From Raillietiella orientalis (taxonomy: Eukaryota): 64,000 nt of DNA. The notes beneath the pieces were generated by a model. The model ran no database searches. It saw only the letters and a program-made list of their open reading frames with translations, and was not told where the DNA came from. Below are positions 1-64,000 of this stretch, in pieces (position 1 is the first letter of the stretch; the number at the start of each line of letters is the position of its first letter). The stretch lies in contig JAYWIR010000028.1 in NCBI GenBank assembly GCA_036172245.1, positions 2,666,001 through 2,730,000 on the forward strand, in the 5' to 3' direction. The position numbers and the translations under genes were made by a program.

Positions 1-2018
1 CTGAAGTTTGTGTGGTTAAATTAGCTAAGAAACAATTTTGCAGCCATAAAAATGCCATCAAAAGCTATTGAATGTCAAGGTGCAACTGGTTTTATCAGTC
101 ATGTGAATTTTTATTTTTTGCTTGTTTAGGAAATTAAGATAACCAAAATCAAACCATGTTATTAAAAGAATTGGATTTGTTAAGCAGTGTTTTTTTTTTT
201 TTTTAAAGTATATCATTAGAAGATCAGAGATCATGATAGTCCATGAAATTTGTCTTTTTTAGCTATCAAGGTCCCAATTCTACACCATGGGACTATTTGT
301 CTTCAGAAATTCCCCAAGGCATCAAAATTAATTATCAGGATTTGCAGAGTTCAGGACTGAGAAAAATAAGCAGGAAAGAAAAACACCACAGAGCACATAA
401 AGCACAAAAATAAACTTTGATGTAAAATTCAGATATATGTGTTTAGTTTGTGTTTTGATGTGTTAGAGAAATCTAAAATCAGACATGAAACCAGTTTTTG
501 CCAGGATGCTTGTTTTCCAGTAGAATATCTAGCTTGTGGAACACATAGTTTGCAGTATTCACTAGTCAAGGTTAATTTAATAATAGTTTAATTGTCATTA
601 AGATCTCTATCATGGATAATATAATGTAGTGTAGTTTGCTTTCTTCCCCCATTGGTAGATTTTCAGAAATTTAGAGTTCTCATTGCTATAATTTTCCTTT
701 ATAAAGGATTATGCTAGTCTTTCTTAATAAAACATCTTCATAAGGCTAGGTAGTTGAGTAATTCATGCACAAAAAGTGTTGAAGATTGTTATATCAGCAG
801 ACTTTGGGTGAATTCTTTGCATGATTTGTTATAATCAGTGTCTATAATCAACCAATAGCTAATTGGTATTCAAGTGACACATGGATTTATGTTTTTGTTG
901 TTGTTATTGTTTTCCTAGAATGTTCTGCAATATTGTTTGACTTGAAAACTATGCCCCAAACAATTTTTCCAAAAACGGCTTTGGCAAACATGATTTTTAC
1001 ATGATATCTGCAATGCAAATTTTTTGCAAAGAAAATAGCCAGTGATCAGGTTTCTTTTGTTTTTGTGTATCAAGTACATTTCAAATTCGCCGTTGTAAGA
1101 AACAATGCACAACATGAAATGCAAATTCTAGCAATGTTCTCTTATGATTTTATTCTACAGTGGTGGATATATTAATTTTGGATGACTTCTATTTATTGAC
1201 ATAAGTCAAAGAATATTTACAATCCGTACAACATGCTTTATACATTCGCCGCACCTTATTCGGGGACATTGTAAATGCGACATAAATATTACACCTCATC
1301 CACATTGTATGACAAACGTCTCTATAAAGTTAGTGATCTCGGGTGTTGTGCGTCAGACCTCAGCAGAAATAAGGATCAGGTAGATATAATGTAATTTTGT
1401 TCAGTTTTAAAAGACCTCATAAGCCCATTTCACACTATCTGCAACAGACGGTAACCGTTTGAATATTTTGGAATTCCTGTCCAGCTGCGCCCAATTGAAT
1501 CAATGACTGTAAATTTTCGTTTGACTATTGCCGAATTTGCACAGCACATCCGCGAAGCATTACAAGTTCCAAGGGTTTAAGCATGCTGGGGTTTCTAGGA
1601 TCTTCTTCCATGGAAAAAAAAAGGGGAAAAAATAACCTTACGCAGAAGTGGAACCAAGGATTTCACAAACGGAAGTTTCCGTCCAATATTCATAACTTTC
1701 ATAGTCGCAAAACGGGCATTACTGCACAAGGATTTCATATGATTTATTTCCCTGTAAAAGGAAATGGAAATCAGCTAGCTGAGTAAAGTCTTAGCTTTTT
1801 TGTTCTCCATTCAGTTTAGCAGTATGCTCTAAGTATTGCATACTATTAAACTGAATCAACATGAGAACCAATAACATGAATTTCTCTTAATATAAATCTT
1901 CTGCTCTGACAGCATAGTTGGTTAAGCTGCTAAAACGTGCCCTAACTTGTGGATTGGAGTAATTTATCAAGTAATTATTCTAATATTAGCTGAGTTTCAT
2001 GAACCTTAGCTTAGAAAT

Positions 2019-2857
2019 ATAGTGGAACGGTGGTTATCATGAATGCAGATTACAAAAACGTATAAACGGATTGATAATCCACCTATCTGGTGGGTTATTT
2101 TATGTCTCCACGACTTTCCAGAAATTACTTTAGAAATCTTCTGGTGCTACGTTGTCTCTATGGATTCATCACATTTCTGAATTCTCAAACTCCATAGTTT
2201 CTGGCCGACACTGAGAATTTCGAAAGTGTAAGTTACCGGCCATCTTGCAACGGACACCAGTCGGTGCCATTTCTCTGAGCACCAAACACCATCTGCGGTG
2301 CACTCTCGATAGAGTCACCTCGGACAAAAAGAAACTTTCGACATAAGCAACCCTAGACGTGCTTAACATTTTAAGTTTTCTGTCATTCGACGAAAGGACC
2401 TTTTTTTGCATTGCACTAAAAGATGTGGCCCACATGGTAGCAGAGTCGTGGAATGAAATTCCAAAGAGCGTTATTGGAAATCTGTGTTCATCAGCTGAAG
2501 ATTCCGAGTCGAATTCACCGATCGGCTATTTTACTGATGAAGACGATACCCATCGCAGCACAATTCCATTCCATGCCAAGAGAAAGTGACTCGGGGATTA
2601 CGGAATGGGCGGGAAAAGAAAATGAATGAAATCGTGCCCATGATTTCATTCATTTTCTTTGATGCATCTGCATGCCATTATGCACGCTCCTACGGAAGAA
2701 AATTTGGGTGAGGGTGACAAATGCTCGAAAATTCAATACTGACAAAGTTCTTGACTCTTTAACTATTGAGTGGTCAGAAAGTGTCTGCCTTCCTGTTCAT
2801 GGCATTCTTCTCCTGAAAAGGTTACGGGAAAAAGCAACCGTGAAAAAGTTCGAATAA
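2019..2857 (+). mobile_element. Degenerate pogo/Tigger (Jerky-like) DNA transposon remnant
   Basis: ORF 2359..2589 contains IALKDVAHMVAESWNEIPKSVIGNL, resembling the end of the pogo/Tigger DDE_1 domain (lkDai.mva.aWnev....I.NcW). ORF 2672..2857 has ILLLKRLREKA, like Jerky/Tigger C-termini. A worn TIR-like TAGTGGAACGGTGGTTATC lies at ~2019. Frames are broken. Confidence 0.5.
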
Positions 2858-4539
2858 AATTTCATATCGTATCGTCGTAATTTACCACACAATATCATCA
2901 TTTTTACTTTTGTGATGTTACTAAATTTGTTCATTTGATTATAAAAATTCGTGTTACTGTTCAACAATTTGGTTTCTTCTATTTAATTATTCAAAATTGT
3001 TTTTGTTTTTTGTTTCGACTACCCATCTCGACACAATTAACAACATTCTGTGAAGGCAACATTTTTAAAATTTTGATTCCAGCAAATTCAATGACCCTGT
3101 CGAACGCGCGCTGCGCCTCAATTTCGTGACACCTCCATTTTTCTCGTCAAAAAAGGTATCAAATTTTCTTCTAAACAAAACTGAAAACAATCTGCAAAAT
3201 GCTTTCAAATTATTGATATCACGAAAATCTATACTGTCTGCCTTCAGAATCGCGGAACCGGAAGGTAGAGGTAGTAAGTTGATTTTCATATGCTTTCCAA
3301 TGGAATTCATGACTGCTTCCTTTGCTAAGAATGCACGCAAAATGTCATCGATTTTTAATAGTACCACACTCTTATTTTTGTTTTCTGGTCTACAGATTCT
3401 CGATTCTGAATTATTCAGATGCATTATTCTTTATTATTTGGAATTGAATTGCATTCGTAAAAATCTTCCAAATTCTGTAAAATACAGTAATTTATGAAGT
3501 TTTTCAAATATGAAGCATATGTTGGTGTCAATATCATATATGAATTACACACATGTTATTAGCGCCAATATTCGAAAAAAGAATCGAATGCATGTCCTCT
3601 GCAGGTAATTGAAGCATTTTCATATTTTTGGATCTGTTTGCAGTGTTCCCTTTTTGAATTCATATGTAGTGGTTTACTTTTCCCTCTACGCCTACACTCT
3701 ATGCATTTGAACGTATAGACTCTATGCTATAGCGTATCTTCGAATTGCAATTCGATGGAGTTGCAATCATAGACAACTAAGAGCTGGAAACAAATTCTGA
3801 TTTTTTTTTTTTTTTAATTTAAACAAAACATGCTGCATTAGTTCTTCATATTGGTTTCTAAATAGCAACCTGATGAACTGTTGTTCTGGTAGTTTAAAAT
3901 TACAGGACAGAACATAAACGTTACCTAGGTGACTCTTATTCAGCATCCGGAACAGAAGACAAAAAAAAGAAAAACAGAAAACCACTACCAAGGAGCAGAC
4001 AATGGGAAGCAGCGGACAGATACACCATAACAAATAGAAATCACCATCTTTCATACCAGAATCCCAATCGTCACTTTGCAAAGGGTTTACCCTTCTTTGA
4101 AAAGCAGAATGTATTTATTGTAAACATCAAAAACATCTGATATCTAAAGACGTCAATGCTCTCTTGGATTGCTGTAGTTTGATATCACATGAGAGAAAGC
4201 TTGTTTTTTTGTTTTCCTTTAGCACCGGCTTAGTTAATGAAGGGTATTACGAGTTATTTAGTTCCAGTTGGTACACTTCGATGAGGATATAATTAGTTGA
4301 TAACTTGGGCACTCGTTATTAAGGTCCTTCAAAAGAAAAGCTTAAATAAATTAGTTCGTGATTGGATTGTCAATGGAATATTATATCGAACACTCAATGG
4401 AATTCAGACTTAAAAAGTTTCTTTGGGTTAAATTAAATGATTTTAAATGGGTCCGCTAGTATTCAATAATCAATTTAAGAAGCAACCTTTGCAAACAAAA
4501 CGAAGAAAGCACCAAAGTCTTCAACAAAAGGTAATTCGA

Positions 4540-5100
4540 AAGCAGTGCTCTCACGCCGGAGGCAATCTTTCTCCTCATGCTGCTGCTGAGGATGGCGCCG
4601 TCGACCGTTAAAATGGGCTCTCCATCATTAAATTTCCAGAGGGCGTTTGTTCTTCTCGAGGCCCTTCTTCCTTTGGACCAAAGGCTTTGGATATCTCTGC
4701 TGTGCTGTGGGAATTTTCCGGAGGAAGTCCCCGTCATGAAACACCTGGGATTCTCATCTCATCTGTTGCTGGTTCGAGGATTCTTTCCTGGACCAATTTC
4801 TTCACCGCGTTGTGTGTTGGTAATCTGAAGCAGCTGTCAATGGTGAACATGTCAGATTCATGGGTCAGCTTCATCAGTCCCGCGCAGCCTTTTCTTCTTT
4901 CTCCATACAGGTATTCGTTGGCTGCCCAGGACGGGAGCTTTCCTTACTCTCCGTCGAACTTTTCATCGATGTACTGCCATTCTTCCTTCTGATGGGTTGC
5001 CAACCTCTCGTAGTGGATGAGGCTGGAGAAGGCCTTCATGGCATCAATTTTCTGTCATCCCCGTAGTCCACCATCTAGAATGGCACTCGCCTTCTGTATA
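4540..5100 (-). mobile_element. Degenerate Utopia/NeSL-like non-LTR retrotransposon fragment (region downstream of the RT core)
   Basis: Minus-strand translation: ILDGGLRG*QKIDAMKAF...QKEEWQYIDE...LPSWAANEYLYGERRKGCAGLMKLTHESDMFTIDSCFRL, then in a shifted frame DIQSLWSKGRRASRR. This matches the motif series I recall for Utopia/NeSL elements (LAPWQKIDALKTF; LP..ASNEYLYG....G..G; ESD...ID..FKLL; W..AR.ASRR). In-frame stops and frameshifts indicate a dead copy. Confidence 0.65.
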
Positions 5101-6790
5101 AAGATTTTATCTTAAAGCAAGCTTTGTCATCGGCATTTCTTCAAAAGCTTCAATACTTGTCTCATCTTTAGTTAGGTTTTCTTTTGTTTTCCTCCTGAAG
5201 CACAATTTCGCTAATAAGCGAACTGCCTTGCTCGATATTCAATGCAGTTCCTCTTGATATATTACGAAACTTTTCGACTATCATTACGTCTGGCACAATA
5301 ATTTAATTTTCAATGAAAGAGTCTTCGATTGTGATTTGAATTTAGAGTATTCATTTTTTTATTAAACTACTTGACTTTGTTGCAAAACTTCCTTCCTGAT
5401 TAATGAAGTCTTACTTTTTGAAACAAAAGTTAATTCGCTGAGCACACCAACTCCTTATTAAATATTTTCTAGCTTCACACTTAAATACCAATAAAAAAAG
5501 GCATGTTTACTCCATAATCACCAGGCACTCTAAGAACTACAATTGATCTTTATCCAATAATCTAATCAGAAAAACCATTTAAATCATTTGATGTATTTCT
5601 TTTAGGAAAAGGAATGCCGATTCTGCAGCATTTACTGGCACAGAATGCATCAGCTTAAATGCGTATTGCAGGCCCCTTGCTCCAATTATTACAGTATGCT
5701 TACCTCCAGAAATTGAAATGCAAGAATAACGAAGATGTGTCTCAAACATACAGTGAAAAAGTTTGAACTCTTTTTCGTTGTACTTTATTTCTATTTTGAT
5801 TAGCTATGTAACGAATAATTGGCACCTCACCTTGAAAAAAACGGTGTTCAAATTTGGCAACCAGAATGTGGATACCACCAATCATTAAAAGTTTAGAATC
5901 GCCCTTTTAATGTTTCATCATTTTTGAATCATTGAGATTTTCACAGATGGAACAGATTTAACACTTCTGAGGTCAAAAAAGATTCCAGAAAATCATTTGT
6001 TGTGATTTTCTGAAGGACCTGAATTCCATACTTTCCATAATAGTTTGTGAGACTTGATTCGTAAACATCCAACAGCAGACTAACTAACTGGTTCCTCGAA
6101 GCTTAAGCACCGCAGCTATGTTTTTATCTCTTCTCTTTTTGCTTGATAAATAAAAATTAAAAAAAGAAAAGAAAAGAAAGAATATGAAAGGAAACAGACT
6201 AATATTCAAGTTCAATAGGTTTCTTTTAATTCTTAATGATTTGCAATTGTGCATTTTCAAGTGTTTTTTATTTGAACTGGATTAAACCCTGGAAAAGCGT
6301 CTGGCTACATAAGAGCACTTAATGCAACTGCATCCAATTGCATGCCTTGCTTTTTGTTTCACACAAAGGTGGTCAACATCACCAGCTTGCACACAATACC
6401 TTGGACTTCCTTGGGTATACTACAACGGGAACCATATTTGGGGTTCATATTCATGCATCTAATTATATCTGCTTTTTTCAAGTCCGTGATAATGATTGTT
6501 TAAAGCCCTCAAATGACAAAGTCATTTGTTCAAGAATACACCATTTACACAAAATCAATACAGCACTTTTAAGCATGAGGTCAATTTCTTAATTTGAAAA
6601 ATTAAGTGCAAAAACAATTCACTGTAGGATGACTAAGAAGCTATTCATCATAAGATTCACACATGCTTAACACAGAAAATTCTTTAAAAGAAGAAAAACA
6701 GAGATTTCCTGGCAATTCATAAGAGACAACAATATATACAATAATTTAGCTTCTCAAAATAAAAAGAAACATACCATTAAGTTTTTCAAA

Positions 6791-9700
6791 TCAAAACTTT
6801 GTTGCAAAGTGAATTTTATCTTCCACTTCACTCTTCGTGTTCATGATATTCCTAGATTGCTAAAAAAAGCAAAAGCAGGTATACCTCCTTGCAAATACTA
6901 AATTCGACACAAGATAAATATATTTAAAAGCATAAGCATAGTAAGGTTGATAGTTTCAGATGCAAAATCCCAATATTTATAGAAAAACTTTAAAGTTTGT
7001 ATTAAAACTAAGATTAATAAGACATAGTCGTCCAAAAACACAGCAATTTTGGACACAATGCTTTTACAAGTGCTTGAAAATTTTGGAAACCACATTCAGT
7101 GTAAAATGCTATTAAAAAACCAAAAGCATTTTACCAGTCCATATGATGTGCCCCAAAACAGTTTACAAATAAGAATATCCATCGCACTGAACAACATTCC
7201 TAGCAATAAAGTTAGAATGCATCCTATTGCTGAATACCACATGTATGATATCTTATACAACCAAAAAAAATCCTTAGATCTGAAAGATATATGTCTGAAT
7301 TACAAATACAGGCTATATAAGTATGTAATCACTAATCATATACTAATGACAAATATCTATATTAATATCTATAATAATGACAAATATCTACAAATATCTA
7401 AGATTCATTGATCACACATTTCAATAAAGCTTACTAGTTGCTATAAAGTGGAAGAATCATAAATAGTACGCACTGGGAATCTGAATAGATGTCAAGTGAA
7501 GAAGATATCTCCAATACTGATATATTGTTATGTTGTGAATATGGTTCATTTGCTTTACATCCACTTGTGCTTAAAGGTAAAGATTTTGCCATTGGTCTTG
7601 GTCCTCCAAATCCCATCCAAAAAGCAAATGCCAAAGTAATTATGTAGGCTAAAAAAGTACCCTAAATAAAAGCACTTATGATATCTCATTTGTCATTTAA
7701 CTTGGAATTCAACAAAATTTATCAACATGAACCCATGTAAGGATTAAATGTAATTCTACAGAATGATGACAGGATTTCATTCATGATACAAAATTACAGA
7801 TTAAGAAGCATGAAATACATAAAATTTAGGAACTTTTACTTATACATGTACAGCGAAAATAGAATTTTGTTAAAAACGTGTATCTTACTCTTTTAGTAGC
7901 CCATTTCACAAATATTCCAAGAGAAAACAAACCAAGCACTGGACCACCAACAATTCCAAAAATAGTAAGGGCAACTTGTAATATTCTACCTAATACTTTG
8001 GCCACAAATGCAAGAATGATGGATAACATGCAGAGCATGAAAACAAGAATCTTTGAGATAAATGCTCGTCTTTGGTCTGTCCAAGATATCTTCAAGAAGA
8101 CCTACAATCCAACATACTCCACACATGAAAAAATTCAAATTCATGGAAATTTTTCTTATATATCCTTTTAGTGTATCTCCACTAAGTGTTATTTAATACG
8201 TTTTCAATGAATTTCGTAATTTTAATGAAATAAATGAAATAAAATAAATTGACGCAATCAAATCAATTATAGATATAATGATTAAATAATTCTGCCCATT
8301 CTCTGCACTGTTTTAATCAATTCCTCTAGTATATAATTCACAATGGTTTCTCACTTTAATTGCAATTCATCTAAGGACTTTATTCAAATTTGTAATTGAG
8401 TCAGAGAATTGTAAGTTCACTTATAAGTATTTTACTGAAGACAATGTTCTGAACATGTACAGAAAGAGTGATTAAAATCTTTTTACCTGTAGATAATCTT
8501 CAAGAATTACTGTTGCTACACAATTTATACTTGATGACAATGAGCTTAGTGATCCAGAAAACAGTCCACAAAGAAATAAACCAGGGAGCCCAGGCATCGA
8601 TGACATAGTTTCCATAACAAAATAGGGCATCAACTATCGATTAATTTTACTTAATCAGACATTTATAAATCTTATGATAGGCGTGGCAAACAGTGATTGA
8701 CACTTATCATATTAATGAAATAACTTTAAAAACGAAAAGTTTATTATTAAATCTAACCATGGTGACATAAAAGATTGCAAATGGTTTTTATTTATGCATT
8801 CACTTTGCAGTAAGGAATTCTTTGAAAACTTCGAAATCATCAAAGATTTTTTTCCCTTGCTTCACAACTTGTTCAAATTTATTCTACTTGCAAACCTGTA
8901 TTTACAAAACCAGACAAGAGATTATTTCTCAAACAGATGAAGAAGCATTTAACAGAACTCATTAGTTTCAAAATAAAGGTGTGTTACAGTTAATAAACCG
9001 TAATAAACTATACATAAACAGTAATAAACTACACTTACCAATATTGAAATTATTCATTAAAAGATAGAAACTTCTGGCATGATTAGATACACTTTTTATA
9101 TTCATGTTTGATATTTCACTAACAATGTTTTGACTTAATAAGAAGGTGAGAACAATACCCTTATCAACATACACAAAATTCTCAGAAATCTTTCAACTGA
9201 GAGCTACTGTACTTTCAAAGGAGAACCTCAAATGTCTTTCACAGCATTACTTTTTTCGAAGTGTACAAATATCAAAATGCCATGGTCTTAACTAATTTCA
9301 TGAGAAACTAATTAAGGCAATGTCACTAATTAAGGTCACAAAACATCATTTATGAGCACCTTCATTACATAAATACCTGATCAGGAGAAGAGATTTTTTT
9401 ATCTGATAAAGGGTCACAAGCTACATAATATGCATACATAACTAAACCAGCAAAACATGTACTCAAACTAAGTACAAGAACAATAGGCCACTGGAGCCAC
9501 AAAGCCAACTGGGCTTTCCTTAAATTACTAGAAAATGAAAACTCCAGTGTATTGTTTAATCTTACAAGGATATGAACTTACTTGACTGTAAGCAGACGCT
9601 GAACTTGAGTCTGATTAACTGCATACAAAGATAAGTACAAAAAAATTCCACCAATTGCTAAGCTCCAAAAAGTATGACGAACCGTAATATCAAAATCGAT

Positions 9701-11641
9701 ACTAATTGAACATAAACATCGACAAAAATTCAAAATTTTGGTAATGATAAATGACTTAAATAATAAACAAAAAAAATATAAAGTAGTACTGACTTTAGAA
9801 ACTCAATCCTTTTTCCTTCCTGTGCAATATTCCAAACCATGGAGAAACTTCCTATCTTTTTAACTCCAACAACAATAATAATCCATATAGCCACATACAT
9901 AAGGATGGACTACAACACAAAATATACATAATGAGTCACTCTGGAATGAAAATGGCTTGAGTAAACAGATATACATTTATAAGATGCAAAACTAAAATCA
10001 TAAAGCAATGTCCAAATGTGTGAAAAGCATATTAGCATTCCAATGTTAAATGAAGATAAGAGATTACCAAAATTCAATGTTATTAGGTGCTTATATGCAA
10101 CTAAAACACCATTCAACAAGTTTCCTGGGGACAAAATTCTAAGCTTCTTAGTGGCATTCTCAAAAGGAGATGCACAATGAATGTGATATGTAACACTTCT
10201 TTCAAGGCATTTAGAGCTGAGGAACCAAATACATTTGGCTGCTGAGAATTTGAAGCTTCACATTACAAAAACTTCATTCCCATATTGTAAAAACTGACAA
10301 AAATGTATTCAATCATCTTCAATTCAATTTCATCTTCATGAAGGTATTCAAGTCAGCTTATAGACATTAAAAATAAAAGCTGTTGAAAGAAAACTCAGCA
10401 TTCTTCATATTCAACTGTTGCTTTGATTTCTGCAACTATTGGCAAAGCTTTATACACACATCAAAAAAAGCATTTTACTGAATTTCCATTGCTATTTAAA
10501 TTGAGGAAAGTACTTTTAGGAAATCACTTAATGGAACTGATTAACAATGTTTTACAGTAATGTCTTCCATGTGTCTGCCTTCATAATTTCCTTCACTTTA
10601 GATAATTTCCTCTCAAAAATCTTGGAAAAAAGCATCAATTTTAACCAATCTATCTAAATACACATATACACACTACATCCCACATCAACTATCCCCAACC
10701 TAACAATTTAGAAACAATCAGTGATATATGACTGATGTTCATTACATTACTTTATTTTGTAGGAACTAATCTACACTGTTTCTGCTCTACTCAATATTAC
10801 AATTAAGCTTACTTTCTGAAGAAACGACATTACGTATTTCATAAAAACTTTATGGTTTATAAAAATAGATGATCAATTCATTAACAAGTTACACTTCATT
10901 ACACAATTCAAAAAAATTGGGAAGATCATAATTGAAGAATTCAATTACATAAAATGCACTCACTTGTACAAAATCAGTTACGAGAATAGCCTTCATGCCT
11001 CCGACTGTGCTATAAAATGCACACACTAAACCAACTGACAAAATAGAGAATTCTATGCTAAGACCAGTTACAGCAGCCAAAGCCAGGGAAGGAGCATATA
11101 AAACTACTCCAAGATATAGAATGATCTGAAGTAAATAAGTTAACGATGCTGCAAATTTGTGTAGGCCATCAAATCGTTCTTCTAAATACTGAAAATGACA
11201 TCACTTCTATTACATCATTTTCTTATGAAAAAACATGTGAATTATTGGAAAACAAACATGATTACCTGATAAATACTAGTAGTTTTACGGTGATAAAAAA
11301 TTGGTAAGAAAACATGTGCAGCTATTGGAGTTCCCAACAAGTATGCAAAATCTACAATTGAGAACTGTGTTCCATACATGTACATTTCAGATGAAACTCC
11401 TAGAAGTGTTACTGCTGACATAAAACTTGCCATCAAGGAGAAAGAAACAGTTATGAAGTGCATTTCCTTATCTGCTAATAGATATTCCTAAAACACAGCA
11501 AATTTCTTTGATATCATAAATATCTCCTACCTGAGTTGATTTCTGTTTTCCACCGCTGAATCTATAATAAACACCAATAGCTGCTGAAAGCAGCAAACTG
11601 AGAGAAAAGACAACATAGTCAACAACTCCAAATGAAGCCAT
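6791..11641 (-). CDS. Sodium-coupled monocarboxylate transporter-like (SLC5A8/SLC5A12 family), multi-exon
   Basis: ATG at 11641 ([10 protein letters not shown]...). Exons carry SSS-family motifs: [103 protein letters not shown]. All junctions checked are GT-AG. The last one or two exons are uncertain; the candidate terminus ...HFATKF* (stop 6791-6793) is PDZ-ligand-like. Confidence 0.88.
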
Positions 11642-14600
11642 CTGAGGAATATCGCAACACTTTAAACCTGAAAATGCTTGAACAAATACAGGAAAAATGA
11701 AAAACTAAACCAATACACTTACAAGATTTTGGATAATAAATTTAGATTCAGTACTTTGGCATACACATCTAAATAAAGGATATTACTCTATCCATGTTGA
11801 ATCTTGTGAATCCAAAGTGACACTATACAGGCATCTTCAGACCGACAATGTGCTTCCACCACCTACTGTTGAAGCAAAGCAAAAAATAATTCTCCTACCA
11901 TTCCATAACAGAACTACTTAACCTGGTGATACAAAAGCATTATCTAATCAGATGCATGTTGAAAAGATTATTCATGATAAGCCTAACACTATTCTTGGAA
12001 TCCCTCTCAAAGATAATCCATCTAACATGAGTGCTCGATTGTAAGGATGATGACTGACATTTTTGGGGCGATTCACTTCTAATTCACCTCCTTTTAAAAC
12101 GTCTGTCACTTTAGACATAGTTCATTTTAATGACTTCTGCATGCATAGTATACATTAAAAGAAATATTTGAGTACGGGATTCATGATTTGGCCAAATAAG
12201 GCATTCATGCGTTGAATTTCTCATGGACTGTGTAAATTCCCATACACCACGTGTTAGCAGTTCTGTCTTTTTTCCAAGAAAAACAAACAGCAGCTGTTTT
12301 ATAAATCTTGTTTATCGTTTTTATCTATCAAAATAGGTTTACATAAATTAGATCTGATTTCACTAAAGAGATACTAAATTAGATATTCCCGTGCATTCTT
12401 CTTTTTTTAACTCTGTGTTGTTTCATCCTTCGTTTGCTTATTTATAATAAGATAACATATTGGTTCACCCGATGAAACTCTCAACATAGGCAACAAAAAA
12501 TCGAAACAGAACCAAAGTTCAGATTTTAGAAAATAAGGTTTCATATATTAACATGTAATCTTAATAAAAATATGGAGCTTTCAATCTAACCTTCAGTTCA
12601 TTATTTTGTACATTAGTAACTTAATTTCAATAAAAATAAAATCTGTTCCAACGTTTCATAAATAGAAAACCAAAAAGAACTACAAAAGAACTGCCGTTGA
12701 GCATTTCATTTTCCGAATGTGCAAGAAAACAAGTGTTCATAATGCATTTTCTTTTTTTATAAACTACAATTCAGTATGCATTATTTTTATTTGCAAAAGT
12801 GAAAAGATTGTTAAGCCTTCAGAATGAAAAAAGAAATTTCGCTTCTCATATATCATCCAAATAGAAAAGAACTCGCAAAACTGAAAAAAAAAAAAAAACA
12901 TTCATAAGAGGTCGAAAGAATTAAACGAATCAAATGGTTAAATAAAAAGAAAGAATATTGGCTCAAGCTATTGTTTTGACACATCGCATTTCTATTTCTT
13001 TCCTTTGTAGAGTTTTAAAACCTTGGTAACAGTGTCGAAGCTTGGATTTGGGGTTTCAATAGTTATTCCAAGTCTTATTATTACACTGTACAATTGGTCA
13101 TTTTTACATGACAAATCCTGTAGAAGCACTTGACTTCTGCCTGGTAATGTCATTAATGATTGAGAATTTTTCTTAAAAAGATTCATTTTACTAAGGTCAA
13201 ACACATAGGAGAATGAAACCTTAGGTTATCAAAAAGGCTTAATAGGTCCCTAATAGGACTAGGGCCTATTTAAAAAAAATAAATACGAAACTGCTCAATG
13301 AGCGAAAAGAATGTAAGTCTCAGATAATTCAGATAAGGAACTGCTCGTTTATTCTTGAGAGTACGGCAAAGGTCTTTTTAATCATGATAGTGTTAGTGCG
13401 GCAGATGTTTCAAATATCAGTTGTTGATAGCAAACGTTCCAAAGGATACATTATAAAACAACTTTTTGCTCATTTATTGAGAACTGTTGTAAATTAATTT
13501 TGTGCCTTACTTCCCAACAACAAAAATTCATACATAATTCCCCAAAAATGGGTGAAATGTCACCAAACCTTGCGGAACCTGGAAGCTAGTAGACCTTTCC
13601 TTCTTTTCTGTCAGAAATATAAAAGTATGTTGCCTCGAAACAAATTTGTAATTATCCAATCATTCAATTGACGGGCTAAATATTTTTCGAGCTCTCAGGA
13701 GTCGGAATCGAATCGAAGATTCCTGACAAATCAATGAAAAATTTAACAAAGAAAAAGAAATTGAAAACTCGTAGGGTATGTTGTCAAAATTTTTTGGTCA
13801 TTTTTAGGTTTCTTAAACAACGTTTTATTCTGAATAAAAACTTGGGATAGGTTGTTTTTTCAGATTTTATAATTTAGCATACTGTTTCATTCCGGAAGCT
13901 GTTTAACGGAACGCACGCAATTGAAGCTGTATATATACATATATGAGAAAGACCCGCATCAGCACTTGTTGATATGCATCGCACGGTAGCCAATGACTCA
14001 TCCAAGGTGATGAATATGAAAATACTTTTACTTTTTTTCCGGATGAGTTTGTATTATTAAGCCCTCCGGTAAAATTCTAAGGTAGAAAAGGAGTAATTTT
14101 GTAAATTCTTGGAAGCAATATGCTTTTATGTTATAATTAAAAAAAGAAAAAGGATTTTAAAACAAAGAACAGACGTGATATAAATTGTTTTAAAAAACCT
14201 CAATTATTTGAAACAGGGTATTTAATAACTGTCCTTTGTTTCATGGAATAGAGCAATAAATATCTGTTTAATAAATACGGGAGCTCTTTCAATAAGACCA
14301 CATAAGAAAATATTGCACTATTACACAGAAACCGGAAAGTGTTTTACTTAAATACATTAAAAAAAACAAATAACGGAAATCACATGTGTTTCTGTAAAGA
14401 AATTGGTTTCGAATTCTGTGTTTCCCGATAAACCTAATGTATCATCTAATTTCGGAGTGAACTTTTCTTCTTTCAAAGAGAATTCAACGAATTTCATCAC
14501 GTATCGAAACCGAGTGCGCTTAAACTCCTGGCATATATAAAGGGTTGAGCCTATTCTCCATAAATTTTCCATAAAGCTACGGTCTTCTGAGAACATCTTT

Positions 14601-17600
14601 TCAGATAACATCAAAATTTCAAGCAAGGAAAAAAAAAAAAAACATCGAAGAGAACATCATTAACGTTATTCCAAATAGTGGGCCAAATGCAAAGCATGAG
14701 AGCTTAATAAAACTTTGGTTTTCAGCCACAGTTTCCATGTTCTTATCATATAACTCAAATTAGATTCATGACTGCTTTCTTAGAAGGATATTTTATCAGC
14801 CCCAAAGTAGACTCAGTTTTGCCTTAGATTTGTTTTTTCTACTACACGCAACACCGCTGGCACGATCAACTCATAGAGTATGGGCCCCACGAAATTTTTT
14901 CATCCATTCTGCCCAAATATTCCATTTTGCAATACGACAGCACAGTGTACTTAATAATTCCTATGGAAGGTTAATGAAACGAGCGAGAACGATAGGCGGT
15001 GCCTGGTATTATGTCAAAGTTAATTATGCGTTTAGAGGAAGTCGTTTACTAGTCCTAAAAGTAATCATTAAATTGACAGTCTTTAATAGAAAGATTCGAA
15101 AAAGTTATTATGAATTTGCCGCAGCGATTAATTGAAATACGAGACCATCGAGTAAATCTAATATTGAGCATGCTGGTTCCTATTTCATTAAATCATCGCT
15201 AATAGCTTCAAAGTTCATACGTTGCACTATTGTAAATATAGAAGTCGCATTTATTCCAAAAATTCCATAGCTTCGTTTGTGGAAAGTCAGTTCTCACAGA
15301 TGAAAAATTAACCACAGTATATGTAAACATAAATGCGAATTGAGGAGGGGAAAGGCTTTCTTTTACTTGTCCTTAAGAGAAGAAAAAAAAATAATCAACT
15401 ACTAATGCAATGGACTTGAGAAATGTGGAACTCATACTTTTAATACTTTCTTAAACAAATTACCAGAGTTGCATCCAAGCTCGACTGTTTTTCAACATCT
15501 CGTGACCTCGTCTGTTCCTCTGTAACTTTGAAACATTTCTTTCACCATGTAAAGTGTGGATTCTTTTCGTCAAACCTTTTACATTCAGATACTGTGTCAA
15601 TTGCAGTGTTAATGAAAAGATTATGAAATCGATATATCGACAGCGGGGTTCCCAGGGCTAAGCTTCACTTTTGGGTCACGAAGACACATCTGAGCATCCT
15701 TTGGAATTTACCATCTAACACGTACATACGTGGAAAACTCTATCGCGAGACAAGGAGGATGCCAGGTGGAATTTTATTCGTCGCCCTTGAGGAGAAGGTT
15801 TCAGGAAGTACAATATGGATGATGATTAAAGGAAGCTTCCCAAAGACTGTGTGCCATTGCAGCAGATGAGAAAGGAACGTTCGTGTTTAGTACTCGGTGT
15901 TTTATCAACCATATCGATTTACCGCGGAAAATTAACATCTGCTTGCTGAACGATAAATGTAAAAACTGAAACTGGCCACCTACTTGCTGAATGAGAGAAT
16001 AGCAAAGAGATTACAAAACAGAGAAATTCTGCAAACCCTGCCGGGAACAAAAGTTCAAAAGTTTACGTGAACTTCGTCTTAGCGGCATCGATAATTCACT
16101 TCTGCACAAAAAAATTAAGTGGTTGGATGTCTCCATGATGTCGCTGCGAGATGCTTTCAAGATGAACACAATGCTTTCTGCAAGTTTTACCAGTCATCGA
16201 TGATTCCAAAAAAAAAACAGGGAAACTAGAAATAAAATTGATTTATTTAGGGCGTATACGTTAAGAAAGGAAGCCTCTTTATTGCAGGTTGAGTGAAACT
16301 CGTTCCTCCACTGAAAACTTGCAAAAGTTCTTAGGGCAGGATCTCTAGAAAATTCGCGAGTCCAAAAATCTTCAAGCATGTTCTGTAACAAATACATTGT
16401 CAGATAAAAGTGCTTATCCAAGAAGATTTCGTCTGAAATTGCTGAATTCATAAACCTCAGCATAGGTTTTTTTTCCAGCGCTCCTCCCACACAGGCGAAG
16501 TCTGGAAAGCACACATCTCGAGTGAAGTTGGGAAACCTTCTTTCGTTTGTGATGGGGGACCTCGAATTTTATTGGAAACTGTGGAATTTGATCCTGTGTT
16601 TCCAAGAACTGTCTTCAGCTCATTCAGCCTGCAGCTCTCGTAAAAGTATTTGACCTAATCGCATCACCCACGACTGGATCACAACTAAATACGATATTGT
16701 ATTATTTGATGTACACATGAGAAATTCATGAGCAGGCACGTATCTTGGTGGATAAATGAAGAATTCATCGATCAGGTTTGTTGAGCAATCTTAATGCTGG
16801 AATAAAACTGCTAACGCACCTTTTCGCAGAACTGATCCAAGTTTACGATTCGATTTCTTAATTACAGAATTTGTCTTCTTGGAGAACGAGGGACTCGATG
16901 AAGATGAAGTTGGCCTCGACTTCTCAGAGAGCTGTTACTCGGATGCCTTATATTCGATGTTGGCTGCTGCAAACCAAGAGACCAGAGTGGTGCTATAAGT
17001 TCCAAAGGTCGAAATCTTTTTTGCTCCAAGAGATGCATTGGTTTCCACGAAAATTATCGCTTTATCTTTTCAATATTTAACACATCTGAACTCCTATGAC
17101 TCATTTGCTTCAGCTCATTCTTCGAACCTACATGTGAAGCAGACTTTTTTTTAAAAAAAAAAATGCGGAATTAAAAAAAATCTCTCAAGGGTGTTCTCAA
17201 TAGCTCAAGACTGTTTCGTTAAATTACAGAATGCATTATGCAAGCAACACAGAATATTGCCTTACCAATTTCGTGATGACGATTATCTTCTTATAGAAGC
17301 TCCATAATGTTTATGGGAATTCCTAAGAGGGTGAATTTCATAGAATCAAGGAAAAAGGTGCTCTGAATTTCCCTTCAGTAGTGAATCCATTGCTAGTATT
17401 TTGCTGAAGAAATTGGCCTTTGAATCTAGATTTTTCAGTGCAGAAAGTATTCCGATTTTCGTTTCAGTTATTAAGGATGTATTTGGTATCCACATTTTGC
17501 TTGAAAATCTACTAATTGGGATGTCCACTGTTTGCAAAATAATCCCAACGAAGAAACCTAAATATATGATGTCAACTGTCTTTAAAAATGGGGCATAATC

Positions 17601-20600
17601 CTTTACGCTATTTGCTGTTTTCCCTGTCGATCGTTGTTCTTCCAGGACACACATTCAACTGGGACAAAACTCAACTCGATTTCTGTACTTTCACGTTCCC
17701 TCGTGTTTATTTGAGCAGACGGAAAACAGAAAAAAAGCAAAGTCCGACGATCAGGAACCAAAGACGAGCGACTCGCGATCCCAATACCCACGGGAGAGGT
17801 TCGAAACTCCAACACCTTTGCAAAATGATGTTCCTTCTCTGATGTTCGCCTTCATCGTCACCGTTTGCTAGCTCGTTGGTAATCGCCATTTTTTCATCCA
17901 AAGTGGAATTCCAGGTAATTTCGTGAACTGCTAATGATAGGTGGAGTTAATAAACAAACCCAATTCCGTCTCACTCTATTCTACAACGCATTATTCACTG
18001 CTTGAAAGTTTCAGTGGGGAACTTCGTGCCTGCATTGGGCTGATTTTCCGATTCTACTTCTTGGATTTAAAATCTGTTCTCGCCTTGGAGAAAGGGATGG
18101 ACGTGGAAGGCAAATCGGCGAAGGAGACCTCAGATCACTGCAAGCGGAAAACACTCCCATTTCAAAGAGAACACATTCAGGCGTGAGACTCACTCACTAC
18201 GGTGTGTTTGGCGTTTTATGCTATCGAGATCCCTCAGGATTCCCTGAATCCTTCAATTAACAGAAAACTGCCCTTGGTCCCAGACTTTGAGGGAAGTATT
18301 TCGTGATTTATTCCTGGTCACTGTCTAGGATTGCCTTTGAGTGTAGTTTGGCCGATTGGGTTTCATTCAAAATAAGTTCAATAATGTGACGTTGTTTCAA
18401 AAAAAAAAAAAACAATGTTGTTTCATCGACACATTAAATGTCCCTATTTATTTCGTCTCATTAACTTGCATTTTTTTGCTCATTTCCTTCTATAGATGGC
18501 ACATTACAGTTGGAATCCTTCCTGTAAGGAATTTTCGCTCTATTTCAGTATCGCTATGATGAAATAATGTGACCCTTTTCATACATAAAACGACCTCAGC
18601 TGGAGTCAGTTATCTCATGAATGACTTGTTCGGATTGAATTTCATATTGAAGTTGGGTTCTTCAGAGTGAAAAAATCAAAAGAGTATGCTTTGCATAATA
18701 GATCGTTTACCTAACAAGTGCATTATGAATAATCGGTCCGACTGTTCGCAGATAAGTATTTTGCTTGCAAAGTCATGTACTATATGTTCCTTACTCAGTT
18801 GATAAAGATTAATTTGGGTATGCCGTCAAGTGGATAAGATTTACGATTCCATGTCTTATCTGATCAATCTTATGTTGTGATGGCTATCAACTTTAAAAAG
18901 GAACATATCTTTCTGTTTTTATGAGAATGCTTCCATGCATTATTTCGAAGTCTGAGAAAAATAAACTTTGCTATACATTTACGTGATTCGAGATTAACTA
19001 AATACCCAACTTTCCTCGAAGTTCTTCTAGTTTCTTAAGATTACTGAGTTCGGAAAGAATGTCCCTTATGAAAATACTTTCATAGACATCCGCAAGAGCT
19101 TACTTTCACATAGACGTTCAGAAGAATCAAATTGCAAATAGCAGAATGTTCTGTCTGAACAGGAAGGCAAATCTGTTTCTGAACTTGCACCACGCAACTA
19201 TATCTGAAAACATTTGTACTTTTTTTCTCAGCCTTGCCGAAAAAGATGAACATAGAAGACAAATTAGCGGACGCGGCCACAGATTAGGATTAACACCAGA
19301 TGCTGATTTCTCGGATTCCAGATCGATCCGATCTCCAAAAAAAACGAATGGAATTCAAGGAAATAACTCCTGGGACAGATGCTTAAGAGGGGAGATTCAC
19401 TTTTTTCCGTTAAATATGTTTCACTAAGTGAAACTTCCGTGAAGGGAAGACGATTCATCCAATCTGATTCACGAAAATTCATCCCTTAAATTCTACTAAC
19501 TGACGGTAATCTGTGAATGCCTGGGTGTCCCGATTTAAGGTCAAGTGATGCTAATTTGAATTCAGATGGAACTGGGATTCAGACGAACCTGGAGAAAATT
19601 CTAGCAAGCGAATTCTTATTTAATGGAAAACGATGTAGCTACGATCGATTATGATCGACTTCTATATTACATCTGACTTGTCACTTAGAACTTCGGCTTC
19701 TAAAAGGTCAGGAAAAGTGCAATCCCTACTACTGGTGGATTAGTGCAATCATCAGAGTAATTTGCCAATTTCTGGAATCTTCCAACTACAGTCTCTCATA
19801 CGACAGTATGTGTGTAATACAAGACAAACGTTTTAGATGATGAAAATTACACAACTTATGAGAAGAACATCCGGCAAGGAATGCAAAGTGAAACAAAATC
19901 GTAAAGAAAAATGAAACCGAATTTAAGGAGGAAAACAAACAAACAGAAACAGAAACATCCCAGATTACTGTCATTCGTATCAATTAGCAGCTGGAGACAA
20001 TAAAATCACTTTACTTTGACAAAGTGAATCGATTTGACAAATTTTGAAAAATGTACATAATTTTAGACTTTTCTTTACATTACATTCCAAATAATTAGTG
20101 ATACCAGTTATAGACTCACCTTTTCCATTATTTTTGGCCTTCAGTCACGTCACTTGAAGGATAAATGGCACGCCGAATTTGCAAAAAGTCTCCGTCTTTC
20201 TGTTTCAAATTTTTTTTTTCATTCTAATATAGAATTTTCTGTTTTAACACTATCGATGTATTCTTTGTGTATGTTCATATATCGTCGGGATGGAAATAAA
20301 AAAATATGAGGAACTTCAAAGTATGAATAAACTTGAAAAAAAAAAATGGTAAAAACAATGAAACATTAATGAAAAGATATTAGTACGCATAATTAGTACA
20401 AAATTTGGAAGGAGCGAATGGAATGGCTTTGAACAATTTGCTTCGGATAATGAATTTGGGTATTGAGGAACAAAAGCATAACCAAAAAGAAAAGCGCAGA
20501 TACAAATGTTCAAGTGGAACAAGTCGGATATTTGGTGACGAAGTTTTCATATTCAAATACTTCCATCGTAAGTCACTTATGTAAAGTCACCTAATTTACG

Positions 20601-20973
20601 CCTGTAAAGGGTGCCAACAATCACAGGTACCACTTCATTTCAAAGGGGGACTAAATACATGCCATTCGCTGAAGAGCGCGACCATACTGGCATTTCATCT
20701 CGAATACTTATATTAATTAATCCTTAAGGATACAAAAGCACTTTCAAAAATAAGATTTCATGTTTATGACTTTTAAATATGGAAATGAGATTCCTTTTTA
20801 AAAAAAAACACTCAAAAGACTTCAGCTATCTATTTCATCTTAATCGGTCAGCTAGAATTTGAACTCAGCATTTTGAAATTGCATTAATTCAAAACAGTTT
20901 GTATGCTGCAATGACTACGACAACAAAATTAGGAAAATCTTCTAATCAATTAATTTCTCAAACCACTTAAACA

Positions 20974-21026
20974 CAACAACAACAACAACAACAACAACAA
21001 TAATAATAATAATAATAATAATAATA
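20974..21026. repeat. Compound microsatellite (CAA)9 followed by (TAA)8
   Basis: Directly visible CAA run followed immediately by a TAA run. Confidence 0.95.
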
Positions 21027-22727
21027 GATGTTCATCTGGTTAGAACATTCTTGGCTAACTAAACGTTGAGGATATTATTTATTTTAAATTTCTTCATGTG
21101 AGCTGGAAAAAACTTAAATTCTCGTTCCCAAGTTCACCTTCATCATTTGAACTTGCAGTGTATCATTTGAGCAATTTTTAGACATTTATTTGTGAGCACA
21201 TTTATATTAACATCTACGATAAAATTAGATTTTATTAATTTGTACACGGAGTACCGAAAATGTTATCGTGTACAATTTGAATGTTTGCCATTGTATTTTC
21301 AACATTATGCACAGTTTCTTGAAGGGAATTTCGAGCATACGAATTACAGAAATCACGTAGTAAACTTCGTGCAAACATATTTGTTCAAGATCAATTTTTT
21401 CTTTTCACCGTTTATTTAACACAAGTGTACTCGTGACAGAATAATTTGAAACTAATATTCTGTTTCTCGTGCAGAAATAAAGCACAATCGATTTATGAAA
21501 ATCACAATGATTTGTACGTTTCATACATTCGTACGGACAAGATTCGAAACGAATGTGAACACATTATTGAGCATAATTTAGCAGTTTTCTATTTATAAGG
21601 CTTTTGCTTTTATTATTGTGTGAGATTTTCGTAATATTTCGTACACACAGTATCTGAAAACAACATGAGAAAATAAACGTAGCTAGAGTATTTTTATACA
21701 ATTTCTCAGTCCCAGTCCGATTATCGTACAATGTTTCCAACCAAGGACGTAAATGCCAGCGTCCGACCTTGAATTTGGGTAAAACATCATTTCCATATAA
21801 CTGGATTATATCTAATTTTCTGATGACCGAGGATCCGAATTTCTTTGCTACCAAACGTTAATGAATTGTATATGAGAATTGTTATAAAAATATGTTTCTT
21901 AGAACAATGCATTATTTCAGGAGATTAGCAGTTTTGTAAATTCTGTTGTACATTGTTTGGTGAGTTATTTCAATTTGGAATGTGCCTTTAAAAGTTACAG
22001 AAGTTAATTTAGTTTTGGAAATCATCCGATGAGGAGCATGTTATCAGTGATATATGCTTATGATCCCAATTTACTTTCAGTTATTTTGTTTCCAATAATA
22101 GTGTTATTCATAGCAACAGCAAAATTGCAATGTGAATTTTATTAATTTTGAAACACGATTTAATGAAAGTGTTCAAAGAAAGGATTTTGTAATTGATTTT
22201 GAGCAGTTTAATGGCAGCCCATGGTTCAACAAAAAATGAATTTTAGTTTCTTTTAAAATATTAGTGAAAATGATGTAAACTAATTTGCTGATGAATTACT
22301 GAGAAAAAGATGCTTATTGGTGCTAATGATTATTTGCTTGTATTTCAGTTTTGTAAATATTTAAGTTCATGAAATAATGTGATTTCATTCCAACAGTGAT
22401 GTGTAATTGCACCCGGTGATTTATGTTTTTGTTGTTGATGTCCTTTCAATTTCTATTTATGTACACATTATAAATAACATGTAGTTAATTAGCCATGATA
22501 AGTTAAGTGAATTATTCTGAAGATGCAGAATTTTATAAATCGGTGACAATCTGATGTTCATATTTGGATTTTATAAAGAAAAAATTCGACAAAAAATATT
22601 AAATTACTTTAAATGTTTCACACAGAAGAAAATCTTTATAAAAGAAAAATCTGGATACTTGACAGAAGTAAGAAATGTTTGCATGCTGATATCATTTGTA
22701 TTTGGATTTATACATAGTTATCGTTAG

Positions 22728-25700
22728 ATGGAAGAAGACATGCAAGTACCATATGAAAATGAATGTGACAGATTTTCAAAAGATAGTACAAAAATGTGCA
22801 TATCAACCGGTGATGATTCTCAAGTCTGTTTTGCTGCTGATTTTTCTTCAAAAGATTTACCAGTATCTCTGTCTGCTCCTTTTAATTTAACCTCAGCAAA
22901 GAACTTTTTCAATGATCTGACCAATGAAAAAATCAAAGTCTTCCAGTTCCACGATGCAAGTAGGAATTCAAAATCTGATGATTCATCACTGTCAGGTAGT
23001 AGTCTAAATGTTTTTGCCTTTCATAAATGTATGAGTTGGATGGATGGTGGATTATAATCTTTACCAATTCAGGTGGATTATCATCTTTAAATGGAGGAAT
23101 GGTGAATGCTGTAAAGAAAAATTATGGTTCAGCTGATGAATTATCTTGTGATTTGCAGGATGAGCAGTCCTCTGATGAGGAAAAACATATGAGTTTGACT
23201 AGGAGTAAGTGCTATGCAAGAATATGTCATTTCATCTTTTCTGACTTTTTGGCTGCCTTGGGATTACAGTTTTTGGCAAATTGATTAAAATTGTGCTTTA
23301 GAAATTCCATTTATGGAATATTGCTTTTTATTCTGTTGTGTGATTCTTTTTATCACCTGCAGATTTCACAGCTGTTGCATGTGGTAATCAATAGATTATT
23401 CATTTGTAAAGCATTTGCTGTTTTGAAGGTTTTGCTTTGCAGTTGATTTTCATTTAACATTCCTAGTTAATCACTTAGAATCTGTGTTTCAATAGAAAGA
23501 AGATTGAACTCTATAAGTTAACGTTTGATGTGTGTGTGTGTGTGTGTGTTTTGTAGAAACTACAATATATCAATCCAAAAAGAAGAAGAAAAGCTTGGGG
23601 TGCATAGAAAATTCTCATGAAAGCTTTTTGGGGATGAGTCCCAGTATGTCATTGGCATCATATGGTAGAAAAAACACAGAAATGCTGCCTGACTGTCCAG
23701 TGAAGACTGAAATAGAAATGACTTGCAAAATCAACTCTTGGGTAAGACTAAAAATATTTATATGGAGAAATAAGGTCTGTAGGAGGAAACAAATTGCCTG
23801 GAATCCAAATCTGATTCACAACATAATAATTGCTTACCTCATTGTTTACCTGCTGGTTTGGAAACAGAGCAACTGACAACTTGTGAAACTCCTGTCATGG
23901 TAGTAATGATACTTGAGATTCTGGAAATGCTACTAATTTTGTAGCCACATCATTTGAGTGCTAGTACTAGCACCAGTGGTTTCAGTTCTTTTTCTCATGC
24001 AGCTGGTTCCAATCTGAGCCACAATGGTTCAGTTGCATCACAATACTCAACTCTCAGCGTGAGCTACTCCTCGGTGCCCAGCCCCAACAGTTCATCTTCA
24101 GCTGTTTTCACACCAGACCAGTCTCCAGCAGTCTCAAGACATGCTGCTATCACTACAGATTCTAGATTAACTCGGGATATTAACAATTCTTGGAACAGTG
24201 GAATGGTAACCACAGAGAATTCCAGTTCTCATATGCTTGTACTACCTCCTGGAAATGAGCCAATTATTTGTGGCACTCACTCTGGAAACACAGGATTTAG
24301 TTTTTCAGCTTCCAAACTGGATCTTCGTGATGATATTCAGTCTGATGGGGATGTTCCTCGATTTGACTTAATTGGTGGTAAGTCGGGAAGGAAAAAAAAA
24401 ATCTCTAAGTGATCCAAGAAACAGGTTCCCGACAATCTGTTGAAAGTTCTTCTATATCTGCTGGTAGTCCTTTAGGAATGGCAACTGGAGTGTCAAGGCA
24501 ACAGCTCATTAACAGTCCATGCCCTGTGTGTGGAGATCGGATCTCGGGGTTTCATTATGGCATTTTCTCTTGTGAAAGTTGCAAAGGGTTCTTTAAACGA
24601 ACAGTGCAAAACAAGAAAAATTATGTGTGCCTGCGAGGGGCCTCCTGCTTAGTGACTGTTGCTACTCGAAAGAAGTGTCCTGCCTGTAGATTTGAGCGCT
24701 GTCTGCAAATGGGCATGAAATTAGAAGGTGAGAAAACCTTACTACTGAAATTGTATTTCTGTCGTTTTGATAGCTATTCGAGAGGATCGCACTCGAGGTG
24801 GACGCAGTACTTACCGCTGCTCTTATACATTGCCATCAGGAATGTCATCTCAAGTGGGGAGTCCTGAATCCTACTTAGGAAAATCATCTCCTGTTCCCAG
24901 TCAGCCACTTACAGAAGGGACTACAACTTGTGAACCACCTTCTCAGTCGCTATCGTTTTTGCCTTCACATTTTCCTGAGAAAGTAGGACCTCATTCTGAT
25001 GCTAGAAATCAGCCTGAAAAGGAACATGTGCCCCATTTACTAGAGGTATAAAAGTTCCGGAATTTGCTTGACTGAATCTGTTATCCAGCAAATTTGGTCA
25101 GTGGAACATTTATGGCATTGCCAGGATCAGGGATGTGGTGGAGATGGGTGGGAAAGTCCTAGTGCTTCCTCGCTCAAGAGCATAGCAGATGTCCGGTTGT
25201 ATAAGATTGTCAAGTGGTGTAAAAGTCTACCTCTGTTTCATCATATTTTGGTATTGCTACTGGTTTGTTAGACAGTCTTTAAATCCAATTTTAGATTGAT
25301 GATCAAATATCCCTTTTGATTCATGCTTGGTGCAAGCTGCTGCTGTTCAGTTGTTGCTATCACTCTGTGCCTACTCCAGGTCATATCCGAGTGTCCCAGG
25401 TCAAATCTATGGATCTGCAACAAGCACGAGCTGAGAATGTGGGACCATTTATTGAACGCATGCTTCATTTTGCAGACAATCTTAGAAGGCTACAAGTGGA
25501 CCAGTTTGAATTTGTTGCTCTAAAAGTGATCATTCTTTTAACTTCTGGTGAGCAGGAATAGCATATTGACTAATAATGTTGTTTCCATAGATAGCAGTGA
25601 ATTAAAAGAGCCAAGCAAGGTTAGGGAATCCCAGGAAAAAGTGCTTCATGCTTTACAATTGTATACACAAGCTACTAAATTTGGTGAGCTATTGCTCACC

Positions 25701-25817
25701 ATCCCTGAACTGGAGCGCTTATGCCAAGTGGGGAAAGACATGCTATCAGTGCGGACTAAGGAGGAAGATGGATCCAGTTTTAATTTGCTGATGGAATTGT
25801 TGAGAGGCGATCATTAG
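22728..25817 (+). CDS. Hr39: Nuclear hormone receptor HR39 (NR5B1, FTZ-F1-beta)
   Basis: [40 protein letters not shown]...[10 protein letters not shown]...[18 protein letters not shown] (HR39-type rather than FTZ-F1-type box). LBD has [19 protein letters not shown]...IDDQISLL and ends [12 protein letters not shown]. An in-frame N-terminal exon chain runs from 22728 (exons near 22728-22995, 23073-23205, 23557-23741, 23783-23899, 23945-24377). The ATG follows an AG acceptor, so upstream exons may exist. Confidence 0.93.
23529..23548. repeat. (TG)10 microsatellite just upstream of an Hr39 splice acceptor
   Basis: Directly visible; the acceptor TTGTAG ends at 23556. Confidence 0.9.
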
Positions 25818-27835
25818 CTGTGCCTTGCTGTCCCTTGCTCAAGTTGGCCAACCCGGTGATTTGAATACTCAGTTGATTTTGATCGCAACCCACATTCTTG
25901 ATGTTCTTTACTGCATCTATCCAATGTATATGCACACTCTAATTTATTATCGAACTTTTTACTGGTGCTAAAGTCAATCAGTCCGGTTTGGTATGACTAC
26001 AGATGTAAATGTGTGTGGGTGCAAGCCATGCAGTGCCATTGGTTTTGTGCAGTGAGCCACCAATTGGAGCTCACCTTTTTTTTAAATACAAGGCTTTTCT
26101 GTATTTTAGAATTTTTTATAAACTTCGAGAATTTAAAGAGTATTAACAGATTGTACCCATTTATTGCATTTTTTCATGCTTTCTAACAGGTTATTGAAGC
26201 AGTTGGCGGATTCCTTTTTTATTGGAATTTTCTATCTTATTGTATCAATCAGGCATATCTCGTGGTGGTAGTACTGCAGCAGGGTAAAAGCGAAAGCTCA
26301 TTGAGAAACCTCATTTTCTATGGCTACATTTGCCACTTTGTTAAAAAACACGAACACAAGTATGACATCTATTCTCACAAAATAACAACATATAAGACTA
26401 GGTATTTGCATGATTTTTAATAGCCATGTTCTGTGATGCTGGTCCATCTTTTCCTTACGGTGAGTGGGTATTACCATAGGCATAACTGTTCTCATTAAAG
26501 AGGCTAATTTGGCCTTAAATTACTTTTTTTTAACGTCCTGATGGTTTTTCGAAGTTTTAGGAACATGATCTCACAAAGTATGGTAAGATCTCGGTATAAG
26601 CTTGTGAATCAAAACTGCTTCAATTCCAGTCCTGGTTGCTGTTAATTTTCTCATCGACATACTTTGACAATTTTCCACCGTTAGCAAGTGCGGTTAACCT
26701 TATAGTTTCTATGCAGCAATTGCTTCAAACTATTGTTTATTGCCCAATAATTTGCACCTTTGAAATGCTGCCTGTCAATCTCTGCTGCTATCAATAGCAG
26801 AAACTATATTTCGTTTCAAGTAGCGAAGGAATTTGATAGAAAGGGCAGTTGATGAGCCTGGATTTTACTAAGATTTTGGTTGCATAAACAATCAAGTATA
26901 ATTAAAAATCTATTTTTATTTTACTCTTCACGTCTTCCTTCTTTGCACCAAATTTGAAAACATGATATATCCATCGTCTCTTGCATTATTTTCGAATAGG
27001 TATCTTAATATAAGTTGGTCCATTTCACATGTAGGCAACAACGCAAAAGGAATTCGAGTTATCAACCAAATCTTCCAATCTCATCTCAATACCAACTTTC
27101 ATCAAACAATTGTGTTCACATTTGTACTGTATGATATTTTCGAAAACACTGAGCAAAAATTAAACATTTACGTAAACCTCTAGCAGTTATGTAATGCAAA
27201 ATTAACTACTTTCTAAGCCAATATACATGCTGCAATTTTTTTTAAAATCCTGAGTTTTCGTGCGAATTCCTTTTCTTACACTACAAGTTCTCTACCTTAA
27301 CTACGAGAGTCCATACCTAAGCTAAAATACTATTTGGGCCATTTTGGAATTTTGCTCGTCCTGACATTGAGGTTGACTGCAAAATGGATTTTTAGAATTA
27401 TATTTCAACTTTTCGCCCAATAGCAATCGAATAAGATTGTGCGTTTACAACATAATATGTTTTCATGGATATTTTATTTTCACCTACAGCAATCGCAATC
27501 GAAATTTTATTAACTCTATTCCATTATACTTGGAATCAGTACGATGATTTGCCATTTTTATTTATACAGCTAGTTTCATTGGGGATTATATATATTGATT
27601 ATCTTGTGTCCTATGGTTTTCTAGATTTTTTAATACATTCGAACAGAATGTTTTATGATTGAGAGAATTCGGGTACCTTATCACACTTTCATAGAATGCG
27701 AGACGTTGATCTAATCAGTGAGCATTAAGGGCTCTCGAACTATAAGCCAAATTCCAGTTTAAAAGAGTCTCTACAAAGAGAATCACAATGAATTTGTATC
27801 AGTCGCAGATTTAAGTGGCTCAGAAAATAAACTTA

Positions 27836-27872
27836 ATCGCTTTTCGGCCTTTTGGCTAAGATCAAATTGCAG
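27836..27872 (+). pseudogene. 3'-truncated U2 snRNA pseudogene (about nt 1-37) flanked by direct repeats
   Basis: ATCGCTTTTCGGCCTTTTGGCTAAGATCAAATTGCAG versus the metazoan U2 5' end ATCGCTTCTCGGCCTTTTGGCTAAGATCAA(A)GTGTAG. It is flanked by CAGAAAATAAACTT (27821-27834) and CAGAAAACAAACTT (27870-27883). No further U2 sequence or Sm site follows. Confidence 0.88.
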
Positions 27873-29038
27873 AAAACAAACTTGCATTTCAAAAAGTTTA
27901 CTTAGAATAAAAAAATACAGACTTGAATTTGTTTATCACTGAACAAATAAGTATCTAAAATATTATCTGTATAAGATAAATTATTCGCTATCAATAATAC
28001 AATTTAGTAATATAATAACCTATTTTTACTCATGGATTATGAGCACCAGTTTCATTTTTAACATGTGAATTTGGTTTGAAGTAGCTGAAATACTTCATGT
28101 TCAATGTCTCAAATGTTCAGAGTCAGCATTAAAAGGATTCTAATCACACTTAGGCTCGTTTGCAAAATTTCTTAAAAACTCCACCGTTTCGTTCTAACAT
28201 AAACACATTTTTTTAAATTTAGACTGATACTCGTGGACGGAATGGTAATTTGAAAGAACATAGAAAGGACTGAATGACATCAATCCGATGATAAAAAGGA
28301 ATTCACTTCCAGGAGATTCTCTGCAATCCTTTTTGAATATTACTGATAACTGATTTTGCATTTTTTCTTTTCTTTTTTTTTGGAGAATGGATAACATGTT
28401 TCGAAACTACCCAAATATGCTTGATAGGAATATTCATTTGATTTCATCTGCGTCTGACTGTTGAATGTGTTTTACTAATTCAGCTCGAAAAGTCAACAGC
28501 GAGTGAGACTTTGAAAATTCTCGATGAAAAGTACAGAATTAACAAATCATGCTGCACAAGTAGAATGTGTACTTGAGTAATGCGAAAGAATAATTACACC
28601 TGTCGAAAGTTGGACGGAAAACAAGGTTTAGGCTACATGTGCTGGAAATTTTGCTTTGATTGCTTTTGAGGTGTGTTATGATCAGCTGTTTGATAAAATT
28701 AAAAAGAATAAGTCATACAATGAAGGAAATATGATTCAGTGCCTTTTCAGGATCTGAGGTCTTGCGTAGAAAACGTTGCAAACTCATTGAAAAAGCTAAC
28801 AAATAATGATTAGTTATCATAGGAAGCATCTACAAAGTGGTGTAATACAATAAATTTATACAAGCGACGCTGTGATTATTGTGGAAGTTTGCTGTACTTT
28901 TAGAATTGTGCATTATTTGTATGTTGCTCCGTTTTTGTAGCAAGAGCAAGCAAAAGAAACCGATGAATATGCAACATTGTTTTAAAGAATTTGTCAATTT
29001 TGATGATAAGGTGTGTGCAGTTAATTTAACAAGTTGAG

Positions 29039-30690
29039 ATGGCGTACAGCACGAAAAAGCTTAAAAAATATATAGAAAACAATGACTTTAGAAAATTTCA
29101 AAACTATAGCATTCGTTATGCACGGAAAATTCATCACTTTGTTTCAAGAAGGAAATGTTATAATGCTTTACATTTTGCGGTGATTAAGTGCAGAACTAAA
29201 ATTGTGCGTTTCATTGTAAAGCATTTTAAATTGAAAAAATTGAATACTCCCGATTATGAAGGGAACCGACCATTACATCTAGCATTAAAACGTGCAATTA
29301 CTTCTACCAGATGGAATTCCCGTGAGTTATTTAATTAAATTTGTCTCTTACAGAGGTATTTATAGGATATAAGAAAATCATATATCTATTGGTTGTTGCA
29401 CAACCTAATATATTATCCATAAAAAACTTTGCAAATGAGACACCAGAAGAGCTGTTAAGGATTTATCTGAAACAATGTCAATCTCGTGTCCTTCGGAAAG
29501 ATAATGCTGTATGTAATGAAACTCGAGAAGATGAGCAATTTAACTCTGAACAAATATGGAGAAACAAGCTGCTGGATGAGCTCTCATTTGAGAGTGATAT
29601 TTGTTCATTCTATGAAGGTAAAGGAGGTTTTAGCAAATTATGACTCATGAACCATTGTAACATACACTCAAGCAGTAGAAAACAAATGCTCTTTGACAAA
29701 CCCAACATTCTGCACTATGGAATTTGAACTATAGTGATTTTGAAGTGTGTAGAATCTTAAAATCCAACCCAGTCTTGTATTTTTTAGAGATTTGTGCCAA
29801 TAGTTTAAAAAGCATTGCTAATTGATTATGTCCTGAAAATATTATTTCATAAACACTTAAAATCCATGTTAATACTAAATTTTTCTTTCCAAGAGTAAAA
29901 ATATCATGAAACATTTGTGGTCATTTATCGTTTTTAATTATTTCAACCACAGCAAAAACAAGCCTGAATGATCAATTTTTGATTTGAACAATCGTTATTG
30001 TAACATTTATGAAGTATTGCATGCCAAATGTATAACAAAAAATCAGTTTCCAAAAGGAATTTAAACATGCATCTTGAAAGATTCATATTAAAAACAAGAT
30101 ATGAAATCTTAAAAGATTTCGTATCTTGTTTTTATTTAACAATTGTTTTTCAATTTTTTCTCATTATTCAGTATATTTTGGAATTTGTTATTTTAGGTTA
30201 TGATTATGACCAGTATGAATATGAATCTTATGATGCCTGGGCAAACAGAATATATCAACAGTATAAAACAAAACATTCCCAGGGATCATTTTTTGCTAAT
30301 AAAGTTCCTGAGGCACATCCAGAAGAATCAGTAACAATTAAAACATCATTCAAATATCGAAATACTGAGCCAAATTGGTTGAGTCGATATGAAAAACAGT
30401 GTGACAATCTATGTGAAAAATTATGTCACAATGTTGCTATTTCTTTGCATGATATTCCATTTAGTAACAAAAATGAAGAAGAAATCATGAAAAATCTAGT
30501 TTGTGATCTGGAAAAGTTTGAAAATAGAACAGTTTATGTCAGAGAACAAATTCGTTTGTGGCATCCTGATAAGTTTTTGCAAAAATTCAGCTCAGAATTG
30601 AACTGTTGCAAGAATCGAGAGAAAATTGTTGAATCAGCTGTTAAGTTGTTTAGAATATTCCAAACAATTTGGAAGCAAATTGGGAAATAA
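29039..30690 (+). CDS. NFKBIL1: NF-kappa-B inhibitor-like protein 1 (ankyrin repeats plus WHPDKF domain), 3 coding exons
   Basis: Ankyrin motifs NALHFAV, GNRPLHLA and NETPEEL; WRNKLLDE; ESYDAWANRIYQQY; C-terminal QIRLWHPDKFLQKF typical of NFKBIL1. Exons approx. 29039-29321, 29366 (or 29354)-29617 and 30197-30690. Confidence 0.85.
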
Positions 30691-30807
30691 TAAGAATACT
30701 GTAATTCATGCTATAAAACCTTTGTTTTTTTTTAGGTGATTTTTAGGAACCTTGTATTTTTATGGAAATGATGATAATTACTTAGGTATTATAATGTCTT
30801 GAGCACA

Positions 30808-33800
30808 ATGCATGCTGTTGCTAATTGGATTGATAAAGTGCATGATGGCAATAAGGTTGAGCAGTGGTGAGTTTAATAATTCTACGATTTATTTATTTTC
30901 TCGTTTTAATTAATTCATTGTTTGATTTAAATCGAGAGCTTTCAAGCATAGGCCGGTTTTAATGTCTGCCAATTTGTGAGGTGGTCATTTTGTATTGCAT
31001 GCTTCAATCTACTTTGAATTTTTTATTTTAGCTGTGTTAGAATGCCTTGCATATGCAAAGTTACCACTGATGTTTAAAAAATACTCCATAATCAACAAGT
31101 TACATTCATTATATTTATGTCGTGCTCCTTTTTCATCGCTTTCCATCATGTTCAAATTAGCTTTATGTTATCATTTAGTAAAACTTTCTTTAAATTTAGC
31201 AATTTTAGAAAAAAAAAGTTTGTTGTTAGTTATATTAAGTTTGCTGTTTAGCATTTTTTTTGCTTCTGTTTATTTTAAGATTTGTAGTTTTCTGATTTTT
31301 TGCTGTGGAAGTTAAGATTGATAATTCATATGCGAATTGCTAGATTAACAACAGCAAACTAAAACTGGTTTGGAAGGTTATTAGTGCTTTATCCTATTAC
31401 CATTTTCTATTTCAGATTGAAAAATGTTGATTAGCATATTCTTTCTTATTTGTTTGCTTTTACATTTCATTCTTTCATTTGTTTTTTACTATGAAACAAC
31501 AATGCATCATATAGCTTCATAAACTTAAAGAGCTGAGTCTTCCCACTTGCAAAGCAGCTGCTTTTGTGATTTTACTTCCATCACAAAGGTGGACTTTTTG
31601 ATTACTATATAACCTAAAGGTATAGCTATTTCCCACAGCTCATTGTGGAAATACTACAACCACTTAAAAATGTTGCTACCATGTATAGATGTAGTTTACA
31701 CACATTTATCTAGATTATTGGGTTGCATGGTTTGGAGATATTATAAGATTTTAATTTTAAGTTAATGTTGGTTTTCTAAAGTTTATGAGTGGAACATAGT
31801 AATGGCTTATGTGAAATAGTGGTAATTAGAATAAGGTAGAGATTTTGAGTTTATCTAGATTATATCATGTGTGTATCATGCATCTTCATATATATTTGTG
31901 TATATCATGCATGTTTATGATCAACATATATAGCAACTTTTGCAGTCCAGTATTTTGCATGAAATGCCGAGCCAAACAGTTTTTTAATGCCAACCAGAAG
32001 TACCAGCATGTTTTGCACTGAAATGATCAAGCACTTTCACACAACAAAATTTTGTTAGGTGTTCATGTTGTCAGTTAGTATTGCTTTTTAAATATACTGT
32101 TGCTTTTATAAAAGTGTACTATTTGGATGAATCATTGTTGTCAGTCATTAAAGGAATGGTAAAATAGGTGTGAAAGTATGCACCATAAGACTTGCAAAAA
32201 TATGGAAGACTTCCGGTTTTACAGTTTATATGTAATGTTTTGAAAATAGTATGGTTAAAATATAACAGCTTTATGCAAAAAGTTGTATAGTATTTCATGA
32301 TCTGGAAAAGCATTAGATATCTTATTTGGTGAAATGGGAAAAGTGTAAATATTTTAGCGAAGCTTCTGAATGCGTTTATAATGTTTTTACAACTTGTTAC
32401 ATTTTCATTGCAGAGAAACTAAATTTTGTATAATAATTCACGCAGTGCACCACAGACATAGAGTTATATGATGCACTATGGTACCATGGTACCATGAATC
32501 ACAGTGTATTGCTGATTAAATAATAAACCCATAGGGTAAGACTTGATTTGTGGTATGGAAAATCGACATCGCAATTATCTTGCAACAGAATTATCTTCTG
32601 TAGCTTAAGGGAAATGAAAATTATGAGAGCGCTCATTCTTAAGTGTTATGACAGATCCATTATTAGTGATTATTTGTGCTGGACAAAACACCAGCAAGTC
32701 ACGGTGGGAGAGCCACAATTGCTTCTGCATGATAGCTTTTTTTGAGAAGCCTATGGAAATTGCAATGTGAACAAGTTGAAAGTTGATGTTTTCAGTACTG
32801 ACTATACAGGATTGAGAATGATTATACTTTCAAGTTAGTGATCAATGGAGCTGCAACTTCAGTTATTTCGTATCACAAGTAGAATGTCTCGATTGCATGG
32901 GTGACCATATGAATCTGTGTTGAGTTAGTTACCTTCTACCAATTCAGCTTATAGGCAGTTACAGTTTGTAAGGCATCAACAAATGTGTCGTCATTTATGG
33001 TGCTTAGGGTGTTGTTTAAAAACATGAACATATGTGGGCATGTTTAATTACTCTTTTTTTATTAATTGGACTGGTGTGAAAATGTGGTATATGAGTCAAA
33101 GATGAAACATAATTCTATGATCAGTGGGAGTCAGTAAACATTGATTTGTTAAATTACTAAATGGCTGTTGTATTTAAAAACCGATAATGCAGTGTTTTGT
33201 TTCTATGGATATATGTGTTCATTTTAAATCAGTGTAATCATTTAAATGTTGTTTATAATATCTAAACACTTACTGGAGCCATGAATGAAAGTATTAATTG
33301 TAAGTATAATTAAAGTATCGTTTTAGGTTTATGTTGGTTCCTGTGTGCTCTTTTTTTCCTGGTAACAGCACTTGATTTCTTGACTTGAACATTTGTAGTT
33401 ATCATTTTATATTAGTCACAAAAGCTAAAATAATAATATCTGTTTTTCGTTCTCAGTGAAGTTCATAGTATCATTTTTATTTTACTCTTTTTTTCTTGTA
33501 AGGACTGAAATGCTTTTTCTGCATACATCCCGTTTTTTCGTAGTGATTTTATTTATTCATTGCTAATATGAGTTTTTGGCACACTTTGTTTTCCATTAAA
33601 CTGTTGCTTTCTGGTACATGGTGAAAAATTTCTTACTGATACTTATATGATAATAAATTCTCAGCATATAAAATCATATTAAAAAAATTAAAAACAAATA
33701 GTGGAAATTCATAAGTCACCTTTGCCATCAGTTTTGTTAGTTACTAAACTTGTCTGCTATTTTGAAAGCAATTGCAAACTCATTATCGGAAAGTTCATTA

Positions 33801-36800
33801 ATTTGTTTTTTTAATTGTTTTTAGTTTTTTTTGTGGTTGTATCATGTGCAGTATGCAAAATAGTTCTGTGGTATTTCAAGGTTAAAATTAAGTTGTACTG
33901 CTCGATTTAATTTCAGTTTATTTGTTCATTTTTATGTACTTAAATAAAATTCTCTTTATATATCAGCATATAAACTTTGATCATGATGATTATAAGGCAA
34001 ATGCTTTCCAATATCCTCATTGTATTGTCTGATTGCAGCATCTATTGTATGTGCTTCAAAATGGATGGAACTCAATTGTTGGTGGGTGCTGGTTCCAAGG
34101 TTTTAGTTTATGAAGCAATAGATGGAACATTAATACAACCTTTAAAAGGCCATAAAGGATTTGTGTTGGCGATTTCGTATTCTCATGATGGGAACAAGTT
34201 TGCTTCAGGAGGTTCAGACAAAAGTGTTATTATCTGGTCATCCAAATTGGAAGGCATTTTGAAATACATGTGAGAACTTCTGCATCTTTTGAGGGTATGA
34301 TCACCACTTTTTAGGCATAGTGACTCAATACGTTGTTTACACTTTAATCCTGTTTCCAATGAGCTTGCAAGTTGTTGCTTTAATGACTTTGGTTTGTGGT
34401 CACATGAAGAAAAATCTGTACAGAAATACAAGTGTGCTTCTCAGATTTATTCTTGTTGCTGGACAAATGATGGTCAATTTCTAATACTGGGACTTGGTAA
34501 TGGAGTTATTTCAGTCCGAAAAAAGGTTTGTAACTTATTTGGGTATTTTTATGGAAATTTCTAAGGATGGGGAAGAAAAACTCAAGATTGAGAGACCAGG
34601 AGGCAATGCTTCACCAATTATTGGTGTAATCTGTAATCCTAATAGGTATGTATCCAAAAATTTTCATTGTTTTCAGTCTGTGCTTTTAAGTGTTGATTCG
34701 TATCCTCTTTTGAATGCTGTGGATTTGGATCAAAGATTGTATTTCTATTTATTAAATGGGAAACAGGTTGGTTGATCCTGCTGAGATTTGATTTCCAATT
34801 GCATTGTAGATAGGGCGAGCTAAGCATCTTGGATTTCATCCTTGTTTTTTTAATATATTTCCTAATGGGGAATATCTTCTGATCGGTGGTTCCAACAAGG
34901 CTTGTTGTTTGCTTTCTAAAGAAGGCATTTGGCTTATGCAGTTTCTGGAACATTCAAGCTGGATTATCTCAGCAGCAGTGCATCCCAGTAATAATAGCAT
35001 AGTAAGTAGCTTTGTAAAAATAGGAATATAAGGTTGAGTTTTTTGTGGGAATTTCGGATGTCAAATTTTAAAATCAGGCAACATGTGATGTTTCATTTAC
35101 AAATGCACTGTTTCTTGTATTTGGTTATCTGATATTAATTTTGTTGAAAAAAAAATCGAATTCTAGTGTACATCATTCTCTTTTTTAGGCCATAGGTACT
35201 CAAGATGGAACTGTTGCATACTATCAGTTAATATTCGATACCGTCCATAGTCTTTTCAAGGAACAGTATGCTTACAGGTGCGAAGATTATTTCTTGCTAT
35301 ATTTCTGTTTCCTGTTCTTTTATCAGAGAGGGAATGACTAATGTTATTGTTCAGCACTTAATTCATGATAAAAAGATCAACATTAAGTGCCGTGATCTAG
35401 TTAAAAAAGTAGCAATCTACAAAGAACAGTTGGCTGTGCAATTACCTAGACAAATAGTAGTGTATGATCTGGATTGGAGCCAGCAAGAAGGCATTCTTTA
35501 TCGTGTCCGTGAGCGGATCCCTATGCAGTTTACCTGTAGTTTATTAGTAGTGTGTTCAAGAAATATAGTGCTGTGTGAGGTTGACTATCATTATGAGAAA
35601 TTAGATGTTTATGTATGCCTTTAAGGCAAGTAAGCTTCAATCACTCAGCTTCCAAGGATTCAAGTGCATGGAATGGTTTCTTCCTTCTCCTATTCGTTAC
35701 ATAAAAGTATTAGGTGGCTTACCTGAGCAAGAGAGCTTACTTTTAGGACTCAAAGATGGACAGGTAGGAATCGATTGTATTACTAGTAGATCTGATACAA
35801 TTAATAAAAAGATTTTGAAAATCTTTTTGGATAATCCCTTTCCATTAAGGCTAATACAAGCACCATCTGCAGTGTGTTTTTTGGATTTGAGCCCCTTGCA
35901 ACAGAAATTAGCTGTAGTGGATGAAAGTAGCACATGTTTTGTGTACAATCTAGCAGATGGTCAACTTATGTTTCAAGAAGTACATGCTAATAGTGTGGCA
36001 TGGAATCTTCAACATGATGATTTACTCAGTTATTCAGGCAATGGTTTTCTATGTATTAAAGCAGCTAATTTCCCACCTCAGCAGCAAAAGCTCGAGGTAT
36101 GGAACTCCCAGAAAACATCAAGTCATCTCTGTGTAGGGATTTGTGGTTGTGTTTTCAGGGTCACAGTTGTTTTGTCTTCAAGGAAATGATATGGTCACTG
36201 TAGAAGTTCTCTTATCTGCTTTCATGATGCAGTATTTGGATCACAGCATGTTTATGTAAGTAATTATTTAATTGGCAGTATCATCAGGAATTTTGCAGGC
36301 AAGCATTTGAGATTGCTTGTTTAGGAGTTACTGATGCTGACTGGCAACAGTTGGGTATGCAAGCCTTAAAAGTAATGAATCTAGAAATCAGTCACAAAGC
36401 ATTCAGTCGTATTTGTTCATTACCTTTTTTAGATTTGCTCGACGAGGTGCAGGTAAATTTATGATTCCTCATATCAGTAAAAATGCTAACCAGATTTAGG
36501 CTAAGAAGGGACACAGCGAGAAAATAGATAAAGATCTTGTGCAAGCAGAAGTACATGCTTATCTGGGAGAATTCGAAAGTGCTGCACTTCTATATCAGCA
36601 GTGTGGTCATGAGCAGAAAGCTGTGGATATGTATTCAGATTTGCATATGTTTCACCAAGTGCAGGTTTGTAGTGATACAAGTTTTTTTCCATGTTTTTTT
36701 TGTCAGAGATTATCACAGTCAAAAGATACGAACAATGAATGTAAATTGTTGAAACAAAGAGCACAATGGGCTCTGAATATTAGTGAACCTCGATCAGCTG

Positions 36801-38616
36801 CAATGTTGTACATGAATGCAAAAGATTGGAAGCCAGCCATAGAGCTAGCGATCGCTAATGATTGGATTGAACTGTAGGACATGTGTTATTTTAGATCACA
36901 AATATCTTTGCTAGTTTGCTGGACATAACTCATAAGTTGAATTTTGAAAATGATTCTGAAAAGCAGTTATTGAGGAATTGTGCTGACTATTTGCACCAGA
37001 AACATCATGTGCAATCTGCTGTTGACATATATAAGAAACTACATGATAGCAGAAGGTAGGTTGACAGCGCGAGTGGAAGATTTAAGTATTTCATCAGTGA
37101 AGTCTCTGTCTACATCATGCATAAGCAGTGGGATAAAGCTCTTCAGTTAGCAAAAGAACATTCAGAAATCCAACCAGAAGTGCATCTTCATTATGCAAGA
37201 TGGTTGACAGAATCAGATATGTTTATGGAAGCACAAGAAGGTGTGACATGAGAATAATCACATCACTAGAAATATGAAAATGCTCTTCCATAGTATTTCA
37301 TGCTGCAGGGTATCCTCAAGAAGCAAATCATGTTCTGAAACAACTGATAAAAAATGCTGTGAATGAAGGACGCTTTTCAGATGCAGCCTATTATTATTGG
37401 GTTCTTTCTCAACAAGTGTTGCAGGAATCTGTTAACAGGTTTCTGTGCAAAAAGACTAGCTTTTTCATTATATGCAGTAGACAGAACAGCCATGAGGGAG
37501 TCAGCAAATTTAAAGAGTACCAGAAAAGAGCAGAATTTTTCTACGCCTATCATTCCATTCATCAGTTTGTGGTATGTAATATAAGATATGAACTAAGATG
37601 TCATATCAGCAAAGATGGAACCTTTTACTACTTTCTTACCTGAAGCTTTGTTTAACATGGCACGGTACTTGTACAGTGAGTTGCAGAAGACTGAATTGCA
37701 AGAAATCTCTGAATTGTATCCTTTTGCTTCAGTTTTTGGACATTTTTATTCTGAATTCCATGTAGCGCAATCTTGTATTCTCTTGCCAAACAAAGCATCC
37801 GATTAGGTGCTTTCAAGCTAGCTCGGAAATGCTTGCAAAAACTGCAAAATCTTCTGATTCCATCACGTTATCAGGTATTTGTTATGGAACTATCGTTCTA
37901 TTTCGTATCTCAGGATGCAGTTGATTTGGATTCAGTTTTGATCCAGGGGAAGCCTTTGCTTGACAATCAACAATTATATCCATTTTGTTATCAATGTACC
38001 AATACCAATCCAATTCTCCATGTTACAGGGAATTCATGTTCACATTGCAAGCAGCATTTTGTGTATTCTTTCATTGCTTTTGGTTAGACATATTCCATAT
38101 GCTTGCAGCATGAACCATTTGGATGTTTTAGAAATATTGCCACTAGTAGAATTCTGTGTTGACCAAACTCTCACTGATGAAGAAGCCATACATTTCATAC
38201 AGATGCAACCGGATTCCATAAATGAACAAGAGCCACAATTTGAGTCTTTGAGTATGTTCCAAAAGAACTGTAATCAGACTGCACATAATGAAGAGGTAGG
38301 TTTTCTGATTATCTTGCTAATAATGCAGTGCATATAGTGTTGTAAGAAGAATTTACTCATCATGAATAGAGAAATGCTCATTTCTCTTGATCCTTCTGTT
38401 GTCTTCATTAGTAAATGGCAGTTTCCTTTACATTATAAGTACTATAGAAATACAATGCCTGAAATGGCAATCAGCCAGTGCCTAAGTTGTTTTAAGGTAG
38501 TCATGCAGATCTGAATGGCTAATTTTTTTGTTTTTTAGTTTTTTTTAGCAGAAGATTATGAACTTCAACTTCTTCAAAAAGGATGTTGTCCCTTTTGTCG
38601 CTCTTCAAAATTCTAA
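30808..38616 (+). CDS. IFT122: Intraflagellar transport protein 122 (IFT-A core), 24 coding exons
   Basis: Exon 1 (30808-30866) [12 protein letters not shown]...VEQ splices in frame to [19 protein letters not shown] at 34039. Conserved blocks: [38 protein letters not shown]...[44 protein letters not shown], and terminal [17 protein letters not shown]. Stop at 38614-38616. Confidence 0.95.
37716..37765 (+). other. U12-type (minor spliceosome)-like GT-AG intron in IFT122, 50 nt
   Basis: The donor GTATCCTTTT matches the U12 5' consensus. Removing the intron joins [15 protein letters not shown] in frame. The candidate branch site TTCTGAAT about 10 nt before TAG is degenerate. Confidence 0.7.
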
Positions 38617-39859
38617 AGAAGTTATTTGAAGGAAGTCTCTTCTATTGCATTGTCATTGCAATCATGGCAGCAAATAATTGGTTGCCCACAGCATTGAAAT
38701 GGGTTTCCCATTATGACTGTTAGTGAATGGACACGTATTTATAACTAATAAAATTAGATTGTAACCAAGATTTATATATATAATAAAAAGAAAGCCAATT
38801 TACCCTGATGGTGGTTGTAAAGTCAGTATATTATGTTGCACTGGATGTGCTAATCTTTGAGGTATGTATTTTAGAAGTATTCAAAAATAAATTCATGCAC
38901 ACATTATGTTTTGAAGTTGCATAAAAGAATTTATCGTTACTTTTTCTGCCACTTTAAGTTCCGTAATGATTTATCTTCAAGTCTAATTACCATGTATAAC
39001 TTGACATCACTCTGGGTTTTGGCATGAAAGAAAAACGATTCCAAACAATTTATTGATTATTATTGTGACAGCCACCAAGATTAGCTATACGCACTTAGAA
39101 CGATAGCAGCATTTTCATTTTCTAAAGCATTGTGTAATCGAAAACGAGGTGATAGCCTTTGAGAGTATTATAAGCAAATGGTTTCAATCAATTCGATAGA
39201 TTTTCTAAGTTTTGAAGGTGATCAATCGTTTTGCGTTCTTAAGAGCAAGAAAAACTCGAGTCCCAGAAAATGATTGCAATGAATAAAAAACTACAAAGAA
39301 CAAAATAAAACTGTTTAATGTGTACGTACTTAACTGGAAAAAATAAATTCGTGCATGTACTTTTATAGGGATTATTTAGAAATGCATATATACTACAAAA
39401 ATGGGTCCCGCTCTGAAGCCGTTTCTTCAAGGAAATCACACTTCGAAAAATGGGAAATCCGTAGACAAAGAAATTACAGGCAAACGAAATCATATTACCC
39501 TTTGTACGAAAACAAAAGAAATGTATGCACATGTAATCAAAAAAAAAAAAATAGAGGTTACAAAGTTCAACATTTTAAAGGTAATCGTCCTCACGCTTGC
39601 TTCGTAAATTTGTTTTTGCGAAGTTCAAAACTCCGTGAGGTGAGGAAATTCAGAAATTTTCGACAACACATACTTCTTTTGGCAGACATTTGGGTTCGCT
39701 TGCCTGGCAGTGTTGCACGCAACTCCACGCTTTCTCAGGAAGGTGATCTTCAAGCTGCCAACGTTCAGAATGGCCTTCCCATTCTTACCTTGCATTTAGG
39801 AAATACCTTACTGAGATTATTTTTGTTAACAGCGTTAAGTAAGCATAGCTTAAGACGTA

Positions 39860-40560
39860 CTGATAAACTGAAATGAAAGCTGATACAAAATACAAGTAGC
39901 TGACAAACCCTGCAAATGCATCGGATGCATCCGCGTAAACAATTTTGCCTCGCAAGAACTATCATTGCACTTCGTGGAACAGTTGTATCCCGAAAAGTTT
40001 CTAGAAATGGGTGCAAAAACTTGATTTAACTGCATTTCTTTAAAGACAGCTTCTGAACGCAGAAACAGTTCAAAGATTGTTATTACGCGGCAATGATGTG
40101 TTCTCTGGACACGATGGGTTTTCATGCTTTTAGCAGGGTCCATTTTGTTCTCCACACTCCGGGGCAAGTCCACGAGTAGAGGTTTTTCTGCATGGAAGAA
40201 AAAAAGCTTGCAGCTTCCTGCGTGGAACCCAGAAGTTATGCCAGGAATTTCTGCATACCCTAGATCAATTTTGTGCATTCCTCAATCACAATGTGGATGG
40301 AAGGGTTTAAACGAGTCTATCAGAACAGCTGATCAAAACAACAGTGTTTTCAAGAGGATGCACAGACGACACCAAATCAATTTGCACTCCTCATAGCAGT
40401 AATGATATAAAATGTAGTTGAAACTTAACAGATGGTCAGTCTTCGCATTCGTATATCCAAAAAGATTGTGTTGGTTAAAAGATGAATGGACTTATAAGCA
40501 GAGTAGCAATTATTGGCAGCGTTACAAACAAACGCAAAATGCTATCAATCGTGTTTGAAA
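39860..40560 (+). mobile_element. Highly degenerate Academ-like (XPG-domain) DNA transposon remnant
   Basis: Frameshifted motif series in the expected order and spacing: (E)KADTK (~39875, HEEADT-like), LEMG (~40001), GFHAFS..F/STLRGKS...FSAWKK...PEV (~40117-40240, FHAFxGCD...GK..AW-like) and AALQTNAKCYQ (~40516). Confidence 0.4.
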
Positions 40561-41079
40561 AGTGAGGAAACAAAACTAGTAGGAAAAATTGGTTTTCACC
40601 GTGATAAAACTTTTGCAAACAGATACGTTGATTGTTCGGCATATAAAATTTTGGATAGCACAAAGAAAAACTACAGAAAATCTATCTCAAGCTATTTCAT
40701 GTGGATTTCTAATTCATGTCAAGCATTTAAAATGTCTATGACGGAAATATGAAACATGAATGATCGAGACAAGTATTTTCTGACATTAAAACAAAACTCA
40801 CTCTCAAGGTGAGGTTATGATTTTGAATCTATATTTCAAAATATGAAAAAACGTCAGCATTCCATGCAATTTGATCAGAAAGTCTTAATTATTTAAGTGA
40901 CAATGGCCTTAGGGCACGATTTCTTCTCAAACCCCAAATGATTCGCATTAATGGTTTGCAATTAGTTTCACTTCACAGAGTTCTATGACCGCGTTTTCGG
41001 TTAATTGGTCGATTCTTATGCTCAGAAAGACACAATAAGTATTTAAATGCTTATAACCTTGTTCATGTATTCCTCACCT

Positions 41080-41230
41080 GACAGAAGGATTTTATACTGC
41101 TCCTTACTTGGATGATGGTCTTACTTTTAGTGGGTCTGTTGGTAGTTCTCAGTACCTGAATTTAGATGAAAGCTTTAATATTTGCAATGAATCAGAAACA
41201 AAATTTTCCGAGAAGCGTCCGTTATGGTAC
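41080..41230 (+). mobile_element. Possible reverse-transcriptase fragment (YLDDG; DIRS/Ngaro-like)
   Basis: Translation EGFYTAPYLDDGLTFSGS...KFSEKRPLW resembles G....YLDDGL....N.EKS.W of tyrosine-recombinase retrotransposon RTs. It is very short and has no supporting flanks. Confidence 0.3.
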
Positions 41231-43425
41231 AGCTTTCATGATCTCGTTTATGTAGCGTTTATCTGCCTTAATTACCCATTCTGTGAAGGGTTTGTGTAGA
41301 ACTTGAAACAATTAAAATACCCTTTCTGCAAAGCAATCTTGTAAAGTTGTCTCGGGGAAATTTGCGGGCATGTCTTCCATGAAACTTAGAGCAGGTTGCG
41401 CTACTGGGAAATAAAGTATGAAGTTTTTTGTATTTGCGATGAACTATAAATTCCATAACCGAACAAAACCGCTTGGCTGACTTCATTCGATTCATAGCTA
41501 TTAATTTCAATATGTTTTCATGCTATTGAAGTACATATCTCAATTTCTAAAAGAAAATGTTCCTTAAAATTCATGTGAAAAGTGCATTTGATTAATTTTT
41601 AGACCTATCCCGAAACCTAAATATGCATTTAGTCCTTAAGAGTTATAAATTTTTTGTATTAAAGCATAAAAGTGCCTCTGTGCATTAGTTCATTTTCTTA
41701 ATGTTTGTTGATCATTACAGTTCAAGGCATCACATGAGTACCATTTTGGAAACCGATATTGAACTTTCATCTTCCAAGAATTCAGCTAGGCTACCAACTG
41801 CACAGTGCCCCCGAACTGCAAAAACCGCTCCTTTTGAAAAACAAATGTAACATTAATAGAAAAGATGTTCCTCGTACACATTATAATTAGAATTCTTGGT
41901 TCTTTGTGAGGATATTTAAATACATACATGACTGCCTACTTAGATTAGCTCGTGTATTGCACTATAGACTTTCAGTCAAGATTCTTTTTACCAGAGGTAG
42001 TGTGCGAATGAAGGAGGCAAAGTTGCAATAATTTACATCTAAATTTATAACATGCAGCTAAATTACTTACTATGTTGCAAACAGAAACCAATTAATTGAC
42101 AGAATAATCGCGTGACCATATGAAAGGCACTTGACTCTCAAGCATGAGCAAGCATTGTGTTTTGGCTGATACATGAAAAAAATGATACGTTTGCTCCGAA
42201 TTCATAGACATGTAAAACCAGTATGCCGACCAGCATATAACTATAGCGTCAGATGGTGATATTGATACTTTTTATACTATGAATACTTTTCATTAAATCG
42301 AGATACGCTTATAATAGAGTAACTGAAAAACGAATCATCAAATTTTTTTCACTTCCCCTAAAAGCTCTTTTTAAAAACTATATGCAAAAAAACAATATGA
42401 CTGTTACAGACATTAAAAACAAATTTGGTGTTCACCCGTGTTCCTCGTTTGGTGATCTCAAATCAGCAATAAGGGTGATCTCAACCAGCAAGTTTTTTTA
42501 CAACGAGTTTTTCAACGATGTTCTTTTTTTTTCTCCAAGAAAACACAGGGAACCCTATTTTTGCATCAATTCAAGAATTATAGGATAATGTGTAAAAAAC
42601 TGCTCTCAGTTCACAATTACTGGTTGCTAATTATCATTAATCAGCACCACAGTTTATGAAGTCCTTTATGTAAATTTTCATCAGATTTTAAATCACATCA
42701 AATACTGATAAAGGGATAATATAGAATTCCTATTGGATATCAAACGAAACTGTTGGGAAAGGTTACAACACTATTTGTGAAAATGAAGAAAAAGTTATCT
42801 CTGATGCATATAAGCATATTAATTTCTAAAGTGCTAAGTCAAAAATTGAAAAATCAAGCAATACTAAATACAAATTTGTCTTAACATGCTGCCTATCTTA
42901 ACATTAAGATTTTTCAGTTCATCTTCAGCAATAGATGCTTTTTTCATCAGTTTATAAATTTGTAATGTGTAATTCTAATTATGTATATGGTTTAAATGTG
43001 AATCGTAAAAAATAACATAAACGGTTATATAAATCTCATGGTGTAAAAACTGAAATTTACAGCTCGATCATGTTTTTGATGTCATATACTCAAATAGTTC
43101 GAGACATAAAAAACTTGTTATATTGTTCATTTGTTCGCAATAATAAATACTTTTTCCTAAACTTTCATTTGTTTTTTTATGAACTTTGATTTTTATTAGT
43201 TTCGAAATTTCTTTCGCAGCTGGTGACTATAAGGGGTATCCCTGTTTGTTGAAGTTCTATCTTGTGGCATTTGCTACAGTGCAGTTAGGTAAACAGATCC
43301 GTGTGCTACTTCTGAAAGTGTTCGTGCATAAGTTTATATGATAATGATGGTGGTTTCTGTGAAGGTAATTCTCAGTTTTGTAAACTGAATTGTCAGTTTC
43401 TTGTGTGCATCAGATTTGAAAAGAT

Positions 43426-46400
43426 ATGGCCGATTACATTGATAAAGAGGCCGAAGAAAGTGAAGAAGAGGTTGAGGAGTACGATGAGGATGAGAGAAGG
43501 AGATTGAAAAAGCTCAGAGAGGAAAGTGAAGAGGAGGATATTGAAGGTACACATACTTTTCTATTATTTAAAACTGGTATTTCAGTTAGAGATCACGTTG
43601 AAAGTCAGCATTAAAAGCTTTTGGATGTTTCAATTTTTTAGGTATTCATTGATAAGACGCTTTATGTTTAATTCATTTTTACTATTTGATTTGGAGATCT
43701 TTCTCTTCTAAAGCATTTTAAAACTATTTTCCAGTGTATTTCCATATGTTGTGTTTAATGATAATTTCTACCACATGCAGGTAATGTGTTTTATTTACCT
43801 TTTGCTTCTTGGTAGAGAGTAGTGCATTTAGCAGAAAATAATTTCGTGCTATGAAAGTATGCTTACACAGTAGTAGTTTTTATAATGTTGTGTACTCGTA
43901 AACGGTAAGCGATTAAATTTTATTTTATTGGTTTTTTTTCTTCTTTTTAATGGAGTTGTGCATGTTAATCCATAAGGAAACATGCGCTAGAAGAAAATAC
44001 GGAAAGAAAATAATTCAGACTAAAAGAAGCAGTTAAAATCTTATAGTGTTACTGACAAGTTACAGCGTGGGGATTATCTTTCCGATATAATTTAGCACAC
44101 GATCGTAGTGGTTGTTAGATTCAGTAATGATTGCTGTATGCATCACTAACTGAAGACAGTATGATCACGGCTTAAATATTTAGCCTATAAGTTCATTTCT
44201 TTTTCATTCATGTGCATGTTTTCTAATAAGATAGAGATATTTTAAAATATTGGGTGTAATTCGGTTTTTGTTTGAAGAATACTAACTTTTGACTGGATCC
44301 GAAAAACATTCAAGATAACAATGAATAAAAGAGACACATTGAATATTTCCAGATATAGCATTCATTCAGAAGTGGATCCAAGTAAACCCTGTATTAAGAG
44401 TACCCTAGAATTATGTCGTAAAATATTACCCATGCACAAAGATGAATGATTTCCATTTAAGTTTTCTTGTTGACACTAACTTATTTTTGATATTTTTAGT
44501 CCTAACTTTTTACATTGTTGAGACATTCAGTGATCAGTATTAAAATGTGATCTCATATGCACGAAACATTTTGTGTAAATGTCTATAGTTACATAAAATT
44601 TGGTTTTAAAATGTAAATATTATTCGTATGAGAAAAATAAGAATATGAAAAAGAAGACAAGAAAAATGTAATTAGTGCCTGACAGCAGGTAATCGTATTA
44701 AATATCAGAGCAAAAAAGTGTAATTAATGATATTTCATGATTGGGGATAAAAGCGTAAGAAATATACATGTATGCTTGTATAAAATACATAATAAAAATG
44801 CATACGAATTTGTATTGGTTGTTTATTAAATGTTAGTGATTTCTGTTCGCTTGCAGAATGAGGAGCATTTTAAAAGTTCTTACTTGCCCAAGAGAACTAG
44901 CTTTTATGAAATAAAGTGGTTTGTTATTCATAAGTTTATGTTACTTGTACTTATATGCACTGAATTTTGGAAAGCTTGTGGGCTAATTGTTCCAAGACTA
45001 GATCTTTGAATGAATGGATTTGCAATGGATGTAATCTGTCATTTACTTTTGAGTTGTATTTCTAATGGAATGCATTTCTGGATTATTAGTCATGGTTTTT
45101 TAGTTTTTTATCAGCCATATTTGGTCAGTTTTATATCATGACCTTGTAAGCATGATTTGTAGTTGCTAATTCACCATTAAACATTAGTGTTTAGTTTATA
45201 AAAGTTAGAAAGATTTAAACTGTGATAACTGAGCCATTTGAGGAAGTGACGTGTGATATTAATTTTGTTGAACACTGTTTTTGTTCATTTGACATTTTTA
45301 TTTTGCTGTAATTATCCTTCACACAAATGTAAAAAAAAAAAGTGATCCAACAGTTTTTTTTTGTTCTTAGATGATGAAGAACGTCTTCAAGAAGAATTAA
45401 AGGATTTGATTGATGACAATCCTATTGATGATAGTGATAGCGATCGGGAAAATAATAAACGTAAACGGTATGCTGATGAAGACGATTATGACAATCTAGA
45501 TGATCATTTGGATGAAGAGGATCTAGATTTGTTAGAAGAAAATTTAGGGGTGAAGATCGATAGGGTAAGTGGAGATCCTTTGCTTTATCTTGCTTTATTG
45601 CTTAGAAAGCCTATTAATTTTAATTACAAACTTCTATGCAATTGTTGTATGCTCAGAAACACTGGATGGAAGCAAATTGTAGATTTTCTTCAGTTATTTG
45701 CTTGCAAAAATAGCTATTGTACTTGTGTCTATTTTATTATTTTACTTTTAAATAACTGAAAGTTGTGTTTCTGATTATGCATTATAAGAATTTCAGTTTC
45801 TTTTTTGAAGACTTTTGAATGAAGCTTTTTGAGGCTTTTTTTGAGACCTTTGGATGGTTAAATGAAGTAAGAATACCATGATCTGTGTTTATGTTAATTC
45901 TAAGAGAACTTGTGTGAATCTTTTGATATCTGTAGCTGTCTTTTTGGCAATTAAATTAAACAGCACTATTGAGAGTTTTTCTCTGGATCTTGCATGTATT
46001 TTCTCATTTTTCAAAAAGTAAGACGGTAAAGTATTGTTTTCTTATGGTGCTAATGTTTCTTTGTTTCCTTATTTTTGTAAACCATATCAGAGGTGTCACT
46101 CCATGAAATTTCCTTTGAATTCTTAGAATTCATAGGAGTGTAGATTTTGAGTTATGGTTTGGGTAGCATTTAAAGCTAATGGATTTTCTTTTTTTTTTTT
46201 TCAATGATGGTGACAAACAGCTTCAATTTCAATGTATGAATTAAACACACAAATTGAATGCTAATCCTGAAAGGGAATGTGTTAGTAATTGGTTACATCA
46301 TAATATATTCATTGTTAGGTACCTGTTTTTTGTTTTGAATAGGTCGTGTTTATTTTTCTAGTTGAACATTGCTTTAACTATGAAAGTTCTGATAACTGCA

Positions 46401-49400
46401 GGAATTCGCTTCACAAAAATGAGTTTTTCATAGTTATTTAATTTGGTTTTGTTTTTCCTGCGTACTTTGTTTCTATGCCTTTTGGTCGGATTTGTCGAAT
46501 CACAAGTGTTTTTCCTAATGTGCAGTTAGTATGTTCTCTCAGACATTGGTTTCTAGTTTTTATGAATATCTATTAAGTGTATCCACCCACAGAATCTGAT
46601 CTGTCTCATATTATGGGCTTTATATAAACTTTTCTCCTTTTAAAATCTAATTATGTCCATAAAAATGTGTTTGGGTTATTCAAGATATGAATTCACATAA
46701 TGAATAATTGCAGTCAAAGTTGATTAGTTTTGTAAGGATTGTTTGCTTCACGTTTATTTTATGATTTCATTTAATGAAATCAAAATTGTAGTGACTTTCA
46801 GCTATATTACAGTGGTGTGTTTTAGTCTCTGTCCTTTGTTGAATAACTTTGATGATCAGTTTTTTCTAAATGCTGTTAGTAGCTATCCAAATTATGTCAG
46901 TTTCTTTTTGTCAAAATGGTACTGCTTTTGGCTTGCTGGTAATATAATAATTGTTTGTAGAATTTTTTTAAAATCAAATTGCTGCCTCATCTTATGTGAG
47001 TTAAATTAATTTCCTATAGTTTAAGTTTATTTTTGTATTTATTTTTGGACCCATTTGAAATTTAATTGAAATTTCATTTCTTGGGAAGCATAAATGTAAA
47101 TTGAAAATTTTGTGGTGTCCTGTTTTTTGAGGAAAAATAAAAATTCAATTTTTTTTTCATTTCTCAGTTAGCAAATGTCCTTAACAATATGATTGTATTT
47201 TTAGTAGTTTATTAACAATGTGGTTCTATTTTGAAGTTGTTTGTATACGAATGTTTCTTTCTAGCAAAAACGATTCAAAAGATTAAGACGGATAGAAGAT
47301 GCAGAAAGTGAAGATGAGCATCATAATGATGCTGAGGCTATTGCCAGTGAATTATTCGATGGCTCAGAAGAGGTAAGTATTTTTATTACTGAATCCAAAT
47401 GTATATTGATTTCGTGGTTATTTTAAGGATGATGACAAAGTCAAAGAAGAGAAGGATGATACTGATTTTCGAGAAAGATCAGATTCGGATGCTGATTATT
47501 CAGAAACCGATGACTTTATTGTTGATGATAAAGGAAGGCCAATCAATAGGCAGAAAAGAAAAAAGCATATTTTTACGGATGCGTGAGTATTTTAACTATG
47601 TTTTGGACCAATTTTAACAATTCCTTCAGTGCTCTTCAGGAGGCTCAAGATATTTTTGGCGTGGATTTCGATTACAATCAGTTTGATAAATATGATGGTG
47701 ACTATGATGAAGATATGGAAGAGGAAGAAGAGTATGAAGAGGAGGAGGATGTAGATAGGTACATTTGTGAAAATATCTATAATGTGTAAAACCTATCTTG
47801 CAGACCTAAGCCTAGAAGGTCGCGTAAAAAAAGTACACGTAAATCAATTTTTGAGCTCTATGAGCCAAGTGAATTGGAAAGAGGGCATTTCACTGATTTG
47901 GATAATGAGATTCGCATCACTGATTTGCCTGAACGTATGCAATGTCGTGCAATTCCTGTTACAGCTGCAGAAGAAGGCAGCAATGAGTTAGAAGAGGAAG
48001 CTGAATGGATTTATAAACATGCATTTTGTACACCACCCATCTCCAATCAGGTGAATAGAGAGAGATGAGTTGAGAGTTGCAATCATTTGCATAGGAGCAG
48101 TACCTAAGTGAGCGTAACAAACGAAGTTCCCATCTACCACATAAAATTCGCAAAGTACTAGATTTATTGAGGAATCAGTCATTGGAAGTTCCATTCATTG
48201 CCTTTTACCGAAAGGAATGTGTGCTTCCAGAACTTTCCATTAGTGATTTGTGGAAAATCTACCATTATGATGAAAAGGTAAGTTCGGTGAATGCTGTGTT
48301 TTATGTGAGAGAAATCATGCATTGTAGTGGTGTCAACTTAGAAGTAGAAAGAAAAATTTACTGAAACTTTTTGAAAAAATGGAGCAGTACCAAGCTTCAC
48401 AAATTTTGAAAGAGCCCAGCAAACCAATTCCAGACAACATGAAATTGGTTAAATCAGAAGATATGGAGAGGTACAATTATTTCTATTTGAAATTCTTTTA
48501 TGTTTGTGTAGATTTAGGAACATTGAAACCGTCGAGGAATTAAAGGATGTATACAGTTACTTTTTGCTGCATTATAGCCATGATATTCCTGGATTGCAGC
48601 ATTATAATCAACAAAAAAAATTGCAAGAAGATAAACTCAAGTTTAGAAGTAATAATGTTATGGATGTAGACGAAGAGGATTCCAGAAAAGAAGCAGAGGA
48701 TGAGTCAGAGCAAAACCACAAAGAGTTTATGGAGGAACTAGGAGGCCAGGATTCCATCAAGCAGGCGGTACGAAGAGATCCGTATAGTATTTTTCGTCGA
48801 GCAGGACTTGGTTAGTAGAAGGTGTACAATATTCAGAAAGTATCCAATGTTTTCAGAACGCCTGGTTCAAAGATTTGGGCTGACTCCAGAGCAGTTTGGT
48901 GAAAATCTTCGTGATAATTATCAGAGACATGAAGTAGACCAGGATCCCTGTGAGCCACTAGAAGCAGCCAAAGAGTTTGTGTCCAGGTGAAATTTACATA
49001 TTCGGTTGTGCTTGATATTACTGGATTCATCTTAAAGTCTTCTCCCAAATCCCGAAGATGTTTTGAAAGCAGCTCGTTTCATGGTGGCAATGCAGATTAG
49101 TTGCGATCCTACAGTTCGCAAATGTTCGCGTGAAACCTTCTATGAGAAAGCTGAAATCTCGGTAACACCAACGAGAAAAGGCCTTAAAGAAATCGATGAA
49201 AATCACTTCTGTTTTGGGTATGTTTCTGTGGCTTAGTTTTCTCCCTTTCTCTAATTGTATCATTTAGGATGAAATACTTGCATGAAAAACCAGTTCGTGA
49301 CTTAACTGGTGATCAGTTCCTAAAATTAGTGATGGCAGAATCCGATAAATTGATTACACTGAAAATCGGACAGAATATTCGGGGGAATATGAGCAATTGC

Positions 49401-52400
49401 TATTTGGAAGAGGTCAAGCAATATTATTACAAAGTAAGAGCTCTTACATGTAAAGGCTCTTTTTCATAACCACCTTCCTGCATAGGATGAATTTAGTCAT
49501 GCTGTACAAAAATGGAATTCTTTAAGAGGAGAAGTATTAGATGTTGCTTTTAACAGTCTTTTATTCCCTGTGTTTCGGAAAGAGCTCCATGCTCGGTTGC
49601 TAAATGAAGCTCGTCAGTGTATTCAAAATTTGAGTGCAAAAAAGCTGGCTAGTTGGCTGAAAGTAAGGTCAGACTCTTTAGTGGAATGTGTAACATTTCT
49701 CCTTTAGGTAGCACCATATAGCATTGAATACCCAGATGAGGAGGAAGAAGAATGGGATACCTCTAAAGGATTGAGAGTGATGGCTCTGGCATACAGTTTG
49801 GATGTTCAATTTGCCCCCTATTGTGCTTTGGTTAATCCTGAAGGTGAATGCTCATCGTTCCTTAAACTTTCCCATATTTTGAAGATGAAAAATTCCTGGA
49901 AGGAAGAAGATCGAATGGGAAAGGTTAGGCAAACAGGCATTTGAATGTAAAATAATTGTTATTTAGGAAAAAGATTTTGAATCAGTGAAAAACTTCGTAT
50001 ATAAGCACAAACCTCATGTCATCTGTATAAGTGGAGAATCTCGAGAGTCTGTGATGTTACTTAAGGATCTACAGGATATAGTTTCCCAACTGGCTGAAGA
50101 AGAGCAAATGCCACAGATTCCTGTTGAACTAGTGGACAATAATTTAGCCAAAGTCTTCGCCAATAGCATTCGGGGCGAGGTGGACATTAAGATCTTTCGT
50201 GTTTTCTCAGATAAAAGTTTTGTTTTCATTTCAGACTGAATTTCGAGATTTTCCTCCTCTGCTTCGTCAAGCAATTTCATTGGCTCGTCGCATCCAAGAT
50301 CCTCTGGTGGAATTTTCTCAGCTCTGTACAGTTGATGAGGAAGTAGTTTGTGTACAGTATCATCATTTGCAGGTGTGATTGAATTTATTTCTCCGATTTT
50401 TAATTTCATTTTGGGGATAGGATCAGTTGCCTAAGGATGCTTTGTTGGAGGTCTTGTACGAAGAATTTATCAACCAAACAAATGAAGTGGGCGTAGACAT
50501 TAATAAAGCTCTAGCTTCTATGCATGTAGCCAACTTGGTGCAATTCGTTGCTGGACTTGGCCCAAGAAAGGCTGCAGCCCTCTTAAAAACGTTGAAACAA
50601 GGAGGTTCTCGGCTCGAGAACCGTACACAGTTGGTCACTGTGTGTCATATGGGACCAAAAGTGTTCATCAATTGTGCTGGCTTCATCAAGATTGATACCA
50701 GTTCTCTAGGAGATAGGTGAGTGTGCAAATTCTTGCAGATTTTGCAGTTTGATCTTTTCTTAGCACTGAAGCATATGTGGAAGTATTAGATGGTTCTCGT
50801 GTGCATCCGGAGACGTATGAGTGGGCTAGGAAAATGGCTGTTGATGCCTTAGAGTACGATGAGATGCAGGAAGACACAAATCCAGCTGGGGCTTTGGAGG
50901 AGATTTTAGAATCTCCTGAGAAACTTAAAGATCTGGATTTGGATGCTTTTGCTGAAGAGCTTGAGCGCCAAGTAAGTAAGAATGCAAAGCAGAATCCATA
51001 AAGACAGTAATTCTGTAAGGGTTTTGGCAACAAAAATATCACTCTATATGATATTCGAGCTGAGCTGACTCATCGCTATAAAGATCTTAGAGTCCCATAC
51101 CAACCGCCCAATCCTGAAGAATTATTCAATATGCTCACCAAAGAAACCCCTGAAACTTTATACATCGGAAAAATGGTCTTGGCATATGTGACAGGTAGAT
51201 CATGTTTGGATTGTGAAATTACTGAATTCTGCTCAGGGATTGCTCACAGAAAACCTAAGGGCGAGCAGTTAGATAAAGCAAACCCTGTACGCAATGACGA
51301 AAATGGAATGTGGCAGTGTCCATTTTGCCTAAAGAGTGATTTTCAGGAGTTATCAGAAGTAAATCGTTAACAACCACGATAATTTCTTTGTTATTGAGAA
51401 CATGTCTTTGGTAGGTTTGGAACCACTTTGATGCAGGATCATGCCCTGGTCAGGCAGTTGGCATTCGTATTCGTTTGGATAATGGGATCCATGGTTTTAT
51501 CCCTATAAAATTTTTATCTGATAATAATGTTTCCAATCCTGAAGAACGAGTGCAAAGAGGTCAAGTCATCCATTGCCGTATCACAAAAATTGATGTAGAG
51601 AAATTTGCTATTGAGTGTACTAGTCGCAGTTCAGATCTGCTTGATAAAGATAATGAATGGAGGTCAGAATGCGTTGCAAAGTGCTTAACTGATATGGCGT
51701 TTCAGACCACCAAAAGATCTGTTTTATGATTATGACACTGAGGCCAAGGATTCAAAAAAAGAAGAAGATAAGAAAAAAGCCCAGATGCGTCAAACATATA
51801 TTAAACGGGTTATTGTACATCCATCATTCCACAATATTAACTTTAAAGAAACAGAAAAACTGTTAAATAGCATGGAGCAAGGAGAAGTGGTTTTTCGACC
51901 TTCCAGTAAAGGATCTGATCATTTGACTGTGACTTGGAAGGTCACTAATGGCATTTACCAACATATTGATATCCGTGAGGAAGGAAAGGAGAACGTTTTT
52001 AGTTTAGGGCAGTCACTTTGGATTGGTGAGATACAGTTCTATGCCTCCGGTTAACGAACTGGACATTTTAGAAAATGAGGAATTCGAAGATTTGGACGAA
52101 ATTGTTGCACGGCATATCAATCCTATGGCATCACACGCCAGGGATCTTCTTAATTTTCGCTATTATCAGGACACAGGTGGAGGGAATCGAGATAGAGCAG
52201 AAGAAATCCTGAAAGACGAAAAACGAAAAAATCCATCAAAAATACATTATTTTGTTTCGGCCTCCAAAGTACAAGTGCTTCCATTTTTAACCATTTTTAT
52301 TGAAAATTATTTTTTAGGAGTTGCCTGGAAAATTTATGCTATCTTACTTACCTCGTCAGAAACCTCGACATGAGTTCATAACAGTAACTCCTGAAGGATT

Positions 52401-54852
52401 TCGATTTCGTAATCATGTATTCGAAACTATTAATTCGTTGTTTAAGTAAGTTTTTATAAGTTTTCGATGTATTCACTGATGTCTTCTTTTTTTTTTTATT
52501 TAGGTGGTTCAAGGAGCATTTTCGGGATCCTATTCCACATACTCCCAATACACCCAAAGGAACACCCTTCTCCAACACGCACACGCCTTGCTATTCTGGT
52601 AAAAGTAAAATTGCAGGGTTGTGATGTTTTATGCATGCATTACAGTTGCTACTGGTATAATTCAACAAGGTCCTGGAATTCCAGATGCAGCACTTTTTAA
52701 CACACCACACTATTCTCACACCCCTGGTACTTATGGTGGTGCATACAGTTATGTGAACACTGTGAGTGCGAGAACTGATATATAAGAAATTAATTCTTTT
52801 TTGACCTCAGCCATACACACCCTCAGGACAGACCCCCTATATGACACCTTATCATACGCCTCATAATGCTCAAACACCTAGATATGGAGCCTCTACGCCG
52901 AAGTCGCATCCTTTTGTTCCAGGACCACATACCCCACTGAAGGAACAATTTTCTGTTCAGCATATGCCCAGAACCCCTAACCAGATCAGCACTCCCAACT
53001 GGCAAAGAACTCCGGATTCTTGGTCGAGCCAGAGGGGAAGGGGAGGACGAAGAAATTTTCGGTATTATTTTGTTGAATAATTGCTTTATGATTTGAATTC
53101 GCAGAAGTACGGGTCGATTTTCTGGCCAACCACGTGGTGGTTCCAAGTATCATCATGCTTCATATGGTGGAAAGAGTAGTAAGAGAGATCAACATAGTAT
53201 CTCTCATGATGGTGCTACAGCATCGTGGGCACCTTCATCTGCAACACACAGTGATGCCACTCCTCTTCACGATGAAGATGAATGGGCATCCTCTAACATG
53301 GAAACATCAGTTCAAAAATCAAATGATGAACAACATGCTTCTGCTGCAAAAGATCAGGAAGATGAGTGGGGTCCAGCTCCTGGCACTCAGAGTGCAGAAT
53401 CAACTGAAAAGGAAGCCCAGAAATCTACATCTGGTACTGTCCCTGACAAGGTAAGATGCCCCTAATAAACATCAATGTGCATGTGCATCTGGTTGAATTC
53501 ACAGCTTGCACATATGGATGAATGGTGCGATGATGATCCTAAGTCATCCAATGTTGACAAAAATGGATGGGATGGACGTGAAAAATCTGCTTCTAAGGTT
53601 CTATTGAACTTTAATGCCTCATTCTTATTCCAAACCTAGATGGACGAGTGGAATGATGACAGGCCATCGTTATCAGACGTGAACAAAGAGTCTGAGAAAT
53701 GGTGGGCACCTCCAGCAAGCCCTAAATCATTTCAGAAAGATGACTGGAGCCAAAGAAATCGCTCCACAGGAAAACGGTTTGGGGATCGAGGCCGATGGCA
53801 TAGGACGTCGAGTTTCCAAAAACGTGAACAAGATGCTGAATGGGGAGGATCTCAGAAAAATCAGTGGAGATCACCATCAGCCAACGCAACTTCTGATCGG
53901 AGTTCTGGTTCCAATTGGCAAAGGAATTCGGATTCCTGGTCCTCACAGCGAGGGAGAGGAGGACGACGTCATTTTCAGTATGTAAACCTGTCAGGACAAA
54001 TATGTATAGTCCATGTTTGTCAGTAGAAATTCCGGTCAATTTTCTGGCCAATCTTCCAGCAGTTCTAAATACCACCATACATCCTCATTTGGTGGGAAGA
54101 GTTCTAAAAGAGAACAATATAATTTATCTCATACTGATGACAATGTGGCTTCATGGGCACCCTCTCAGAGCAATTCTACTCCACTCCATGATGAAGATGC
54201 TTGGGAAAGTTTCAATCCGGATTCGAGCACTCAAAGTTCTAGCGGACATCAACATGCATCCACTGCAAAAGACCAGGAAGATGAGTGGGGTCCAGCTCCT
54301 GGCACCCAGAGTGCAGAATCAACTGAAAAGGAAGCCCAGAAATCTACATCTGGTACTGTCCCTGACAAGGTAAGATGCCCTTAATAAACATCAATGTGCA
54401 TGTGCATCTGGTTGAATTCACAGCTTGCACATATGGATGAATGGTGCGATGATGATCCTAAGACATCCAATGTTGACAAAAATGGATGGGATGGACGTGA
54501 AAAATCTGCTTCTAAGGTTCTATTGAACTTTAATGCCTCATTCTTATTCCAAACCTAGATGGACGAGTGGAATGATGACAGGTCACCATTATCAGACGTG
54601 AACAAAGAGTCTGAGAAATGGTGGGCACCTCCAGCAAGCCCTAAATCATTTCAGAAAGATGACTGGGGACAAAGAGGGCGTTCTTCTAGCAGAAGATTCA
54701 GTAATAGGGGAAAATGGAACAAGACATCCAGTTTTCAAAAACGGGAGCAAAACAGTGAATGGGGAAGTTCACAGAAAAATCAGTGGAGAACTCCACCTGT
54801 TAATGCTGCTACTAATGATGATGAATGGGGTTCACCACCATCATTTAAATAA
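43426..54852 (+). CDS. SUPT6H: Transcription elongation factor SPT6 with an unusually long C-terminal extension
   Basis: Acidic N-terminus [120 protein letters not shown]; tandem SH2 region [11 protein letters not shown]...[27 protein letters not shown]. Two long 5' introns (43547-45370, 45565-47264) are followed by many 41-58 nt GT-AG introns, and the frame stays open to TAA at 54850-54852. Confidence 0.95.
52995..54852 (+). repeat. Intragenic tandem duplication (~0.92 kb unit, 2 copies, 3 introns each) in the SPT6 3' end
   Basis: Unit 1 ~52995-53910, unit 2 ~53911-54852. The core offset is 919 nt (intron donors at 53451/54370 and 53598/54517). Confidence 0.95.
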
Positions 54853-57107
54853 ATCTTATATAAATTTATTATTTAATCGTGAATTTTTAGATTTATTGTT
54901 ACGTAGATGCTAGGAAAGTTATAAGCAGTTTTATAAGTCTATTCAGTCATTTGATGAGAAATTGCAAAATCTAAGCACTTAAAGAAAATTTAAAATAAGA
55001 TGGCCCCGGAGTCCCCCGTGCTATTTTTTTTTTCTTGTTTTATTTAGAATCTAGTGCAAAGTTTAACAGCATTGACCCGGAAGTGTGTTGTGGCTTATGC
55101 AATGTACAAAGTTAATGATCAGAATTTGTAAATTAAAATGTGACAATAAAGGAATATTTTTTTCATGTCTGTTTATATATTGATAAGTAAATACGGAGAA
55201 ATGTGTTAAAAAAACCGGAGATAGCCTTGGTTGGTAATTTTTAGATCAGGTAATGTTTACTGACCACCCCTATATAGTCACCATTTCCCCAGATGACCGC
55301 TCGGATGGGCAAAAGAAGTACCCAGTACAGTCCAAATATGTTATGACCAAAATGGCAGAACTCTTTGATTTTATTTGTACCTTATAAATTGCAAATTTCT
55401 TCATTAGCTCTTTAAGAACGATAATTTTACCTAAGACAGTGTTAATCTATAAATGACGGAAAACGTAATAATCTACAAACAATAATCAGCATAAGCATTC
55501 ACAATTAGCAAAACAAGATTTCTCAGAATTTTCATACACAGTTTTTTACAAAGTTTTGCAATTCTTATATGTCATTTTTGCTGGATAATTAGGATTAAAC
55601 TGATTAAGCTGTTTTTCCGAACAGTTCTTTGTGTAGCTTGTTTGCAATTAATACTGCTAGCTAATGCACTTCTGTTATTGAATCAGGAAAAAAATTGCCG
55701 TGCAAACAATTTGGAAACATTATGACAGCAGCTGTTGCTTCCATAAAGCTTTATGATACTCAGAACAATCTGTTCTTAACCTTTCTATCTTCGACCCAAT
55801 ATGTCGAAAGCATGTACGAAACAAAAAAATACTGGGTACTTTTTCCACATATTGCTTTACGTATTTAATGTTCATACCTTTCCGCTGACGTTCGGTTTAC
55901 CGTCTGTGATTGTAATGGTGGGAAAGAGACCTATAGCTTATGAATGATACGACTGCAACATTTTCAGACTGAATATGTATAGAAGTTTCCATCAAAAGAC
56001 CCGGGCGCTGAGGACTCCGAAATATTAACCGGCTAAAAAACAGCGTTTATGCAGACCCAACTTATGTATTTATATAAAATATATAAGACCGCCTTATAGA
56101 CTTCCCTCTGGGAATGCCAGCTTAATTCCTACTGCACAAGGAGAGAAAAAAAAACACTCCCCATACTCAAACTAAGTTTGAAACTATCTAAAAAGAAAGT
56201 ACGTTCAGAATTTTAGGTTGTTATGAGCATCGTAAATCAAACACCAACTTAAATGAAAACTGCCTGCAGACCGTGTTCAACTTGAATGTTACGTCAAGAA
56301 TAAATAGAAATAAATTTTTAAAAATTGGAGCTTTTTGTCACAGAATTGTAATTACAGCTGACACTCGGACGACCCTTGCAGTCTGTGATCAATAACAGAT
56401 GCATAGATATCAAAATCGATTGTTTTATTTGTTTCTGTTTATTTTGGTTTGTTTACCACGTGTAGAAAAATCCAAATATGACTGGTAATTGGATGGTTGA
56501 GAAATGGAACTCGAAGTTTTGGTGTCCGTTGGACTGAATGCGTTTCGTCAAACTGCATTAGCAGAATGGAATCGTGGAGTTCACGTATTGTTCTCGAGTA
56601 AAGTTGGTTTCTTTAATGAAAACACGTCGTACTGCGTGTACGAAAGACTACATTAGTTTCGAATGAACTGATTTACTAATATTCATGTTTTCGATACATT
56701 TGATTTTGTTATTCAGTGCCCGGCTATTGACAATTTCAGTATCAACGTTGCTTTTATGCATCAAAGACATACTGAACTTGTGCACTCCTAGAGATCCACG
56801 AGTCAAGGAATCAAAAACAAGCAAAATGACCGTACAAAACGCTTCTGCAACATAACGAAATTTGCAACAACCCGTATCAGGAGCATGTATGTCTTTGTCC
56901 AAGAAGTATCAGTGATTTAATTGGGAAGCGTGCATTTTACGTAGTCTACAAAATTAGTCCAATAACAAAATGAAAACAGTAAGTCATAGAAAAAAAAGGA
57001 AAAAAAACAATCAAGGAATTGGTCTAGATAAAGTTTACTTTAATTCCACTTGCAATCTGATATACATTTCATTCTCTTTAATTCGCTAAAATTCGCATTT
57101 GCACTTG

Positions 57108-58224
57108 TTATAACAGGGTTGGAAACAAACTGTTGAATTCTTGCCAATTGGGATCTATGGATTCATCATTTGGAGACCCTAATGATTCATAACCAGCATC
57201 AAAGGGTGACACAACTGAAAAGGGGGAGTACATTATCATATCATTATTTGTATTAGAGTCCAAGGAGGTTTCCAGTTTTGCTGGTGTAGCATCCACCAGT
57301 TGCATGATCTCAACTGGTATTTGTATTTCTGGGTCAATACAAACTTCTTGGTGGCAACATGCATCACTGCTTTCTGGTGTAATTCCCAGTTCCATCCAAT
57401 CAAGGTCAGCAAACACAGCAGAAGCTTCATTACAAACCAGCTTCTCTCCTGCACTCTCAGCAGAAGTGCATAAATGAACACTGCAGGCTCAACAGACAGT
57501 AGCTCAGTCGAAATGGTAGACTGCTGTGCATGCTTCACAATCTCCTTATGTCCCTGTAATTTTGTCAGCTCTTGATGAAGTTGCTGATTTTCTTTTTTGA
57601 GCAAAGAGTTTTCCAGCACCAAATTCTGATTCTAAAGCATGCAACAATTAAGAATAATGATGGTTATGAATCAATCTTACTTCTGAAGACAACCTGTTGA
57701 CATCCTTTTCCAACTGTTGCATTCTCTCTTTCCTCCTATCTCTAGCACACTGGGCTGCTACTCGATTTTTGATTTTCCTGGAATACCAACACTCAGCATT
57801 TATCATACAAAAGCTTTTTCTACTTGTATACACTTCAAATTCACTTCAGTGCAATTCATTTTTCCAAAGCAGCAATATTTGAAAGAATCTTATAAAGTTT
57901 GTATACTTAAAAGTTTGGGAGACCATTGCCTTACCTTCTCCACAGCTTCTCATCAATGAAAGATGGAACTTCTTTGGAATGCTGTTGATAATTATTTGAA
58001 GGCGGGCTTGGTTCTGCTAAATTAACCAATTTTGGAGATGAAATCTCAAACTGGGAAGAATTTACAAATTTAATGGGTGATTTCAGTTTGATTATTTTAA
58101 TCGTGGATTCGTTGGCATTGTTACTGCCTACTTGAAGAGTGACAGTTTGATGTGATTTTGAAACTGTGGATTCTTTCTTTATATGTGGCAAAGCAATAAA
58201 TATTGGTACTACTTTGTTTGACAT
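57108..58224 (-). CDS. XBP1: X-box binding protein 1 (bZIP); XBP1s ends at 57108, XBP1u ends at 57236
   Basis: Exon 58224-57935, intron 57934-57778, exon 57777-57681 (RKIKNRVAAQCARDRRKERMQQLE), 49-nt intron, exon from 57631. Removing the 23-nt IRE1 intron shifts into the frame ending DAGYESLGSP...WQEFNSLFPTLL*, similar to the LFP.L terminus of XBP1s. Confidence 0.93.
57461..57483 (-). other. IRE1-cleaved unconventional 23-nt intron of XBP1 mRNA
   Basis: mRNA: UGAGC-CUG|CAGU-GUUCA ... UGCACUU-CUG|CUGA-GAGUGCA. There are two stem-loops with 7-nt CNG|CNGN loops, and excision of CAGUGUUCAUUUAUGCACUUCUG restores the XBP1s frame (EPAESAGEKL...AVFADLDW). Confidence 0.92.
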
Positions 58225-58799
58225 TTTGATACCAAACTATGCTAATTCCTGTTTACGGTATCTTTTCAGTTATAATACTCATCACCTAAAATCAAAATTA
58301 TCCCATTGATTAGGAATGCTTATGCATTATCATCTATTGCCAAGACATAATCTAATTTTACGCAAATTTCATGGAAATGATTTTGCAATGCTCATGCATG
58401 GATTACAATTAAACGATTCTTCACCGATAACCACCGGAAAACGCTTTCAGATTCTTTCATGGAGGCTCTTCCCAGTTGGCGTGAAAAAAAAAAAAAAAAA
58501 ACCCAAACACCTGATACCTAGGGGGCGGGGCTCGAAATCCAGCTTTCGTAAGAACAACACATTCTGAATCTATTACTTATCGTAATAATCCAGGAGTCTT
58601 TATATAGAATACATTTAGTTACTATTCGGATAATCCTCACAACGACTGATAAGCACTATCTGATGAGTTCGCAGGGTGGCATCACCGAATTCATCTCAGC
58701 GTAACGCAAAAAACCAAACGCCGAAGGCCACCCGGAGGCACTTTTTTTTTTTTCTTTTTTTTCCCGTTCCTTTGATAACACTAGCTATGCTCGTGATAA

Positions 58800-59320
58800 C
58801 ACTAAGCACGTAAAACGTAAACGCATTCCTACTACTTGAACTGCTTCACAACTGCCGAGGGTGTGTGACATCCAAGCAAGTGGTCCAAGCAGACACGTTC
58901 ACAACACACCCCCAACACTACCACGTAATGGTGGGCGATGCACCCGGAGCTCCGGAGACGGGCATCTCCCGGAGGGGAAGATCCACACCGAGCACACTGC
59001 TCACTCCCCTCGGCTCGCGGCTACGTGGGTTCTGGCTGAACACCAGGCATTCCGTGTCACAATACACACGGACATGTGCACACGCACCCACCCGGCCTCC
59101 CCTTCCGCCGCAGGCGCCGTCCGCAGCTGACGCAACAGCACGTCAGGCGTTGGAGACGGGGAGGGAGGCTGGCCGTCGATCCTTCGTCTCGAGGCGGGGA
59201 ACTGCATCCTTCCTTTTTCTCCTTTTATCGAAACCGTACTGTACCATACGACGAGCGAGCCTTCCAGCATGAAAGACGGGAAATCACTGCTCGGGCCGTT
59301 TGGCGATTTTCGACGTGGAA
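58800..59320. promoter_or_regulatory. GC/CpG-rich putative XBP1 promoter/enhancer with clustered ACGT-core (UPRE/CRE-like) sites
   Basis: Local GC/CpG rise upstream of XBP1. Sites: TGACGCAA 59128-59135, CACGTCA 59139-59145 (TGACGTG on the minus strand), GACGTGG ~59312, TACGTGG ~59022, CCACGTA ~58921, GCACGTA ~58806. Confidence 0.5.
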
Positions 59321-62199
59321 ATTCGGAACATGTGAAACACACCACCGACAAGGAAAGATAGCTTGTCACCTCGGACGAAGTGGCTTTCTTTTTTATTTTC
59401 TTTTATTCCTCGAACAGCAGCTTTTTTCATTTTGTCGCTTGGAGTTATTACTGCGATCTGTGACTGCTTACCGATGCTGTCTTTGCGTTGCAGTCACTAA
59501 ATTTAACATCATTACCTGTAATATGTTGGTAATACGCGTCTTGCGAGCAATAATACATTTTACTTCGACATGCACCACAGAAAACACCTCTCGTGAACGT
59601 ATATACTTAAATTCATATACAGCTGCCTTCAGAATTAAAGACGCAAACGTATGAGCGAGTAACAAACGACGACAAAAAATTTTTTTTTAAATAAGGATCC
59701 CAGGAAGAGGGTATTAAAGTTGCAGGTATACCAAGCTATTTCAAACAAAGCTTTCAATCTTGTGAAGCTGCACGGTGATCGTTTCCAAGAGATCTCCAAA
59801 AGACATGAAGACATTCAACCCGCATACAGCTATTTGCTGCAATAATCGATTTCCTTGAGTTTTCCTTTTCCGTGTAATTCGAGGGTGCCACCTTACTTTA
59901 CAGCTCGAAGCCATCCGTCGAAGAGAAGCAGTGATTTTTGCAGAACGCAATTTTTTAGCTACACGTTGTATCACACTGCTGGACTCTGTGTTCTTAGATT
60001 TTACGTATCTACGCTGTTGTGTATGAGTTCTGCACGTACGTGTGCATCAATTACAGGGAAGCCGTCCCGAATTTCATTTTCATCGGGGAATGAGGGTAAA
60101 CTGGAAAGTGTGCTGCTGTTACTCGGAGCAGTCTTCATAGGTTCATGAACGTCGACAAGAAAGAAAAAAAAAGTCAGGGTGTATCTTTCTTTTGCACGCT
60201 GAATTCCACACCGTCTGCAAATGACACACGTGCCGTCACGAAACTACAGTGCTTCTTTATGCTGCTTCCTTATCCTACAGATTGAATTCGGCCACTTCAT
60301 GCTCTGCCAGATCCACTCGGAAAAACGGAAAGTTTCAATGCTGAATTTTCATTTCGAAACTCGATCACTCCAGTTCTGAGTCTGAACTATGCAAAAGCGG
60401 CCACGGGGAATTCTCAATACACTACGAAAGGACAGCTTGCCCAGCCTAAAATCACTGATTTCTCTTAGTGATCCCACTCACATGGCTGCATTATTCCTGA
60501 AGCTCTTATCAAGGGATGAAAATGGTGAATGTGCTGATTTTCGACCCTTAGTGCTTTTGCATCGTGTCACTGTGTACCATCCAAGATATCATACGCTGTG
60601 TAATACGTCGGTGTTGTGGTTGTACGTGTCTGTGTGCAATTGCTGCTCACAGGCAAGTCCTCCTTGAGAAGAGGGCTTGGGAAAGGATCACTTCCCAGTG
60701 GCACGTTTTATTACTCGGCACGCACACTCACTATGCGCTCTCTCCCGTTGAATGTTCCAATTGAAACTTTCATCTTTGTTTTAAAACTTCGACTCCCAAA
60801 ACAACCAATTTATTCAGCTGGCACCTCCCGGATCAGATGATCAACGAGTAAATCGCAAGGGGATGGTTGGGTAAAAAGTTCTTGGACAGCTCTGGACATC
60901 GATGGAACCGATTCCATCTTTACCGATCTCGGTATCTCGACAATCTTTCCAAAAGAAAGGGATGCATCAAGGAATTCCAGAATGCCTTCTGGATTCCGTT
61001 TCGCCCCGTTTCGATTCGCTGTGGACTATAAGCAGTTTGAGCAATTGCATTACTTATGTAACATAATTTTCGTTGCAGGACTTACAGTATCTGGTGATTT
61101 GAAGAGAAGTGGCACCATTCCATCCGTTCGGTGATCATAGCTGGAGAGAACCGGAGAACTTCACAGAGATTCGTGGAATCGTGGAAAATGATTCTGTTCG
61201 CCTTTTCTCATCTCCACGTTTGAAATTCATAGGCTCAGCCTGTCTATTTTCCTTTTGGATGTAATGTTGCAAAAACAGTGTAAGTAGTGCTTTCTCAACA
61301 GAGTAAGGCAGAATAAGAAAAAAAGGTTTTCTCTAATCAGTGCTCCACAGAGTGATATGGAGGAATCTTCAATCTCAAAGGAAGAATCGGTTTTGCAGAT
61401 GCCGTGTACGTTATTTGTACATTGGGCTCTTACATGCACTCATTCTTTCCATTGCACTCGGCTCGCAATGCGTCAAATTCCATTTTACTTAGTTCTAAAG
61501 CCAAATTCAAAGATACAGGTGAATTAGTGGCGCGGAATTCAGCTTAACTATACAATATGCAACACTGAACTGAGTATTAGGACAAATTCAAGAACAGCTA
61601 ATAAGCATGCAAGATATAAAATATAAATGCATGCAAACGAGCTCCATCACTGTCTGTGAGCTACACTTTTACAGCAATAAAAAACTGAACCACTTATTAA
61701 GTATTTGCGCATTTAATATTTTCGTTGCCATGCTCTTCAAAAACTTGAAGACTGTGTTCATTTTCTCATATGTCTAAGCACGTGCACGAAACGAACTGTA
61801 TGGCGAATCGCAATTATCTCAATCGAATCATCATAATTACCCTGCATATCTACTCCTTCTAAACTCTTTTACAGATAGTACATAGTATACGGATCGTACG
61901 CACGAACTTTTTTTATGTAGTCGTTGATTCTCTCAACTTCTGCTTGTGTACTCACATGAATACATGCACATGTCACATGTGATCCTGATCTACATAGCTG
62001 TAGAGAGTGCACTAGCGTTAACAGTGCACGATCCAACTCAATACTGGCCTGGGCATCCCTTATCACGAAACACCCAGAGCAAAGGAAAGGCGTGTTCTGC
62101 GTCGAGAATCATAGAGAGTAGGCGATCTTCCGCCCAACGGAGGACTCCTCCTCCGATCTGCAGACTTTAGAGCTGCTCAGTGTATGAGTACAGTGTTCA

Positions 62200-64000
62200 C
62201 CGGAGATGGTGGCGATCTCATGTACGCAGGCAGGAAGAAAAGAGGAAGCCCAATAACACCTCCACAATTCCTACATCAACCGTAAACCCATGATCTCTGA
62301 AAGACGCGAAGGAGGTCCGCGTCTTTCAGCGATCGGATGCCGTGTGGTTACGGTGGTCTCTGCGTGTGGCACCACTAAGAGTCGTGGGTTCGAATACTCC
62401 GAAGGAATCGACGCAGTGCGTCGTGGGTTCCCAGTTCACCCCACAAGATGACGCTGGTTGGCCTACACTCATCCGGATGCGGCATTGGCAGCGGCTGAAA
62501 CCGGATGCCCCCCGATGAGGGCCGGGTCAAATGGGAGTCGACCTCCGGGTACTTCCAGGAATCACGGAGTGGGAGCTTCCCTCTGGTTGTGAAGGAGCGG
62601 AACCCCCATTCCGGGGGGGACCTCTCGTCGTACTGATGGAGTAGGTGTGTCGCCACCACCTCTCCAGAGAGTGCAGAGACGAGAGCCGATCCCTCCGGGG
62701 ATTCTGCGTCCTTCTGGATTTCGGAAGCGTCCCTTCTGGATTTTCTTCAGAAGAGTAAAAGCAGGAGAGGATCCCTTGCGGGGGATCCCTCCGGAGAAGA
62801 AATTCCAGGATCGGACCCTTTCCGGGTTCCCTTCAGAGAGGAAAGAATGGAGCGGACCCCCTCGGGGGTGCTTCGGAGAAAATGAAGAAGGAGATTCTCT
62901 TCAGGGTTCCCTTTCGGAGACAACCAGGTGGAGATGATCTCCATTTACAGGTATCCCTCCCCAGGCGTGAGAGGAACGGACTCCGAGTCCTTCCTGGATT
63001 CATAGGGAGGATCTCTCCTGGGGTACCCCCTATCTTGAAGAACTACTCACTCTCGGGTGGCGTGGAACCGTGTCGAAGGACTGCGAAGACAGAAAAGGAG
63101 GATTTCCATCATCCAGCTGGTGAGCTAGATCGAGAAGACTGTTCAGCTGGAAACATTGGAAGTTGATGGCTTCTGATCAGCTTTTCCCCAGGACAGATCC
63201 GAAGCTCAATCCAGATCTAATGCTCCCGGACGAAAGACCAGTGATAGAACTAGCGATCATGTGTCCCTCTGATTGTTCGACAACAGCACTAGAAGAGGCA
63301 AGACAAGGAGGCTAGTATAGAAATAGAGACGGAAGCCTGCAATATGAAAGTAGCTGCTTATCAGAATTAACACTTGCCGCGTTATACCAATTTTGTGGGT
63401 CTCAATCTGCGCCATCACTTCACATCACTCTTCCAGTACATCTCCAGAAGCTAACAAGATGCTCCAAATGGAGGCTCAGGTTCACAATCGTCCTGACGTC
63501 ATTTCCAGCAAGCCAGCTAACTGTCAATGGACAGTTCTGTACAATTCTTATCTAAGGCAAGTGAAAGAAGTAGCCAAGATTTGCATCTCACATTAAGATG
63601 CTCGCAAGGAACAGTCGAGATGCGTGACATTACTGCCTGTCTGGAAACTGACTGCTTAAAACACCTCAGTGACGCATTTCAGAATCTAAAGAGAGAGTCA
63701 ACTGGAGGCACAGGCTCGTGGAGTCACAAGATTTCTTCCTGAAAAGCCTTCTTCCAATGTTTCATAAGCCAAGGCATCAGCCATGTCTGTCCCAGGAATG
63801 GGAGGAGAAGCTGAACACATCCTCGAATTTAATGGGAGTAAGTATCAACGCAGTAGCTATCAAACTGAGGGAAAAAGATGATGTCTCCGCGAGCAGAGAA
63901 GGTGAAGAGTATATCAGCCATGCTTTGGGACTGGCTTTGAAGGTAGACTTCCGGTCTTCGTCCGCTGGCAAGAGCTGCAAAGTGACCGACTTTGTAGCTA
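62200..64000. mobile_element. GC-rich, probably transposon-derived degenerate sequence (unclassified)
   Basis: Abrupt compositional shift, broken coding-like frames and low-complexity GGATCCCTCCGG-type repeats (62690-62920). A faint hAT-like motif run occurs at 63400-63600. No diagnostic domain was recognised. Confidence 0.3.

Follow-up and report, generated by a model that had tools for sequence, protein, structure and literature searches.

The window analyzed here, a 64,000-nucleotide stretch of the Raillietiella orientalis genome (GCA_036172245.1, contig JAYWIR010000028.1, positions 2,666,001 to 2,730,000), carries an SPT6 gene on its + strand; all coordinates below are those of the window. 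The body of the gene (45346..52761) encodes an acidic N-terminal region, YqgF, HHH, and S1 domains, tandem SH2 domains, and the start of a TP-rich region. It contains many short introns. Pfam searches with the translations of successive exons returned the YqgF-like (PF14639), HHH (HHH_7, PF14635), S1 (PF00575/PF21710), and tandem SH2 (SH2_2, PF14633) families, in that order. Residues 101-1683 of centipede SPT6 are colinear with 47253-53026 by tblastn, and both the SH2 exon and the gene as a whole have their best matches among SPT6 proteins of arthropods and other animals. The domain set and these matches identify an animal-type SPT6, as a preliminary description of the locus, made from the sequence alone, had proposed. 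As read from the sequence, the exons at 52504-52598, 52646-52761, and 52811-53061 connect the SH2 domain in frame to a long C-terminal tail.

In canonical animal SPT6, the C-region consists of a TP-rich stretch, a W-x6-W plus basic motif, and a terminal D[AGS]TPLxDE, and the order of parts is the same here. The sequence NWQRTPDSW aligns to the conserved DW(R/G)K.AE.W of canonical C-termini, and DATPLHDE (53253-53276) aligns to D[AGS]TPLxDE. The W-x6-W motif occurs in 113/118 SPT6 C-regions, and a pattern search detected D[AGS]TPLxDE in 105 of 120 comparison SPT6 proteins. All but one of these 105 end 0-3 residues past the motif, so animal SPT6 usually does terminate right behind GDATPLxDE, as had been assumed. 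The Raillietiella gene breaks this rule of a stop within ~3 residues. Its reading frame continues past DATPLHDE through five GT-AG introns for 445 codons, to a TAA at 54850-54852, and the end module is present twice, whereas canonical animal C-regions carry 1-3 Trp (107/109 examined) and a single end. Because no stop codon follows DATPLHDE, a product of canonical length cannot be made from the exon that encodes it.

We re-examined the five introns of the preliminary description (53451-53504, 53598-53639, 53978-54023, 54370-54423, and 54517-54558). All begin with GT, end with AG, and keep the frame, and the reported content of the tail was likewise reproduced: 445 codons, 26 Trp, eight WG/GW dipeptides (6 WG and 2 GW), and RGRGGRR at 53949-53969. 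A sixth intron, immediately upstream, was absent from that account, as was the event that built the tail. Growth of such tails by tandem duplication had been mentioned in general terms, and we find that this one arises from tandem duplication of a three-exon unit of ~916-919 bp (52997-53912 and 53913-54852) that corresponds to the last ~260 codons of the gene. Each unit contains a W-x6-W/RGRGGRR element, a (D/N)(A/S)TPLHDE motif, and a Trp-rich extension of ~186 aa.

Unit 1 begins within the exon at 52811..53061, which holds the TP-rich region and the first W-x6-W/RGRGGRR element (NWQRTPDSW from 52997, RGRGGRR at 53033-53053). Beyond the additional intron (53062..53104; 43 nt, GT-AG, phase 2), exon A (53105..53450) encodes DATPLHDE and then DEDEW and QEDEWG. 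A phase 0 intron of 54 nt (53451..53504), within which lie a TAA in frame and an AATAAA (at 53464), precedes exon B (53505..53597), a symmetric phase 0-0 exon of 31 codons with the motifs MDEWCDDD and NGWDG. After a 42-nt GT-AG intron of phase 0 (53598..53639), exon C (53640..53977) runs continuously into the start of unit 2, with NWQRNSDSW from 53913 followed by the second RGRGGRR; the duplication junction falls inside this exon, at ~53905-53915. Unit 2 continues with a 46-nt phase 2 intron (53978..54023), the counterpart of 53062-53104, and exon A (54024..54369), which encodes a second end-type motif, NSTPLHDE (54172-54195). A 54-nt phase 0 intron (54370..54423), again with an in-frame TAA and an AATAAA (at 54383), leads to exon B (54424..54516; spliced translation), and a 42-nt GT-AG intron of phase 0 (54517..54558) leads to exon C (54559..54852), which ends with an 11-residue stretch and the TAA. 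An AATAAA at 54848-54853 overlaps this stop codon. Intron phases match between the units (2,0,0 / 2,0,0), all six introns are GT-AG, and the frame is open throughout. On a finer scale, exon B of unit 1 repeats the sequence with which exon C begins (0/500 shuffles reach the score). We also considered an older nested duplication, in which the extension would be a copy of the segment before DATPLHDE; 55/500 shuffles reached its score, which is not significant. A blastp self-comparison gave no off-diagonal matches.

Divergence between the units is uneven. In the flanks, 152 codon pairs give a pS of 0.71, which is saturated, a pN of 0.225, and a dN/dS of ~0.12, and the differences fall 43/31/75 on codon positions 1/2/3. 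Neither unit contains a frameshift or stop, and the frame of unit 2 is intact over 265 codons. Since synonymous divergence is saturated while dN/dS is ~0.12, both copies are coding and constrained. By contrast with these flanks, a core of ~410 bp (53333..53740 in unit 1; partner ~919 bp downstream, ~54252-54659) has a dS of 0.085 and is ~98% identical, both small introns included, which points to gene conversion between the units. The two intronic AATAAA signals lie inside this tract and therefore count as one event. An assembly artefact as the source of the duplication is ruled out by the identity profile, in which the flanks reach no more than 72-75% identity; the first-intron pair (53062-53104 versus 53978-54023) is only 39% identical, compared with 73-75% for the exons beside it. 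The predicted splice junctions and the inclusion of the tail draw their support from two sources, the sequence itself and conservation between the paralogous units.

The tail is rich in Trp by any baseline that we applied. The base composition of the gene's own coding sequence predicts 6.3 Trp where 26 are present, a ~4-fold excess (binomial p = 2e-9), and the Trp content averaged over 120 SPT6 proteins from elsewhere is 1.0% (p = 1e-12). Within a single unit, 12 of 186 aa are Trp (p = 2e-5). Spacing between Trp is mostly 7-34 residues. In the diverged flanks, Trp columns are conserved in 8/9 cases versus 91/143 for other aligned residues, an excess that is not significant (Fisher p = 0.16). 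Disorder prediction, a check recommended in the preliminary description, classed the tail as disordered: its mean hydropathy of 0.314 lies below the charge-hydropathy boundary of 0.422, order-promoting residues make up 7.9%, and the AlphaFold2 model of exon C has a pLDDT of 56.5 and a pTM of 0.14.

Searches for relatives of the tail returned nothing usable. Exon A had 0 matches among proteins of 203-2000 aa in a word-indexed search, and exon C had 0 matches among 1.84 billion representatives with phmmer. At E <= 0.01, Pfam detected neither Ago_hook nor any other family on four tail exons, namely A and C of the two units, searching the PDB by sequence with exon A and with exon C gave no match at E <= 10, and the best score in the ESM Atlas search, 0.78, was under the level of a usable lead. 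The sole metagenome match to the exon C alignment was rejected as a chance MDEWNDDR in a bacterial-looking contig of 62% GC without SPT6. Because the tail sequence has no detectable relatives, a lineage-specific origin is at least compatible with the data, and the host gene falls with arthropod SPT6. The earlier proposal of an independently acquired tail is to that extent sustained; Trp expansion of SPT6, however, is not unique to this lineage.

Our comparison covered SPT6 proteins of up to 2000 aa and, in a separate search with a 1209-aa SPT6 query, proteins of 2117-5000 aa, with lengths of 2001-2116 aa falling in neither set. The search of the longer proteins gave two matches, a Daphnia SPT6 and a fungal fusion. 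Daphnia SPT6 (~2320 aa; KAK4008393.1, XP_032785043.2) has 22 Trp and 12 WG/GW in a 795-aa C-region with DDWG repeats. The expansion is present in database entries of several species (D. magna, D. sinensis, and D. carinata), and an uninterrupted 2321-aa frame lies on 7.3-kb contigs that are probably transcripts. Like the Raillietiella protein, it is an arthropod SPT6 with an expanded, Trp-rich, disordered C-region and RG-rich stretches beside the Trp repeats. It differs in that the repeats precede a terminal GDATPLYDE, which remains the end of the protein, that the units (DDWG / DWGxxADAW) are multiplied copies of the canonical W-x6-W motif, and that four CCHC zinc knuckles lie within the Trp-rich region; there is no sequence similarity between the two expansions. 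An SPT6-like protein of Chelonus insularis (XP_034935114.1, 1944 aa) has 20 Trp in its C-region, in two blocks that each stand behind an RGRGRGR stretch. It shares the theme of RG plus Trp repeats with block duplication, but lacks WG/GW, uses units of SNDWKNSxxDAWPTG (W-x7-W), and keeps its end, NDTPLYDEK. The Daphnia and Chelonus expansions, which occupy the same disordered region of SPT6, are independent. The preliminary description knew of no animal example; the literature that we searched indeed held no description of an animal SPT6 with an AGO-hook-like tail, but these database entries show that Trp-repeat expansions do occur in other animals.

In plants, small RNAs are coupled to transcription via Trp-rich Argonaute hooks on SPT6L, SPT5L, and Pol V. 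The preliminary description likened the Raillietiella tail to these WG/GW hooks, and the likeness holds in part. As in Arabidopsis SPT6L (GTB1, At1g65440) and other streptophyte SPT6L, the host is SPT6 and the addition lies C-terminal of the tandem SH2, is disordered, Trp-rich, and repeat-built, and occupies separate 3' exons (PMC2910046, PMC10991848). The composition departs from that of a plant hook: only 8/26 Trp stand in a WG/GW context, 12/26 come directly behind D or E, and glycine makes up 6.5% of the tail versus 21% in plant hooks (Table 1, PMC2910046). We re-implemented the published plant scoring table, which sets a cut-off of 6.99 half-bits and terms domains of 25-150 'medium' and those >150 'strong' (PMC2910046). 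The tail yields domains of 9.1, 49.5, 11.5, and 33.9 half-bits, a 'medium' result that reflects dos, one of the two filters of that paper (dos and ics), and places it in a class that holds many unvalidated proteins (PMC2910046). Other SPT6 proteins of <=2000 aa score at best 29.7, with a median of 0. Daphnia SPT6 reaches 236.7 and 112.2, in the 'strong' class, and the Chelonus protein has no domain in this WG/GW-seeded score. For Arabidopsis SPT6L, the published score is 215.95 (PMC2910046), to be set against 49.5 and 33.9 for the two best Raillietiella domains, and the criterion applied elsewhere to SPT6L is that of Wsearch, >=3 motifs with a score >= 6 (PMC10991848). The Raillietiella tail further differs from SPT6L in its acidic DEW-type contexts and in that it comes after the canonical animal end motif, of which it contains a second copy, and Argonaute binding by it is hypothetical. 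Orthology to streptophyte SPT6L was not found. The origin of the tail is independent of the plant protein, given that the gene clusters with arthropod SPT6 and that the searches turned up no sequence relatives of the tail.

Broader parallels are to the platforms of GW182/TNRC6, NRPE1, and SPT5L/KTF1, which are also disordered multivalent Trp arrays. Those belong to other host proteins and differ in composition, and the four tail exons scanned gave no match to the domains of the GW182 family (Ago_hook, UBA, RRM). The spacing of Trp in the tail is in keeping with that of the Trp pockets on human AGO2, which lie at even distances (PMC12477606). According to the same 2025 survey, Trp pockets are conserved in metazoan AGO-clade proteins and variable in the PIWI clade (PMC12477606), which makes Piwi, named as a possible partner in the preliminary description, a poor candidate.

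We favor the reading in which the tail is a genuine extension of SPT6, translated, lineage-specific, and constrained, that serves as a putative multivalent Trp docking platform, and we give this reading as a whole slightly less than an even chance. An ancestor may have lost the usual stop behind GDATPLxDE and acquired a disordered, Trp-studded extension of ~186 residues. Tandem duplication of the last ~260 codons, comprising the W-x6-W/RG element, the end motif, and the extension in three exons, would then have followed, and both copies would since have been held by purifying selection and partly homogenized by gene conversion. The resulting tail would present short Trp-anchored motifs, carried on elongating RNA polymerase II via the SPT6 core and tandem SH2, on which a partner with Trp-binding pockets could dock, and the duplication would have given it twice as many such sites. 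The leading candidate for this partner, plausible though rather unlikely, is an AGO-clade Argonaute, by analogy to SPT6L, SPT5L, and NRPE1 in plants and to GW182; CCR4-NOT-type Trp-pocket proteins are a second candidate. The anatomy of the tail and the selection on it are established by the results above, and the partner and the way it docks are inferred. We regard as rather unlikely the wider proposal that arthropod SPT6 repeatedly and independently made its C-region into a Trp platform, here and in Daphnia and Chelonus, in convergence with plant SPT6L, and that elongating Pol II would in this way be bound to an AGO-clade Argonaute or to a different silencing or decay factor with a Trp pocket.

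The tail could instead be an extra histone-binding arm, in which acidic-aromatic motifs (33 residues in all), working in the manner of the histone-binding peptides found in other chaperones and in replisome proteins (Mcm2/Pol alpha/FACT type), would extend the histone-chaperone activity of SPT6 behind the polymerase. SPT6 is a histone chaperone (PMC9177984, PMC6347388), the histone-binding motifs of Mcm2 and Pol alpha consist of two conserved aromatics at a fixed distance with acidic flanks (PMC6166128), and the Trp-containing 'DWP' motif of BKRF4 binds H2A-H2B (PMC9477414). The W-x6-W motif, nearly universal in SPT6 C-regions, is also the element multiplied in Daphnia and Chelonus. In the tail, 12/26 Trp directly follow D or E versus 17% expected (p = 4e-4, a value that is overstated because the units do not count as independent). 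Overall, however, the tail is close to neutral, with 74 acidic versus 63 basic residues and a net charge fraction of 0.025, and many of its Trp stand in basic or neutral contexts such as GRWHR, GKWNK, NQWRS, and KWWAPP. We consider a histone arm unlikely on balance.

Still less probable is a 'sticker and spacer' role, in which RG/RGG stretches and spaced aromatics would promote RNA binding or condensates with no single Trp-pocket partner. RGRGGRR opens each unit and further R/G-rich stretches follow, RG-rich blocks are paired with Trp repeats in Chelonus and Daphnia too, the tail is predicted to be disordered with regularly spaced Trp, and for the SPT6L hook of plants, too, condensate formation has been put forward as another possible function (PMC10991848). 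The RG content is nonetheless small, at one heptad and a few RG dipeptides per ~260 residues, and conservation of local Trp contexts between old paralogues points to specific short motifs rather than composition alone. Finally, it is improbable that the tail, or unit 2 by itself, lies outside the main protein through intron retention, intronic polyadenylation, or decay of a 3' copy: the in-frame TAA and AATAAA of introns 53451-53504 and 54370-54423 and the stop at 54024-54026 that retention of intron 53978-54023 would expose allow for it, but an AATAAA in a 54-nt AT-rich intron can be chance, and the intact frame of unit 2 despite saturated synonymous divergence, the low dN/dS, the excess of third-position differences, and the conserved splice sites and intron phases speak against it.

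The C-terminal motifs of SPT6, W-x6-W and GDATPLxDE, are poorly understood. Should the partner of the tail prove to be histones or another factor, these motifs would constitute a functional module that evolution has multiplied. Animals have recently been said to possess only canonical SPT6 without an AGO-hook (PMC10991848). The gene described here is an animal SPT6 with a long, selection-maintained, Trp-rich tail. Trp repeats have also enlarged this part of SPT6 in no fewer than two further arthropod lineages, and in composition the Daphnia expansion matches the strength of Arabidopsis SPT6L. The Argonaute-binding reading is directly testable in Daphnia, which has been genetically transformed (PMC6235260). 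Binding of Argonaute by any of these tails would mean that animals, by convergence, have tied Pol II elongation directly to small-RNA effectors. If the wider proposal of Argonaute-tethering platforms is true, arthropod SPT6 would represent a direct animal route from small RNAs to co-transcriptional regulation, one so far described only in plants.

The SPT6 gene of Raillietiella orientalis encodes a Trp-rich C-terminal extension that is predicted to be disordered, is duplicated and constrained, and is arguably translated. Gene identity was established from upstream exons, which encode the SPT6 domain set (YqgF-like, HHH_7, S1 and SH2_2; Pfam) and are colinear with residues 101 to 1683 of a 1733-aa centipede SPT6. 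No close relative was found among the database matches, the top ones being arthropod SPT6 proteins with 77% identity for the SH2 exon and 55–59% across the gene. Three exons (52504–52598, 52646–52761 and 52811–53061) link the SH2 domain in frame to the tail, and an additional intron (53062–53104) lies directly upstream of the start assigned in the preliminary description. No stop follows DATPLHDE (53253–53276); the spliced frame stays open to the TAA at 54850–54852, across five GT..AG introns (53451–53504, 53598–53639, 53978–54023, 54370–54423 and 54517–54558). Conceptual splicing and translation confirmed the region as first described, with 26 Trp, six WG, two GW and an RGRGGRR motif (53949–53969) in 445 residues. 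We estimate a full-length protein of roughly 2100–2200 residues. Its neighbours on the window's forward strand encode a nuclear receptor with a zf-C4 DNA-binding domain (24409–24864) and an IFT122 homologue with a beta-propeller, TPR and zinc ribbon (35232–38084).

Direct repeats at 916–919-bp spacing, overlooked initially, span the whole tail region and bear out the earlier remark that such tails expand by tandem duplication. Unit 1 (52997–53912) and unit 2 (53913–54852) each encode ~260 residues in three exons, A to C, with intron phases 2,0,0. Each unit contains, in order, a 19-residue W-x6-W/RGRGGRR element, (D/N)(A/S)TPLHDE and a ~186-residue Trp-rich extension; the junction falls inside exon 53640–53977. 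Identity between the units is mosaic: a stretch of about 410 bp (53333–53740 and ~54252–54659) reaches ~98%, with 98–100% in the two introns it contains, whereas flanking exon parts are 72–75% identical and the first intron and its counterpart 39%. This pattern, which contradicts an assembly artefact as the source, is the one expected when an ancient duplication has afterwards acquired a putative gene-conversion tract. Within a unit, exon B resembles the start of exon C (MDEWxDDxPxxSxVxK; 0/500 shuffles reach the score). A suspected older duplication, relating the segments on either side of DATPLHDE, is unsupported (55/500 shuffles reach the score). Database searches recovered no relative of the tail, and its sole metagenome match (L001:6001–6078, on a bacterial-looking contig of 62% GC) is a chance MDEWNDDR unrelated to SPT6. 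In each of the two 54-nt introns (53451–53504 and 54370–54423), an in-frame TAA precedes an AATAAA (at 53464 and 54383, respectively); this counts as one observation because both copies lie within the conversion tract, and intron retention or intronic polyadenylation there could yield shorter isoforms.

Comparison of 152 diverged codon pairs gave a pS of 0.71 (synonymous sites saturated), a non-synonymous difference of 0.225 and a dN/dS of about 0.12, with 43/31/75 differences at codon positions 1/2/3. No stops or frameshifts were found in unit 1 or unit 2. By these measures both units are coding and constrained, and the dN/dS, third-position excess and intact frames, our best stand-in for transcript data, argue that unit 2 is translated. 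Long stop-free stretches also overlap the tail in other frames or on the opposite strand (53092–53454 and 53897–54373, +; 53722–54084, −); we take these as by-products of composition, because the third-position excess supports the annotated frame only. In the diverged flanks, Trp columns were conserved at 8/9 against 91/143 other aligned columns, a difference that is not significant (p 0.16) and whose direction fits a Trp-anchored function.

The 26 Trp far exceed both the 6.3 expected from coding-sequence base composition (p 2e-9) and the 1.0% Trp of other SPT6 proteins (p 1e-12). Statistics pooling both units overstate independence; given the duplicated structure, a single-unit test is fairer (12 Trp per 186 residues, p 2e-5). 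Trp spacing is mostly 7–34 residues. The tail is near neutral (74 acidic, 63 basic residues) and abundant in S, D, K and E. It is predicted to be disordered, with hydropathy well under the charge-hydropathy boundary, 7.9% order-promoting residues, and an AlphaFold2 model of exon C containing a single short helix (pLDDT 56.5, pTM 0.14).

To place the extension among animals, we compared 120 SPT6 matches of up to 2000 aa and searched proteins above 2117 aa. The end motif was located by pattern in 105/120, and 104 of these end 0–3 residues past it, as first stated for GDATPLxDE; a single odd model continues for 28. Of the 15 in which the pattern was not matched, four visibly finish in a motif variant, and the rest mostly resemble truncated or divergent models. 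A conserved DW(R/G)K.AE.W (W-x6-W) followed by basic residues occurs in 113/118 animal C-regions, and NWQRTPDSW (52997–53023) aligns to it. Among 109 proteins with a C-region >150 aa, 107 have 1–3 Trp; the exceptions, Daphnia magna and Chelonus insularis, also carry expanded Trp repeats, so the R. orientalis case is not unique among database entries.

The Daphnia protein (2322 aa), recovered only by the search above 2117 aa, carries DDWG-type repeats with 22 Trp and 12 WG/GW, together with RG-rich stretches; across residues ~1530–2322, some 20 Trp motifs of the DDWG type are accompanied by RGG stretches and four CCHC zinc knuckles. This expansion follows the TP-rich region and precedes the end motif, a normal GDATPLYDE. 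The protein's 90% cluster includes D. magna, D. sinensis and D. carinata, with 2320–2321-aa products on 7.3-kb contigs, which we infer to be transcripts because the reading frame fills the contig. The Chelonus SPT6-like protein (1944 aa) has 20 Trp and no WG/GW in its C-terminal 427 aa, where SNDWKNSxxDAWPTG repeats form two blocks, both of them located directly after an RGRGRGR stretch. The W-x6-W motif appears to be the seed multiplied in both (six W-x6-[WF] in Daphnia, eight W-x7-W in Chelonus), unlike the window's extension. Trp-repeat growth in the SPT6 C-region has thus occurred on at least three occasions, each along its own route. No paper describing the Daphnia expansion was found. 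Literature searched on SPT6, Argonaute/WG and the C-terminal region likewise contained no Trp-rich tail on any animal SPT6, in agreement with the preliminary description. PMC10991848 gives only canonical SPT6, without an AGO-hook, in animals, and a term search of a 2026 evolutionary elongation-factor survey (PMC13289920) returned no 'tryptophan', 'Argonaute' or 'arthropod'.

The proposed AGO-hook was scored by re-implementing the 'dos' compositional score of Karlowski et al. from Table 1 and the thresholds in PMC2910046 (cut-off 6.99 half-bits; 'strong' above 150), using the plant matrix and leaving out the ics filter. With this re-implementation, domains in the C-terminal part of the R. orientalis protein reached 9.1, 49.5, 11.5 and 33.9 half-bits, exceeding the cut-off yet only 'medium'. 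Daphnia SPT6 scored 236.7 and 112.2, as strong compositionally as Arabidopsis SPT6L/GTB1 (215.95 in the same source). Chelonus had no scored domains because WG/GW seeds are absent, and the remaining matches (≤2000 aa) had a top score of 29.7 and a median of 0. Against these values the R. orientalis tail is hook-like in composition yet weak, and Daphnia's is of plant strength.

A docking platform for an AGO-clade Argonaute or another Trp-pocket partner is a plausible role, somewhat short of even likelihood. An AGO-clade partner in particular is tentative and rather unlikely; another Trp-pocket factor, such as CCR4-NOT, is possible. Piwi, also proposed at first, is a less likely Argonaute partner, since PMC12477606 reports that metazoan proteins of the AGO clade conserve the three Trp pockets, which vary within the PIWI clade. 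Twelve of the 26 Trp directly follow D or E, and six directly precede G; histone binding through acidic-aromatic motifs is an unlikely alternative. More doubtful is a sticker-and-spacer RNA-binding or condensate region. That the tail or second unit is largely missing from the mature protein, with possible shorter isoforms on one side and the argued translation of unit 2 on the other, is quite improbable. Under the docking-platform reading, the tail's short motifs, each anchored by Trp, would form a multivalent array riding with elongating Pol II, and the duplication would have doubled the valency of that array.
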